This document shows positions 1 through 37,552 of a stretch of DNA of 37,552 bases, piece after piece (within the stretch, counting starts at the first letter, position 1; each line of letters starts with the position of its first letter). Below the pieces are notes generated by a model. The model was not told the origin of the DNA. It saw nothing but the letters and a program-made list of their open reading frames with translations, and searched no databases. A program made the position numbers and the translations under genes. Source of the DNA: Bacteroidota bacterium (GTDB taxonomy: Bacteria; Bacteroidota; Rhodothermia; Rhodothermales; UBA10348); assembly GCA_022571135.1 (NCBI GenBank), contig JACZYK010000001.1, positions 1 to 37,552 on the forward strand, given 5' to 3'.

Positions 1-5
1 TCGAA

Positions 6-452
6 TTGAGGGTCATGGAGAAGATCGAGTGGACCACGGCCCTCAACCGATTTGGCGAGGACTATCAGGATATCCTCCAGGACCCGCATGTCGGGGGGAT
101 CGCCGGCTCCATCGCCCGCACGCTCTATCAGCAAGCCATCCAGGACACCCAGATGAGCGGCCAGCCCCGCCGTCCGTACTGGGACATCTTCAGGGAAGCG
201 GGCGAGAAGACACGCGAATGGCGGAATGGGCTGGCCGGGGACTCCGAGACACCGCCCAAACCCAACGGCGAGCAACCCGCAGTCAACCTCTCCCCCGAGA
301 GGGGGGCCCGCAAGCGCGCCGCCCCGCAACCACCGACGCCACGCGCCGGGATGGCGCGTTCAGGCGCCAGGCGGGACAAAGCCCCGAAGTCCGATTCTGA
401 ACGCTTTAGCGAGGGTATCCGGGATATCCAGCGCGCGCGGGGGCAGCGGTGA
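6..452 (+). CDS. Hypothetical protein, possibly 5'-truncated by the window edge; Pro/Arg/Ala-rich low-complexity C-terminal half
   Basis: This is the longest of several mutually overlapping ORFs in a GC-rich segment (1-600). It has no recognisable motifs. The frame is open to the window edge, so the true start may lie upstream. Confidence 0.3.
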   Translation: MRVMEKIEWTTALNRFGEDYQDILQDPHVGGIAGSIARTLYQQAIQDTQMSGQPRRPYWDIFREAGEKTREWRNGLAGDSETPPKPNGEQPAVNLSPERGARKRAAPQPPTPRAGMARSGARRDKAPKSDSERFSEGIRDIQRARGQR

Positions 453-871
453 TCATGACGGCCTGGCAATCGCGGTGGCGCTTGCGGGTGAGCGGCTTGG
501 CGTCGAGGCGGCCGAAGCGACCCGAACGCCCGAAACAGCAATATGCTGTACCTGCCGAGCGAAAGGAGAGGAATGAGTATCAGGGATCGGTACAGCGCCA
601 TACGATCGGTGAGTTGCGGGAAGAATACTCCGCGGCCTAATATTGAGTCGATTCTTTTTGAAAGATGGGTCGAATCCGGCTATGCGATTCTTTACGCTTT
701 GGTTCGTTACAGCCGCAGTCGCACGCCGTTCTAAAGTACGATGTTCCGCAAGTTTAGATGCCGAACCTGGTTAATTGTGTTCCCGATCACGCTTCCGGCC
801 GTTGAAGGGTATGACACAGGATAGTCCGCGTTGGACTCTATATTCCTGAACGGAGACCACATCACGTGAAA

Positions 872-2239
872 ATGGCCAAGCGGAAGTCGATATTTATCTG
901 TCAGGAGTGCGGAAACGAGGCTCCCCGCTGGATGGGCCAGTGTCCGGCGTGCCGCGCATGGAATTCGCTGGTTGAGGAATTCCCGCCGCCCGAGGGACTC
1001 GCGAGAGTCCCTTTCCTGGACCACAGAAACGAAGCCGAAAAGGCTAGACCCGTCCGATTGGACGAAATCGAGGTCGGACGCGAGATCAGGTTCTCGACCG
1101 GGATTGACGAAATTGATCGGGTGCTGGGAGGAGGAATTGTCAGAGGTTCGTCTGTCCTCGTGGCAGGCGATCCCGGTATCGGCAAGAGCACCCTGATGAC
1201 GGAGCTCGGAAAGAACCTGAAGTCACACCGCCTTCTCTATGTCACGGGAGAGGAGTCGCCTGCACAGGTGAAACTGAGGGCTTCCAGACTCGGCGTCTCG
1301 GGGCGAGATTTTCTTCTGCTTCCGGAGACCAATGTCGAGTCGATTATCCATTCCATGCAGGACATCGATCCCGGTCTGCTGATTGTCGATTCAATCCAGA
1401 CTCTGTATCGACCCGACATTCAGAGTGCGCCAGGTTCGGTTGCCCAGGTGAGGGAGAGTGCGTATGCGCTGATTCAGATGGCCAAAATGTCGGGAACGGC
1501 CGTCTTTATCGTGGGCCACGTAACCAAGGACGGCGCCATCGCCGGTCCGAGAGTGCTCGAACACATGGTTGACACCGTACTCTACATGGAAGGCGATCGT
1601 CACCATTCATTTCGGATTCTACGAGCCGTAAAAAATCGATTCGGATCGACCAATGAGATCGGCGTCTTCGAGATGCGGAGTACCGGCCTCCATCCGGTCG
1701 ATAATCCCAGCCGGATCTTTCTTTCCGAGCGAACGGAGGATACGGCCGGAGCCGTCGTCGTCTGCTCGGTTGAAGGATCGAGACCGATTCTGGCTGAAAT
1801 ACAGGCGCTCGTAACGCCGACCTCCTACGCCACCCCCCAACGAACCACGACCGGTTATGACGCCCGGCGCCTGCAGATGCTTCTCGCTGTCCTCGAAAAG
1901 AGGGAAGGGCTCAGGTTGTCGTCAAACGATGTGTTCGTCAACGTAACGGGCGGTCTTCGTCTTACCGAACCCGCCATCGATATGGGGATTGTGGCGGCCC
2001 TTGCGTCATCGTTCAAAGACAGGCCCGTCGATCGACGAGCGGTACTGATCGGTGAGATTGGGCTTGGGGGCGAGGTCAGAGCCGTTACCCACCTCGAGTC
2101 CCGACTCAAGGAAGCAGCCAACCTGGGTTTCAGGAATGCATACGTTCCGAGTCCGGATCTTGCGAATCTGAGAAAGCCGGCGGACATGGTGGTTGAGGGC
2201 GTCGCCTCAATCCATCACCTCATCGATCTTCTGCTGTAA
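872..2239 (+). CDS. radA: DNA repair protein RadA/Sms
   Basis: N-terminal zinc ribbon (FICQECGNEAPRWMGQCPACRAWNS), Walker A (GDPGIGKST) and a Lon-like C-terminal domain. MAKRK at ATG 872 is the typical RadA N-terminus. The ORF is also open from GTG 866. Confidence 0.95.
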   Translation: MAKRKSIFICQECGNEAPRWMGQCPACRAWNSLVEEFPPPEGLARVPFLDHRNEAEKARPVRLDEIEVGREIRFSTGIDEIDRVLGGGIVRGSSVLVAGDPGIGKSTLMTELGKNLKSHRLLYVTGEESPAQVKLRASRLGVSGRDFLLLPETNVESIIHSMQDIDPGLLIVDSIQTLYRPDIQSAPGSVAQVRESAYALIQMAKMSGTAVFIVGHVTKDGAIAGPRVLEHMVDTVLYMEGDRHHSFRILRAVKNRFGSTNEIGVFEMRSTGLHPVDNPSRIFLSERTEDTAGAVVVCSVEGSRPILAEIQALVTPTSYATPQRTTTGYDARRLQMLLAVLEKREGLRLSSNDVFVNVTGGLRLTEPAIDMGIVAALASSFKDRPVDRRAVLIGEIGLGGEVRAVTHLESRLKEAANLGFRNAYVPSPDLANLRKPADMVVEGVASIHHLIDLLL

Positions 2240-2923
2240 GTGCTCCACGCTGCCGTCAGAGTGCCCCACAAGAACGTCGGTTGTCAGTCCCAGAAACAGG
2301 CCGTGGTCCAGAACACCGGGCGTTTGCAACAGCCTCTGATTGACGCGTATCGGGTCGAACGGTCCATCGAAGGTGGCGTCGATGATCCAGAATCCCTGAT
2401 CTGAAACGACGGGTCCGTCCTTTCGGACTCCCATGCGCAGTTCGGGCCGGGCTCCGAGGCTCTCGATAACCCTCATCACCGGCGCCACGGCCATCGGTAC
2501 GATTTCAACAGGCACCGGAAAGTTGCTCCCGAGGCGATCGACGAGTTTCGTCTCATCGACCAGAACCACGAAGCGACGCGCCTGGCCTGCGACGATTTTT
2601 TCCCGCGTCTGGGCTGCGCCACGCCCTTTGATAAGATTCAGATCCGGGTCTACTTCGTCTGCACCGTCGAAGGCCAGATCGATGGCGTCCACTTCATCGA
2701 GTGTAACGAGCGGTATGCCAAGCTTCTGTGCCTGACGCTCGGACGCGAACGACGTGGCGACACCTCTTACGGAGAGACCTCCTCCCTTAATCCTTTCACC
2801 GAGCGCGTCAATGGCCATGGCAGCCGTGGATCCCGTTCCCAGACCGACAACCATTTCATCTTCGATCCATTCCACCACTCGAGCACCGACCAATCGCTTT
2901 GCTTCCTTCTGTAGATCAGCCAT
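2207..2923 (-). CDS. rpiA: Ribose-5-phosphate isomerase A
   Basis: Carries GLGTGST, FDGADEVD and LIKGRGAA motifs, at the usual RpiA length (238 aa). Its 3' end overlaps the radA 3' end by 33 nt (convergent). Confidence 0.93.
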   Translation of the reverse strand: MADLQKEAKRLVGARVVEWIEDEMVVGLGTGSTAAMAIDALGERIKGGGLSVRGVATSFASERQAQKLGIPLVTLDEVDAIDLAFDGADEVDPDLNLIKGRGAAQTREKIVAGQARRFVVLVDETKLVDRLGSNFPVPVEIVPMAVAPVMRVIESLGARPELRMGVRKDGPVVSDQGFWIIDATFDGPFDPIRVNQRLLQTPGVLDHGLFLGLTTDVLVGHSDGSVEHLQQKIDEVMD

Positions 2924-3007
2924 ATCGCCCGCGTCTCCTCTGGATTAAACGTGGCGCAAAGGTAATAACGGCAGTGAAAATTCTCACGCTCAACCAGCGG
3001 ACAGAGA

Positions 3008-4237
3008 CTACTCGTACCTGAGCGAATCGATTGGGCTCAACCGAGCGGCTTTAAATGCCGGATAACCGCCAAATATCAGCGCGATTGCGGTGACCATGAT
3101 CACCGCGGCGATCGCCCAGCCGATTGGAAAAGCAGTCGATATATCAAAATAGAAGGCGACCGAATTTCCTGCCAGGGCTCCGAGAATGATGCCCAGGAAT
3201 CCGCCGATCTGACAGAGAAAAAAAGCCTCCAACAGGAACTGACGCATGATATCTTTGCGCCGTGCACCTACCGACTTGCGAATCCCGATTTCCCTCGTCC
3301 TTTCGGTTACGGAAACGAGCATGATATTCATGATCCCGATGCCCGCGGCCAGGAGGGCAATGAGGCCGATACCCGCTCCTCCCGCGGCGAGCGTACTCGT
3401 GAAAGCGTCGAAAATGTCCTGCATGCTGTCGTTGGTCGAGATCTCGAAGTTGTTGTTTTCGCCGGGCCGAACCTTTCGAATCACGCGCATCCGACCGGTT
3501 GCCTCTTCGATGGCCGCCCGAACGAGATGAGAATCGTGTACGCGGACGCTGATGACAATATTCCGGTTGTGACTACCGTAAAGACTGAACCCGCGCGTAA
3601 TCGGCGTGAATACTCTATTGTCCTGCGAGAATCCGAACACGCTTCCTTTGGTCTTCAAAACACCCACGACTTCGTACCGCTGCCCGTCCATCCGAATACG
3701 CTTCCCGAGCGGATTTTCGTTGGGAAACAGAGCATCGACGATACCGGTGCCGAGGACACAGATCGGTCTTGCATACAGAACGTCCTCCTCGGTAAAAAAC
3801 CGTCCGGAGTCCAGTTCGTACGAGAAATTGCCGAGCATATATTCGTTGCTGCCGACAAGTTGAATGTTGGGTTCCGGTGTCTGGCGGTCCTGATAGCGGA
3901 CGGATCCCATATGGAATCCTTCCATGGGACTGAGAGAGACGGCAAGCTGCATCTTGTCGTCCAGACGCTTCATCTGCTCGTAGGTGAGCCGGGGTCTGTT
4001 CCGAATGTTCCTGTCTATCGGCCCTGTCTGAATGGTGGGCGTCCGCGTTATCATAAAGGTCGACGATCCCAGAAATTGAAGGGATTCCTTGAAGTAGACG
4101 TCGATGACGGCGACGGCGGTCACGGACACGATGATGGCGAATACGCCTATCACCATGCCCAGAAGAGTAAGCGAGGATCGGAGTTTGTGGCTCCGCAGCC
4201 CCTCGAGGGCCATGCGTAGTGCTTCAAGAACTGCCAT
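3008..4237 (-). CDS. ABC transporter permease, MacB/FtsX family
   Basis: N-terminal TM helix (LRSSLTLLGMVIGVFAI), a large periplasmic MacB_PCD-like domain and a C-terminal FtsX 3-TM bundle (ERTREIGIRKSVGARRKDI). Confidence 0.85.
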   Translation of the reverse strand: MAVLEALRMALEGLRSHKLRSSLTLLGMVIGVFAIIVSVTAVAVIDVYFKESLQFLGSSTFMITRTPTIQTGPIDRNIRNRPRLTYEQMKRLDDKMQLAVSLSPMEGFHMGSVRYQDRQTPEPNIQLVGSNEYMLGNFSYELDSGRFFTEEDVLYARPICVLGTGIVDALFPNENPLGKRIRMDGQRYEVVGVLKTKGSVFGFSQDNRVFTPITRGFSLYGSHNRNIVISVRVHDSHLVRAAIEEATGRMRVIRKVRPGENNNFEISTNDSMQDIFDAFTSTLAAGGAGIGLIALLAAGIGIMNIMLVSVTERTREIGIRKSVGARRKDIMRQFLLEAFFLCQIGGFLGIILGALAGNSVAFYFDISTAFPIGWAIAAVIMVTAIALIFGGYPAFKAARLSPIDSLRYE

Positions 4238-4275
4238 CTACAATACGTTATTAGACTCAAAGGACATCATCTATC

Positions 4276-5511
4276 CTATTCGTAACGAAGCGCTTCGATC
4301 GGTGGAGCCTTCGCTGCGATCCAGGCGGGCGCAAGACCAAAAATGGTTCCGATGGCTACGCAGATACTGAACGCGATGAATACCGTGAACATATCCAGAT
4401 AGGCGGGCAATACGATCTTAATGAGCGCTGCCAACGGAATGGACAGACCGACGCCCAGAAGACCTCCGATCATGCAGATGACCACGGCTTCGATGAGGAA
4501 CTGTATGAGGATCGTGCGCCGCCTCGCACCCACCGCTTTTCTGATGCCGATCTCCCGGGTCCGCTCCTTGACGGTGACGAACATGATATTCATCACTCCG
4601 ATTCCACCGACGAGCAGCGCCAGAGCCGTCAAGCCGATACCTATCATATAGATCGCGTTCTTGATCGGAGCGATCGTCTCTCTCAATGACTGTTGTTCAT
4701 TGAGCTCAAAATCGTCTTCTTCCGTAGCGTCGAGTCTCCGGGCAAGGCGAACGACGCCGCGAATCTCGTCTTTCGCATCCTCGAGCGCGACATCGCGGAC
4801 GAGTTTGGCCTGGACGGATATGTTTCGCCAACGGACCCCGAACTGACGTTTAAACGAGTTGAACGGAATCCGTATCTGAAGATCTGCGGACGCTGCTGCG
4901 TTAGCTCCCTGTCCTTTCTTCGTCAGAACACCGATCACCCGGAATTTGCGGCCCCTGATTCGAATATCCTTGCCCAGGGGGTCGCTGAACGGGAAGAGTT
5001 CTTCGGCGATACTGGCCCCGATAACAGCAACGTCCCGGGCACTCTGATCGTCCACGTCCGAATAAAAATAGCCTTCGCTCAGATCCACCTGATGCACTCT
5101 CGGGAACGTAGACGAAGCGCCGATAATCCTGGCGCTGGAAATGCTGCGATTCTTCTGCGAAACGGATCCGCTCGTACCGACAACCGCCGTTGCCGCCTGA
5201 ACAAAATGGGCGCGTTCCTCTACCTTTTTGGCGATGTCGGCCGTGATATTGGGTCGGTTGATGTATTCCCACCATTTCCCACTGTTATCCGCCCACGGCC
5301 ACTTCTCGATATAAATAACGTCGGTACCCAGGCTGGCCATGTCCTGCTCGAAACCGCGCTCGATACCGTTGACGATCGTGGCCATGCCGGTCACGGACAC
5401 GATCCCGATGACGATACCGAGGGTCGTAAGAATTGATCGCATCTTGTTCACGCGAACGGCACGAAGGGCGATCATCAGGCCTTCCCAGATTTCAAATAAG
5501 AAACGATTCAA
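4276..5511 (-). CDS. ABC transporter permease, MacB/FtsX family (paralogue of the downstream gene)
   Basis: Same architecture as 3008-4237 (ERTREIGIRKAVGARRRTI; C-terminal PIEALRYE in both). No cognate ATPase gene is in the window. Confidence 0.85.
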   Translation of the reverse strand: MNRFLFEIWEGLMIALRAVRVNKMRSILTTLGIVIGIVSVTGMATIVNGIERGFEQDMASLGTDVIYIEKWPWADNSGKWWEYINRPNITADIAKKVEERAHFVQAATAVVGTSGSVSQKNRSISSARIIGASSTFPRVHQVDLSEGYFYSDVDDQSARDVAVIGASIAEELFPFSDPLGKDIRIRGRKFRVIGVLTKKGQGANAAASADLQIRIPFNSFKRQFGVRWRNISVQAKLVRDVALEDAKDEIRGVVRLARRLDATEEDDFELNEQQSLRETIAPIKNAIYMIGIGLTALALLVGGIGVMNIMFVTVKERTREIGIRKAVGARRRTILIQFLIEAVVICMIGGLLGVGLSIPLAALIKIVLPAYLDMFTVFIAFSICVAIGTIFGLAPAWIAAKAPPIEALRYE

Positions 5512-5573
5512 GTTCGTTCTCCGGATGACGCGTGTCGGTTACGACCGGGCGGTCGCATCCACGCGGATACGTA

Positions 5574-6083
5574 TTAAAACGCTCGCGGATACGCTTCCTC
5601 GATTTTCTTTTCGAATCTAAGGCGGTACTCGCTGTATGTTGAATTGTAATCGGCCTTCACCAGTCGAAATCCATCTACAAGCGCCATGACAGTCATGCCC
5701 GGGTCGTGGTTTGGAAACGTATCGAAAGCGAACTTGGAGTATCCCAACTCTCTTGCTCTTTCGATGAGGGCGTCCATCAAGGCTCGGGCAATACCGCGGC
5801 GCCTGAATTCACGCACGACACCTCCCTTGGCCGAGTAGAACACGAATCGATTTTCCCTGTACCCTACCTTGAAACCTGCCGGGACACCGTCGAGATGGGC
5901 AATCAACATCGTGAGGTCTTCGCGGTCGAACGTGTTGATGATGCGCTCCTCGCCGAAGATCTCCAGGTTCATCTGCTGCAGGTCTTCTATCCGATCCAGA
6001 TCGAGTGTCGAGATGGTAAGCCCCGGAATCCCGATTGACTCCTGGCGAAGAGTTCGTAGTGAAAATGTCTCAAGGACGTCCAT
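5574..6083 (-). CDS. GNAT family N-acetyltransferase
   Basis: 169 aa with an acetyl-CoA-binding motif A (VVREFRRRGIARALMDALIERA). It starts 6 nt after the helicase stop, on the same strand. Confidence 0.8.
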   Translation of the reverse strand: MDVLETFSLRTLRQESIGIPGLTISTLDLDRIEDLQQMNLEIFGEERIINTFDREDLTMLIAHLDGVPAGFKVGYRENRFVFYSAKGGVVREFRRRGIARALMDALIERARELGYSKFAFDTFPNHDPGMTVMALVDGFRLVKADYNSTYSEYRLRFEKKIEEAYPRAF

Positions 6084-6089
6084 GTGGCC

Positions 6090-8192
6090 TCAGGACGAAG
6101 AATCCGATGGAGAGGGCAAACCCCGGAACGCCCGTGCGGTTTCATCACGGTCGTCTGATGTCTGATCGGGTGATTCCTCCACGATGGAACCGGGCTCGAG
6201 CAGTTCCTCCGAAATATCCACGAGAAAACGGCTGGGCGAAGTAAAATACTGACCATCGGAACGGCGGTACTGCACGCTCGGATAGGAAATAAAAAGTTGA
6301 TCTGCCGCTCGGGTTACGGCCACATACAGCAGGCGTAATTCCTCGTCCAGCGCATCCGCGTCTCCAATCGAGTACGAGGATGGGAGCACGCCGTCCAGGG
6401 CACGAATGAGAAACACGTTTCGATACTCCAGGCCCTTCGCCGAATGAATCGTGGATAGTACCAGCGGCGGTTCGTCATCGACTTCGGTTTCGGTATCCAG
6501 AGCCGTCAGCTCTATCGGGTCGAGCGCCATAGACGAGAGCAACTGCGCGCGATCAGAAAAACCCTCGGCCAGACCGACGAAGTGTTCCAGGTCCTGTATA
6601 CGTTTGGGATAGTCCTCATAGTACACGCGTCGCAACACCGGTTCATAGTAGGCGACGGCCACCTCGACCTGTTCAGTGATCGGGACATCGGCACTTCGGA
6701 TATAGCGAAGCATGGCGAACATGCGCTTGAGCTCCTCGATGTAGCGAGGAGAGAATCGGCTTTCGTCGATTTCAAACGCCCGATCTGAAGCCGATTCAAT
6801 CCAGGAAATCAACTGGTGCGCCGTCTTCGGACCAATGCCTTCCAGGAGCTGGAGTATCCGATTCCAGGCGACGCCGTCCATCGGATTCTCGACCACTTTC
6901 AGGTACGCCAGAAGGTCCTTGATATGAGCGGCTTCGCTCAGTTTCAACCCGCCATATTTCACAAACGGAATTCCTCTGTGATTGAGTTCGACCTCAAGAT
7001 CATAGGAGTTGAATCCGTTTCGGAAAAGGACGGCCATCTCGCTGAGCGGTACTCCCTCCTCTCTCAACGTCAGAATCATCTGTGAGACAAAGCGGCTCTC
7101 GAAACGAGAGTCGGTGGCGTGCACCAGAACGGGGGTCTCGCCGAGGCCCCGCTCCGTGAATAGACGCTTGTCGAACTTATTTCTGGCTCTGGAAATAAGG
7201 AGATTCGCCAGATCGAGTATGCGCTGGGTAGACCTGTAATTATGCTCCAGTTTCAAGACTTGAGTACCTGGAAACATCTCCGGGAAGGACAGGATGTTTC
7301 GAATGTCCGCCCCGCGAAACCGGTAGATACTCTGCGCATCGTCTCCGACCACCATTACGTTTCCATGGACGGACGAGAATCGTTCCACGAGCAGGGCTTG
7401 AGTCCTGTTCGTGTCCTGGTATTCGTCGACCAGGACGTGTCGGCATTCTGTGGCTACCGAGCGGCGGACGTCGTCGTGCTCACTGAACAGGCGGAGTGTC
7501 TTGATCAGCAGGTCGTCGTAGTCCATCAGTCCATGATCCTGCTTGTACCGCTCATATCCCGCTCCGAGTTGTTCAAAGACCTCGACGAATTCCAGAAACT
7601 GGGGATATCGGGCCTCGACAAAATCCTCCATCGACATATCCCTGTTTCGAACCGAAGAAAAAATGGACTGAATCGTGCGCTTTCTCGGGAATCTTTTTCG
7701 GTCCAGCCTGAGATTGAGACCCGATCTGATCACATCGATGACATCAGCCGAATCCGACGCGTCCAGAATGGTGAAATTGTTCGGATAATCGAGTCTTCCG
7801 GCATGTTGCCTGAGGATACCAAGACAAAACGAATGAAACGTTCCTCCCCGCACGCGCCGGCAGCGTCCATCCAGTAACGCCGAGGCTCTGGAAAGCATTT
7901 CCGCAGCCGCCCGGCGCGTGAACGTCAATAAGACGATCTGTTCGGGGGGCGCTCCAGTCTCGACGAGGTAGGCAACCCGGTAGACCAGCGTTCGCGTCTT
8001 GCCGGTTCCAGCCCCGGCGACTACTAGTTGTGGCCCGCCTTGCGCCGTTGCGGCGGCATACTGCTGCTCGTTTAGTTCCTTCGCGTAATCGATCGACAAA
8101 TGATGCCGTTCGACAGGAGCCTCTTGACGAATGACGAACCTCCGAGCCATGACGCGGTCGCACTTATTGTCTTCTTCTTCGGAAACCGTCAT
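6090..8192 (-). CDS. ATP-dependent DNA helicase, UvrD/PcrA/Rep (SF1A) family
   Basis: Walker A (AGAGTGKTRTL), motif II (VLVDEYQDTN) and other SF1 motifs (FTFTRRAA, VGDDAQSIYRFRGA, YRS, TIHSAKGLE, YVAVTRA). The start could alternatively be M15 (8150). Confidence 0.9.
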   Translation of the reverse strand: MTVSEEEDNKCDRVMARRFVIRQEAPVERHHLSIDYAKELNEQQYAAATAQGGPQLVVAGAGTGKTRTLVYRVAYLVETGAPPEQIVLLTFTRRAAAEMLSRASALLDGRCRRVRGGTFHSFCLGILRQHAGRLDYPNNFTILDASDSADVIDVIRSGLNLRLDRKRFPRKRTIQSIFSSVRNRDMSMEDFVEARYPQFLEFVEVFEQLGAGYERYKQDHGLMDYDDLLIKTLRLFSEHDDVRRSVATECRHVLVDEYQDTNRTQALLVERFSSVHGNVMVVGDDAQSIYRFRGADIRNILSFPEMFPGTQVLKLEHNYRSTQRILDLANLLISRARNKFDKRLFTERGLGETPVLVHATDSRFESRFVSQMILTLREEGVPLSEMAVLFRNGFNSYDLEVELNHRGIPFVKYGGLKLSEAAHIKDLLAYLKVVENPMDGVAWNRILQLLEGIGPKTAHQLISWIESASDRAFEIDESRFSPRYIEELKRMFAMLRYIRSADVPITEQVEVAVAYYEPVLRRVYYEDYPKRIQDLEHFVGLAEGFSDRAQLLSSMALDPIELTALDTETEVDDEPPLVLSTIHSAKGLEYRNVFLIRALDGVLPSSYSIGDADALDEELRLLYVAVTRAADQLFISYPSVQYRRSDGQYFTSPSRFLVDISEELLEPGSIVEESPDQTSDDRDETARAFRGLPSPSDSSS

Positions 8193-8363
8193 AACGAAGG
8201 ATCGACGTGAAATGGTTCTGTAATCAACCGACTGGTTTGGACCGGGGAATGTTCATAGATTCCGAACCGTTCCGGGAGCGTCCGATTTGGAACCCAGGCC
8301 CCGGCTAATTCTTCGTTTTCGGCCCGATGTGGGAGGTCCCAGGCGGCCGCAAAGTCTGTTCGA

Positions 8364-9254
8364 ATGGGGAAGGTAATCGCAGTCGCCAATCAGAAAGGGG
8401 GCGTTGGAAAGACGACCACCGCCGTAAACGTGGCTTCCTCTCTCGCCGCCATGGAGCATCAGACGCTTCTTCTGGATTGCGATCCCCAGGCGAACAGCAC
8501 GTCAGGCATCGGTATCGATCCAAGAACTGTTTCCGCGTCCACGTACGAAGTCCTGCTCGGCAGTTGCTCAATGGAAGAGGCGATCGTGGTTACGGAAATG
8601 CCCTATCTGGATCTGGTTCCGAGTCATATCAATCTCGTGGGCGCCGAAATCGAGATGGTCGATGTTCCGGACCGGGAGAAGTTGCTGAGGCGCTCGATCC
8701 AGGATGTTCGAAAAGTCTATGACTTCGTCGTCATTGACTGTCCCCCGTCACTGGGGCTGTTGACCCTTAATTCTCTAACCGCCAGTGACTCGGTGCTTAT
8801 TCCCGTGCAGGCAGAGTATTTCGCCCTGGAAGGACTCGGACAATTGCTCAATACCATCAAACTGGTCCGTCAGCATCTGAACCCGAAGCTCGAAATCGAA
8901 GGCGTGCTACTTACGATGTTTGACTCCCGTCTGCGACTGGCCAACCAGGTTGCTTCCGAAGTCAGGCGCTATTTTGGAGAAAAGGTCTTTCGAACGATCG
9001 TTCAACGAAACGTCCGACTCTCAGAGGCCCCCAGCTTCGGACGACCGGTTCTTCTCTATGACGCTACGAGCGTCGGCGCCCGAAACTATATTGCTCTTGC
9101 CAGGGAAATTCTCCTGACGAACAAAGCTCGTCTGAATCTGGAGCCTGCCGCCTCGGGCGGCCGGGAGAAAGCCTCGGGCGGCCGGGAGAAAGCCTCGGGC
9201 GAAAATAGCCCGCCTCCATCAGACATGAACCCGACAAACGGCCAGAATAAGTGA
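8364..9254 (+). CDS. parA: Chromosome partitioning ATPase ParA/Soj with an unusual repeat-containing C-terminal tail
   Basis: Deviant Walker A ([13 protein letters not shown]) with ParA-like sequence throughout. The last ~45 aa are low complexity and include ASGGREK repeats. Confidence 0.95.
9150..9201 (+). repeat. 21-bp perfect tandem repeat (about 2.5 copies of GCCTCGGGCGGCCGGGAGAAA), in frame inside the parA 3' end
   Basis: Read directly from the sequence: 9150-9170 and 9171-9191 are identical, and 9192-9201 is a partial third copy. It encodes [17 protein letters not shown]. Confidence 0.9.
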
Positions 9255-9265
9255 CGCCGCACGAG

Positions 9266-9314
9266 GGCCTGTTAACGCTAACTGAAAGCGCCCTGTAGCA
9301 GCCTGTAAACAGGC
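9266..9314 (+). repeat. Dispersed intergenic repeat, short form (box GGCCTGTTAACGCTA + CTGAAAGCGCCCTG + GCCTG-UAAA-CAGGC hairpin)
   Basis: Begins 12 nt after the parA stop. It is closely similar to the minus-strand copy at 12715-12774, and it shares the 5' box with 21079 and 21911. Confidence 0.8.
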
Positions 9315-9374
9315 GAATCAAGGCGTGTGGAGAGAAATTTGGTGAAATCAAATGAACGACGAACAACACGGAGT

Positions 9375-9445
9375 GACCTGTTTACAAGCGCTACCCACCG
9401 GGCCGGGTCTATTTTTTTGCCCGGCGGCGTTAGTAGAGACTTATG
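9375..9445 (+). repeat. Dispersed intergenic repeat, long form, diverged copy
   Basis: GACCTGTTTACAAGCGCTACC box, then a GCCGGG/CCCGGC hairpin around the conserved CTATTTTTTTG, then an AGTAGAGAC box. The architecture matches 21079-21152. It lies tail-to-tail with 9457-9530. Confidence 0.65.
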
Positions 9446-9456
9446 TAACGGTGTTA

Positions 9457-9530
9457 CACTGCGTGTCTACTGCCTTGCTGGACAAAAAAATAGTCGCCGG
9501 CAGGACGGTTTCCGGTAGCGTTGACAAACC
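9457..9530 (-). repeat. Dispersed intergenic repeat, long form (74 nt)
   Basis: The reverse complement aligns without gaps to 21079-21152, with 63 of 74 identical positions by hand count. Confidence 0.85.
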
Positions 9531-9562
9531 CTAGATCCCTCCAAACCAATATTCGACATCGC

Positions 9563-10507
9563 ATGTCTAAAAGAAAATCAGCGTTAGGAAAGGGACTGGG
9601 AGCCTTGCTCCCCGCTGAGGCCTCGGGAGAGGAAGACGGTTCAGATATTTCGAAAATCAGACTGTACAATTTCGATGATCGCATCCGGGCGGCAGGCCGG
9701 GTTTCGGAAATTGAGATGAATCTGATCGATCCTAATCCTTTCCAGCCGCGATCGGATTTCGATGAAGACTCCCTGGATGAACTGGCGGCTTCGATTCAAC
9801 AACTTGGAATCATACAGCCCATTACCGTCAGGGCGGTTCGGCTCGGTCGATACGAGATAATTGCCGGCGAGCGGCGACTTCGTGCAGCGCAGCGGGCGAA
9901 TCTGACCCGTATCCCGACATTTGTCCGGGAGGCGGATTCGGAGGCGATGCTGGAAATGGCCCTTGTCGAAAATGTTCAACGCCAGTCGCTCAACCCGATC
10001 GAGATCGCCATGGGCTACCAGAGACTCATCGACGAGTGTGGGCTGATACAGGACCAGGTTGCTGAAAAGGTCAGCAAGAATCGAACAACTGTTGCGAATT
10101 TTCTACGGCTCCTGCGCCTCCCGCCAAAGGTGCAGGCTGCACTGAGAGACGGAACCGTATCGACCGGTCATGCCCGTGCACTCATTTCGCTGGAATCCGA
10201 AAAGGACCAGCTCAGCGTACTGGCACGAATTATCAGGGACGGCCTCTCCGTCAGAGCGGTGGAAGAGCGCGTTCGCACGATTCTGGAAGAAGACCAAGAG
10301 AAGAAACCATCCGCCAGAAAGCGGGCATCGATTAAGGTTGTTCCAATCGAGAGCCCCGAACTCAGAGCGATCAGAGATCGCCTGCGCATCACCTACGGTA
10401 CGCAGATTTCTATCAAATCGGCCGCTAACAAGAAAGGGGGGCGCATCGAGGTGGAATATTATTCGGATGACGACCTGGAGCGAATTGTCGAACTCATGCT
10501 TCGTTAG
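9563..10507 (+). CDS. parB: Chromosome partitioning protein ParB/Spo0J
   Basis: MSKRKSALGKGLGALL N-terminus, ParB box (IAGERRLRAA), HTH and a C-terminal dimerisation region. The ORF track starts at TTG 9521, but ATG 9563 gives the canonical N-terminus. Confidence 0.93.
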   Translation: MSKRKSALGKGLGALLPAEASGEEDGSDISKIRLYNFDDRIRAAGRVSEIEMNLIDPNPFQPRSDFDEDSLDELAASIQQLGIIQPITVRAVRLGRYEIIAGERRLRAAQRANLTRIPTFVREADSEAMLEMALVENVQRQSLNPIEIAMGYQRLIDECGLIQDQVAEKVSKNRTTVANFLRLLRLPPKVQAALRDGTVSTGHARALISLESEKDQLSVLARIIRDGLSVRAVEERVRTILEEDQEKKPSARKRASIKVVPIESPELRAIRDRLRITYGTQISIKSAANKKGGRIEVEYYSDDDLERIVELMLR

Positions 10508-10568
10508 GCCGTTACGGTCCGGCGGACTACTTTTCGGGATTCCGGTCGCCACGTGGAAGCTCGTGGTC

Positions 10569-11126
10569 ATGCTGCTTTTTGCGACCGGCCTGTCTCCGTC
10601 CTGTCTGGCTCAGAATACGGCAGATAGTGAGGATGCACTTCACTCTCCACACGGTGCTCTCCGCAGAGCCGCGGCTCTGCCCGGCTGGGGACAGATTTAT
10701 AATGCCCAGTATTACAAGCTCCCGATCCTTTACGGAGCACTCGGGGGCCTCGTCGTGACGTATATAAATCTCAACGACGACTATCAGCTATACAAACGGG
10801 CGTTTCAGTACAAGGCATTTCAGGAGAAGGTAGACTCCGGGCAGATCGAAGTGAACCCGAAAGCGGACTTCAAAGCATCCTACGAGAGACTGTCGGCTGA
10901 ATTCGGTCCGATATCGTCGAGACCGCTCGAGTCCAGGCGAGATAACCTCCGCCGAAACCGTGACCTGACGCTTCTCAGCGTCGGCCTCCTCTACAGCCTG
11001 TCGATTCTGGATGCATTCGTAAGTGCCCACCTGTTGGATTTCGACGTGGACGATAATCTGGCGATAGAAATCGCTCCGATCCCGCGTGGAATTTCCCTTA
11101 GAGTCCGAATCCCCATCGGCCAATAA
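10569..11126 (+). CDS. DUF5683-like membrane/periplasmic protein (commonly follows parB in Bacteroidota-like genomes)
   Basis: LPGWGQIYNAQYYKLPILYGALGG motif and a second hydrophobic segment near the C-terminus. The tracked ORF (from 10170) overlaps parB out of frame, so a start at ATG 10569, GTG 10563 or ATG 10467 is more likely. Confidence 0.7.
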   Translation: MLLFATGLSPSCLAQNTADSEDALHSPHGALRRAAALPGWGQIYNAQYYKLPILYGALGGLVVTYINLNDDYQLYKRAFQYKAFQEKVDSGQIEVNPKADFKASYERLSAEFGPISSRPLESRRDNLRRNRDLTLLSVGLLYSLSILDAFVSAHLLDFDVDDNLAIEIAPIPRGISLRVRIPIGQ

Positions 11127-11355
11127 TCATGGGAAGGAATCACGCAGAAATCATAGCCGGAAACCGAACGGTACGTTGAGCATTAGTGTTAGCCTTGCTC
11201 GTCGTCAAAACCCACTTGGCGGCCAGAATCAGTGATCTTCAACGCGTTTAGGACTTCCTAAACAGTTTGAATGTATATTTTCTCGTCGGTGTAACCCAAG
11301 GGCCCGATTCGAATAGCTCACACCGTCGCCTCTTTCAGTATCCGGGGCACGTTAT

Positions 11356-12654
11356 ATGACGCCTGAAGGCTACCCTAAACCGGAGTCCACTGCGGAAGAC
11401 GGTGAAATCCAGGTCACCGCGGTGAAGGACCCGTTTCTCTTCAAAAAATGCCATCAGTTTTTCGATCCAAGCGAAATCTATTCACAGATTCAGGCTGCGG
11501 GTCTATATCCGTACTTCAGGCCGATCGAGCGAAATGACGGTACGCGCGCCATCATGAATGGGCGTGAAGTCATCATGGCTGGCTCGAACAATTACCTCGG
11601 CCTACTCTCGGATCCAAGAGTGCTGGAGGCAGCCGAAAAAGCGATTCACAAATACGGTACGGGTTGTACGGGTAGCCGATTCCTGAACGGCACCCTCGAT
11701 ATTCACATCGAATTGGAGGAGCGTCTCTCCCATTTCATGGGCCGCGATGCCTGCGTCCTGTTTTCGACGGGTTATATGACGAATATGGGTGTCATCCAGG
11801 CATTGGCTGGAAAGGGGGATCTGATTTTCTCCGACAAGGATAATCACGCCTGCATCGTCGCGGGTACTCAGGTCAGCCTCGCCGATACGATCCGGTTCCG
11901 ACATAACGATCTGGAACATCTGCGCAAGGTTATCGAGAAGGCGCAGGAAGAGCGTCCGGATGCGGGTAAACTGATCGTCTCGGATGGCGTGTTCTCGATG
12001 AGCGGGACCATCGCCGATGTGCCCGGATTGCTTGGACTGGCTGAGGAATTCGGCGCCGCACTTATGCTCGACGACGCTCATGCAGTCGGCGTAATTGGTC
12101 CCGGAGGACATGGAAGTGCGGCTCATTTTGGACTTCAGGACGGGGTGCATCTGACAACGGGGACTTTTTCAAAGAGCTTTGCTTCTCTGGGCGGATTCGT
12201 CGTTGGCGACGCCGATGTAATCGGATACATCCGCCATATGAGTTCCACCCATATCTACAGCGCTTCCATGCCCCCTGCCAGCGTAGCAACGGTTCTTAAG
12301 TGCCTTGATATTCTGGTGAAAGAACCAGAGCGTGTCGAGAGGCTCCGAGAGATCTCGGACTATATGAGGGATGGATTCAGAAATGCGGGCTTTAATGTCT
12401 GGACGAGCCTGGCACCGATCATTTCCGTTGAGGCCGGCGATATGAAAACCTGCTTCCTCATGTGGAAGGATTTGCTTGAGGAGGGAGTGTTCGTGAACGC
12501 CGTAGTTCCTCCGGCCGTACCCCAGGGCCAGTCGGTGTTGAGAACTTCCTACATGGCCACGCATACGGACGATGACCTCGACTTTATTCTGGGAGCATTC
12601 AGAAAAGTCGGAAGAAAGTATGGTACGCTGATCAACAACGGGATGCCCGAATAG
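11356..12654 (+). CDS. PLP-dependent alpha-oxoamine synthase, serine palmitoyltransferase-like (possible sphingolipid or sulfonolipid base synthase)
   Basis: GTFSKSF PLP-lysine motif, DDAHAVG, GSRFLNGT, IRFRHND, SASMPPA and VNAVVPPAVP. From memory, the overall pattern resembles Sphingomonas SPT more than BioF or Kbl. Confidence 0.8.
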   Translation: MTPEGYPKPESTAEDGEIQVTAVKDPFLFKKCHQFFDPSEIYSQIQAAGLYPYFRPIERNDGTRAIMNGREVIMAGSNNYLGLLSDPRVLEAAEKAIHKYGTGCTGSRFLNGTLDIHIELEERLSHFMGRDACVLFSTGYMTNMGVIQALAGKGDLIFSDKDNHACIVAGTQVSLADTIRFRHNDLEHLRKVIEKAQEERPDAGKLIVSDGVFSMSGTIADVPGLLGLAEEFGAALMLDDAHAVGVIGPGGHGSAAHFGLQDGVHLTTGTFSKSFASLGGFVVGDADVIGYIRHMSSTHIYSASMPPASVATVLKCLDILVKEPERVERLREISDYMRDGFRNAGFNVWTSLAPIISVEAGDMKTCFLMWKDLLEEGVFVNAVVPPAVPQGQSVLRTSYMATHTDDDLDFILGAFRKVGRKYGTLINNGMPE

Positions 12655-12691
12655 GCCGAACGGTAATGCCCGATGATCGAAAATTTAGAAA

Positions 12692-12722
12692 GGGGCTGTC
12701 CATCAGGACGGCCCCTTTTCTT
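12692..12722 (+). terminator. Rho-independent terminator after the SPT-like gene
   Basis: GGGGCTGTCC-ATCA-GGACGGCCCC is a 10-bp stem with one G-U pair, followed by TTTTCTT. The reverse strand also ends in a T-rich run, so it may act in both directions. Confidence 0.7.
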
Positions 12723-12774
12723 GGACCCGTTTACGGGCGGCTTCAGGACACTTTCGAGTAGCGTTAACAGGGCC
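12715..12774 (-). repeat. Dispersed intergenic repeat, short form
   Basis: The minus strand reads GGCCCTGTTAACGCTACTCGAAAGTGTCCTGAAGCCGCCCG-TAAA-CGGGTCC. The box, linker and UAAA-loop hairpin parallel 9266-9314, with a T-A to C-G stem covariation. Confidence 0.8.
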
Positions 12775-12873
12775 TTGTTCCAACTCTCGGATATCCCTCC
12801 TATTTTACTTGTCCAGATAGGCAGACTGTAACTGCCTTCTCTTTTCTCATCGAGGTCGGGCAATACTCCTGAT

Positions 12874-14013
12874 ATGCAGACACCCGTGATCACTCGTGTA
12901 AAGTCAAGACTAGACCGCAAAGCGTTCATCGATCTTCCGTATCGGATCTACGCGGACAATCCGAAGTGGGTACCCCCACTGAGAGTGGATACCGCGCACA
13001 TCCTCAGTCCAAAAAAAAACGCCTTCTTCGATCATGGAGATATGGCTTTATTCCTGGCTCGAAGCACCTCCGGTGAAGTGGTGGGTAGGATCGGTGCGAT
13101 CGTAAACGGAATGCACCTGAAGAAATACGAGGACGGCGCAGGTTTCTTCGGCTTCTTCGAAACGGTCGACGATCGAGTGGTTTCAGCGGCGCTATTCGAT
13201 ATCGCCGCGGCATGGCTTCGCGAAAAAGGCCTGGTAAGCATGCGCGGACCCGCGAGCCCTTCTCTGAACGATACCTCGGGGCTACTCATCGAGGGCTTCG
13301 AACGACAGCCTGCAATTCTCATGGCGTACAATGCACCCTACTATGAGCGATTGCTACTCGAATACGGATTCGAACGCGTCATGACCATGTGGTCCTACTA
13401 CTCCAATTCCCGAATCATTGACGATTCCCGCCTGTTCAGGGGAGCCGATATCGTTCGGCGGCGCAATCCAGGCCTCACCCTCAGAGAAGTCGATATGGAC
13501 CGATTCGACGAGGAAGCGAACGATCTCCGTGAGATCTACAACGACGCATGGTCCGACAACTGGGGTTTCGTCTCGATGACGGATCGCGAGTTCTCCCAGA
13601 TGGCCAAGGAGCTGAAACAGATCATCAATCCAAAACTCTTGACCATCATTGAGGACGATGGCGTTCCGATCGCTTTCTGTGTGACTATACCCGACATGAA
13701 TTATGCCCTCAAGACGATTCCGAACGGCCGTCTGCTTCCGTTCGGGATTTTCAAACTGATGTTCCTGCAAAAGATGGGTGTCATTCGCGAAATCCGAATG
13801 CCGTTGATGGGTGTCCGGAAGAAATACCACGGCCGGGGACTCGATGCATGGCTCGTTGCCGATATGACCGAACGAGCGAGAGAATCCGGCGTGCTAGGCT
13901 GCGAAATGAGTTGGGTTCTGGACGACAACCTGAGACTCATAAATTTCCTGGAGTCCATTGGCGCCGTGAAAGAAAACGAGTACGGACTGTTCGAAAAGAA
14001 GATCGAAGCATGA
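12874..14013 (+). CDS. Uncharacterised ~380-aa protein, probably a GNAT-fold acyl-CoA N-acyltransferase-like family
   Basis: Clean 379-aa ORF. I only loosely recognise the sequence as a conserved bacterial family usually annotated as N-acetyltransferase, and I did not find a catalytic motif. Its stop overlaps the next gene's start (ATGA). Confidence 0.45.
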   Translation: MQTPVITRVKSRLDRKAFIDLPYRIYADNPKWVPPLRVDTAHILSPKKNAFFDHGDMALFLARSTSGEVVGRIGAIVNGMHLKKYEDGAGFFGFFETVDDRVVSAALFDIAAAWLREKGLVSMRGPASPSLNDTSGLLIEGFERQPAILMAYNAPYYERLLLEYGFERVMTMWSYYSNSRIIDDSRLFRGADIVRRRNPGLTLREVDMDRFDEEANDLREIYNDAWSDNWGFVSMTDREFSQMAKELKQIINPKLLTIIEDDGVPIAFCVTIPDMNYALKTIPNGRLLPFGIFKLMFLQKMGVIREIRMPLMGVRKKYHGRGLDAWLVADMTERARESGVLGCEMSWVLDDNLRLINFLESIGAVKENEYGLFEKKIEA

Positions 14014-14720
14014 GCAACCTTTCGTTTGTCTACTTCGACCTGGACGACACGCTTCTAGACCACAAACAAGCAGAGCGCCAAGCACTCGAAGATCTGTACG
14101 ATCAATACCGAGGCTGCCTCGGCTCAAATGGTCTTTCCTCGCTCCAGGATATGTACGCCGAGATAAATGCCGACGTGTGGAAACGATACGGCGCCGGCGA
14201 AATCGACAAGGTGCGGGCCAAACTGGAGCGTTTTGAACTATTGCTGGCAAGACTTGGTCTCGACGACGCTAGCGATGCAGGCGAACTGAGCGCGTTCTAT
14301 CTGTCGAGATACTCCAACCACTGGTCCTTCTTGCCCGGAGCCAGTGAGGCATATCAGAGCATCGCGAATCGACTGCCGGTCGGTATCCTCACTAACGGTT
14401 TCATTGAGATTCAGCATGCCAAGCTGAGGCAGTTTCCCGAGATTGAGCGTGCTGCCCGAGCCATTGTAATCAGTGAGGAGGTCGGATACTTGAAGCCGGA
14501 TCCTAAGATATTCGACCATGCGACGAAACTGGCAGACTGTGCACGGGAGGAAATCCTTTTCGTGGGGGATTCTCTCCGCTCCGACGTGCTAGGCGGTCTG
14601 AGAGCCGGATGGAGGGTGGCGTGGTTTACACAGGCGGAGGATGGACCAAGGGATGCATTCAGGTTCTGCTCATGGGACCAACTCCTCGATCGTATCGCCA
14701 CGCGCAGAAAGTCTTCTTAG
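14010..14720 (+). CDS. HAD-IA family hydrolase (YjjG-like phosphatase/nucleotidase)
   Basis: Motif I (FDLDDTLLD), LTNG, and motif III/IV (KPDPKIF ... VGDSLRSDVLGG). ATG 14010 overlaps the upstream TGA. The tracked ORF start at 13848 lies inside the previous gene. Confidence 0.85.
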   Translation: MSNLSFVYFDLDDTLLDHKQAERQALEDLYDQYRGCLGSNGLSSLQDMYAEINADVWKRYGAGEIDKVRAKLERFELLLARLGLDDASDAGELSAFYLSRYSNHWSFLPGASEAYQSIANRLPVGILTNGFIEIQHAKLRQFPEIERAARAIVISEEVGYLKPDPKIFDHATKLADCAREEILFVGDSLRSDVLGGLRAGWRVAWFTQAEDGPRDAFRFCSWDQLLDRIATRRKSS

Positions 14721-14722
14721 AG

Positions 14723-15373
14723 CTATAGACCTAAACGGTTCAACAGATAGTCGATCCGGCTTCTCCACCCGAGTCCATAACCGTACCTATCTGCGGTTCC
14801 ACGTCCGAAGTGTTCTACGTATTCCTCTACGGGGTAAGAACAGATTCGCCATCCATTTCTGGCCGCATCGATGCAGTTCTTCAGAACCGGTAGTCCGTGG
14901 TGTTCGAACGGCGCGAGCAACTCGTATTTCTCTTTTCTGATCAACATGAAGGCTGAAACCGGAACGGGTGTACCTGCTGTGGCGGCAAAGCCCCTTCTAT
15001 TCACCGTTACAATCTTTCCGACGGCATAACACATTGAATCTTCCGTCATCATCTTCGTCATCGCCTCGAGAAAGCCCCCACTTTTCGTGCGGGTATCGCT
15101 GTCAAAAACGTACACAAACGGGGTCTTGCTGCTCCGGATCGCCTGATCCATGGCAGGGCCGTGATACAGGTTCTCCGCATTCCGAATGAGGGTTATCGAA
15201 TCCGGAAAGGCGGCCTGAAGTGTTTTGATGCACTCGAACGAGTCATCCATCGAGCCGTTCTCGACGACAATTAGCGGGACGTCCCGATAGTATTTCCTGA
15301 ACGATCGGACAGCATCGGTCAGGAGATCCGGGGTCTGATAATTGATGACGGCTGCTGTAACGAGCCCCTGCAT
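14723..15373 (-). CDS. Glycosyltransferase family 2
   Basis: From MQGLVTAAVINYQTPDLL: a GT-A N-terminus, ENGSMDDS, and a DSD motif (VFDSDT). The tracked ORF extends to 15652, but that upstream part runs through a terminator and repeat sequence. ATG 15373 is the first plausible start. Confidence 0.8.
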   Translation of the reverse strand: MQGLVTAAVINYQTPDLLTDAVRSFRKYYRDVPLIVVENGSMDDSFECIKTLQAAFPDSITLIRNAENLYHGPAMDQAIRSSKTPFVYVFDSDTRTKSGGFLEAMTKMMTEDSMCYAVGKIVTVNRRGFAATAGTPVPVSAFMLIRKEKYELLAPFEHHGLPVLKNCIDAARNGWRICSYPVEEYVEHFGRGTADRYGYGLGWRSRIDYLLNRLGL

Positions 15374-15408
15374 TGCTGACCCTTTCCTGAATCGAACCGG
15401 CACAAAAC

Positions 15409-15434
15409 AAAAAAAGCCACTCTCTAAGAGTAGC
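15409..15434 (-). terminator. Rho-independent terminator ending the candidate RNA gene
   Basis: The minus strand reads GCUACUCU-UAG-AGAGUGGC (8 bp including one G-U pair) followed by UUUUUUU. The plus strand shows A7 at 15409-15415. Confidence 0.65.
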
Positions 15435-15652
15435 TTCCTTTGCTTCCCGACGCGCGGACCTCCCCTGGCTTGAATCTTCCACCGAAGTGGCCGAGCCGAA
15501 CCAGTTGAATGGGAGGTTCGGGTCTCTATGGTTTCCGACTTTCCGGTTTCCCGGACCATCGGTGACGTATTCCACCCTTGCGAGTTTCCTACGTAATGCC
15601 TTCGTCGTGTGGGCACACGGCGGAGACAGTTCGCCCACGAACACTCCCACAT

Positions 15653-15987
15653 GTTTCTTCCACTCTCCCGAAGGATTGCTTCCGTCGCACACGGCTGTGT
15701 GTTTCTTCCACGACTCCGAAGAATCGTTTCCGTCGCACACGGTTGTGTGTTTCTTCCGCTCTCCCGAGGGATTGCTTCCGTCGCACGCTGCTATGTGTTT
15801 CTTCCACGGCTCCGAAGAACCGTTTCCGTCGCACACGGTTGCGTGTTTCTTCCACGGCTCCGAAGAACCGTTTCCGTCGCACACGGTTGTACGTTTCGTC
15901 CACTCTCCCGAAGGATCGCTTCCGTCCCGTACGCCCTGCGTTTCTTCCGCTTTCCCGAAGGATAGCTTCCGTCGCGCACGGCCTCTC
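15653..15987 (-). repeat. Tandem array of seven 48-nt units (one is 47 nt) plus a degenerate eighth unit reaching about 16030
   Basis: Plus-strand unit starts at 15653, 15701, 15749, 15797, 15845, 15893 and 15940, each beginning GTTTC(T/G)TCC. Units 4 and 5 are nearly identical. All six reading frames are open across the array. Confidence 0.95.
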
Positions 15988-16486
15988 TTCCCTTCTGCCA
16001 GCGGCTCCGAAAAGCACTGTCAGCGTGTAGAGAAGAGGTTCGCTTCGCCCGTTTTTCGGTCCGCTTCTTTCCCCGAAATCGGCCAAAGCCGACTGCGGTT
16101 CCATCAGCAGTCCAACGGGCTCAGCCCCCGCCGGTCCAGAACTTAACGCCGGGACGTGTCCATTCCAGTTTCCAGCGAGACTTACTCACCCTTTACATCT
16201 TCCGCGATCGCCGAAGCTTTCGCTTCCGTTGCATCAAGCCACCTTCCGCCTTCCTCCGGTCACTTGCCTCTGACTTCCGAATCTTTCGACTCTTCCACCA
16301 TTGACATCACGGGGGACTGCTTCCGGTGCGATCCGACTCCAGTCGGATACTCTCGAGAAGTATAAGACCTTCATCGCCGGTCGGAGCGGTTAGTGTCGTC
16401 ATGATCTTTCGATCACGTGCGGGCCAACCTCATGCAGCCTAGAGACTCAGTCACGTCAAGGAACGGTGCCGTCAGGCACTGGACGT

Positions 16487-16515
16487 ATTATATTCCTATA
16501 TGGTACTGATGTCAA
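16487..16515 (-). promoter_or_regulatory. Exact sigma70-type consensus promoter (TTGACA, 17 nt spacer, TATAAT)
   Basis: The minus strand reads TTGACA (16515-16510), TCAGTACCATATAGGAA (17 nt), TATAAT (16492-16487). An A lies 7 nt downstream at about 16480. Confidence 0.6.
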
Positions 16516-16835
16516 TAGCAACGACATTCTGGAAGTCCACAAAGAGTTCACACAGATATCCACAGCGGGGTTGACAGACCGAATGAGCGAGTGTGAATCT
16601 GTCCGGCGACCGGTTATCGGCGACGGGCAGAAGTGCAAAAAGCCCGACCGTTAACGACCGAGCTTTTCGCTGCCCATTGTCACTACGCGACCGAGAGATC
16701 CCGTTCTCGGGATGCATTCCAGGCGGCATGATTGGACGCTAAGATAAGTCGATCTATTTCCATTAGCAAAAAACAATAACGGATTAACCCGTTCCTTGGC
16801 GAAACAGCATCAAGAAGGGGGGAATACAATAACGG

Positions 16836-17459
16836 TTACAAACCGATCAGACTTAAAAAATTTCCCAGTGATCTCGGTTCGATCATGATCGTCAGCAGCA
16901 AACCACCCAGCGCTCCCCCCAGGTGCGCCTCGTGTGCGATCCACCCACTACCCCTGCTCGCCTGTTTTTTCATGGCGTATATCGACAGGGCAACGAACCC
17001 GATTGCGAACAGCCATGCAGGAATCGGAAGGAGTCCAAACAATACGATTTGCCTGAACGGATTGAAGAGGCAGAACGCAAATAAAATTCCCGAGATAGCG
17101 CCCGATGCGCCCACAGCCGAGTAGGACTCATCGTTGCGGTGGGCGTAATAAACCGCTCCGTGGGCCGTCAACAGCGAGCCGAAGTAAACCAATATGAATG
17201 CGGCCGAACCCATTCTCAGTTCCAGATACGGTCCGAAGTAAAAAAGCGTGATCAAATTGAAGGCCAGGTGCCCAAGGCCGGCATGAACGAAACCCGCCGT
17301 AATGAACCGATAGTACTCCCTGTCTTTCCTGATCCTCTTGGGTCGAAAAGCCATACGACCCATCAGGGATTCGTCCATGAACATCGAGTAGAGTCCAGTC
17401 AGAATGTTGATGAGAATTATGAACAGGGAGACTGGAGCTTCTGAGAACACGTTGAGCAT
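16836..17459 (-). CDS. Rhomboid family intramembrane serine protease
   Basis: Six or more TM segments, HxxxN region (HAGLGHLAFN), catalytic GASGA(ISG) and a downstream AHLGGALGG histidine motif. Confidence 0.9.
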   Translation of the reverse strand: MLNVFSEAPVSLFIILINILTGLYSMFMDESLMGRMAFRPKRIRKDREYYRFITAGFVHAGLGHLAFNLITLFYFGPYLELRMGSAAFILVYFGSLLTAHGAVYYAHRNDESYSAVGASGAISGILFAFCLFNPFRQIVLFGLLPIPAWLFAIGFVALSIYAMKKQASRGSGWIAHEAHLGGALGGLLLTIMIEPRSLGNFLSLIGL

Positions 17460-17615
17460 ATCGTATGGCCGTGGATTCCACTATTTTAGATTCGTGAAAC
17501 CGGGAGGATGCTTCCCGAACGGCCTCGTGTACGAGTCCGTCTGCCCTAAGTTCAATTCGACGGGCCACGTGCCTGAACGGCCTTGATAAAACCGCCGGTG
17601 GCATCGCGAAATGAG

Positions 17616-18383
17616 CTACAGAGACAACGTTTGAGGTGCACGGTGTAGTTCCTGCCGCCGGTGCAACTCTCTCACACGCCTGTTGAATCGAGCCATTCGC
17701 ATTCGAAGGGATGTCTCCGTGGCACCGACGATCTCGGAGATCTCCCGGTAAGTCATCGATCCACTGAACACGCGATACCTGAACAGCAGTTGTATGATCG
17801 GGTCGGCCTGTTCGAGCGCAACACTCGCAGTGTGAACCCGTCGCCGGTCTTCGTCTGAAAAGCGTTCGAAGCCGAACTCGGGAGTATGTATGACGGCTTC
17901 GGAGGCATGATATTCGATTTGCTCCGGAGCCAGAATAGACTCCCGCTTCAAGGAGCGTCGTTTCCTTTTCAAGAAGCGCTGCAGGTTGTTCTTCAGCATA
18001 CGGCGCGTGTAATGTTCGACGGATCGAACGCGGCGCCATGACTTTTCGAATTCAATGAGGGCCTCGGTCGCTAGATCCTGTGCGTCGTGGTAGGACAGAA
18101 GGGGCTCGACTGCTGTCTTTTCCAGGTAATATCGCCGCCCGCATTCGTGTACCCAGACAAACATTCTCTGTCTGTCAGACTCGTCACCTGCCAGCGAGCG
18201 GTGCAACCAGGCATCCGGACCCGCTGGCTCCTCTTTTTCATCCGGAGCATGACGGCCGTCCCGGAGCACGGTCTCCCGAGCAAAGTGTCCAGCCGAAGCG
18301 CATAACGTCGATGAGTCTGCGGGATGATGAAACGTAGCGAAAGGGCGCTTCCGGCCCGATGTTGATCGTGGAGTTCCGGTCAT
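17616..18383 (-). CDS. Sigma-70 family RNA polymerase sigma factor (ECF-like); start uncertain
   Basis: Region 2-like segment (AGDESDRQRMFVWVHE...DAQDLATEALIEFEKSW) and a region 4 HTH (MTYREISEIVGATETSLRMRMARFNRRV). The N-terminal ~50 aa look non-conserved. Confidence 0.75.
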   Translation of the reverse strand: MTGTPRSTSGRKRPFATFHHPADSSTLCASAGHFARETVLRDGRHAPDEKEEPAGPDAWLHRSLAGDESDRQRMFVWVHECGRRYYLEKTAVEPLLSYHDAQDLATEALIEFEKSWRRVRSVEHYTRRMLKNNLQRFLKRKRRSLKRESILAPEQIEYHASEAVIHTPEFGFERFSDEDRRRVHTASVALEQADPIIQLLFRYRVFSGSMTYREISEIVGATETSLRMRMARFNRRVRELHRRQELHRAPQTLSL

Positions 18384-18477
18384 GTGGTCGAGAGGTCGCG
18401 TATGGTTTTCTCATCGACCCGCCTCGACGACGTTCATAACCGGCGGTAGAAAAATTCTGTCCGCCGTTGCTCATGAA

Positions 18478-18975
18478 ATGATATCCGGTTATTATCAATT
18501 ATCGATCACGGGTAAGGTGTCGCTCTTGAAAATTCTATTTGCCACGGATCTGAAGGAGCCAAGAAATATTACCGATCGAATCCAGGATCTGGCCGACCGG
18601 CTTGAGGCCGAATTGTTCATCCTGCACGTTCACGTTCCTACCCCGTCCTCGTCGTTGGACATGGATCCGAGGAGCGGTTTTGCAGAGATGGCCTATGCGA
18701 TTTATGATCCGGCGGTCGAGAAGAAGATCGTTGAAACAGAACGGAACGAATTTCACCGGTTCGTCGAGGAGCGGTTCGTCCGCCCGGCAATTCTACAGGG
18801 CGATCCGGCCCGTATAATTCTGGATAACGCTTCAGAGCTGGGCGTCGACCTGATCGTGCTGGCAAAACACAGACACAGCGCCATCGAGAGAATGTTACTG
18901 GGAAGCGTAACCAACGTCGTAGCCCGCGAGTCACATCAACCCGTACTGTTGATACCCGTGGCCCAGGACGGCTAA
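18478..18975 (+). CDS. Universal stress protein (UspA family)
   Basis: KILFATDL start region and C-terminal DLIVLAKHRHSAIERMLLGSVTNVVARESHQPVLLIP. The start could be ATG 18478, GTG 18517 or TTG 18526. Confidence 0.8.
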   Translation: MISGYYQLSITGKVSLLKILFATDLKEPRNITDRIQDLADRLEAELFILHVHVPTPSSSLDMDPRSGFAEMAYAIYDPAVEKKIVETERNEFHRFVEERFVRPAILQGDPARIILDNASELGVDLIVLAKHRHSAIERMLLGSVTNVVARESHQPVLLIPVAQDG

Positions 18976-21023
18976 CCAGAAGCCGTGTCGACAACGCTCG
19001 ACGGGTTTTGCCGCTCAAGCCTGTTAAAAGAAGCCGTCCCGGCGTCCAGGAACGCCGCAAATTCGTCAGCGTCCATCATTCCGCTGCGCCTCGCCAGGAC
19101 TGCTTGATCGAAAGGATGAACGATTGCGTAAGTGGGAAGAGCCACCGTGCCGGTGAGCCGGAGTTGGTATCTGTTGAACTCATCACCCCTTTCGAGACCG
19201 TCTGTGTAGAGTCGCAGCAATACGAAATCAGTCTCGAAGCGATCGGCAACCGGTTTCCTGGGAAACACATTGGACTCCATTTCTCTACAGTTCGTACAGG
19301 TGTACCCGGTGAAGTCGATCAGAACCGGCAGGCCGACTTCGGAGGCCTCCGTAAAGGCACCCTCAATGTCGTCAACGTGCCAGGCCTCCTCGTCTGCTAG
19401 CGATACCAGGCCACCCGAGAACTGCATGAGAGACAGGATGCTGACGTCCGTGCCCTGCCTCGGAGGCAGATAGGCATCCAACCGGTTCAGGGGTGCACCG
19501 AGCAGACCGGGCACCATGTAAAGAGCGGAAACGAAGAAAACGATCGACGCCAGAACCCTGCCGGCGCCAACCGATTCGACGGGATCCTCGTGCGGGAGAC
19601 GAAGCTTGCCCAGTAGATAGAATCCGGTGAGGAAGAAAACGACGACGATGAATGCGATGCCGAGCGGTCGCGAAATCAGTCCCCAGCCCCAGATGAGGTC
19701 GGCGTTCGACAGGAATTTGATAGCTGCCGCCAGTTCGACGAATCCCAGAACCACTTTCACGGAATTCATCCAGGATCCAGATCTTGGGAGGGCGTTGAGT
19801 GCGTTCGGGAACAGAGCGAACAGCACGAACGGCAGGGCGAAAGTCGCGCTGTAGACAATCATACCGACAAGCGGGTACAGCCACGTTCCTCCGGCAGCCG
19901 CAGCCAGCAGGCCACCGACGAACGGAGCGGTACAGGAAAAGGAGACCAGCGTAAGCGTAAGCCCCATGAACAGGACGCCGACCCATCCGGACGTCTCTTC
20001 TCCTTTCCGATTGAAAAAGTTGACCAGTCCCGTGGGAAGCCGAAGCTCATACATCCCCAGCAGAGAGAGAGCGAAGCCTACCAGAACGATGGTAATGAAC
20101 AGATTCACCCACGGATTCGCCGCAATACGTTGGGCGCCTGCGGCTCCGAGAAGAACTGCTGCGATGACACCGAGCGCCGTGAACATGACGATGATCGAAC
20201 CCCCGAAAACGGATGCCATGCGTACGGCCTCCGCGCGGTTATTCGAGTGTTTCGTGAAGTAGGAAACGGTCAACGGTACCATCGGAAACACGCACGGTGT
20301 CAAGAGGGAAGCCAGGCCGGCACCAATCGCGAGCAGCAGGAATGACCAGAATCCGCTTTCCCTGAAGGCTTCAAAATCGGTGCTAGCCGAAATCAGACTC
20401 GGACTCGAGGTATCCTGCTTCTGATCGCCGACGAGTCCGGTGAGCATGGCAGTCGTGGCGAAACAGCCTTCGCCAATGCAAGAAGAGTCTATCATCAGAT
20501 CGACGGTGAGCGGCACCGTCGTCGGCCTCAGACACATCCCCCGCTCATCACTGCAGATCTGGAATCGTACGTTCGCTTCCAGCGAGAACGAACCGTCACC
20601 AACCTGCTCTAGGGATTCGATCCCCGAGACGAACCTGGCCTCCTCGTGGAAGAATTTCAGGGTCATATCGAAGTTGACGTCATAATCCGTCTCCGGAGTG
20701 CGCTGCCGCACTGCGCCGAAAGGCCCGAAACCTTCCGGGAGGGACGTCCACTCGATGGTGACGCCGTACGGGCGCACGAGCACCGAATCGAGGGGGGGAA
20801 GCGACGACTCCAGAGCGTAGATTTTCCAATCCCCGGTCAAGCTCGCGTCGAAGACGGCGTAGGCCTGCCCGCCAAGCCCGATCCGACCCGGAAAAACGGA
20901 AGTCTCCCACGTGATCAGATCCTCAATATCGAATAGCTGATCGAACTGAGCGTGGATCGGATTCGCCGGCAGAAAGCCTGCGAGCGCGAGGATAAGAATC
21001 GAGACGAAAGAGGGTTGCCGCAT
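18972..21023 (-). CDS. dsbD: Thiol:disulfide interchange protein DsbD (N-terminal periplasmic domain, TM core, C-terminal thioredoxin)
   Basis: Signal peptide, TM-domain motif (LTPCVFPMVPLTVSYF), a second Cys motif (SFSCTAPF) and a C-terminal thioredoxin fold with CTNC. Confidence 0.9.
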   Translation of the reverse strand: MRQPSFVSILILALAGFLPANPIHAQFDQLFDIEDLITWETSVFPGRIGLGGQAYAVFDASLTGDWKIYALESSLPPLDSVLVRPYGVTIEWTSLPEGFGPFGAVRQRTPETDYDVNFDMTLKFFHEEARFVSGIESLEQVGDGSFSLEANVRFQICSDERGMCLRPTTVPLTVDLMIDSSCIGEGCFATTAMLTGLVGDQKQDTSSPSLISASTDFEAFRESGFWSFLLLAIGAGLASLLTPCVFPMVPLTVSYFTKHSNNRAEAVRMASVFGGSIIVMFTALGVIAAVLLGAAGAQRIAANPWVNLFITIVLVGFALSLLGMYELRLPTGLVNFFNRKGEETSGWVGVLFMGLTLTLVSFSCTAPFVGGLLAAAAGGTWLYPLVGMIVYSATFALPFVLFALFPNALNALPRSGSWMNSVKVVLGFVELAAAIKFLSNADLIWGWGLISRPLGIAFIVVVFFLTGFYLLGKLRLPHEDPVESVGAGRVLASIVFFVSALYMVPGLLGAPLNRLDAYLPPRQGTDVSILSLMQFSGGLVSLADEEAWHVDDIEGAFTEASEVGLPVLIDFTGYTCTNCREMESNVFPRKPVADRFETDFVLLRLYTDGLERGDEFNRYQLRLTGTVALPTYAIVHPFDQAVLARRSGMMDADEFAAFLDAGTASFNRLERQNPSSVVDTASG

Positions 21024-21078
21024 CGTGGCTGACTGGTTGGACTTCGCGATTGGAGGTTCGACGTCACCGGATGGTTAA

Positions 21079-21152
21079 GGCCTGTTAACGCTACCTGAAA
21101 CCGTCCTGCCGATGGCTATTTTTTTGTTCGGCAAGACAGAAGACACGCAGTG
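21079..21152 (+). repeat. Dispersed intergenic repeat, long form (74 nt)
   Basis: Reads GGCCTGTTAACGCTACCTGAAACCGTCCTGCCGATGGCTATTTTTTTGTTCGGCAAGACAGAAGACACGCAGTG. It is 63/74 identical to the reverse complement of 9457-9530. Confidence 0.85.
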
Positions 21153-21269
21153 CAGTCACTGAGAGTCTCGGGTAGCCTGGAAGTTACAATGCCGGCACTC
21201 ATCCGCCTCTCAAGCTTTTTACACGCGGTCGAATAGTGTAAACGCACATGATCGAAAAATCTTCCCCGT

Positions 21270-21304
21270 AAAAAAAAGGTATACACCCGGATCGGACATA
21301 TACC
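21270..21304 (-). terminator. Probable Rho-independent terminator of the rpsF-rpsR-rplI operon
   Basis: On the minus strand, a GGTATA...TATACC stem with an inner CCG/CGG pairing is followed by eight U. The plus strand shows A8 at 21270-21277. Confidence 0.6.
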
Positions 21305-21387
21305 TCGTCAAACATACGCCCCACCTCATGATGAGGCTCAGACCATTCATCAGGACACTGGATTTCCCGCCCAATCAGGAGATGGGT

Positions 21388-21849
21388 TCAAGCGTCCGCG
21401 ATTGCCTCTTCCGGCTCGACCCGGACTTTCACCTGGCAACTCACTTCCGCATGGACCTTTACCGTCGCTGAATAGACACCCAGCAGACGGATATCGTCGT
21501 CCAGATGAATCGCCCTTCGATCGATCTGAATGCCGTGTCCGGCAAGAGCTTCGGAAATGTCCTGGGACGTTACAGATCCGAAAATCCTATTCTCCTCTCC
21601 GACCTTTGCCGTTATGACGACCTCAACCGACTCGATCTCTTTCGCCAGTACTTCGGCGTCCTCTTTCCGCTTGGCATGCTTGCGACCGGCTTGCCTGCGC
21701 TCTTCCTCCCAGGCCTTGACTGCGCTTGGGGTGGCCAGACGCGCCATTCCTTTGGGAATGAGGAAATTCTGACCGTAGCCGTTCTTTACGTTGACGATCT
21801 GGCCTGCCTCGCCCAGGTTATCAACTTCTTTCAGCAAAATGATTTTCAT
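21388..21849 (-). CDS. rplI: 50S ribosomal protein L9
   Basis: MKIILLKEVDNLGEAGQIVNVKNGYGQNFLIPKGMA is the canonical L9 N-terminus. ATG 21849 is preferred over the tracked start at 21894. Confidence 0.95.
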   Translation of the reverse strand: MKIILLKEVDNLGEAGQIVNVKNGYGQNFLIPKGMARLATPSAVKAWEEERRQAGRKHAKRKEDAEVLAKEIESVEVVITAKVGEENRIFGSVTSQDISEALAGHGIQIDRRAIHLDDDIRLLGVYSATVKVHAEVSCQVKVRVEPEEAIADA

Positions 21850-21910
21850 TTTCGTTCTTCCGGTTTGTGGACTTCCGACGGAAGAGCCACACATCGAATA
21901 TTCTGACTAG

Positions 21911-21926
21911 GGCCTGTTAACACTAC
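21911..21926 (+). repeat. Box-only copy of the dispersed repeat (GGCCTGTTAACACTAC), overlapping the rpsR stop codon
   Basis: Matches the GGCCTGTTAACGCTAC box at 15 of 16 positions. The rpsR stop (complement of CTA at 21923-21925) lies inside it. Confidence 0.6.
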
Positions 21927-22129
21927 TTCAGGGCGTCGGCAACAAATGGTAACATTGCGAGGTGCCGGGCACGCTTGACCGCACAAGTCAGCTGGCGCTG
22001 AAAATGCGCCGGCACGTTCGTGATTCGTTTGGGCAGAATTTTTCCCTGTTCGTTCAGATATCTCTTCAGCAGTTCGATATCCTTGTAATCGACGTATTCT
22101 ACCTTGGAGAGGTTCGTCTGTTTGGACAT
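21923..22129 (-). CDS. rpsR: 30S ribosomal protein S18
   Basis: [33 protein letters not shown] is the S18 signature region. Length is 68 aa. Confidence 0.95.
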
Positions 22130-22173
22130 GATCTTTTTCCTGCGGCTCTGTGTCTTTCAGATGGTGAGTGGGC

Positions 22174-22563
22174 TCAGGATTCCTTCGGTTCAGACTTTTC
22201 CGCCTCTGCTTCAACCTCGAGAGCCGCACGGACACTTTTCTGTTTCTCGTAGTGTCGCATCATCTTTGCGTCCATTCGAAGCGTCAGGTACCGAAGAATG
22301 TTGTCGTCGATTTCCAAAGACCGCTCCAATCGAGGGATGTTGGCTCCAGACAAACGGAAATACATATTGACGTAATATCCGTTGCGTTTCTTCTGAATCG
22401 GATATGCAAGACGGCGGCTGCCCCACTCATCTACCTCGAAGATTTCACCGCCGGCCTCGGTGACATAAGAACTGACGCGCTTGACGAGATCCTTGATCTG
22501 ATCCTCACTGATCACCGAGTTGACGATATAGGTCATCTCGTATGTATTCTGACTCGCTGTCAT
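22174..22563 (-). CDS. rpsF: 30S ribosomal protein S6
   Basis: YEMTYIVNS...EWGSRRLAYPIQKKRNGYYV is an S6-like core with an acidic C-terminal tail. It is the first gene of the rpsF-rpsR-rplI operon. Confidence 0.95.
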   Translation of the reverse strand: MTASQNTYEMTYIVNSVISEDQIKDLVKRVSSYVTEAGGEIFEVDEWGSRRLAYPIQKKRNGYYVNMYFRLSGANIPRLERSLEIDDNILRYLTLRMDAKMMRHYEKQKSVRAALEVEAEAEKSEPKES

Positions 22564-22773
22564 TGAATCCCCTTGGATTAATTGGACATGCTGCGCCCCC
22601 CGTCTGCGCGAGGAACAGGGACTTTATAGCTAGCTTGGAAAAGTACTTCGTTCTAATGTCTATTTCCGAGTTCGTGCAGATATTCGCGGGAAACACACGG
22701 ACATTCGTCGCCCGATCAGCGTGTTAACGGAGGATGAGACCTGCTCGACGTAACAGAATCTTTTCAGGCCCTG

Positions 22774-23850
22774 TTACAATTTGGCCAGTCGCTCGGCATT
22801 TTCGGCCGTGCGAAGCGCTTTTATGATATCGTCCAGATTCCCGTCGATGACTTTTTCGAGCGAGTAATTTTTGTGCTCTCCCTCGAGACGATGGTCGGTA
22901 ACGCGGCCCTGCGGCCAGTTATACGTTCGGATCTTGGCTGATCGGTCTCCCGTGCTGACCATGGACCTGCGAGCTTCACTCCGCTCAGATTCCCGTTTCT
23001 TGCGTTCCAGGTCATACAGCCTCGATCGGAGCACGCGCAGGGCTTTATCCCGGTTCTTATGCTGGCTCTTCTCGTCCTGGCAGGTCACGACCAATCCGGT
23101 CGGGATATGCGTTATCCGAACGGCTGAATCCGTAGTGTTCACGCTCTGGCCTCCAGGTCCACTCGATCTGTACACATCGAATTTCAAATCGTTAGGACCG
23201 ATATCCAGATCGATTTCCTCCGCCTCCGGAAGTATTGCCACTGAAGCCGCGGACGTGTGGATCCGCCCACTAGACTCGGTAGTAGGAACCCGTTGAACCC
23301 GGTGCACGCCGCTCTCGAACTTCATCGTACCGAAAGCGTCGGCGCCGTGGAGACTGAATACGATTTCCTTGAACCCTCCCTGCGTTCCGGCCGAGTTGCT
23401 GATCAATTCCACTTTCCACCCCTTTCTCTCTGCAAAGCGGGTGTAGAGACGAAAGAGATCGCCGGCAAACAGAGAGGCTTCGTCCCCACCCGTTCCGGCA
23501 CGGATTTCTACGATAGCATCCTTCGTGTCTTCCGGATCCTTCGGAATCAACTGGAGGCGCAGGTCGTCCTCGACCATGTGAAGTTCAGACTCGATCGCTT
23601 CCAGTTCCAGGCGCGCCATCTCGGTCAGTTCCAAATCGGACTCGGATTCGACCAATTCCTTCAGATCGGCGCGCTCGTTGGTCAGTCTCTCGTAATTCTC
23701 GATGGCTTCGACGACAGTTTTGAGAGAGACGTGCTCGCGACCCAACTGGGCCATTTTTCTCGGATCCGTAGCATTTTCGGGAATGGCCATCTCTTGAGTG
23801 ACATCCCTGAAGCGCTCCTTTATTCCTTGAAGTAGATCCGTATTGATCAT
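22774..23850 (-). CDS. prfA: Peptide chain release factor 1
   Basis: GGQ motif (SSGPGGQSVNTT) and an RF1-type PxT tripeptide region (RVQRVPTTESSGRIHTS). MINTDLL at ATG 23850 gives the normal ~358 aa length. Confidence 0.95.
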   Translation of the reverse strand: MINTDLLQGIKERFRDVTQEMAIPENATDPRKMAQLGREHVSLKTVVEAIENYERLTNERADLKELVESESDLELTEMARLELEAIESELHMVEDDLRLQLIPKDPEDTKDAIVEIRAGTGGDEASLFAGDLFRLYTRFAERKGWKVELISNSAGTQGGFKEIVFSLHGADAFGTMKFESGVHRVQRVPTTESSGRIHTSAASVAILPEAEEIDLDIGPNDLKFDVYRSSGPGGQSVNTTDSAVRITHIPTGLVVTCQDEKSQHKNRDKALRVLRSRLYDLERKKRESERSEARRSMVSTGDRSAKIRTYNWPQGRVTDHRLEGEHKNYSLEKVIDGNLDDIIKALRTAENAERLAKL

Positions 23851-24068
23851 CGTTACTCTTGCCGCTTTGCAATCCCGGAATTGATGCGTGTACGCCAGCT
23901 CAACCGGTTGGTTCAGACGAAAATCATCCCACAATGAGTCTCATCCTAGCCTGATTCCCATTCGTAATCGCCTATTCTGGCCGTTTGGGGCCGTGACGAA
24001 CCCGATCCATGAATGGCACGCTTTCTGTGTAAGCATGCGTCATTCATAGATGATCTATTTTCTGAAAT

Positions 24069-24449
24069 ATGCTCGCCTCCCCGTATCACCGAATTACTTC
24101 GTCGAACGCGGTCCGCGGTATCGCACTCTGGTTAGCCGTATGCGGATTCGTTTTTTATATGATCGATGCAATTGCCACGCGCTCCGTAGCATTCGAAGTT
24201 GAGTCCTTCCGAAGCGATAACATGACGGACGAGCAGGTCTTGTCACAGGCTCTCCAGGCCGCCTTCGCAACAGAGCGCAACGCATGGTGGATTCGCAACA
24301 AACGTCCATATCTCGTGTTCGATACGAGGCGCAATTACGACATCAGCCAGAGAACGTATGCCGCCCTCGACCTCGTACTTACGCACGACGCATTCTCAAA
24401 TCCGATCGCTGTCATCGGTCCCAGTGTCGCCGGTATTCGGGTGCCCTGA
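24069..24449 (+). CDS. Hypothetical membrane-anchored protein
   Basis: 126-aa ORF with one N-terminal hydrophobic helix (GIALWLAVCGFVFYMIDAIA). I recognise no family. Confidence 0.4.
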   Translation: MLASPYHRITSSNAVRGIALWLAVCGFVFYMIDAIATRSVAFEVESFRSDNMTDEQVLSQALQAAFATERNAWWIRNKRPYLVFDTRRNYDISQRTYAALDLVLTHDAFSNPIAVIGPSVAGIRVP

Positions 24450-24478
24450 TACTACGCGGTTCGCCTGACCATTAAAAG

Positions 24479-26311
24479 CTACTCGACCGTCACGCTCTTC
24501 GCCAGGTTTCTCGGCTGATCGACGTCACATCCCCGCATTACGGCGATATGATAGGAGAGCAGCTGAAGCGGGATTACGGTCAGCAGCGGGGATAGAAACT
24601 CTTCGGTGGCCGGAACACGGATGACATGTTCGCACAGGTTGTCCAACTGCCCGTTCCCTTCATCCGTGATGGCAATAACGTGCCCCTTGCGGGCCACCAC
24701 CTCCTCGATATTGGATACGATTTTGTCATACGTGCTATCCTTTATCGCCACGAAAACGACAGGCATGAACTGATCGATCAGAGCAATCGGGCCGTGCTTC
24801 ATCTCGGCGGCCGGGTACCCTTCTGCGTGTATATAGGATATCTCCTTCAGTTTGAGCGCACCCTCCAGAGCGACCGGGAAGTTGTAGCCGCGTCCGAGGT
24901 ATAGGAAATTGGAAGTGTAGCGGTACAGCTGGGCGATATCGCGGATAAGGTCGTCGCTCTCGAGAACGGCGCGAATTTTCTCGGGTATCCTTCCCAACTC
25001 CTGCAGATACGCGGTAAACGTGTCGTCAGAGAGCGTTCTGTCACGGCCCAGTTCGAGCGCCAGCATCGCCAGGACGATGACCTGACCGGTGAAAGTCTTC
25101 GTGGAGGCGACGCCGATCTCCGGTCCGGCATGCAGATAAACACCGGCGTCCGTCTCGCGAGCGATCGTCGATCCGACGGTATTGCAGATCCCGAAAACGG
25201 GAATCTCCTGTCGTTTGGCCTCCCGAACAGCTGCGAGTGTATCGGCCGTCTCACCGCTCTGCGAAATCACGAAAACGATATCTCCATCCCGCATTATCGG
25301 TTGTCTGTACCTGAACTCGCTAGCGTACTCTACCTCAACCGGGATCCGGGCGAGTCCTTCGATCAGATACTCCCCCACAAGCGCCGCATGCCAGGACGTG
25401 CCGCAGGCGCAAATGATAACGCGCCGTGCATTCCTGATTGTCTCGAAATCGTCGAGCAGTCCGCCGAGTCTGATACAATTTTTGTCGAGACACACGCGCC
25501 CGCGCATCGCGTTTTCGATAGCGGTCGGTTGCTCGAAAATCTCCTTTAGCATGAAATGCGGATATCCACCCTTCTCGATATGCTCGAGATCCCACTCCAG
25601 ATGGTGCACCTCTTTGTTGAGGACGATATTATCGATCGTACGGACTTCGTATCCGTCCCGGCGGATCACCACCATCTCCCCGTCATTCAGGTAGACCACA
25701 TCGCGCGTATACTCGATAATCGGGGCGGCATCCGAGCCCAGGAAGTACTCTCCAGCGCCGACTCCCAGAATCAGCGGACTTCCCTTGCGCGCCGCAATCA
25801 ACAGATCGGGGTCTTCGCCGGACACCAGGGCGATGCCGTACGTGCCGACGACATGTCGAAGCGCCTGCTGGAGTGCTTCTTCGAGAGGCAGCCCCGTCGT
25901 TTCGCGAACGTCTTCCACGAGGCGAACCAGAACCTCGGTATCCGTCTCGCTTTCGAACGTGTATCCCCGTTGGATAAGCCGGTCGCGTAGCGCGGTGTAG
26001 TTTTCGATAATACCGTTGTGTACGAGCGCAAACTCGCCGGACGAACTCACATGCGGATGGGCATTGACATCGTTTGGAATGCCATGCGTCGCCCACCGTG
26101 TATGCCCGATTCCGAGGCGTCCGAGAAGGTTGGGGATGTCAAGTTCTTTCGAAAGATCGTCGACCTTACCCTTCTTCTTGTAAATCTTAAGGTGGCCATC
26201 GACGATCGCAACACCGGCAGAATCGTATCCCCGATACTCGAGGCGTTTCAGCCCGCGCAAGAGGACATCTATGGCACGCCTTTCACCGATATATCCGACT
26301 ATTCCGCACAT
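24479..26311 (-). CDS. glmS: Glutamine--fructose-6-phosphate aminotransferase (isomerising)
   Basis: MCGIVGYIG N-terminal nucleophile, two SIS domains and the C-terminal KSVTVE. Confidence 0.97.
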   Translation of the reverse strand: MCGIVGYIGERRAIDVLLRGLKRLEYRGYDSAGVAIVDGHLKIYKKKGKVDDLSKELDIPNLLGRLGIGHTRWATHGIPNDVNAHPHVSSSGEFALVHNGIIENYTALRDRLIQRGYTFESETDTEVLVRLVEDVRETTGLPLEEALQQALRHVVGTYGIALVSGEDPDLLIAARKGSPLILGVGAGEYFLGSDAAPIIEYTRDVVYLNDGEMVVIRRDGYEVRTIDNIVLNKEVHHLEWDLEHIEKGGYPHFMLKEIFEQPTAIENAMRGRVCLDKNCIRLGGLLDDFETIRNARRVIICACGTSWHAALVGEYLIEGLARIPVEVEYASEFRYRQPIMRDGDIVFVISQSGETADTLAAVREAKRQEIPVFGICNTVGSTIARETDAGVYLHAGPEIGVASTKTFTGQVIVLAMLALELGRDRTLSDDTFTAYLQELGRIPEKIRAVLESDDLIRDIAQLYRYTSNFLYLGRGYNFPVALEGALKLKEISYIHAEGYPAAEMKHGPIALIDQFMPVVFVAIKDSTYDKIVSNIEEVVARKGHVIAITDEGNGQLDNLCEHVIRVPATEEFLSPLLTVIPLQLLSYHIAVMRGCDVDQPRNLAKSVTVE

Positions 26312-26418
26312 AAACAGTTATTAATACGACCGTTGTGACGCCATGTTGGAGCAGGGCGGGACAGCTCAATATTCGGGCCAGGAACACCCGGGCCACACAA
26401 TAAACGAAAAAAAATCGA

Positions 26419-27450
26419 TCAGGCGACCAGTATCGAATTCACGGACCTATCGACAGCCCGCGCAATCAGCCGTATTTGCCTCATCAGCTCAGAATACTGG
26501 TCAAAATAAAGAGACTGTGGGCCATCGCTCTTCGCACTCTCCGGATCGGGATGAGTCTCGATTAGCAACCCGTCCGCTCCGGCAGCAATGGCCGCTCGGG
26601 CCATCGGAACGACCTTGTTTCGGATGCCAATACCGTGGCTCGGATCCACGATCACGGGCAGATGACTCTTCGCCTTGACGACGGGAATGGCTGACAGATC
26701 AAGTGTATTTCTCGTAGAGGGTTCGAATGTCCGAATCCCGCGTTCGCATAGAACAACGTCTAGATTCCCCTCCGCCATCACGTACTCGGCGCTCATCAGC
26801 CATTCTTCAATCGTCGCCATCAGACCCCGCTTTAACAGAACCGGTTTGTCGATTTTGCCCAGTTCTTTCAGCAGTGGAAAGTTCTGCATGTTACGTGCGC
26901 CGATTTGGATAATATCTGCGTATTCGTACACCACTTCTATCTGAGAGATATCCATGGCCTCCGTGATCACGCGCAGGCCGTGCCTATCTGCGGCTCCGCG
27001 CATCATTTTCAGACCGGGCAGGCCGAGTCCCTGAAACGAGTAAGGCGACGAACGGGGTTTGAAGGCGCCTCCTCTGAGAAAGGTCGCCCCATTTTTCGCC
27101 ACATGGGCCGCCGTCTTATCGATCTGCTCTTCGTCTTCAATCGCGCAGGGTCCGGCCATTACGACAATCTCCTCGCCACCGATATCCACGCCTTTGACCG
27201 TTACGATCGTGTTATCCTTTTTCCAGGCCCGACTCGCAAATTTGTAAGGCTCCGTGACCCGGTGCACTTCCGCAACGCCGTCCAACAGCCGGATATGCCG
27301 TTGGTCAAACTCGGGCCGAACACCGATCGCTCCCAGCACCGTCTGTCTGCTCCCACTGGAGCGGTGAACGTCGAAACCGTGATTGTTAAGCTGCTCGATT
27401 ACAGCTTCAATCTGATTTTCCGAAGCCCCGACTTCCATGACGACAACCAT
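26419..27450 (-). CDS. 3-deoxy-7-phosphoheptulonate (DAHP) synthase, type I-beta, with an N-terminal ferredoxin-like/ACT-type regulatory domain
   Basis: Core motifs [31 protein letters not shown] and VDPSH. An ~70-aa N-terminal domain resembles the Thermotoga-type enzymes. Confidence 0.9.
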
Positions 27451-27482
27451 TGCAATACCTGCCTTTTCTGGACCGGTTCGTT

Positions 27483-28721
27483 TTAAACGATCTGAACCAG
27501 TCTGTAATTTTTCTGGCCTTTCCTGAGAACAAGAACCTTTCCCTCGATGCAGTCGGGAATGGTCACTCGCCTCAATTCATCGCTCTGCCTGACGTTGTTC
27601 ATATAGATGCCGCCCGAGCGAATCAGTCTTCTTGCCTCTCCCTTCGACCCCGTCAGACCCGAACCGGTGAGAAGATCGAGAAGGCCGAGTCCCTCCCCGT
27701 CGAACTCTGTACGCTCATAATCCTGCGACGGCACATCTTCGAAGACATCCATGATATCTGTGAATGAGAGCGCGTCCATGGCCTCCCCGAAAAGGACCCG
27801 GGAGGCCCGTTCGGCGCGCTTCAATTCGGTTTCGTCGTGCACCATCGACGTAACGGACGAGGCCAGTGCTCTCTGTGCTTCTCGGCGCTCCGGCGAATCC
27901 CGGACGGATGCTTCCAGTGCGTCTATTTCATCCCGGGTCAACCACGTGAAATATTTTAAAAAGTCCACGACATCCCGATCGTCCGTGTTGAGCCAGAACT
28001 GATAGAACCTGTATGGGGAAGTGCGTTCCGGATCCAGCCACACCGCGCCGGCCTCGGTCTTTCCGAATTTCGCGCCTGCCGAATTGGTGACGAGAGGAAA
28101 AACGAGTCCGTGTACACGGCGGCTCCGCATTTTTCTTATGAGATCGGCGCCGGCCACGATATTTCCCCACTGATCGCTTCCACCCATCTGAAGTGTGCAA
28201 TCGTACTCGTCGCAAAGCTCCAGATAGTCATACGCCTGCAGCATCATGTACGTGAACTCGGTATAGGATATGCCGTCCTCGGCATCGAGTCGACGTTTGA
28301 CGGATTCCTTCGCAAGCATGTAATTCACGGTGAAATACTTACCGACATTACGAAGGAAATCTATCATGCGCAGCGAACCCAGCCAGTCCAGGTTGTTGAC
28401 GACACGCGCCGGATTCGACTTCACATCGAAGTCCAGGAATCGAACCAGCTGCTTCCTGATTCCGTCCAAATTCTCTGCAGCCTGCCGCTCGTCGAGAAGC
28501 TGACGCTCCTGCGTTTTGCCACTGGGATCTCCGATCAGTCCGGTACCGCCACCCGCCAGAGCGATGGGTGAATGGCCGAATCGCTGTAGACGTGCCAGTC
28601 CCATGACGGGGAGAAGAGATCCTACATGCAGACTGGACGCCGTTGGATCGAAGCCGATGTAGGCCGTCAGTTTCTCCTTCGCGAGAATCTCCTTCAGGTC
28701 CGGTGTGGCATCGTATACCAT
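27483..28721 (-). CDS. tyrS: Tyrosine--tRNA ligase
   Basis: HIGH-type motif (SLHVGSLLP), KMSKS-type motif (KFGKT) and a C-terminal S4-like RNA-binding domain. Confidence 0.95.
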   Translation of the reverse strand: MVYDATPDLKEILAKEKLTAYIGFDPTASSLHVGSLLPVMGLARLQRFGHSPIALAGGGTGLIGDPSGKTQERQLLDERQAAENLDGIRKQLVRFLDFDVKSNPARVVNNLDWLGSLRMIDFLRNVGKYFTVNYMLAKESVKRRLDAEDGISYTEFTYMMLQAYDYLELCDEYDCTLQMGGSDQWGNIVAGADLIRKMRSRRVHGLVFPLVTNSAGAKFGKTEAGAVWLDPERTSPYRFYQFWLNTDDRDVVDFLKYFTWLTRDEIDALEASVRDSPERREAQRALASSVTSMVHDETELKRAERASRVLFGEAMDALSFTDIMDVFEDVPSQDYERTEFDGEGLGLLDLLTGSGLTGSKGEARRLIRSGGIYMNNVRQSDELRRVTIPDCIEGKVLVLRKGQKNYRLVQIV

Positions 28722-28853
28722 CCCTCGCCATTCGAACTCGTCGTAGATATTGGTGATTGTCTCGATTACCTCGCTTGTCCGGTGGATTTTCGTTTATGCG
28801 GTGGGATCATGGAATCACGCGAATGTAGACCCACGATCGAAAAACCGGTTCCT

Positions 28854-29933
28854 CTACCGATATCGCTCGAGCGTGAACTTCTCGCCCAAATATCGGCGCC
28901 TGACTTCCGGATCGGAAGCAAGCGAGTGGGAGGAACCCTGTTTCAGGATTTTACCTTCGTATAGCAAATAGGCCCGATCAGTGATGGCGAGCGTTTCGTG
29001 GGCGTTATGATCGGTGATCAACACGCCGATACCTCTGGATTTCAGGCCGGCAACGATCCTCTGTATATCTTCGACCGCGATGGGATCAACCCCTGCAAAC
29101 GGCTCGTCGAGCAGGAAGAACTGCGGACGCGTGGCGAGAGCTCGAGCGATTTCCGTCCGCCGTCTCTCGCCACCGGACAGCGTGTAACCACGAGATCGCC
29201 GTACTCTCTCCAGACCGAATTCCACGATCAGACTCTCCACGCGCTCCCGCCTCTCCGATTTGGACAAGGGCTGATATTCCAGAACTGCATTCAGATTATC
29301 TTCTACACTCAGCTGAGAGAAGATGGATGCTTCCTGCGCCAGATATCCGATTCCTCTCCTTGCGCGCTTATACATCGGCAGCGAGGTGATGTCTTCCTCA
29401 CCCAGATGGACGCTGCCCCCGTCCGGTCGAATCATTCCGACGATCATGTAGAATGTCGTCGTTTTCCCGGCACCGTTGGGACCCAGGAGCCCGACAATTT
29501 CGCCTTGTCTGACTTGAAGTTCAATGGCCTTGACGACAGCACGCTTCTTATATCTTTTGACCAGATTGACCGCGCGCAGAACAACCGCCCCGTCCTTTAC
29601 CGTCGATTCAACGACTCCCTCGTCATTCACTCCCGGTATCTGTAAACGACCGGACGAAACGTCCTCGATCGATTTGAGGAAAGGATCGAAGAACTTCTTT
29701 TCCTGCTCCAAAGTCGACAGAAGGGGGCTATTCGGGATCATCCGGTAGGCCTGCCGCCAAGCAAGTACCGACTTCTCCTCTTGCCGAGAATACTCGTAGG
29801 CCTGCGCCAGCAGAACGTGCGCGATCACATAGGTGGGCACCTGTTCGATCACTTTTTCGAGGATAGGGATTGCCGCTTCCGGCTCGCCCTTCTTGAAGTG
29901 ATCCAGTGCGCTTTCGATTTCAGAAATGGCCAT
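28854..29933 (-). CDS. lptB: LPS export ABC transporter ATP-binding protein LptB, with a ~110-aa N-terminal TPR-like extension
   Basis: The C-terminal ~245 aa carry Walker A (GPNGAGKTT), the signature (LSGGERRR), Walker B (FLLDEPF) and an LptB-type C-terminus. The N-terminus ([50 protein letters not shown]) looks TPR-like. There is no in-frame ATG or GTG near the ABC domain start. Confidence 0.85.
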
Positions 29934-29966
29934 GTTAACTGCTTCCGAAAATCAATTGGACGAACT

Positions 29967-31496
29967 TTATTTTGCGTCCTCTACCGATGACGATGAGCGT
30001 TTCTGCCTGCCGGCATTGAGGGCGGCAAGTCTCGCGTTCAGCATTTGCAGCATCATCTTTCTGTCGGGCTTCCTTTCAGGGGTCCACACAAAACCGGTCA
30101 GGCTCTCTGCCTGATCGACCAGGTTTTCCGGATAATAGGTTCCTTCTACACCCGCGAACACGCCAATATCTGAAACTTCGCCGTTGTCAAACGTGAACAC
30201 GATTCGATCGGCCGAAGCGCGAATCGCTCCAATGAGTTGGTTCTCATCACCGGTCATGAAATATAAGGCCTCGGCATTCGGACTGACGCTCAGTGTGCGC
30301 AGACTGTCCGACGAGAAATGGGCGACCAGACTTCTTCCGCGTACCTGCTGGATTCGGTTCAACGTCGAATCCTCGCTGGCGACGAAGACATTCCCGACCG
30401 CATTGAGGGAGTCGAGACCGCACCCGTGCCCGGCCGTACTCAGGCTGTCCGAAGAGATCTGAGTGTTTTCCAGCCAGGCCATGGCATTGCCGAACATGCG
30501 AGTGCTCAGGCGTTCATCTTCATCCGAGCCGACACTGTCGAAGACGAGCGAATCACCTGTGACGGAAAACTTCTCCTCGACCACAGATACGGAGTCGATC
30601 GCGATCAGGCGTTCCGATTCTGCCATCCGTGTCAGAATCATCGTTCGGGCCTCAATCAGGAGCGAGTCGGTTGCTGTGCTGTCCGAACGTATCTGAAGGA
30701 GCATTACGCCTCCGGAAACGTGACTGGAGTCTGTTTGTCCGTCATGAAAAACGCGGTGACCAAAAAGCAGGGTTCGATCTGGATTTGATCCTTCGGTTAG
30801 TTCGGGAAATTGAAGCGAATCCGGCCTGAAAGGTTCAGCGCCGACACTTGAACGCGCCAATCGGAAAACAAATACATTTCCTATAGCCCAGGTTCTTTCT
30901 GATTCTCTCTCGTAAACGACCGAATCAGCCTCGACGTATAGGTCGGCCTGGGCAAGGCGCACGTTACCCGTAAATTCGGCTCGGGACTCCTCGGACCAGT
31001 ACACACCTCGATCGCTCTCCAGAACCGTCAGACTGTCTACCATCGAAACCCCGGAATCAAATACTGCTCTCTTTTCCCGTGTGTAATAGAGCGTAGAGGC
31101 AGACTTGAGTTGAACCTGTCCATCCATAAGGCGCACATTTCCGGACGCCCTCCCGATTTTGGTCTCCTTGTCATAACGTACCACATCCGCGTAGATCGTA
31201 TCTCCGCGCTCGATGATCCGGACGTTTCCTTCGAACAGATATCCTTTCGGTCCCTCGTCCCGCATGCTCGCGGCCCTGAGATAGGTCTCCCCCTGCTTCA
31301 GCCTTGCATTGACTGCCAGAAACGTCTCGACCCCGTCGATCACGGCTCCTGCCAGTGAATCGAACTCGATGGATACCTCACGCCTGCGATCCGCCTCCTG
31401 AGCGTTTCCGACGGACGCCATTGCTCCCAACCACATTAGGCCCATAAATAGAACAGCCCGGCGCCCTGCAGTGTTGGGCCTATTACCTGTCGTCAT
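29967..31496 (-). CDS. Large OstA/LptA-like periplasmic protein
   Basis: Signal peptide and repeated OstA_N-like beta-jellyroll segments (GNVRIIERGDTIYADVVRYDKETKIGRASGNVRLMDG; FTGNVRLAQADLYVEADSV). Its ATGA start/stop overlaps lptC. Confidence 0.7.
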   Translation of the reverse strand: MTTGNRPNTAGRRAVLFMGLMWLGAMASVGNAQEADRRREVSIEFDSLAGAVIDGVETFLAVNARLKQGETYLRAASMRDEGPKGYLFEGNVRIIERGDTIYADVVRYDKETKIGRASGNVRLMDGQVQLKSASTLYYTREKRAVFDSGVSMVDSLTVLESDRGVYWSEESRAEFTGNVRLAQADLYVEADSVVYERESERTWAIGNVFVFRLARSSVGAEPFRPDSLQFPELTEGSNPDRTLLFGHRVFHDGQTDSSHVSGGVMLLQIRSDSTATDSLLIEARTMILTRMAESERLIAIDSVSVVEEKFSVTGDSLVFDSVGSDEDERLSTRMFGNAMAWLENTQISSDSLSTAGHGCGLDSLNAVGNVFVASEDSTLNRIQQVRGRSLVAHFSSDSLRTLSVSPNAEALYFMTGDENQLIGAIRASADRIVFTFDNGEVSDIGVFAGVEGTYYPENLVDQAESLTGFVWTPERKPDRKMMLQMLNARLAALNAGRQKRSSSSVEDAK

Positions 31497-32056
31497 CCCT
31501 CGTCCGGAATAATGGTTCCGGTAACCCGAGTCAGCTGAAAGGAGGAAAGATCCTCGGCCGCCACCAGCCCGTAACCGCTGACGTCCCGATTGGGAGAAAT
31601 AATTCTGACAAATCCGGGGGTCCTCACTTTTCTATCGATCTCGGTCCAGGCCAGGTGTTCACTCTCGAGACGCTTGTCGTCCTGGGTTATGACGATAACG
31701 TCTCCTCTGGCCACAAACCTTCGTTCCCTGTCGTAGTACGTCAACATGTCCGAGTAAACGACGGCCGAAGAATCTCCATCTGCGCCGAACAGATCCACGC
31801 GAACCCGCTCACTCGAACCATCTTCGCCGGTCAGCACCATATAGGAGCTGTCCGGTCTGTCGTACCGGGCCATATAACTTGCGGCAAGATGAATCAGGGG
31901 CCTTCCATCCTCACTAATCACGAGTATGGGTGACCACGTCTCCTGATCCGGGGCCTCCTCGGCCCGCAGCGTCGCCATGGAAACCGGAGACCTCCGCGAC
32001 CCACATCCCACGCAGGTTGTAAACAATAGGAATCCGATACAGATCTGACGTCGCAT
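31493..32056 (-). CDS. lptC: LptC-like LPS export protein (lipoprotein-type signal)
   Basis: MRRQICIGFLLFTTCVGCGS signal with a lipobox-like Cys, and an LptC-like C-terminal half (ESEHLAWTEIDRKVRTPGFVRI). It sits directly upstream of the ostA-like gene and lptB. The tracked ORF starts at 32095. Confidence 0.65.
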   Translation of the reverse strand: MRRQICIGFLLFTTCVGCGSRRSPVSMATLRAEEAPDQETWSPILVISEDGRPLIHLAASYMARYDRPDSSYMVLTGEDGSSERVRVDLFGADGDSSAVVYSDMLTYYDRERRFVARGDVIVITQDDKRLESEHLAWTEIDRKVRTPGFVRIISPNRDVSGYGLVAAEDLSSFQLTRVTGTIIPDEG

Positions 32057-32113
32057 GCTTGGACAGGGCAGTGCAGTATGTATTTGTGCGGGCATGATAC
32101 GCGAGAAATGGGA

Positions 32114-32809
32114 TTAAATCCCCACGGTTTCACCGGATAAAACGATGGCCTCCGACGCATGAGCGTCCTCGCCGCACATGGCCAGCAGTACTCGAAATTC
32201 GGTGACTATTTCTTCGAGGGATCCCATCGGGCCGTCGGTCAGTGGCGCGTACACGATTGCTGCCACGTTCCGACTCCGGTCAGAGGTCTTCGTTTTCACG
32301 CTGTCCTTGATCGGACTCACGAGGGGCACACCCGACAGATCGTTCCCGTCTATCCCGCATCCGATAACGAGATCCCTGAGCGCAATCGACTGCTGCGCAT
32401 CGTTGAACTCGTACGACTCGTCTTCTCTACCCAATCGCACGACAAAACGATGAGTTCGGGCTCGATCGATATCCCAGATGGAAACGGGCATAAGAGAATA
32501 CAGGCTGATGTAATTACAGATATCGACGATCGTGTTAATTCGCGGAAATCCGTCCTCGGACGCCGCCCGAAGGAGGTACTCGCTGGCCGGTTTTCCCCTA
32601 CCGGTGGGCTTGTACCGTCCATTTCGGAGAATATCGCGGACAGATCGCCTCCGGGCATCCTCTTCTTCGATAAGACCGCCCCGACGACTCTTCAACACCC
32701 GATCCAGCCGCGACTCCATCTCTATCGGGCATTTTCGAGCGTCCATATTTTCAGCCGCTACGACACCCAGACGCATCGATTCTGGTCCGTTATGAGTGAT
32801 ACTGATCAT
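32114..32809 (-). CDS. B3/B4 tRNA-binding domain protein (PheT B3/4-like, COG3382-type)
   Basis: YKPTGRGKPASEYLLRAASEDGFPRINTIVDICNYISLYSLMPVSIWDIDR is typical of B3/4 domains. The start is at M15 (32809), or 32851 as in the ORF track. Confidence 0.75.
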   Translation of the reverse strand: MISITHNGPESMRLGVVAAENMDARKCPIEMESRLDRVLKSRRGGLIEEEDARRRSVRDILRNGRYKPTGRGKPASEYLLRAASEDGFPRINTIVDICNYISLYSLMPVSIWDIDRARTHRFVVRLGREDESYEFNDAQQSIALRDLVIGCGIDGNDLSGVPLVSPIKDSVKTKTSDRSRNVAAIVYAPLTDGPMGSLEEIVTEFRVLLAMCGEDAHASEAIVLSGETVGI

Positions 32810-33056
32810 CAGAGATTCGCAAAAGAATCCCAAAACGTCCCTGGAATACATCCAAATACAGCCGATATCATATTCTGAGAGGCCTCGAAATCGTATATTT
32901 CGAACGATGGCTCAGGCCCGGAGTTTTATGATGATTAGTATCGGGTAAACTTTTTCGCTCAGAGGCGAAAACCTGCGTTTAGTGGCTTTAGGTCCTATCA
33001 AGATAGCCGATAATCTTTCACAGATATTGCGTGTAAAACAAACCCCTATTACGGCC

Positions 33057-33410
33057 ATGCAAGCCACAGCAATGAATTTCTTCGTTGAACCGGTCACTCA
33101 CGACACCGCAGTCATCAGAATCGGAAAGGCCCTCGATTTCCGTAACGCTGCGGAATTCAAGACCACTGCACAGGATCAGGTGCACGCAGGTGTCAGGAAT
33201 TTCATCCTGGACTTCACGGACACGGGCATCCTGGATTCAACCGGCCTCGGTTCTGTCTTTTCCCTGTACAGACAGGTATCGCCGCTGAGTGGCCAGGTTG
33301 TTTTTGCCTCTGTTTCCCGACCCGTTCAGGTCGTTGTTCAGCTGACTCGTACCTATAAGGTATTCCGTCAATTCCCGACGGTCGATGCAGCACGAGATGC
33401 GATCCGTTAG
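33057..33410 (+). CDS. STAS-domain anti-sigma-factor antagonist (SpoIIAA/RsbV-like)
   Basis: ~117 aa with a DFTDTGILDSTGLG motif holding the conserved phosphorylatable Ser/Thr position. The start could be 32982 (GTG), 33057 or 33072. Confidence 0.8.
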   Translation: MQATAMNFFVEPVTHDTAVIRIGKALDFRNAAEFKTTAQDQVHAGVRNFILDFTDTGILDSTGLGSVFSLYRQVSPLSGQVVFASVSRPVQVVVQLTRTYKVFRQFPTVDAARDAIR

Positions 33411-33447
33411 TAAACACCAACGTCGTTTACGAGGACCCAGAGGTGTG

Positions 33448-33900
33448 ATGGAAGTCACGCGTCAGCGCTTCAGAAAGCTCGACGGGATCATCGATGATTT
33501 GCACGACACGTTCAAGTCGTGGGAATCCGACGGTGCACTCTCCCCGCAACTGGACCCTGATACGATCCAGCTGATGAAGCTTGCCGTACACGAGTGGATC
33601 GCCAATCTTGTGCAGCACGCCGATTTCGAGGGTCGAGATCCCGACATCACTCTCGAAGTGTTTCCCAATGATAGAAGCCTTCGATGCGTGATCCATGACA
33701 ATTCGACGGGATTTGAACCTTCGCGTCATCTGCTGCGTCGCATGCGGGAACTCGAGCCGCTCCCCGAGCGGGGGATGGGCTTGTTGATGCTCAACGCGGC
33801 AACGGAGTACTTCGAGTACTCCAGATCCAAGAACGGACCGCACAAACTTGAGTTCTCAGTTTCATCAGATCTTGACCCATGGCTGAATATTCCATTTTAG
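33448..33900 (+). CDS. Anti-sigma regulatory factor / serine protein kinase (RsbW/SpoIIAB-like HATPase_c)
   Basis: N-box-like (AVHEWIANLVQHA) and G-box-like (GMGLLMLN) motifs. ATG 33448 is preceded by AGAGG. It overlaps the next gene by 22 nt. Confidence 0.75.
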   Translation: MEVTRQRFRKLDGIIDDLHDTFKSWESDGALSPQLDPDTIQLMKLAVHEWIANLVQHADFEGRDPDITLEVFPNDRSLRCVIHDNSTGFEPSRHLLRRMRELEPLPERGMGLLMLNAATEYFEYSRSKNGPHKLEFSVSSDLDPWLNIPF

Positions 33901-35051
33901 TAGTCGAAGACGAGCATACGCTGCGTCGGCTTCTCGAATACCGACTCGGGAAGCTCTATACCGTTCGTACCGCTGCGAACGGGGAAGAGGCCTTGGAAAA
34001 AATCGCGGAAGAACTCCCGCAGTTGATCATCTCGGATATCATGATGCCGAAGATGGACGGCTTCGCCCTCCAGACGGCATTGCAGGAGCGAAAAGATACA
34101 CGTGCCATTCCCTTTATCTTCCTGACGGCGAAAGCCGACGAGGCGAGCCGGCTGAAGGGACTGCGCACCGGCGTCGACGATTATATAACGAAGCCGTTCG
34201 ATTTGGATCAGCTACTCTCGCGCGTTGAGCGCCTGCTCGATCGCACGAAGATGTTCCAAACGCAGCTCGACGCACGCATTGGCAAGGACTTCTCTCGCAA
34301 ACTCATGCCAAAGCGGCTTCCGGATGTCGCCGGCTATCGGACACTGTTCTACAACAGTCCGCGGGATCACGGCGGAGGTGACATTTTCGACTGGACGGAA
34401 TTCCGTCCGGGCAGTTACTTCATCACGATCGGTGATGTGATGGGCAAGGGGCTTCAGGCCAAGTTCTACGCCTTCAGCTTCCTCGGATATATTCGTAGCA
34501 CGCTTCATACGATGATGCACACTACAAATTCTCCCGCCGAACTGATGAAGCGTGTCAACCAGGCATTGATGGGTGATGCCACGCTGGATGACACGTTCGC
34601 TTCTCTCCTCCTGCTTCGTTGGGAGCCGGCGAAGAATATGATCACGTACGCAAATGCCGGACACTGTCGTCCCGTACTGACAGGACCCCGAGGCTCCGAA
34701 ATACTCACCCACTCGGACATCATCCTCGGACTGGACCAGAATGCCCAATTCAAGGACACGTCGCTGGTGTTGAATCCGGGCTCGGGGATCGTCGCCTATA
34801 CCGATGGAATCCTCGAGCAGCGCATGAAATCCGGCGAACAGCTGGGTGAAGAAGGCATCATCGAGACGGTCGAATCCGCCTACGGATCAGCAGAACCGGT
34901 GGAACGGATGATCGATAGCGTCCTCGATGACTCCGAAACGCGTGAATTCGGTGACGACGTTCTCATTTTCTGGCTGCAGAGACTAGCAGTGCGAGAGCAT
35001 CGCGAACCCCGCTGGTTCTCTCCTTTCACTGATGTCTCTGAAGGTGCTTGA
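33879..35051 (+). CDS. Response-regulator receiver fused to a PP2C/SpoIIE serine phosphatase (RsbU-like)
   Basis: REC domain (ILVVEDE ... SDIMMPKMDGF ... LTAK) followed by a SpoIIE-type PP2C domain (GGDIFDW, GDVMGKGLQA, YTDGILE). Confidence 0.85.
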   Translation: MAEYSILVVEDEHTLRRLLEYRLGKLYTVRTAANGEEALEKIAEELPQLIISDIMMPKMDGFALQTALQERKDTRAIPFIFLTAKADEASRLKGLRTGVDDYITKPFDLDQLLSRVERLLDRTKMFQTQLDARIGKDFSRKLMPKRLPDVAGYRTLFYNSPRDHGGGDIFDWTEFRPGSYFITIGDVMGKGLQAKFYAFSFLGYIRSTLHTMMHTTNSPAELMKRVNQALMGDATLDDTFASLLLLRWEPAKNMITYANAGHCRPVLTGPRGSEILTHSDIILGLDQNAQFKDTSLVLNPGSGIVAYTDGILEQRMKSGEQLGEEGIIETVESAYGSAEPVERMIDSVLDDSETREFGDDVLIFWLQRLAVREHREPRWFSPFTDVSEGA

Positions 35052-35241
35052 GCAAATCGCCAGGCGCGGCTGATCGCGCACCACGCCCGATCCCGTTCAA
35101 CGTTCACCGTTTCATCCTGTCGACATCGAGTCCCGATCTCCAGGATGGTTTCGTCCGCTCATCCATTGACGAATAAGTCCCTTGTTCCAAGGCGCAACCC
35201 GGCATTCCTTACAGAGAGGAAATCCAACTTGGATGTGGGCC

Positions 35242-35727
35242 ATGAATCGATCCTCAGCAATGCTCGTCGCCGTTATTGTTTTCGGCGTGGCCGGATGCCA
35301 AGACATCAGCTCCGAGCATGATGAAGACCCGATCATAGCGCTGCCAGAAAAATAGGTGGCGTTCGACCAACGGTTCGAGGTGGGTCTGGGCGAGAGGGTG
35401 GTTTTAGAAAATACGGGCACGGAAATCACCTTCTCTGCGGTTACCCACGATTACCGCTGTCCCTGCGATGTCCAGTGCATTCAAGCAGGCGAGGCCGGAA
35501 TCGTTTTGACCGTAACGGACAGTCTCGGTAATGATTCGCAGGTTTTTATTACCATTCCCGGACTTATTCTGACGCCCTATCGGGCCGATGATGCCACGGG
35601 CCATGGAAACCGGCATTTTCGACTCATGCGTTTGAACCCTTATCCGAATACCGGCCAGGACCAGAGTGTACAGGACTATCGCGCTCTCATGATGATCGAA
35701 TCCGTGTTGGACGATCGGGGCGTGTGA
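35242..35727 (+). pseudogene. Lipoprotein gene interrupted by an in-frame TAG (a 37-codon signal-peptide ORF plus a 123-codon mature-domain ORF in the same frame)
   Basis: ATG 35242 encodes MNRSSAMLVAVIVFGVAGC (lipobox VAGC) ... ALPEK, then TAG at 35353-35355. The tracked ORF at 35356-35727 starts on the very next codon in the same frame, and its Cys-containing CPCDVQC domain has no signal peptide of its own. Confidence 0.5.
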
Positions 35728-35854
35728 TTCACACATTTTTCCCTGCCTTTTCGAGAAAGATTGCCGTCCAGTCCGTTTATCTTTGCGCGCTCGTGACCGG
35801 ATCACTATGATTTGGTCTGAAACCGTAGAGACATCATCAATTCCGATTCGCGAT

Positions 35855-36286
35855 ATGGCGGTGGAACGAACACTTGCGATTCTCAAACCGGACTGTGTCC
35901 ACAAAAATCTCGTCGGCGAAGTAATCCGTAGAATTCAGGACGCCGGTTTTTCCATTCGAGCCCTCCGGATGGTTCGCCTTTCAAAAGCGGAGGCAGAAGG
36001 ATTTTACGCCGTTCACAAGGAGCAACCTTTTTTTGGAGACCTGACGGACTTCATGTCGAGTGGCCCGTGTGTGTTGATCGTCCTCGAAAAACAAGATGCG
36101 GTATCGGATTTCCGTCTCCTCATCGGAGCCACGGATCCTTCGCAAGCCGATGCCGGAACGATCCGTCATGATTTCGCCGAATCGAAAGGACAGAACATCG
36201 TCCATGGGTCCGACTCCTCTAAAAACGGCTTGAGTGAATCAAATTATTTCTTTGCTGATCTCGAAATGGTCGGTAACGCCGACTAG
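35855..36286 (+). CDS. ndk: Nucleoside-diphosphate kinase
   Basis: [14 protein letters not shown]-terminus and the active-site NIVHGSD. It is 143 aa from ATG 35855. The tracked start at 35783 adds a non-conserved extension. Confidence 0.95.
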
Positions 36287-36293
36287 GTTCGGC

Positions 36294-37541
36294 GTGCTCG
36301 TTGTCCTCGTTGCTACACTTTTTTCAGCGTGCGCCGAGCGGGCAGACGATCCGAACGTCGCGTTCGTCGAGACCGGCGCGCGTATACTGGTCGACGGGGG
36401 GTTCGAGCCCCTTCGTGGAAAGCGCGTGGGCCTGATCACAAACCAGTCGGCGCGCGTAGACTCAGTCCACCTGATCGATGCGCTGTTGTCCTCTCCGGAC
36501 GTGGAACTCCTTGCCCTTTTCGGACCCGAACACGGAATCCGGGGCGATGTAGAAGACGGCGCTGCCATCAAGAGCGGCGCGGATTCCATCATGGGAATTC
36601 CCGTCTACAGTCTGTACGGATCGACCCGGGCGCCCGAACCGGAGACGCTCGAGAATCTGGATGTAATCGTGTTCGACATCCAGGATGTCGGAGCGCGTTT
36701 CTACACGTTCATCTCTACGATGGGGTACTCCATGCAGGCAGCGGCCAGAGCGGGGATTCCGTTTATGGTGCTCGACCGCCCCAATCCGCTCGGAGGCACA
36801 CGGATTGACGGCTTCGTCCTGGATACGCTTCACCAGTCGTTCGTCGGACTCTATCCAATTCCGGTCCAACACGGAATGACCGTGGGAGAACTGGCGACGA
36901 TGATCAAAGGGGAGAGCTTTCTGGAGGACCTGGAAGATCTGGATCTTGTTATCATTGGGATGAAGGGATGGCGCAGGAAAATGATCTGGCCCGACACCGG
37001 GCTGCCATGGACTCCGACGAGTCCGAATATTCCGAACTTCGAGACCGCCCTGGTCTATCCGGGCATGTGTTTTTTTGAGGGCACGGTGGTGAGCGAGGGA
37101 CGCGGTACGGACGCGCCGTTCCTCACGATTGGAGCGCCCTGGCTGGACGCCCTCCGCGCCGCCCGGGAACTCAACACGATGGGATTGCCAGGCGTCCGGT
37201 TTTCTGCCGAGGACGTCAGACCAAGAAGCATCCCGGGCGTCTCGGACAGTCCTAAGTTTGAGGACGAGGCTATCCACGCTATCAGGGTCCATCTCACGAA
37301 TCCGCGCTCGTACGCTCCGCTCCCCACTGGAATCGCCGTTCTTAGCGCGGTGTACAGATTCAGTCCGGATGCCGAGCGAGCCTCCTTTTTCAAGCCGAGA
37401 TGGCTGAGCCTGCTCGCCGGCACGGACCGGTTGCACGAGGCCCTTCTCAGGGGCGACCCTCCGATGGATATAACGATGTCGTGGACCGAGGAAGTGGCGG
37501 CGTTCGGCGCGCGTAGAAAGAGGTATCTCCGCTACGATTGA
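36294..37541 (+). CDS. DUF1343 family protein (NamZ-like exo-beta-N-acetylmuramidase), probable lipoprotein
   Basis: LITNQSARVDS, LFGPEHGIRG, DVIVFDIQDVGARFYTF and LDRPNPLGG motifs. GTG 36294 gives MLVVLVATLFSAC with a lipobox-like signal. Alternative starts are TTG 36252 and GTG 36234, both of which overlap ndk. Confidence 0.85.
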   Translation: MLVVLVATLFSACAERADDPNVAFVETGARILVDGGFEPLRGKRVGLITNQSARVDSVHLIDALLSSPDVELLALFGPEHGIRGDVEDGAAIKSGADSIMGIPVYSLYGSTRAPEPETLENLDVIVFDIQDVGARFYTFISTMGYSMQAAARAGIPFMVLDRPNPLGGTRIDGFVLDTLHQSFVGLYPIPVQHGMTVGELATMIKGESFLEDLEDLDLVIIGMKGWRRKMIWPDTGLPWTPTSPNIPNFETALVYPGMCFFEGTVVSEGRGTDAPFLTIGAPWLDALRAARELNTMGLPGVRFSAEDVRPRSIPGVSDSPKFEDEAIHAIRVHLTNPRSYAPLPTGIAVLSAVYRFSPDAERASFFKPRWLSLLAGTDRLHEALLRGDPPMDITMSWTEEVAAFGARRKRYLRYD

Positions 37542-37552
37542 CCTCGCGCAAA

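Follow-up and report, generated by a model that had tools for sequence, protein, structure and literature searches.

A large structured non-coding RNA of Rhodothermales and the complementary small RNA encoded beside it

Here, we analysed a gap between protein-coding genes in the window (the whole stretch of DNA under study, 37,552 nt) and confirmed that its minus strand harbors a real and free-standing gene whose product is a large structured non-coding RNA. Our analysis further revealed a second conserved RNA gene in the same gap, missed by the preliminary description of this DNA, which encodes a partner sRNA (Table 1). We lean, with confidence only somewhat above even, to the explanation that the large RNA is a stand-alone, trans-acting and uncatalogued non-coding RNA with a dedicated sRNA of ~95 nt and a switch controlled by that sRNA.

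Table 1. Features of the two RNA genes (positions in the window)
Feature	Position	Strand	Sequence and remarks
Large structured ncRNA gene	15409-16480	minus	~1072 nt, predicted transcription start to end of terminator U-run; basis: promoter, terminator, homologues, covariation, contigs
Putative activator block 5′ of promoter	16536-16565	minus	CTGTGGATATCTGTGTGAACTCTTTGTGGA; TGTGGA/TGTG repeats ~10 and 21 nt apart
Sigma-70-type promoter	16487-16515	minus	TTGACA 16515-16510, 17-nt spacer, TATAAT 16492-16487
5′-terminal hairpin	16466-16479	minus	GUGCC-UGAC-GGCAC; helix 1, 100% paired; loop varies among homologues
P1 closing helix, 5′ strand	16452-16463	minus	UUCCUUGACGUG; partner 15443-15454
P1 closing helix, 3′ strand	15443-15454	minus	CGCGUCGGGAAG
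P2 long-range helix, 5′ strand	16442-16448	minus	GAGUCUC; partner 15520-15526
P2 long-range helix, 3′ strand	15520-15526	minus	GAGACCC
Site A	16429-16442	minus	CUAGGCUGCAUGAG; complementary to sRNA 5′ block; intermolecular helix 1, 95.5% paired
Site B	16446-16455	minus	CGUGACUGAG (also given as CGCGACUGAG); complementary to sRNA block 2; overlaps P1 and first bases of P2
GAAA-capped hairpin	16400-16419	minus	CACGUGAUC-GAAA-GAUCAUG; helices 5-6
Invariant block	16145-16157	minus	ACGUCCCGGCGU; small hairpin within covarying stem; invariant in alignment A2; helices 14-15
Tandem array	15652-15982	minus	Seven 47-48-nt units; TRF period 48, 6.9 copies; unit folds
Loop C hairpin	15598-15627	minus	Conserved; loop UGCCCAC in window, UGCCCAU in most genomes; helix 21
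Site C	loop of 15598-15627	minus	Complementary to sRNA block 3; intermolecular helix 3
Helix P3	15458-15518	minus	AACCUCCC / GGGGAGGU; encloses UUCG-capped hairpin; helices 24-27, MFE fold
Intrinsic terminator	15409-15436	minus	AGCUACUCU-UAG-AGAGUGGCU; 9-bp stem, UAG loop, then U7
Putative sRNA promoter region	16740-16835	minus	Two CCGTTATTG boxes, 16835-16827 and 16782-16774; -35-like TTGCTA 16769-16764; -10-like TTATCTTA 16747-16740
Partner sRNA gene	16637-16732	minus	~95-96 nt; nhmmer E=3e-26 in window
sRNA 5′ block	16732-16719	minus	AUCAUGCCGCCUGG
sRNA variable hairpin	16715-16697	minus	Visible by eye
sRNA block 2	16695-16686	minus	CUCGGUCGCG
sRNA block 3	16678-16670	minus	AAUGGGCAG
sRNA terminator	16665-16637	minus	

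A free-standing gene with its own promoter and terminator

The promoter of the large RNA gene scores 12/12 and is the sole promoter-like site that a promoter scan detected within 14500-17500; TTGAC-N17-TATAAT-like boxes occupy the same position in every homologue. The terminator hairpin can be read directly from the sequence, is recovered in the minimum free energy (MFE) fold of the window and is kept in all homologues, with compensatory changes (helix 28 of the covariation table). Thus, the two signals noted in the preliminary description, namely, an exact minus-strand TTGACA-17 nt-TATAAT promoter and a terminator hairpin followed by U7, both hold. A consensus terminator scanner did not flag the terminator at 15409-15436; the stem might be able to extend into the U-run, hence the miss, but this is our guess, with no supporting test. 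Upstream of the promoter, at about -45 to -80, nearly every locus retains the block CTGTGGATATCTGTGTGAACTCTTTGTGGA; this block is a candidate activator site, a function inferred from the sequence only. A promoter and a terminator of its own, both retained among homologues, are expected of an independent structured ncRNA gene, and both are observed here. Along with the covariation, the transcript-like contigs and the lack of an Rfam match or a conserved ORF, this supports the initial proposal of an independent, highly structured minus-strand RNA gene of ~1.07 kb.

The ends of metagenome contigs hint, albeit indirectly, at a discrete transcript. Among 80 such contigs carrying a homologue of the large RNA, 19 start no more than 25 nt upstream of the conserved 5′ block, as compared to 1.9 expected (p about 5e-14), and 15 of these 19 end no more than 41 nt past the P1 3′ strand (1-7 nt in the feature listing), spanning the equivalent of ~16471-15442. 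The transcript-like contigs come from samples Ga0182065/69/70, Ga0123366/70, Ga0206085/93/94, Ga0210319/27, Ga0316586, Ga0075484, Ga0066625 and Ga0180109. Their sample identifiers are disjoint from those of long contigs, their metatranscriptome origin is unconfirmed, and the evidence includes no RNA-seq, Northern blot or probing.

An uncatalogued family with changing neighbors

Apart from the 80 metagenome contigs, homologues of 588-1074 nt were identified in 58 Rhodothermales genomes, one copy each, including that of the isolate Roseithermus sacchariphilus. At gathering score, Rfam 15 had no match either in the window or among 18 homologous loci, with OLE, GOLLD, ROOL, HEARO, raiA, RNase P, tmRNA, SRP, 6S and riboswitches among the families covered; at E<=10, the window produced chance-level matches only, with a maximum of 21.5 bits against the 36-300 required. 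ARAGORN detected no tRNA or tmRNA, and a literature search found no description of the large RNA. The Rfam search that the preliminary description had suggested is in line with its not recognizing the sequence as RNase P, tmRNA, SRP, 6S or a riboswitch. The same guarded preference that we give to the joint explanation above covers the large RNA as a previously uncatalogued family of ~0.6-1.24 kb, conserved across the order Rhodothermales. A phage or mobile origin was rejected, given the single copy per genome and the lack of any match in viral contigs.

Taken on its own, the window could suggest a cis-acting leader, in which the structured RNA controls read-through of its own terminator into the GT2 glycosyltransferase gene: the U-run stops 35 nt short of the GT2 start codon, with no evident promoter between, and some other loci likewise have GT2 next on this strand. 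However, a cis leader, whether a riboswitch or an antitermination element, would be expected to lie consistently in the 5′ UTR of a same-strand gene, and no such consistent placement was found among the loci. GT2 is downstream only in a subset and is not downstream in about half of the loci, with a convergent HAD hydrolase gene next in ~25 of them; in a divergent clade, all flanking protein genes are unrelated to those elsewhere; the GT2 homologue of Rhodothermus profundi has no RNA upstream; and the terminator is strong and universally conserved. The giant GT2 leader or antitermination element, which the preliminary description had offered as an alternative, is accordingly contradicted at the level of the family and appears very improbable; in the window, some read-through may still reach GT2 as a by-product. 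A functional tie to the rhomboid gene was rejected as well: the catalytic GASG and His motifs of the encoded protein are intact, and the gene is missing beside the RNA pair in the divergent clade, so that the linkage is read as plain synteny.

A conserved fold with long-range closing helices

The consensus structure was obtained with RNAalifold from alignment A2, which consists of 12 short-form sequences and proved better than the 18-sequence alignment A1, for which only 78 pairs were predicted because the variable regions are poorly aligned. In A2, 141 pairs are predicted, with 94.3% of cells paired, and 54 of the pairs display double changes, as opposed to 33.7±3.0 for the shuffles (0/500) and 15-24 for the slid controls. 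Thus, compensatory substitutions in the large RNA exceed those in the controls. About 28 helices are conserved, in addition to invariant blocks unrelated to sRNA binding, e.g., ACGUCCCGGCG and AACCUCCC/GGGAGGUU.

The helix P1, which was found both by RNAalifold and in the window MFE fold and is 13 bp long in the divergent clade, shows wobble-type changes only because its 5′ strand is invariant (helix 2); without double changes, the support for P1 comes from complementarity alone. By contrast, P2 covaries (helix 3), with compensatory changes in L048 and L036 and the whole helix swapped to AACUCU/AGAGUU in the L011 group. Compensatory changes also occur between the window, L005 and L007 in the GAAA hairpin at 16400-16419. 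Besides the terminator and P1, the window MFE fold recovers P2 and P3.

The minus strand, with an MFE of -426.4 kcal/mol, is 67 kcal/mol more stable than the plus strand (-359.2); it consists of 59% purine, and TTCG occurs 13 times, versus 5.6±2.1 in dinucleotide shuffles. The minus-strand orientation of the fold and the purine richness were correctly recognized in the preliminary description, as were the hairpins with GAAA loops (16419-16400, 16292-16279 and 16226-16213) and with UUCG loops (15490-15479, 16015-16004 and one per array unit). What it missed are the long-range closing helices, and it over-weighted, as a defining feature, the central tandem array, which is lineage-specific.

A clade-specific hairpin array without coding capacity

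In each unit of the array, an outer stem of 4 bp (UGUG/CACA) is followed by an internal loop rich in purines, CGACGGAA / GGAAGAAA, and then by a stem of 7 bp with a UUCG cap. The array, with 7-10 units, is present only in the clade of the window (the window, L004, L093, L112, L149 and L126) and absent from most family members, and the short forms contain a single-copy counterpart of the unit (helices 17-18). Judging from these comparisons, the 48-nt array arose in one clade by amplification of a single hairpin module and is not a family-defining trait. The array was rejected as a CRISPR array, the units being arranged head-to-tail without spacers, and as the ToxI-like repeats of a type III toxin-antitoxin system, the downstream gene being GT2 in the window, rather than a ToxN-type endoribonuclease gene, and differing among loci, and the array being missing in most homologues.

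Repeated hairpins and a GGA-rich array are shared with CsrB/RsmZ-type RNAs, in which hairpin units with GGA-rich flanks bind and sequester many protein copies. The window contains 52 GGA (against 35.5±3.8) and 34 GGAA (against 12.3±3.0), each of the seven near-identical units carries two GGAA motifs, and hairpin arrays have expanded independently in several lineages and are also seen in transcript-like contigs. Nevertheless, such a role is improbable. A protein-sequestering RNA of this type would be expected to display GGA in loops or linkers family-wide, which was not the case: like the array, GGA enrichment is clade-specific (mean z 1.2, range -1.5 to 4.3, about 4 in the window), the core lacks repeats, and the GGA motifs lie in internal-loop strands, whereas the hairpin loops are UUCG. 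No csrA-like gene was detected among the ORFs scanned around the locus, a search that did not cover whole genomes.

Long reading frames are also found at the array. Mechanical ORFs of 171-219 aa cross it in several frames, and stop-free stretches of 203, 198 and 127 aa in three frames might be taken to encode a repeat protein with a 48-nt (16-codon) unit. However, the three frames are simultaneously open because a stop-free unit is repeated; the frame is lost in L004, the closest relative, where units measure 47, 48 and 45 nt; and the variable columns are split 6/9/5 by codon position, without a third-position bias. The embedded ORFs have no Pfam match, the other family members have no long ORF at the array position, and the substitutions instead keep the stems. 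With no conserved reading frame under codon-periodic substitution, we regard the chance that the array is protein-coding as negligible, in agreement with the earlier assessment that the gap contains no credible coding sequence.

A partner sRNA complementary to the large RNA

The sRNA is encoded 130-350 nt upstream of the large RNA, on the same strand, in 52 of the 54 loci with enough sequence, and variants in the remaining 2 were seen by eye. It stays beside the large RNA even in the divergent clade, where all protein neighbors change. When applied to the sRNA, RNAalifold did not recover the variable hairpin, which is poorly aligned but visible by eye. About 40 loci share the arrangement CCGTTATTG-N4-6-TTGC...TATCTT-N7-CTCATG, and this region is inferred, on motif content, to serve as the sRNA promoter. 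A third copy of CCGTTATTG, at 35270, is located inside a coding sequence (lipoprotein signal peptide) and was dismissed as a regulatory site, being judged a chance match.

The three single-stranded blocks of the sRNA are complementary, in antiparallel order, to the large RNA's three best-conserved segments. The best duplex sites coincide in position among the 15-16 genomes examined, site A being the best RNAduplex site in every one. The 35 intermolecular pairs are 92.3% paired, as compared to 26-42% when slid. Compensation of A-U to G-C is observed at site A in L033 and L053, a compensatory C-G to U-A change occurs at site B in several lineages, and, in L036, a change at G37 is accompanied by changes in the nucleotides with which it pairs in P2 and in the sRNA. 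One-sided changes nearly all give G-U on the transcribed strand. Double-change pairs number 5, against 2.2±0.9 in shuffles (1/500), a modest excess: the three duplex cores are invariant, so that covariation is confined to the edges. Thus, complementarity is conserved at fixed sites, with changes that are compensatory or wobble-only, the covariation component of this evidence being modest. In the window, the duplex at site C is only 6 bp long, and, given that block 3 can also pair with block 1 of the sRNA itself (GCCUG/UGGGC), part of its conservation may be intramolecular. Physical pairing of the two RNAs is an inference that rests on cofold prediction only, with -472.9 kcal/mol for the predicted dimer versus -462.3 for the two monomers.

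Because pairing cannot be proved by covariation in the invariant cores, and because the blocks are, at the DNA level, inverted repeats flanking the promoter of the large RNA, the two RNAs might be independent, their complementarity being coincidental or reflecting sites of a DNA-binding protein or an invertase. The match, in antiparallel order, of three separate sRNA blocks with the three best-conserved segments of the large RNA, the compensatory changes at the edges, and one-sided substitutions that are nearly all G-U-compatible on the transcribed strand only argue otherwise. Furthermore, block 3 and loop C, which is located 550-860 nt downstream, are both missing in one divergent clade, i.e., were lost together, and ~140 assemblies share one orientation, with no inverted promoter form seen. 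Independence of the two RNAs is thus a reading to which we assign quite low credence.

A putative conformational switch

Under the explanation that we favor, the large RNA would be transcribed from its strong sigma-70-type promoter, with the 5′ hairpin emerging first, and the transcript would end at the intrinsic terminator. The invariant 5′ block of ~35 nt would pair with the 3′ domain via P1 and P2, closing ~25 further helices, around a variable central zone in which the clade of the window has amplified the UUCG module into an array of 7-10 copies. The three conserved single-stranded blocks of the sRNA are predicted to pair with site A, site B and loop C. The 5′ strands of P1 and P2 overlap with sites A and B, so that the large RNA could either bind the sRNA or close on itself, but not both. 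The pair might, then, function as a conformational switch or provide a step of assembly: by opening the large RNA, or by keeping it open, the sRNA would control the activity, partners or stability of the large RNA; which RNA regulates which has not been shown, and both the switch and the downstream function are inferred.

More tentatively, and with clearly less than even confidence, we envisage a hitherto undescribed two-RNA machine: an ornate RNA of ~0.6-1.2 kb whose closing helices are invaded at three sites by a dedicated, co-inherited 95-nt RNA. Such a machine could be a conformational switch operated by an RNA in trans or an obligate heterodimer, possibly underlying a new ribonucleoprotein, ribozyme or RNA-only assembly with order-wide conservation.

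A simpler relationship is conceivable, in which the 95-nt sRNA is the actual regulator, with mRNA targets, and the large RNA is a sponge that decoys it via sites A, B and C, the rest of the structure providing only stability. The complementarity is indeed conserved, multi-site and thermodynamically favorable, and each gene has its own regulated-looking promoter, with different upstream motifs. However, ~28 helices and invariant blocks unrelated to sRNA binding go beyond the needs of a decoy, each molecule carries only one set of sites, and these are not exposed but hidden within P1 and P2, the closing helices, so that we consider a mere sponge unlikely. The hok/sok and GcvB/SroC systems likewise combine long-range 5′-3′ closure, a trans RNA complementary to the 5′ region and mutual titration or remodeling. 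Unlike in those systems, there is no toxin or conserved ORF here, the sRNA gene lies in tandem with that of the large RNA instead of antisense to it, and known sponges are several times smaller than the large RNA and much less structured.

The logic of the proposed switch, in which a small structured RNA contacts a larger one at several sites and selects between exclusive helices, resembles that of the T-box leader and tRNA. This is an analogy of logic only: the large RNA is not the leader of any gene, its partner is a dedicated sRNA rather than a tRNA, and there is no T-box sequence or Rfam match.

In overall appearance, the large RNA is closest in kind to the ornate RNAs OLE, GOLLD, ROOL, raiA and HEARO, with which it shares a length of >500 nt, a promoter and terminator of its own, dozens of helices that covary, many GNRA/UUCG caps, invariant blocks, restriction to one lineage and, on indirect evidence only, apparently good expression. 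Yet, it matches none of their Rfam models, comes from a different phylum and has a variable center with tandem hairpins. To our knowledge, a neighboring sRNA complementary to the core has not been described for any of these RNAs, and very few bacterial non-coding RNAs >500 nt are known. OLE, GOLLD, ROOL and HEARO each opened new biology, with examples including membrane-bound RNPs, RNA nanocages and guide RNAs. The present family is an addition for Rhodothermales, a poorly studied order with cultured thermophiles. The overlap of the sRNA sites with the closing helices makes the mechanism directly testable, and the cultured Roseithermus sacchariphilus, for whose strain RA public stranded, rRNA-depleted RNA-seq exists (PMC7409140), carries the locus, in CP030158. 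The tandem hairpin expansions, for their part, are natural variants in which the growth of a large RNA can be studied.

A new family of large structured RNAs in Rhodothermales

The locus between the rhomboid and GT2 genes represents a new family of large structured noncoding RNA with a dedicated partner small RNA (sRNA). Judged by homologues of the flanking GT2 protein, the source belongs to the order Rhodothermales, and syntenic contigs repeat the arrangement rhomboid, ~1.35 kb gap, GT2, with the gap consisting of invariant blocks alternating with variable ones. The homologue search proposed in the preliminary description, run as a genome scan with a pattern built from the invariant 5′ block, identified the large RNA as a single copy in each of 58 Rhodothermales genomes, including the isolate Roseithermus sacchariphilus, with full-length copies of 588-1074 nt; no viral contig carried it. 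Rfam, the other search suggested there, matched no known family across the window and 18 homologous loci, and the RNA is undescribed in the literature covered by our full-text search and the papers checked.

Features of the locus and its surroundings (window coordinates)
Feature	Position	Strand	Description
Two CCGTTATTG boxes	16827-16835 and 16774-16782	-	~53 nt apart, upstream of sRNA -35 element
sRNA gene	16637-16732	-	~96 nt, between rhomboid stop codon and large-RNA promoter; own promoter and terminator
TGTGGA...TGTG...TTTGTGGA repeats	16536-16565	-	~-45 to -80 of large-RNA promoter
Promoter of large RNA	16515-16487	-	exact TTGACA-17-TATAAT
Tandem array	15652-15982	-	period 48 nt, 6.9 copies
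Terminator of large RNA	15436-15409	-	9-bp hairpin then U7, ~1070 nt downstream of promoter
Terminator U-run to GT2 start codon	15373-15409		35 nt
255-aa protein gene	17616-18383	-	two genes upstream of the RNA pair

The consensus promoter and the terminator hairpin initially read from the sequence both hold: the former is the sole promoter-like match within 3 kb in a promoter scan, and the latter, not flagged by a terminator scanner, is recovered in the MFE fold and carries compensatory changes across homologues. All the GAAA- and UUCG-capped hairpins described earlier were likewise found, in a stretch with 59% purines on the minus strand and 13 TTCG sites (5.6±2.1 expected), and the fold agrees with the inferred orientation (-426.4 kcal/mol for the minus strand versus -359.2 for the plus strand). 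The conserved repeats preceding the promoter in nearly all loci are a candidate transcription-factor site, e.g., for a response regulator, a function that is inferred.

A coding reading could invoke the mechanical ORFs that span the tandem array. Against it, none of the three frames is closed there, the nearest relative has lost the frame, third-codon-position bias is absent among variable columns, and ORFs in the large-RNA stretch have no Pfam match; the absence of a credible coding sequence, as originally claimed, is upheld. The preliminary description also considered a giant cis leader of GT2, the gene that follows the RNA in the window. The rhomboid gene lies upstream in most loci, and GT2 lies downstream only in a subset; in ~25 loci a HAD hydrolase gene comes next, in convergent orientation, and loci of a divergent clade (including L020 and L027) have unrelated flanking genes, L020 and L027 differing even from each other. 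Rhodothermus profundi, moreover, encodes a GT2 homologue without the large RNA. We therefore reject the leader reading. Overall, it is very likely that the large RNA is an independent structured noncoding RNA.

In some lineages, GT2 looks inserted between the large RNA and the HAD gene. No promoter is visible in the short interval preceding GT2 in the window, where the gene may depend on terminator read-through. The 255-aa protein encoded upstream, with synteny kept in many loci, resembles Sigma70 region 2 only weakly (E=1.7e-4, insufficient to pass the Pfam cut-off).

Architecture of the large RNA

Covariation, the proposed test of the fold, was assessed on an alignment of 12 well-aligned short forms (A2). 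RNAalifold predicted 141 pairs in 28 helices, with 94.3% of cells paired and both-sided changes at 54 pairs, compared with 33.7±3.0 in shuffles (0/500) and 15-24 in slid controls. From 5′ to 3′, the RNA opens with a 5′ hairpin and the invariant block GUUCCUUGACGCGACUGAGUCUCUAGGCUGCAUGAGG, followed by a core with numerous GNRA- and UUCG-capped hairpins; next come a hairpin whose loop, UGCCCAU, is invariant, the helix AACCUCCC/GGGAGGUU and the terminator. It is closed by two long-range helices. P1 (UUCC.UGACGCG with CGYGUC.GGAA) has an invariant 5′ strand and is therefore limited to wobble changes. P2 (GAGUCUC with GAGACUC) covaries, with G-C replaced by A-U in two homologous loci (L048 and L036) and the entire helix by AACUCU/AGAGUU in the L011 group. 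The MFE fold of the window RNA alone recovers P1, P2, P3 (a helix near the 3′ end) and the terminator.

In each unit of the tandem array, a 4-bp outer stem leads through a purine-rich internal loop (CGACGGAA / GGAAGAAA) to a 7-bp stem with a UUCG cap. Most family members have a single copy of this module (A2 helices 17-18), its array is confined to the clade of the window (7 units in the window and L004; 9-10 in L093, L112, L149 and L126), and GGA enrichment tracks the array; thus, the array is a peripheral expansion, not the defining core. With a mean z of 1.2 across the family, GGA enrichment was rejected as a family trait. Other lineages have expanded different hairpins. Three loci (L073, L120, L130) contain a UUCG-hairpin array with a period of ~32 nt (about 440-760), and L113 has an apparent ~548-nt internal duplication, with UUCG sites at 98, 225 and 287 repeated at 646, 773 and 835.

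A partner sRNA and a possible switch

The sRNA gene still adjoins the large RNA where every protein neighbour changes. It was found by search in 52 of the 54 genome loci with enough upstream sequence, and the other 2 carry variants visible by eye. Besides promoter-like signals of its own (CCGTTATTG-N4-6-TTGC...TATCTT-N7-CTCATG), the gene has a terminator, a hairpin that varies and three single-stranded blocks that are conserved. The paired CCGTTATTG boxes, kept in ~40 loci, are possibly an operator or activator site, again a functional inference; a third copy at 35270 (+) was dismissed as a regulatory box, being inside a coding sequence and apparently due to chance.

The three sRNA blocks are complementary to the three most conserved blocks of the large RNA: CUCAUGC.GCCUGG to site A (CUAGGCUGCAUGAG), CUCAGUCGCG to site B (CGCGACUGAG) and AUGGGCA to loop C (UGCCCAU). 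RNAduplex placed the best duplex sites identically in the 15-16 genomes tested. Coincidence has to be weighed here, and the pairing of block 3 with loop C carries the caveat that block 3 can also pair with block 1 of the sRNA itself. Across 24 genomes, the 35 intermolecular pairs are 92.3% paired versus 26-42% when slid; double changes affect 5 pairs versus 2.2±0.9 in shuffles (1/500), and nearly all one-sided changes give G-U on the transcribed strand. Compensation converts A-U to G-C at site A (L033, L053) and C-G to U-A at site B (L036, L066, L052, L061, L053), and also occurs at the edge pairs of loop C; the divergent clade has lost both block 3 and the UGCCCAU loop. The pairing is probably functional, with physical binding inferred.

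Because sites A and B share bases with the 5′ strands of P1 and P2, the sRNA-bound and closed states are mutually exclusive. In L036, G37 and its pairing partners in P2 and in the sRNA have all changed together, and cofolding favours the heterodimer (-472.9 versus -462.3 kcal/mol). The best-supported mechanism, against rival readings as a sponge or in protein sequestration, is that the sRNA would bind at three sites in competition with the closing helices. Such competition could make a trans-RNA-operated switch or an assembly step, its cellular function being unassigned; the switch itself remains a tentative proposal. Block 1 (GCCUG) can pair with block 3 (UGGGC) within the sRNA (columns 9-13 with 64-68 of the sRNA alignment A4; window ~16724-16720 with 16676-16672), so that the sRNA may close on itself when free and open on binding to the large RNA.

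Transcript-like metagenome contigs

A metagenome scan recovered 80 contigs with the large RNA, 19 of which have an end within 25 nt upstream of the conserved block (1.9 expected; p about 5e-14). Fifteen of these 19 also end no more than 41 nt past the P1 3′ strand, 12 of them within 7 nt. They are 1072-1235 nt long, and their sample identifiers are distinct from those of long genomic contigs; this pattern, which is indirect evidence of expression, is expected if the contigs were assembled from RNA, the sample type being unverified. Two (L093 and L112) are 84% identical to the large RNA of the window. These two, L149, L126 and ~11 further contigs have their start ~10 nt into the 5′ hairpin and their end 1-7 nt past the P1 3′ strand, ahead of the terminator hairpin, which may reflect a mature RNA trimmed flush with P1 or assemblies breaking at hairpins. 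Like the transcript-like contigs, L072 (1722 nt; GC 0.43, unusually low for the family) has its start just before the conserved block (8 nt upstream), and it runs 988 nt beyond its ~746-nt RNA; either a read-through transcript or a DNA contig is possible.

Follow-up and report, generated by a model that had tools for sequence, protein, structure and literature searches.

Large structured RNAs are rare in bacteria, and most of those described have taught new biology. OLE, GOLLD, ROOL and raiA are noncoding, exceed 0.6 kb, contain many covarying helices and conserved junction sequences, possess their own promoter and terminator, and are restricted to particular lineages; to our knowledge, a tandem hairpin array of variable copy number within the RNA is found in none of them. 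The CsrB, CsrC and RsmX/Y/Z RNAs are 100-450 nt long and consist of little but their repeats, the GGA motifs being held in apical loops or free linkers, and CsrA typically recognises GGA within hairpin loops (PMC13443453). The RNA analysed here resembles the former in all the properties just listed, and the latter in having a short GGA motif repeated along a non-coding RNA, with a copy number that varies and a titration that is plausible. It comes from a little-studied phylum and has no Rfam entry, and our literature search found no description of it. The comparative evidence leaves us highly confident of a structured non-coding RNA whose units fold as rods. On the same evidence it is identified as a large, previously undescribed bacterial RNA of the Rhodothermales. 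We know of no other structured bacterial RNA with an internal array that varies between, and possibly within, species.

In the window (the whole 37.5-kb stretch of DNA analysed), Tandem Repeats Finder detects a 48-nt period at 15652-15982 (6.9 copies, 79% matches), as well as higher-order periodicities of 96 and 144, and a covariance model trained on 79 units recognises exactly seven units on the minus strand, at 53-69 bits each (Table 1). These units measure 47-48 nt, their rods are separated by 3-4-nt linkers, and a search of the 37.5 kb with the unit model and filters off returned no further copy. Both methods thus confirm the 48-nt tandem array described in the initial annotation, and all the stems quoted there are present (ACGGUUC-UUCG-GAGCCGU, ACGAUUC-UUCG-GAGUCGU and the A-type stems, as well as the CUCG loop). 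What had been taken for a degenerate eighth unit, at about 15985-16037, is a hairpin of the conserved core to which the unit model gives no match. The proposal that the array acts as minus-strand RNA is well supported. Indeed, the stem cells hold 120 G.U against 50 A.C, and G and A are in excess on the minus strand over 15400-16450; the predominance of G.U and this strand-specific purine skew point to selection on one RNA strand, and the reading frames, discussed below, are not conserved.

From covariation and folding, each 46-50-nt unit is a single self-folding rod of about 44 nt, rather than two hairpin types with free linkers. The rod comprises an outer stem, P1 (5-6 bp), an 8x8 purine internal loop, a second stem, H2 (7-8 bp), and a near-invariant UUCG cap, in the strand order P1, CGACGGAA, H2 5′ strand, UUCG, H2 3′ strand, GGAAGAAA and P1 return strand. 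In the internal loop, which contains the GGA motifs, CGACGGAA lies opposite GGAAGAAA, the consensus being 5′-NRACGGAA-3′ facing 5′-GGAAGAAM-3′, with a central C-G pair and GGAA set against GGAA. Over 79 distinct units from 10 arrays, 84.2% of the stem cells are paired, compared with 73.6% in shuffles (0 of 500 as high), and 139 cells carry two-sided changes, compared with 53 (again 0 of 500), with the caveat that units are paralogues and arrays are kin, so that these shuffle tests overstate independence. When the partner columns are slid, pairing falls to 22-43% of cells. Both P1 and H2 covary across the 79 units, and a permutation test indicates that the GUGUG-type segment pairs specifically with the CACAC-type segment beyond its own H2 (a mean of 4.03 Watson-Crick pairs out of 5, against 3.20 in controls; none of 2000 shuffles equals it). 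The rod is also the minimum-free-energy fold of four of five single units.

The stem covariation first noticed in this array is therefore upheld on the 79 distinct units of the 10 arrays. The two hairpin types fared differently: their stems exist, but not as separate hairpins with free linkers, since P1 encloses each unit, and the GGA motifs that had been placed in single-stranded linkers actually occupy an internal loop that has a covarying helix at either end. We rejected a model of two small hairpins that included CACAC-AACC-GUGUG, for which covariation is absent (438-486 of 500 shuffles do as well) and which is sterically impossible in two units of the relative L028, where the linker is 1 nt. 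A K-turn was discarded by inspection, because a 3-nt bulge beside G.A/A.G with flanking Watson-Crick stems would break the covarying H2. For the array taken as one piece, the folding-energy z-score is uninformative and unremarkable on both strands (-0.9 for the minus strand and -1.2 for the plus strand).

A repeat peptide had been retained as an alternative, on the ground that no frame contains a stop. Within 15652-15982, however, one plus-strand frame stops at 15963 and one minus-strand frame at 15793. The 171-codon open frame that was the peptide candidate has no Pfam match, and in nine homologous arrays none of the three sense frames is free of stops. Indels of 1 nt separate orthologous arrays, unit lengths within single arrays run from 45 to 50 nt, and the 'proteins' that gene callers place over related arrays use all three unit frames inside one ORF; the only relatives in protein-level databases are translations of such related, frame-changing arrays. 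Mismatches are spread evenly over codon positions in four of five array pairs (p = 0.12-0.95), the fifth (0.03) spanning whole-unit gaps, and differences that are mainly synonymous in one frame are not seen, as substitutions across orthologous arrays lack 3-periodicity. The sense-frame stops, the 1-nt indels and the lack of codon periodicity in the homologues lead us to conclude that the array is RNA, not protein, and the frame-hopping 'proteins' add to the refutation of the peptide. A tandem-repeat protein, or an element acting as DNA (iterons, parS-like sites or a cruciform), might still be argued from the several frames open in the window, from parA and parB about 5 kb away and from the fact that the hairpins could form in DNA too. 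With unconserved frames, no protein family match, a G.U excess and purine skew that are specific to one strand, and a unit found nowhere else in the window, we regard its probability as close to negligible. In practice, such arrays yield false 'hypothetical proteins' from gene callers, and short-read assemblies break at them.

The array is not a stand-alone small RNA, but a variable-length insertion in an RNA of about 1 kb with a structured core of about 700 nt. The 1.45-kb intergenic gap contains both a promoter and a terminator. Transcription is predicted to start near A16480, and relatives L022 and L028 have TTGACT-17-TATCAT at the equivalent position; the terminator, which lies just upstream of a GT2 gene (14723-15373), is likewise conserved in these two. 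Several short metagenome contigs begin and end at the RNA ends, which suggests a stable transcript: L013, L017 and L020 begin exactly at the 5′ end, 16471, and L023 7 nt inward, while L013 and L020 finish exactly at the 3′ end, 15442, and L009 and L023 1-2 nt short of it. Genomic contigs extend beyond both ends. The shared ends make it likely that the transcript is cut back to about 1030 nt, its 5′ and 3′ termini pairing with each other.

The same contigs bear on whether the RNA could be a precursor, cut by an RNase into hairpin RNAs of about 48 nt that would each serve as a small RNA or decoy. Regularly spaced rods with 1-4-nt linkers would suit such a process, and processed repeat arrays have a precedent in CRISPR. 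However, the assemblies run through the arrays in full-length contigs of about 1.1-1.2 kb that share their ends. The variable parts, being self-complementary stems, have no targeting capacity, and no gene for a processing enzyme lies nearby. We consider this reading very improbable.

In the core, alignment and folding of six array-deleted homologues gave 207 consensus pairs, 55 of them compensatory, a count that is favoured by the structure having been predicted from the same six-sequence alignment on which it was scored. The 3′ domain forms a long-range helix back to 16426-16437. The terminal helix has 11 bp and zero non-canonical cells; its changes are one-sided (G-U), and it is compatible with the alignment, not proven by covariation. 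The inner stem of the hairpin at 15985-16037 has four compensatory pairs, and consensus-fold columns 175-200, in the GAGUC-GAAA-GAUUC region, form a hairpin with three. The module at 16194-16233 is kept in all homologues and is the sole part of this core (Group 1) that resembles the units of a second RNA (Group 2), described below. Rfam 15 gave no match at gathering score, and none up to E = 10 over 15350-16850; nothing above noise came back from the window, from its intergenic region or from seven related loci, and no tRNA or tmRNA genes were found.

Table 1. Positions of the array, of its host RNA and of the associated signals in the window.
Feature	Position	Strand	Basis
Promoter: TTGACA (16515-16510), 17-nt spacer, TATAAT (16492-16487)	16487-16515	-	12/12 consensus matches, sigma-70
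Predicted primary transcript, ~1076 nt, purine-rich, noncoding	15405-16480	-	promoter and terminator bounds
Inferred mature RNA, ~1030 nt, 5′-CGGCACCGUUCC ... GUCGGGAAGC-3′	15442-16471	-	shared contig ends
Core 5′ domain	15982-16471	-	alignment and consensus fold, six array-deleted homologues
Terminal helix, 5′ strand UUCCUUGACGUG	16452-16463	-	pairs with 15444-15454
Second GGAA-facing-GGAA internal loop, around the GAGUC-GAAA-GAUUC hairpin	16273-16298	-	sequence
Solitary unit-like core module ACGGAAGC-GAAAGC-UUCG-GCGAUCGC-GGAAG	16194-16233	-	unit model R1, 17.5 bits, E = 0.013
Open frame of 171 codons (earlier peptide candidate), not a gene	15589-16104	-	no Pfam, unconserved frames
Core hairpin CUCUUCUCU...UUCG-type loop...AGAAGGGAAGAG	15985-16037	-	all homologues
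Array of 7 rod modules	15647-15981	-	Tandem Repeats Finder, covariance model, covariation, folding
Repeat units 1-7	15934-15981, 15887-15933 (47 nt), 15839-15886, 15791-15838, 15743-15790, 15695-15742, 15647-15694	-	covariance model
Core 3′ domain, with invariant GAGACCCGAACCUCCCA...CCAGGGGAGG	15442-15646	-	consensus fold
Terminal helix, 3′ strand CGCGUCGGGAA	15444-15454	-	consensus fold
Intrinsic terminator, AAGCUACUCU-UAG-AGAGUGGCUU then U run	15405-15437	-	long perfect stem in minimum-free-energy fold

The count of 22 GGA motifs given for the array in the initial annotation is exact, and compares with 11 expected from base composition. The transcript holds 52 GGA (31 expected) and 34 GGAA (8 expected), the density of GGAA being 31.6 per kb in the transcript, against 5.6 in the background and 0.9 on the antisense strand. 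It had been proposed that the array follows a CsrB/RsmZ-type design, its GGAs binding and sequestering CsrA dimers. Besides their number, half of the GGAs fit A-N-GGA (ACGGA), and each H2 has a GGA on either side, the two being separated by about 25 nt, a distance that a single CsrA dimer could bridge by dual-site binding. However, the CsrB-type architecture does not stand. The apical loops are UUCG across about 100 units, GGAA faces GGAA in an internal loop that is closed, the RNA is about 1 kb long with a large conserved core, and no Csr/Rsm covariance model of Rfam 15 matches the window or the homologues. Moreover, genes for RNA-binding proteins, csrA included, are absent from the 37-kb window, our literature search found no paper linking CsrA with Rhodothermus or Salinibacter, and a 2026 survey reports few CsrA genes in Bacteroidota, the phylum to which GTDB assigns Rhodothermia (PMC13443453). 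We consider a CsrA sponge of the CsrB kind unlikely here and give it little credence; what remains reasonable in the sponge idea is the multivalent logic, of sponge or scaffold, of a GGA motif in many copies.

The comparison of copy number among relatives that had been called for covers 11 homologues, all from Rhodothermales-like contigs, with 4-13 units per array. Three genomic loci are syntenic, in the order rhomboid, RNA, then GT2 or HAD, and the DNA identity of the flanking genes across array-bearing lineages is only 67-72%. A genome scan with the rhomboid protein gave two loci only, of which L006 ends at the RNA 5′ end and L007 is unrelated; exact-protein look-ups of the flanking genes returned only same-species contigs of 1.6-2.2 kb, broken at the array. 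The order of the units corresponds one-to-one among L011, L020 and L023. One same-species contig has two extra units, and copy number may be polymorphic within the species. In L008, units 6-8 are near-identical, a recent block duplication.

Such a range of copy number, the block duplications (also visible as the 96/144-nt higher-order periods), the possible polymorphism within species and the degeneracy of some units could all be produced by a neutral minisatellite, that is, a slippage-prone repeat that a non-coding RNA tolerates at a permissive site and that has no function of its own. We find this quite improbable, because old diverged units, in the orthologues of L011, L020 and L023, retain both stems by compensatory changes and retain the UUCG loop, because the array persists across the divergence of the flanking genes just given, and because the module recurs in a second RNA family. 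Indeed, the rod module also builds arrays in a second large RNA, Group 2, with a non-homologous core. An nhmmer comparison of the Group 1 core with Group 2 found homology limited to the module, and the loop consensus GACGGAA/GGAAGRA is common to both RNAs despite this. The viral contigs gave no match to the unit pattern.

The reading that we put forward for the array, with a confidence somewhat short of an even chance, is multivalent binding, the array serving as a scaffold or decoy whose copy number varies. Where GGAA faces GGAA, the two segments probably stack through consecutive G.A pairs; for purine-rich internal loops with consecutive sheared G.A runs, solution structures have been solved, according to the citation of Chen et al. 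2005 in PMC5393185. Such stacking would make each rod stiff and let it display an identical purine-rich surface, of which the array would present 4-13 copies on inert, very stable hairpins. This platform could bind many copies of one partner, and so concentrate or titrate it, and gain or loss of repeats would tune the binding capacity. We favour a protein as the partner, but it may also be a second RNA or further copies of this one. It is a more tentative proposition, and on balance an unlikely one, that the stiff, G.A-rich rod is a portable module acquired independently by two or more unrelated giant RNAs, in which its arrays of variable copy number work as a multivalent scaffold or decoy able to evolve, a reading that would make a new class of large bacterial RNA. 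If it were true, there should be a widespread partner, protein or RNA assembly, that recognises the GACGGAA/GGAAGRA loop.

How strictly is the loop itself maintained? The positions conserved at 90% or more over the 79 units are G13, A14, A15, A36, G38 and C22-UUCG-G27. Between orthologous units, the internal loop shows 0.16-0.18 differences per site and the stems 0.13-0.24, only the UUCG loop being near-invariant, and some internal loops are degenerate (for instance L022 units 1-2 and L011 units 3, 4 and 9). With the loop diverging at roughly the rate of the stems, and degenerate in some units, the rod architecture may outweigh the loop sequence in importance. This would suit rods that are structural expansion elements of the RNA (spacers, struts or self-assembly surfaces), titrating no protein and altering by their copy number only its size or geometry. 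The insertion of the array into a highly structured core agrees with this, as does the divergent Group 2 homologue L027, which has no array; GOLLD, ROOL and OLE are reported to make RNA-only homo-oligomers (PMC12286853). However, the occurrence of GACGGAA/GGAAGRA in two RNAs of non-homologous core is more easily explained by a common trans partner, and a threefold range of copy number among relatives would be poorly tolerated by a precise architecture. UUCG caps, moreover, are poor tertiary-contact elements. We judge a purely architectural role to be unlikely, while giving it serious weight, and keep multivalent binding as our working interpretation.

If the rods do bind a partner, the array would be a sponge on a principle other than that of CsrB, and a bacterial counterpart to the repeat domains through which long non-coding RNAs of eukaryotes bind multivalently. 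The Xist A-repeat, NORAD and PNCTR likewise combine tandem structured or protein-binding units, within a long RNA, with multivalent recruitment and an evolving copy number; they are, however, much longer, show no sequence relationship to this RNA, belong to eukaryotes and not to a bacterium, and have known partners. CRISPR and REP/BIME also have transcribed palindromic repeat units. Unlike CRISPR, the array has no unique spacers (its linkers are 1-4 nt) and the window has no cas domains; unlike REP/BIME, it is made of direct repeats confined to this RNA, and within the 37.5 kb the unit is confined to the array region, not dispersed. The expansion segments of ribosomal and other stable RNAs are comparable in being hairpin-rich, variable in length, placed at a fixed site of the core and present or absent according to lineage (compare L027), but they are not usually tandem copies of one module with an internal-loop consensus, and the core here is not ribosomal RNA. 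With OLE, GOLLD, ROOL, HEARO and raiA, finally, this RNA shares no homology, and Rfam 15 yields no match to it at E values as permissive as 10.

The minus strand of the window carries a structured noncoding RNA of about 1.03-1.08 kb (15405-16480) with an array of rod-like modules of variable copy number. Tandem Repeats Finder resolves the array (15652-15982) into 6.9 copies of a 48-nt repeat with 79% matches, and also reports periods of 96 and 144 nt as higher-order repeats. The gap that holds the array is 1.45 kb long and is bordered by two minus-strand genes, one for a family-2 glycosyltransferase (GT2) and one for a rhomboid protease. The hairpins quoted in the initial annotation, its CUCG variant loop and its count of 22 GGA in the array were all recovered; its eighth unit is instead a conserved hairpin of the core, the ~700 nt of the RNA outside the array.

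How is the unit folded? The UUCG-capped stem, H2, shows strong covariation. In a permutation test, each GUGUG-type segment paired specifically with the CACAC-type segment across its own H2, forming an outer stem, P1, with a mean of 4.03 Watson-Crick pairs of 5 versus 3.20 for non-neighbours, a value as high as this being found in none of 2000 shuffles. When 79 distinct units are aligned without gaps, 84.2% of P1 and H2 cells are paired (73.6% in shuffles) and 139 are double changes (53 in shuffles), neither figure being matched in any of 500 shuffles, and in slid controls only 22-43% of cells pair. P1 changes in a compensatory manner from GCGUA/UACGC (L011) to GCAUA/UAUGC (L020, L023), and from GUACG/CGUAC in the window to GCACG/CGUGC in L008, the L numbers denoting homologous contigs. 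The rod is the minimum-free-energy fold in four of five single units, and the stems, with 120 G.U cells against 50 A.C cells, suggest that selection acts on the minus-strand RNA. Our own first guess, a second small hairpin CACAC-AACC-GUGUG, was rejected: it scored 3.05 in the permutation test, at chance level, its one double-change cell is equalled in 438-486 of 500 shuffles, and it is impossible in two units of the homologue L028, because a single nucleotide separates the two segments there, P1 being still kept.

The GGA segments, previously described as single-stranded, lie in the symmetric 8x8 loop at the P1-H2 junction, where 5'-NRACGGAA-3' stands opposite 5'-GGAAGAAM-3' and GGAA faces GGAA. 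A C-G pair at the loop centre is paired in 93.7% of units, and conservation reaches 90% or more at G13, A14, A15, A36 and G38 of the unit alignment. Consecutive sheared G.A stacking is possible in such purine loops (Chen et al. 2005, cited in PMC5393185), and by analogy the loop of the units may stack in this way.

Two of the six frames, all said in the initial annotation to be free of stops, have one stop each inside the array. The repeat peptide that it had left open is rejected on several grounds: stops occur in all three sense frames of the nine homologous arrays tested, unit length varies from 45 to 50 nt inside single arrays, and 1-nt indels separate orthologous arrays. Codon periodicity of mismatches is absent in four of five pairs (p = 0.12-0.95), the fifth (L013 versus L009) giving p = 0.03 in a register made uncertain by whole-unit gaps. 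Pfam has no family for any frame of the array, and an exhaustive search with the 171-residue frame returned only related-array translations and unrelated repeat proteins. Gene callers annotate frame-hopping 'hypothetical proteins' (P0001-P0006, P0010) across the arrays, and predicted products of this kind read the unit in all three frames within one ORF.

Exact-match queries with both flanking proteins yielded short same-species contigs only, all broken at the array. A genome scan gave a syntenic contig (L006) from an 'uncultured Rhodothermales' genome bin, an order assigned to the phylum Rhodothermota, with 67-72% DNA identity. The plus-strand frame picked by gene callers over the array, used as a protein database query, matched four 'hypothetical proteins' whose contigs (L008-L011) hold related arrays, and a metagenome scan with the unit pattern added L013, L017, L020, L023 and the genomic contigs L019 and L022. 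L028, a genome-bin contig of 81.5% identity traced from a representatives-search match, has the gene order of the window: rhomboid, promoter, RNA, terminator, GT2. In total, eleven homologues stand beside the window. Their arrays hold 4 units in L019 and L022 (whose arrays are identical), 7 in the window and L028, 9-10 in L011, L020 and L023, and 11-13 in L008, L009, L010, L013 and L017.

Short-read assemblies break at or beside the array in L001-L005, and at the 5' end of the RNA in L006. Compared with window 15647-15822, L001:1-270, from a same-species metagenome contig (98-99% identity), has two additional copies of the last unit, which L002, like the window, lacks; this is either within-species copy-number polymorphism or an assembly artefact. 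L008 opens with 87 nt that recur inside the contig at positions 155-241 (L008:1-241, RNA-sense orientation), probably an assembly artefact.

With arrays removed, six homologues align over the ~700-nt core, and the consensus fold has 207 pairs, 55 of them changed on both sides; the fold was predicted from the very alignment on which it is scored, a circumstance that works in its favour. In a terminal helix, UUCCUUGACGYG, close to the 5' end, pairs with CGCGUCRGGAA, close to the 3' end. L013, L017 and L020, from different samples, share the start base equivalent to window 16471, L013 and L020 share the end base equivalent to 15442, and the ends of L023 and L009 fall within 1-7 nt of these; genomic contigs run on beyond, to the promoter on one side and the terminator on the other. 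From these ends, we read the short contigs as assemblies of what would be a stable, end-trimmed transcript. The promoter-to-terminator stretch is strongly purine-rich on the minus strand, with 31.6 GGAA per kb versus 5.6 in the remaining window and 0.9 antisense, and GGAA is enriched outside the array too (20 observed versus 4.7 expected).

Features of the RNA locus and of a second RNA carrying the same module
Feature	Position	Strand	Basis or remark
Family-2 glycosyltransferase (GT2)	14723-15373	minus	array-flanking gene
Terminator-like long perfect hairpin, then U run	~15437-15405	minus	sequence/fold
Solitary module copy in core	16194-16233	minus	unit-like match
Second GGAA-facing-GGAA loop in core	16273-16298	minus	sequence and consensus fold
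Promoter, perfect TTGACA-17-TATAAT	16515-16487	minus	sequence match
~105-nt element between rhomboid stop and promoter of the RNA	16632-16737	minus	conservation in L028, L022
Rhomboid protease	16836-17459	minus	array-flanking gene
Group 2 array example	L025:120-450	minus strand of locus	metagenome scan

The ~105-nt upstream element is probably a separate small RNA. L028 has an almost unchanged copy and L022 a strongly conserved one, the flanks being far less conserved, and the element closes with an intrinsic terminator (AAAAGCUCGGUCGUUAACGGUCGGGCUUUUUGC); the protein of an overlapping ORF (16496-16729) is not conserved, and the element has no Rfam match. The remaining genes of the window are ordinary chromosomal ones (RadA, RpiA, LolE-like, UvrD, ParA/ParB, GNAT, HAD, sigma factor, Usp, DsbD, RF2, GlmS, DAHP synthase, TyrRS, LptB), with no RNA-binding protein among them. 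parA and parB (8364-10507) lie ~5 kb from the RNA locus, and the window may thus be near the chromosome origin. We found no evidence of DNA-level action of the array.

What could the array do? Our tentative reading is that it would display the purine loop multivalently to a putative partner, as scaffold or decoy. Three observations count against such display: between orthologous units the 8x8 loop changes at much the same rate as the stems (0.16-0.18 versus 0.13-0.24 differences per site), UUCG is the only near-invariant loop, and degenerate units occur in some arrays. Because of these same observations, an architectural role of the RNA by itself is a serious rival, which we hold to be less probable. 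Neutral expansion of the array seems improbable to us. More unlikely still is a CsrB-like sponge for CsrA, a design with which the initial annotation had compared the array: the apical loops do not contain the GGA, the RNA fits none of the Csr/Rsm models, it is a large molecule built on a conserved core, and CsrA is scarce across Bacteroidota (PMC13443453).

The same module design, GACGGAA-hairpin(UUCG)-GGAAGRA, recurs in a second RNA, Group 2 (L012, L015, L016, L018, L021, L024-L026), found in the metagenome scan as a GC-rich (64%), purine-rich, noncoding sequence of at least 1.6 kb with 4-8 tandem units of 39-43 nt. Its core has no similarity to that of the window RNA, and its sequence has no Rfam match; a divergent relative, L027, is without an array. 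A single module-like hairpin, AACGGAAGCGCCCCUUCGGGAGCGCGGAAG, scoring 26.7 bits with the unit model, occurs at L014:169-201 (minus strand), in an intergenic position on a high-GC genomic contig unrelated to the other loci.

For the window RNA we found no paper in the literature and no Rfam family, an Rfam 15 scan of its region giving no match even at E up to 10. The closest kinds are the large ornate bacterial RNAs and the repeat-based sponge RNAs; the window RNA blends features of both and is a member of neither family.
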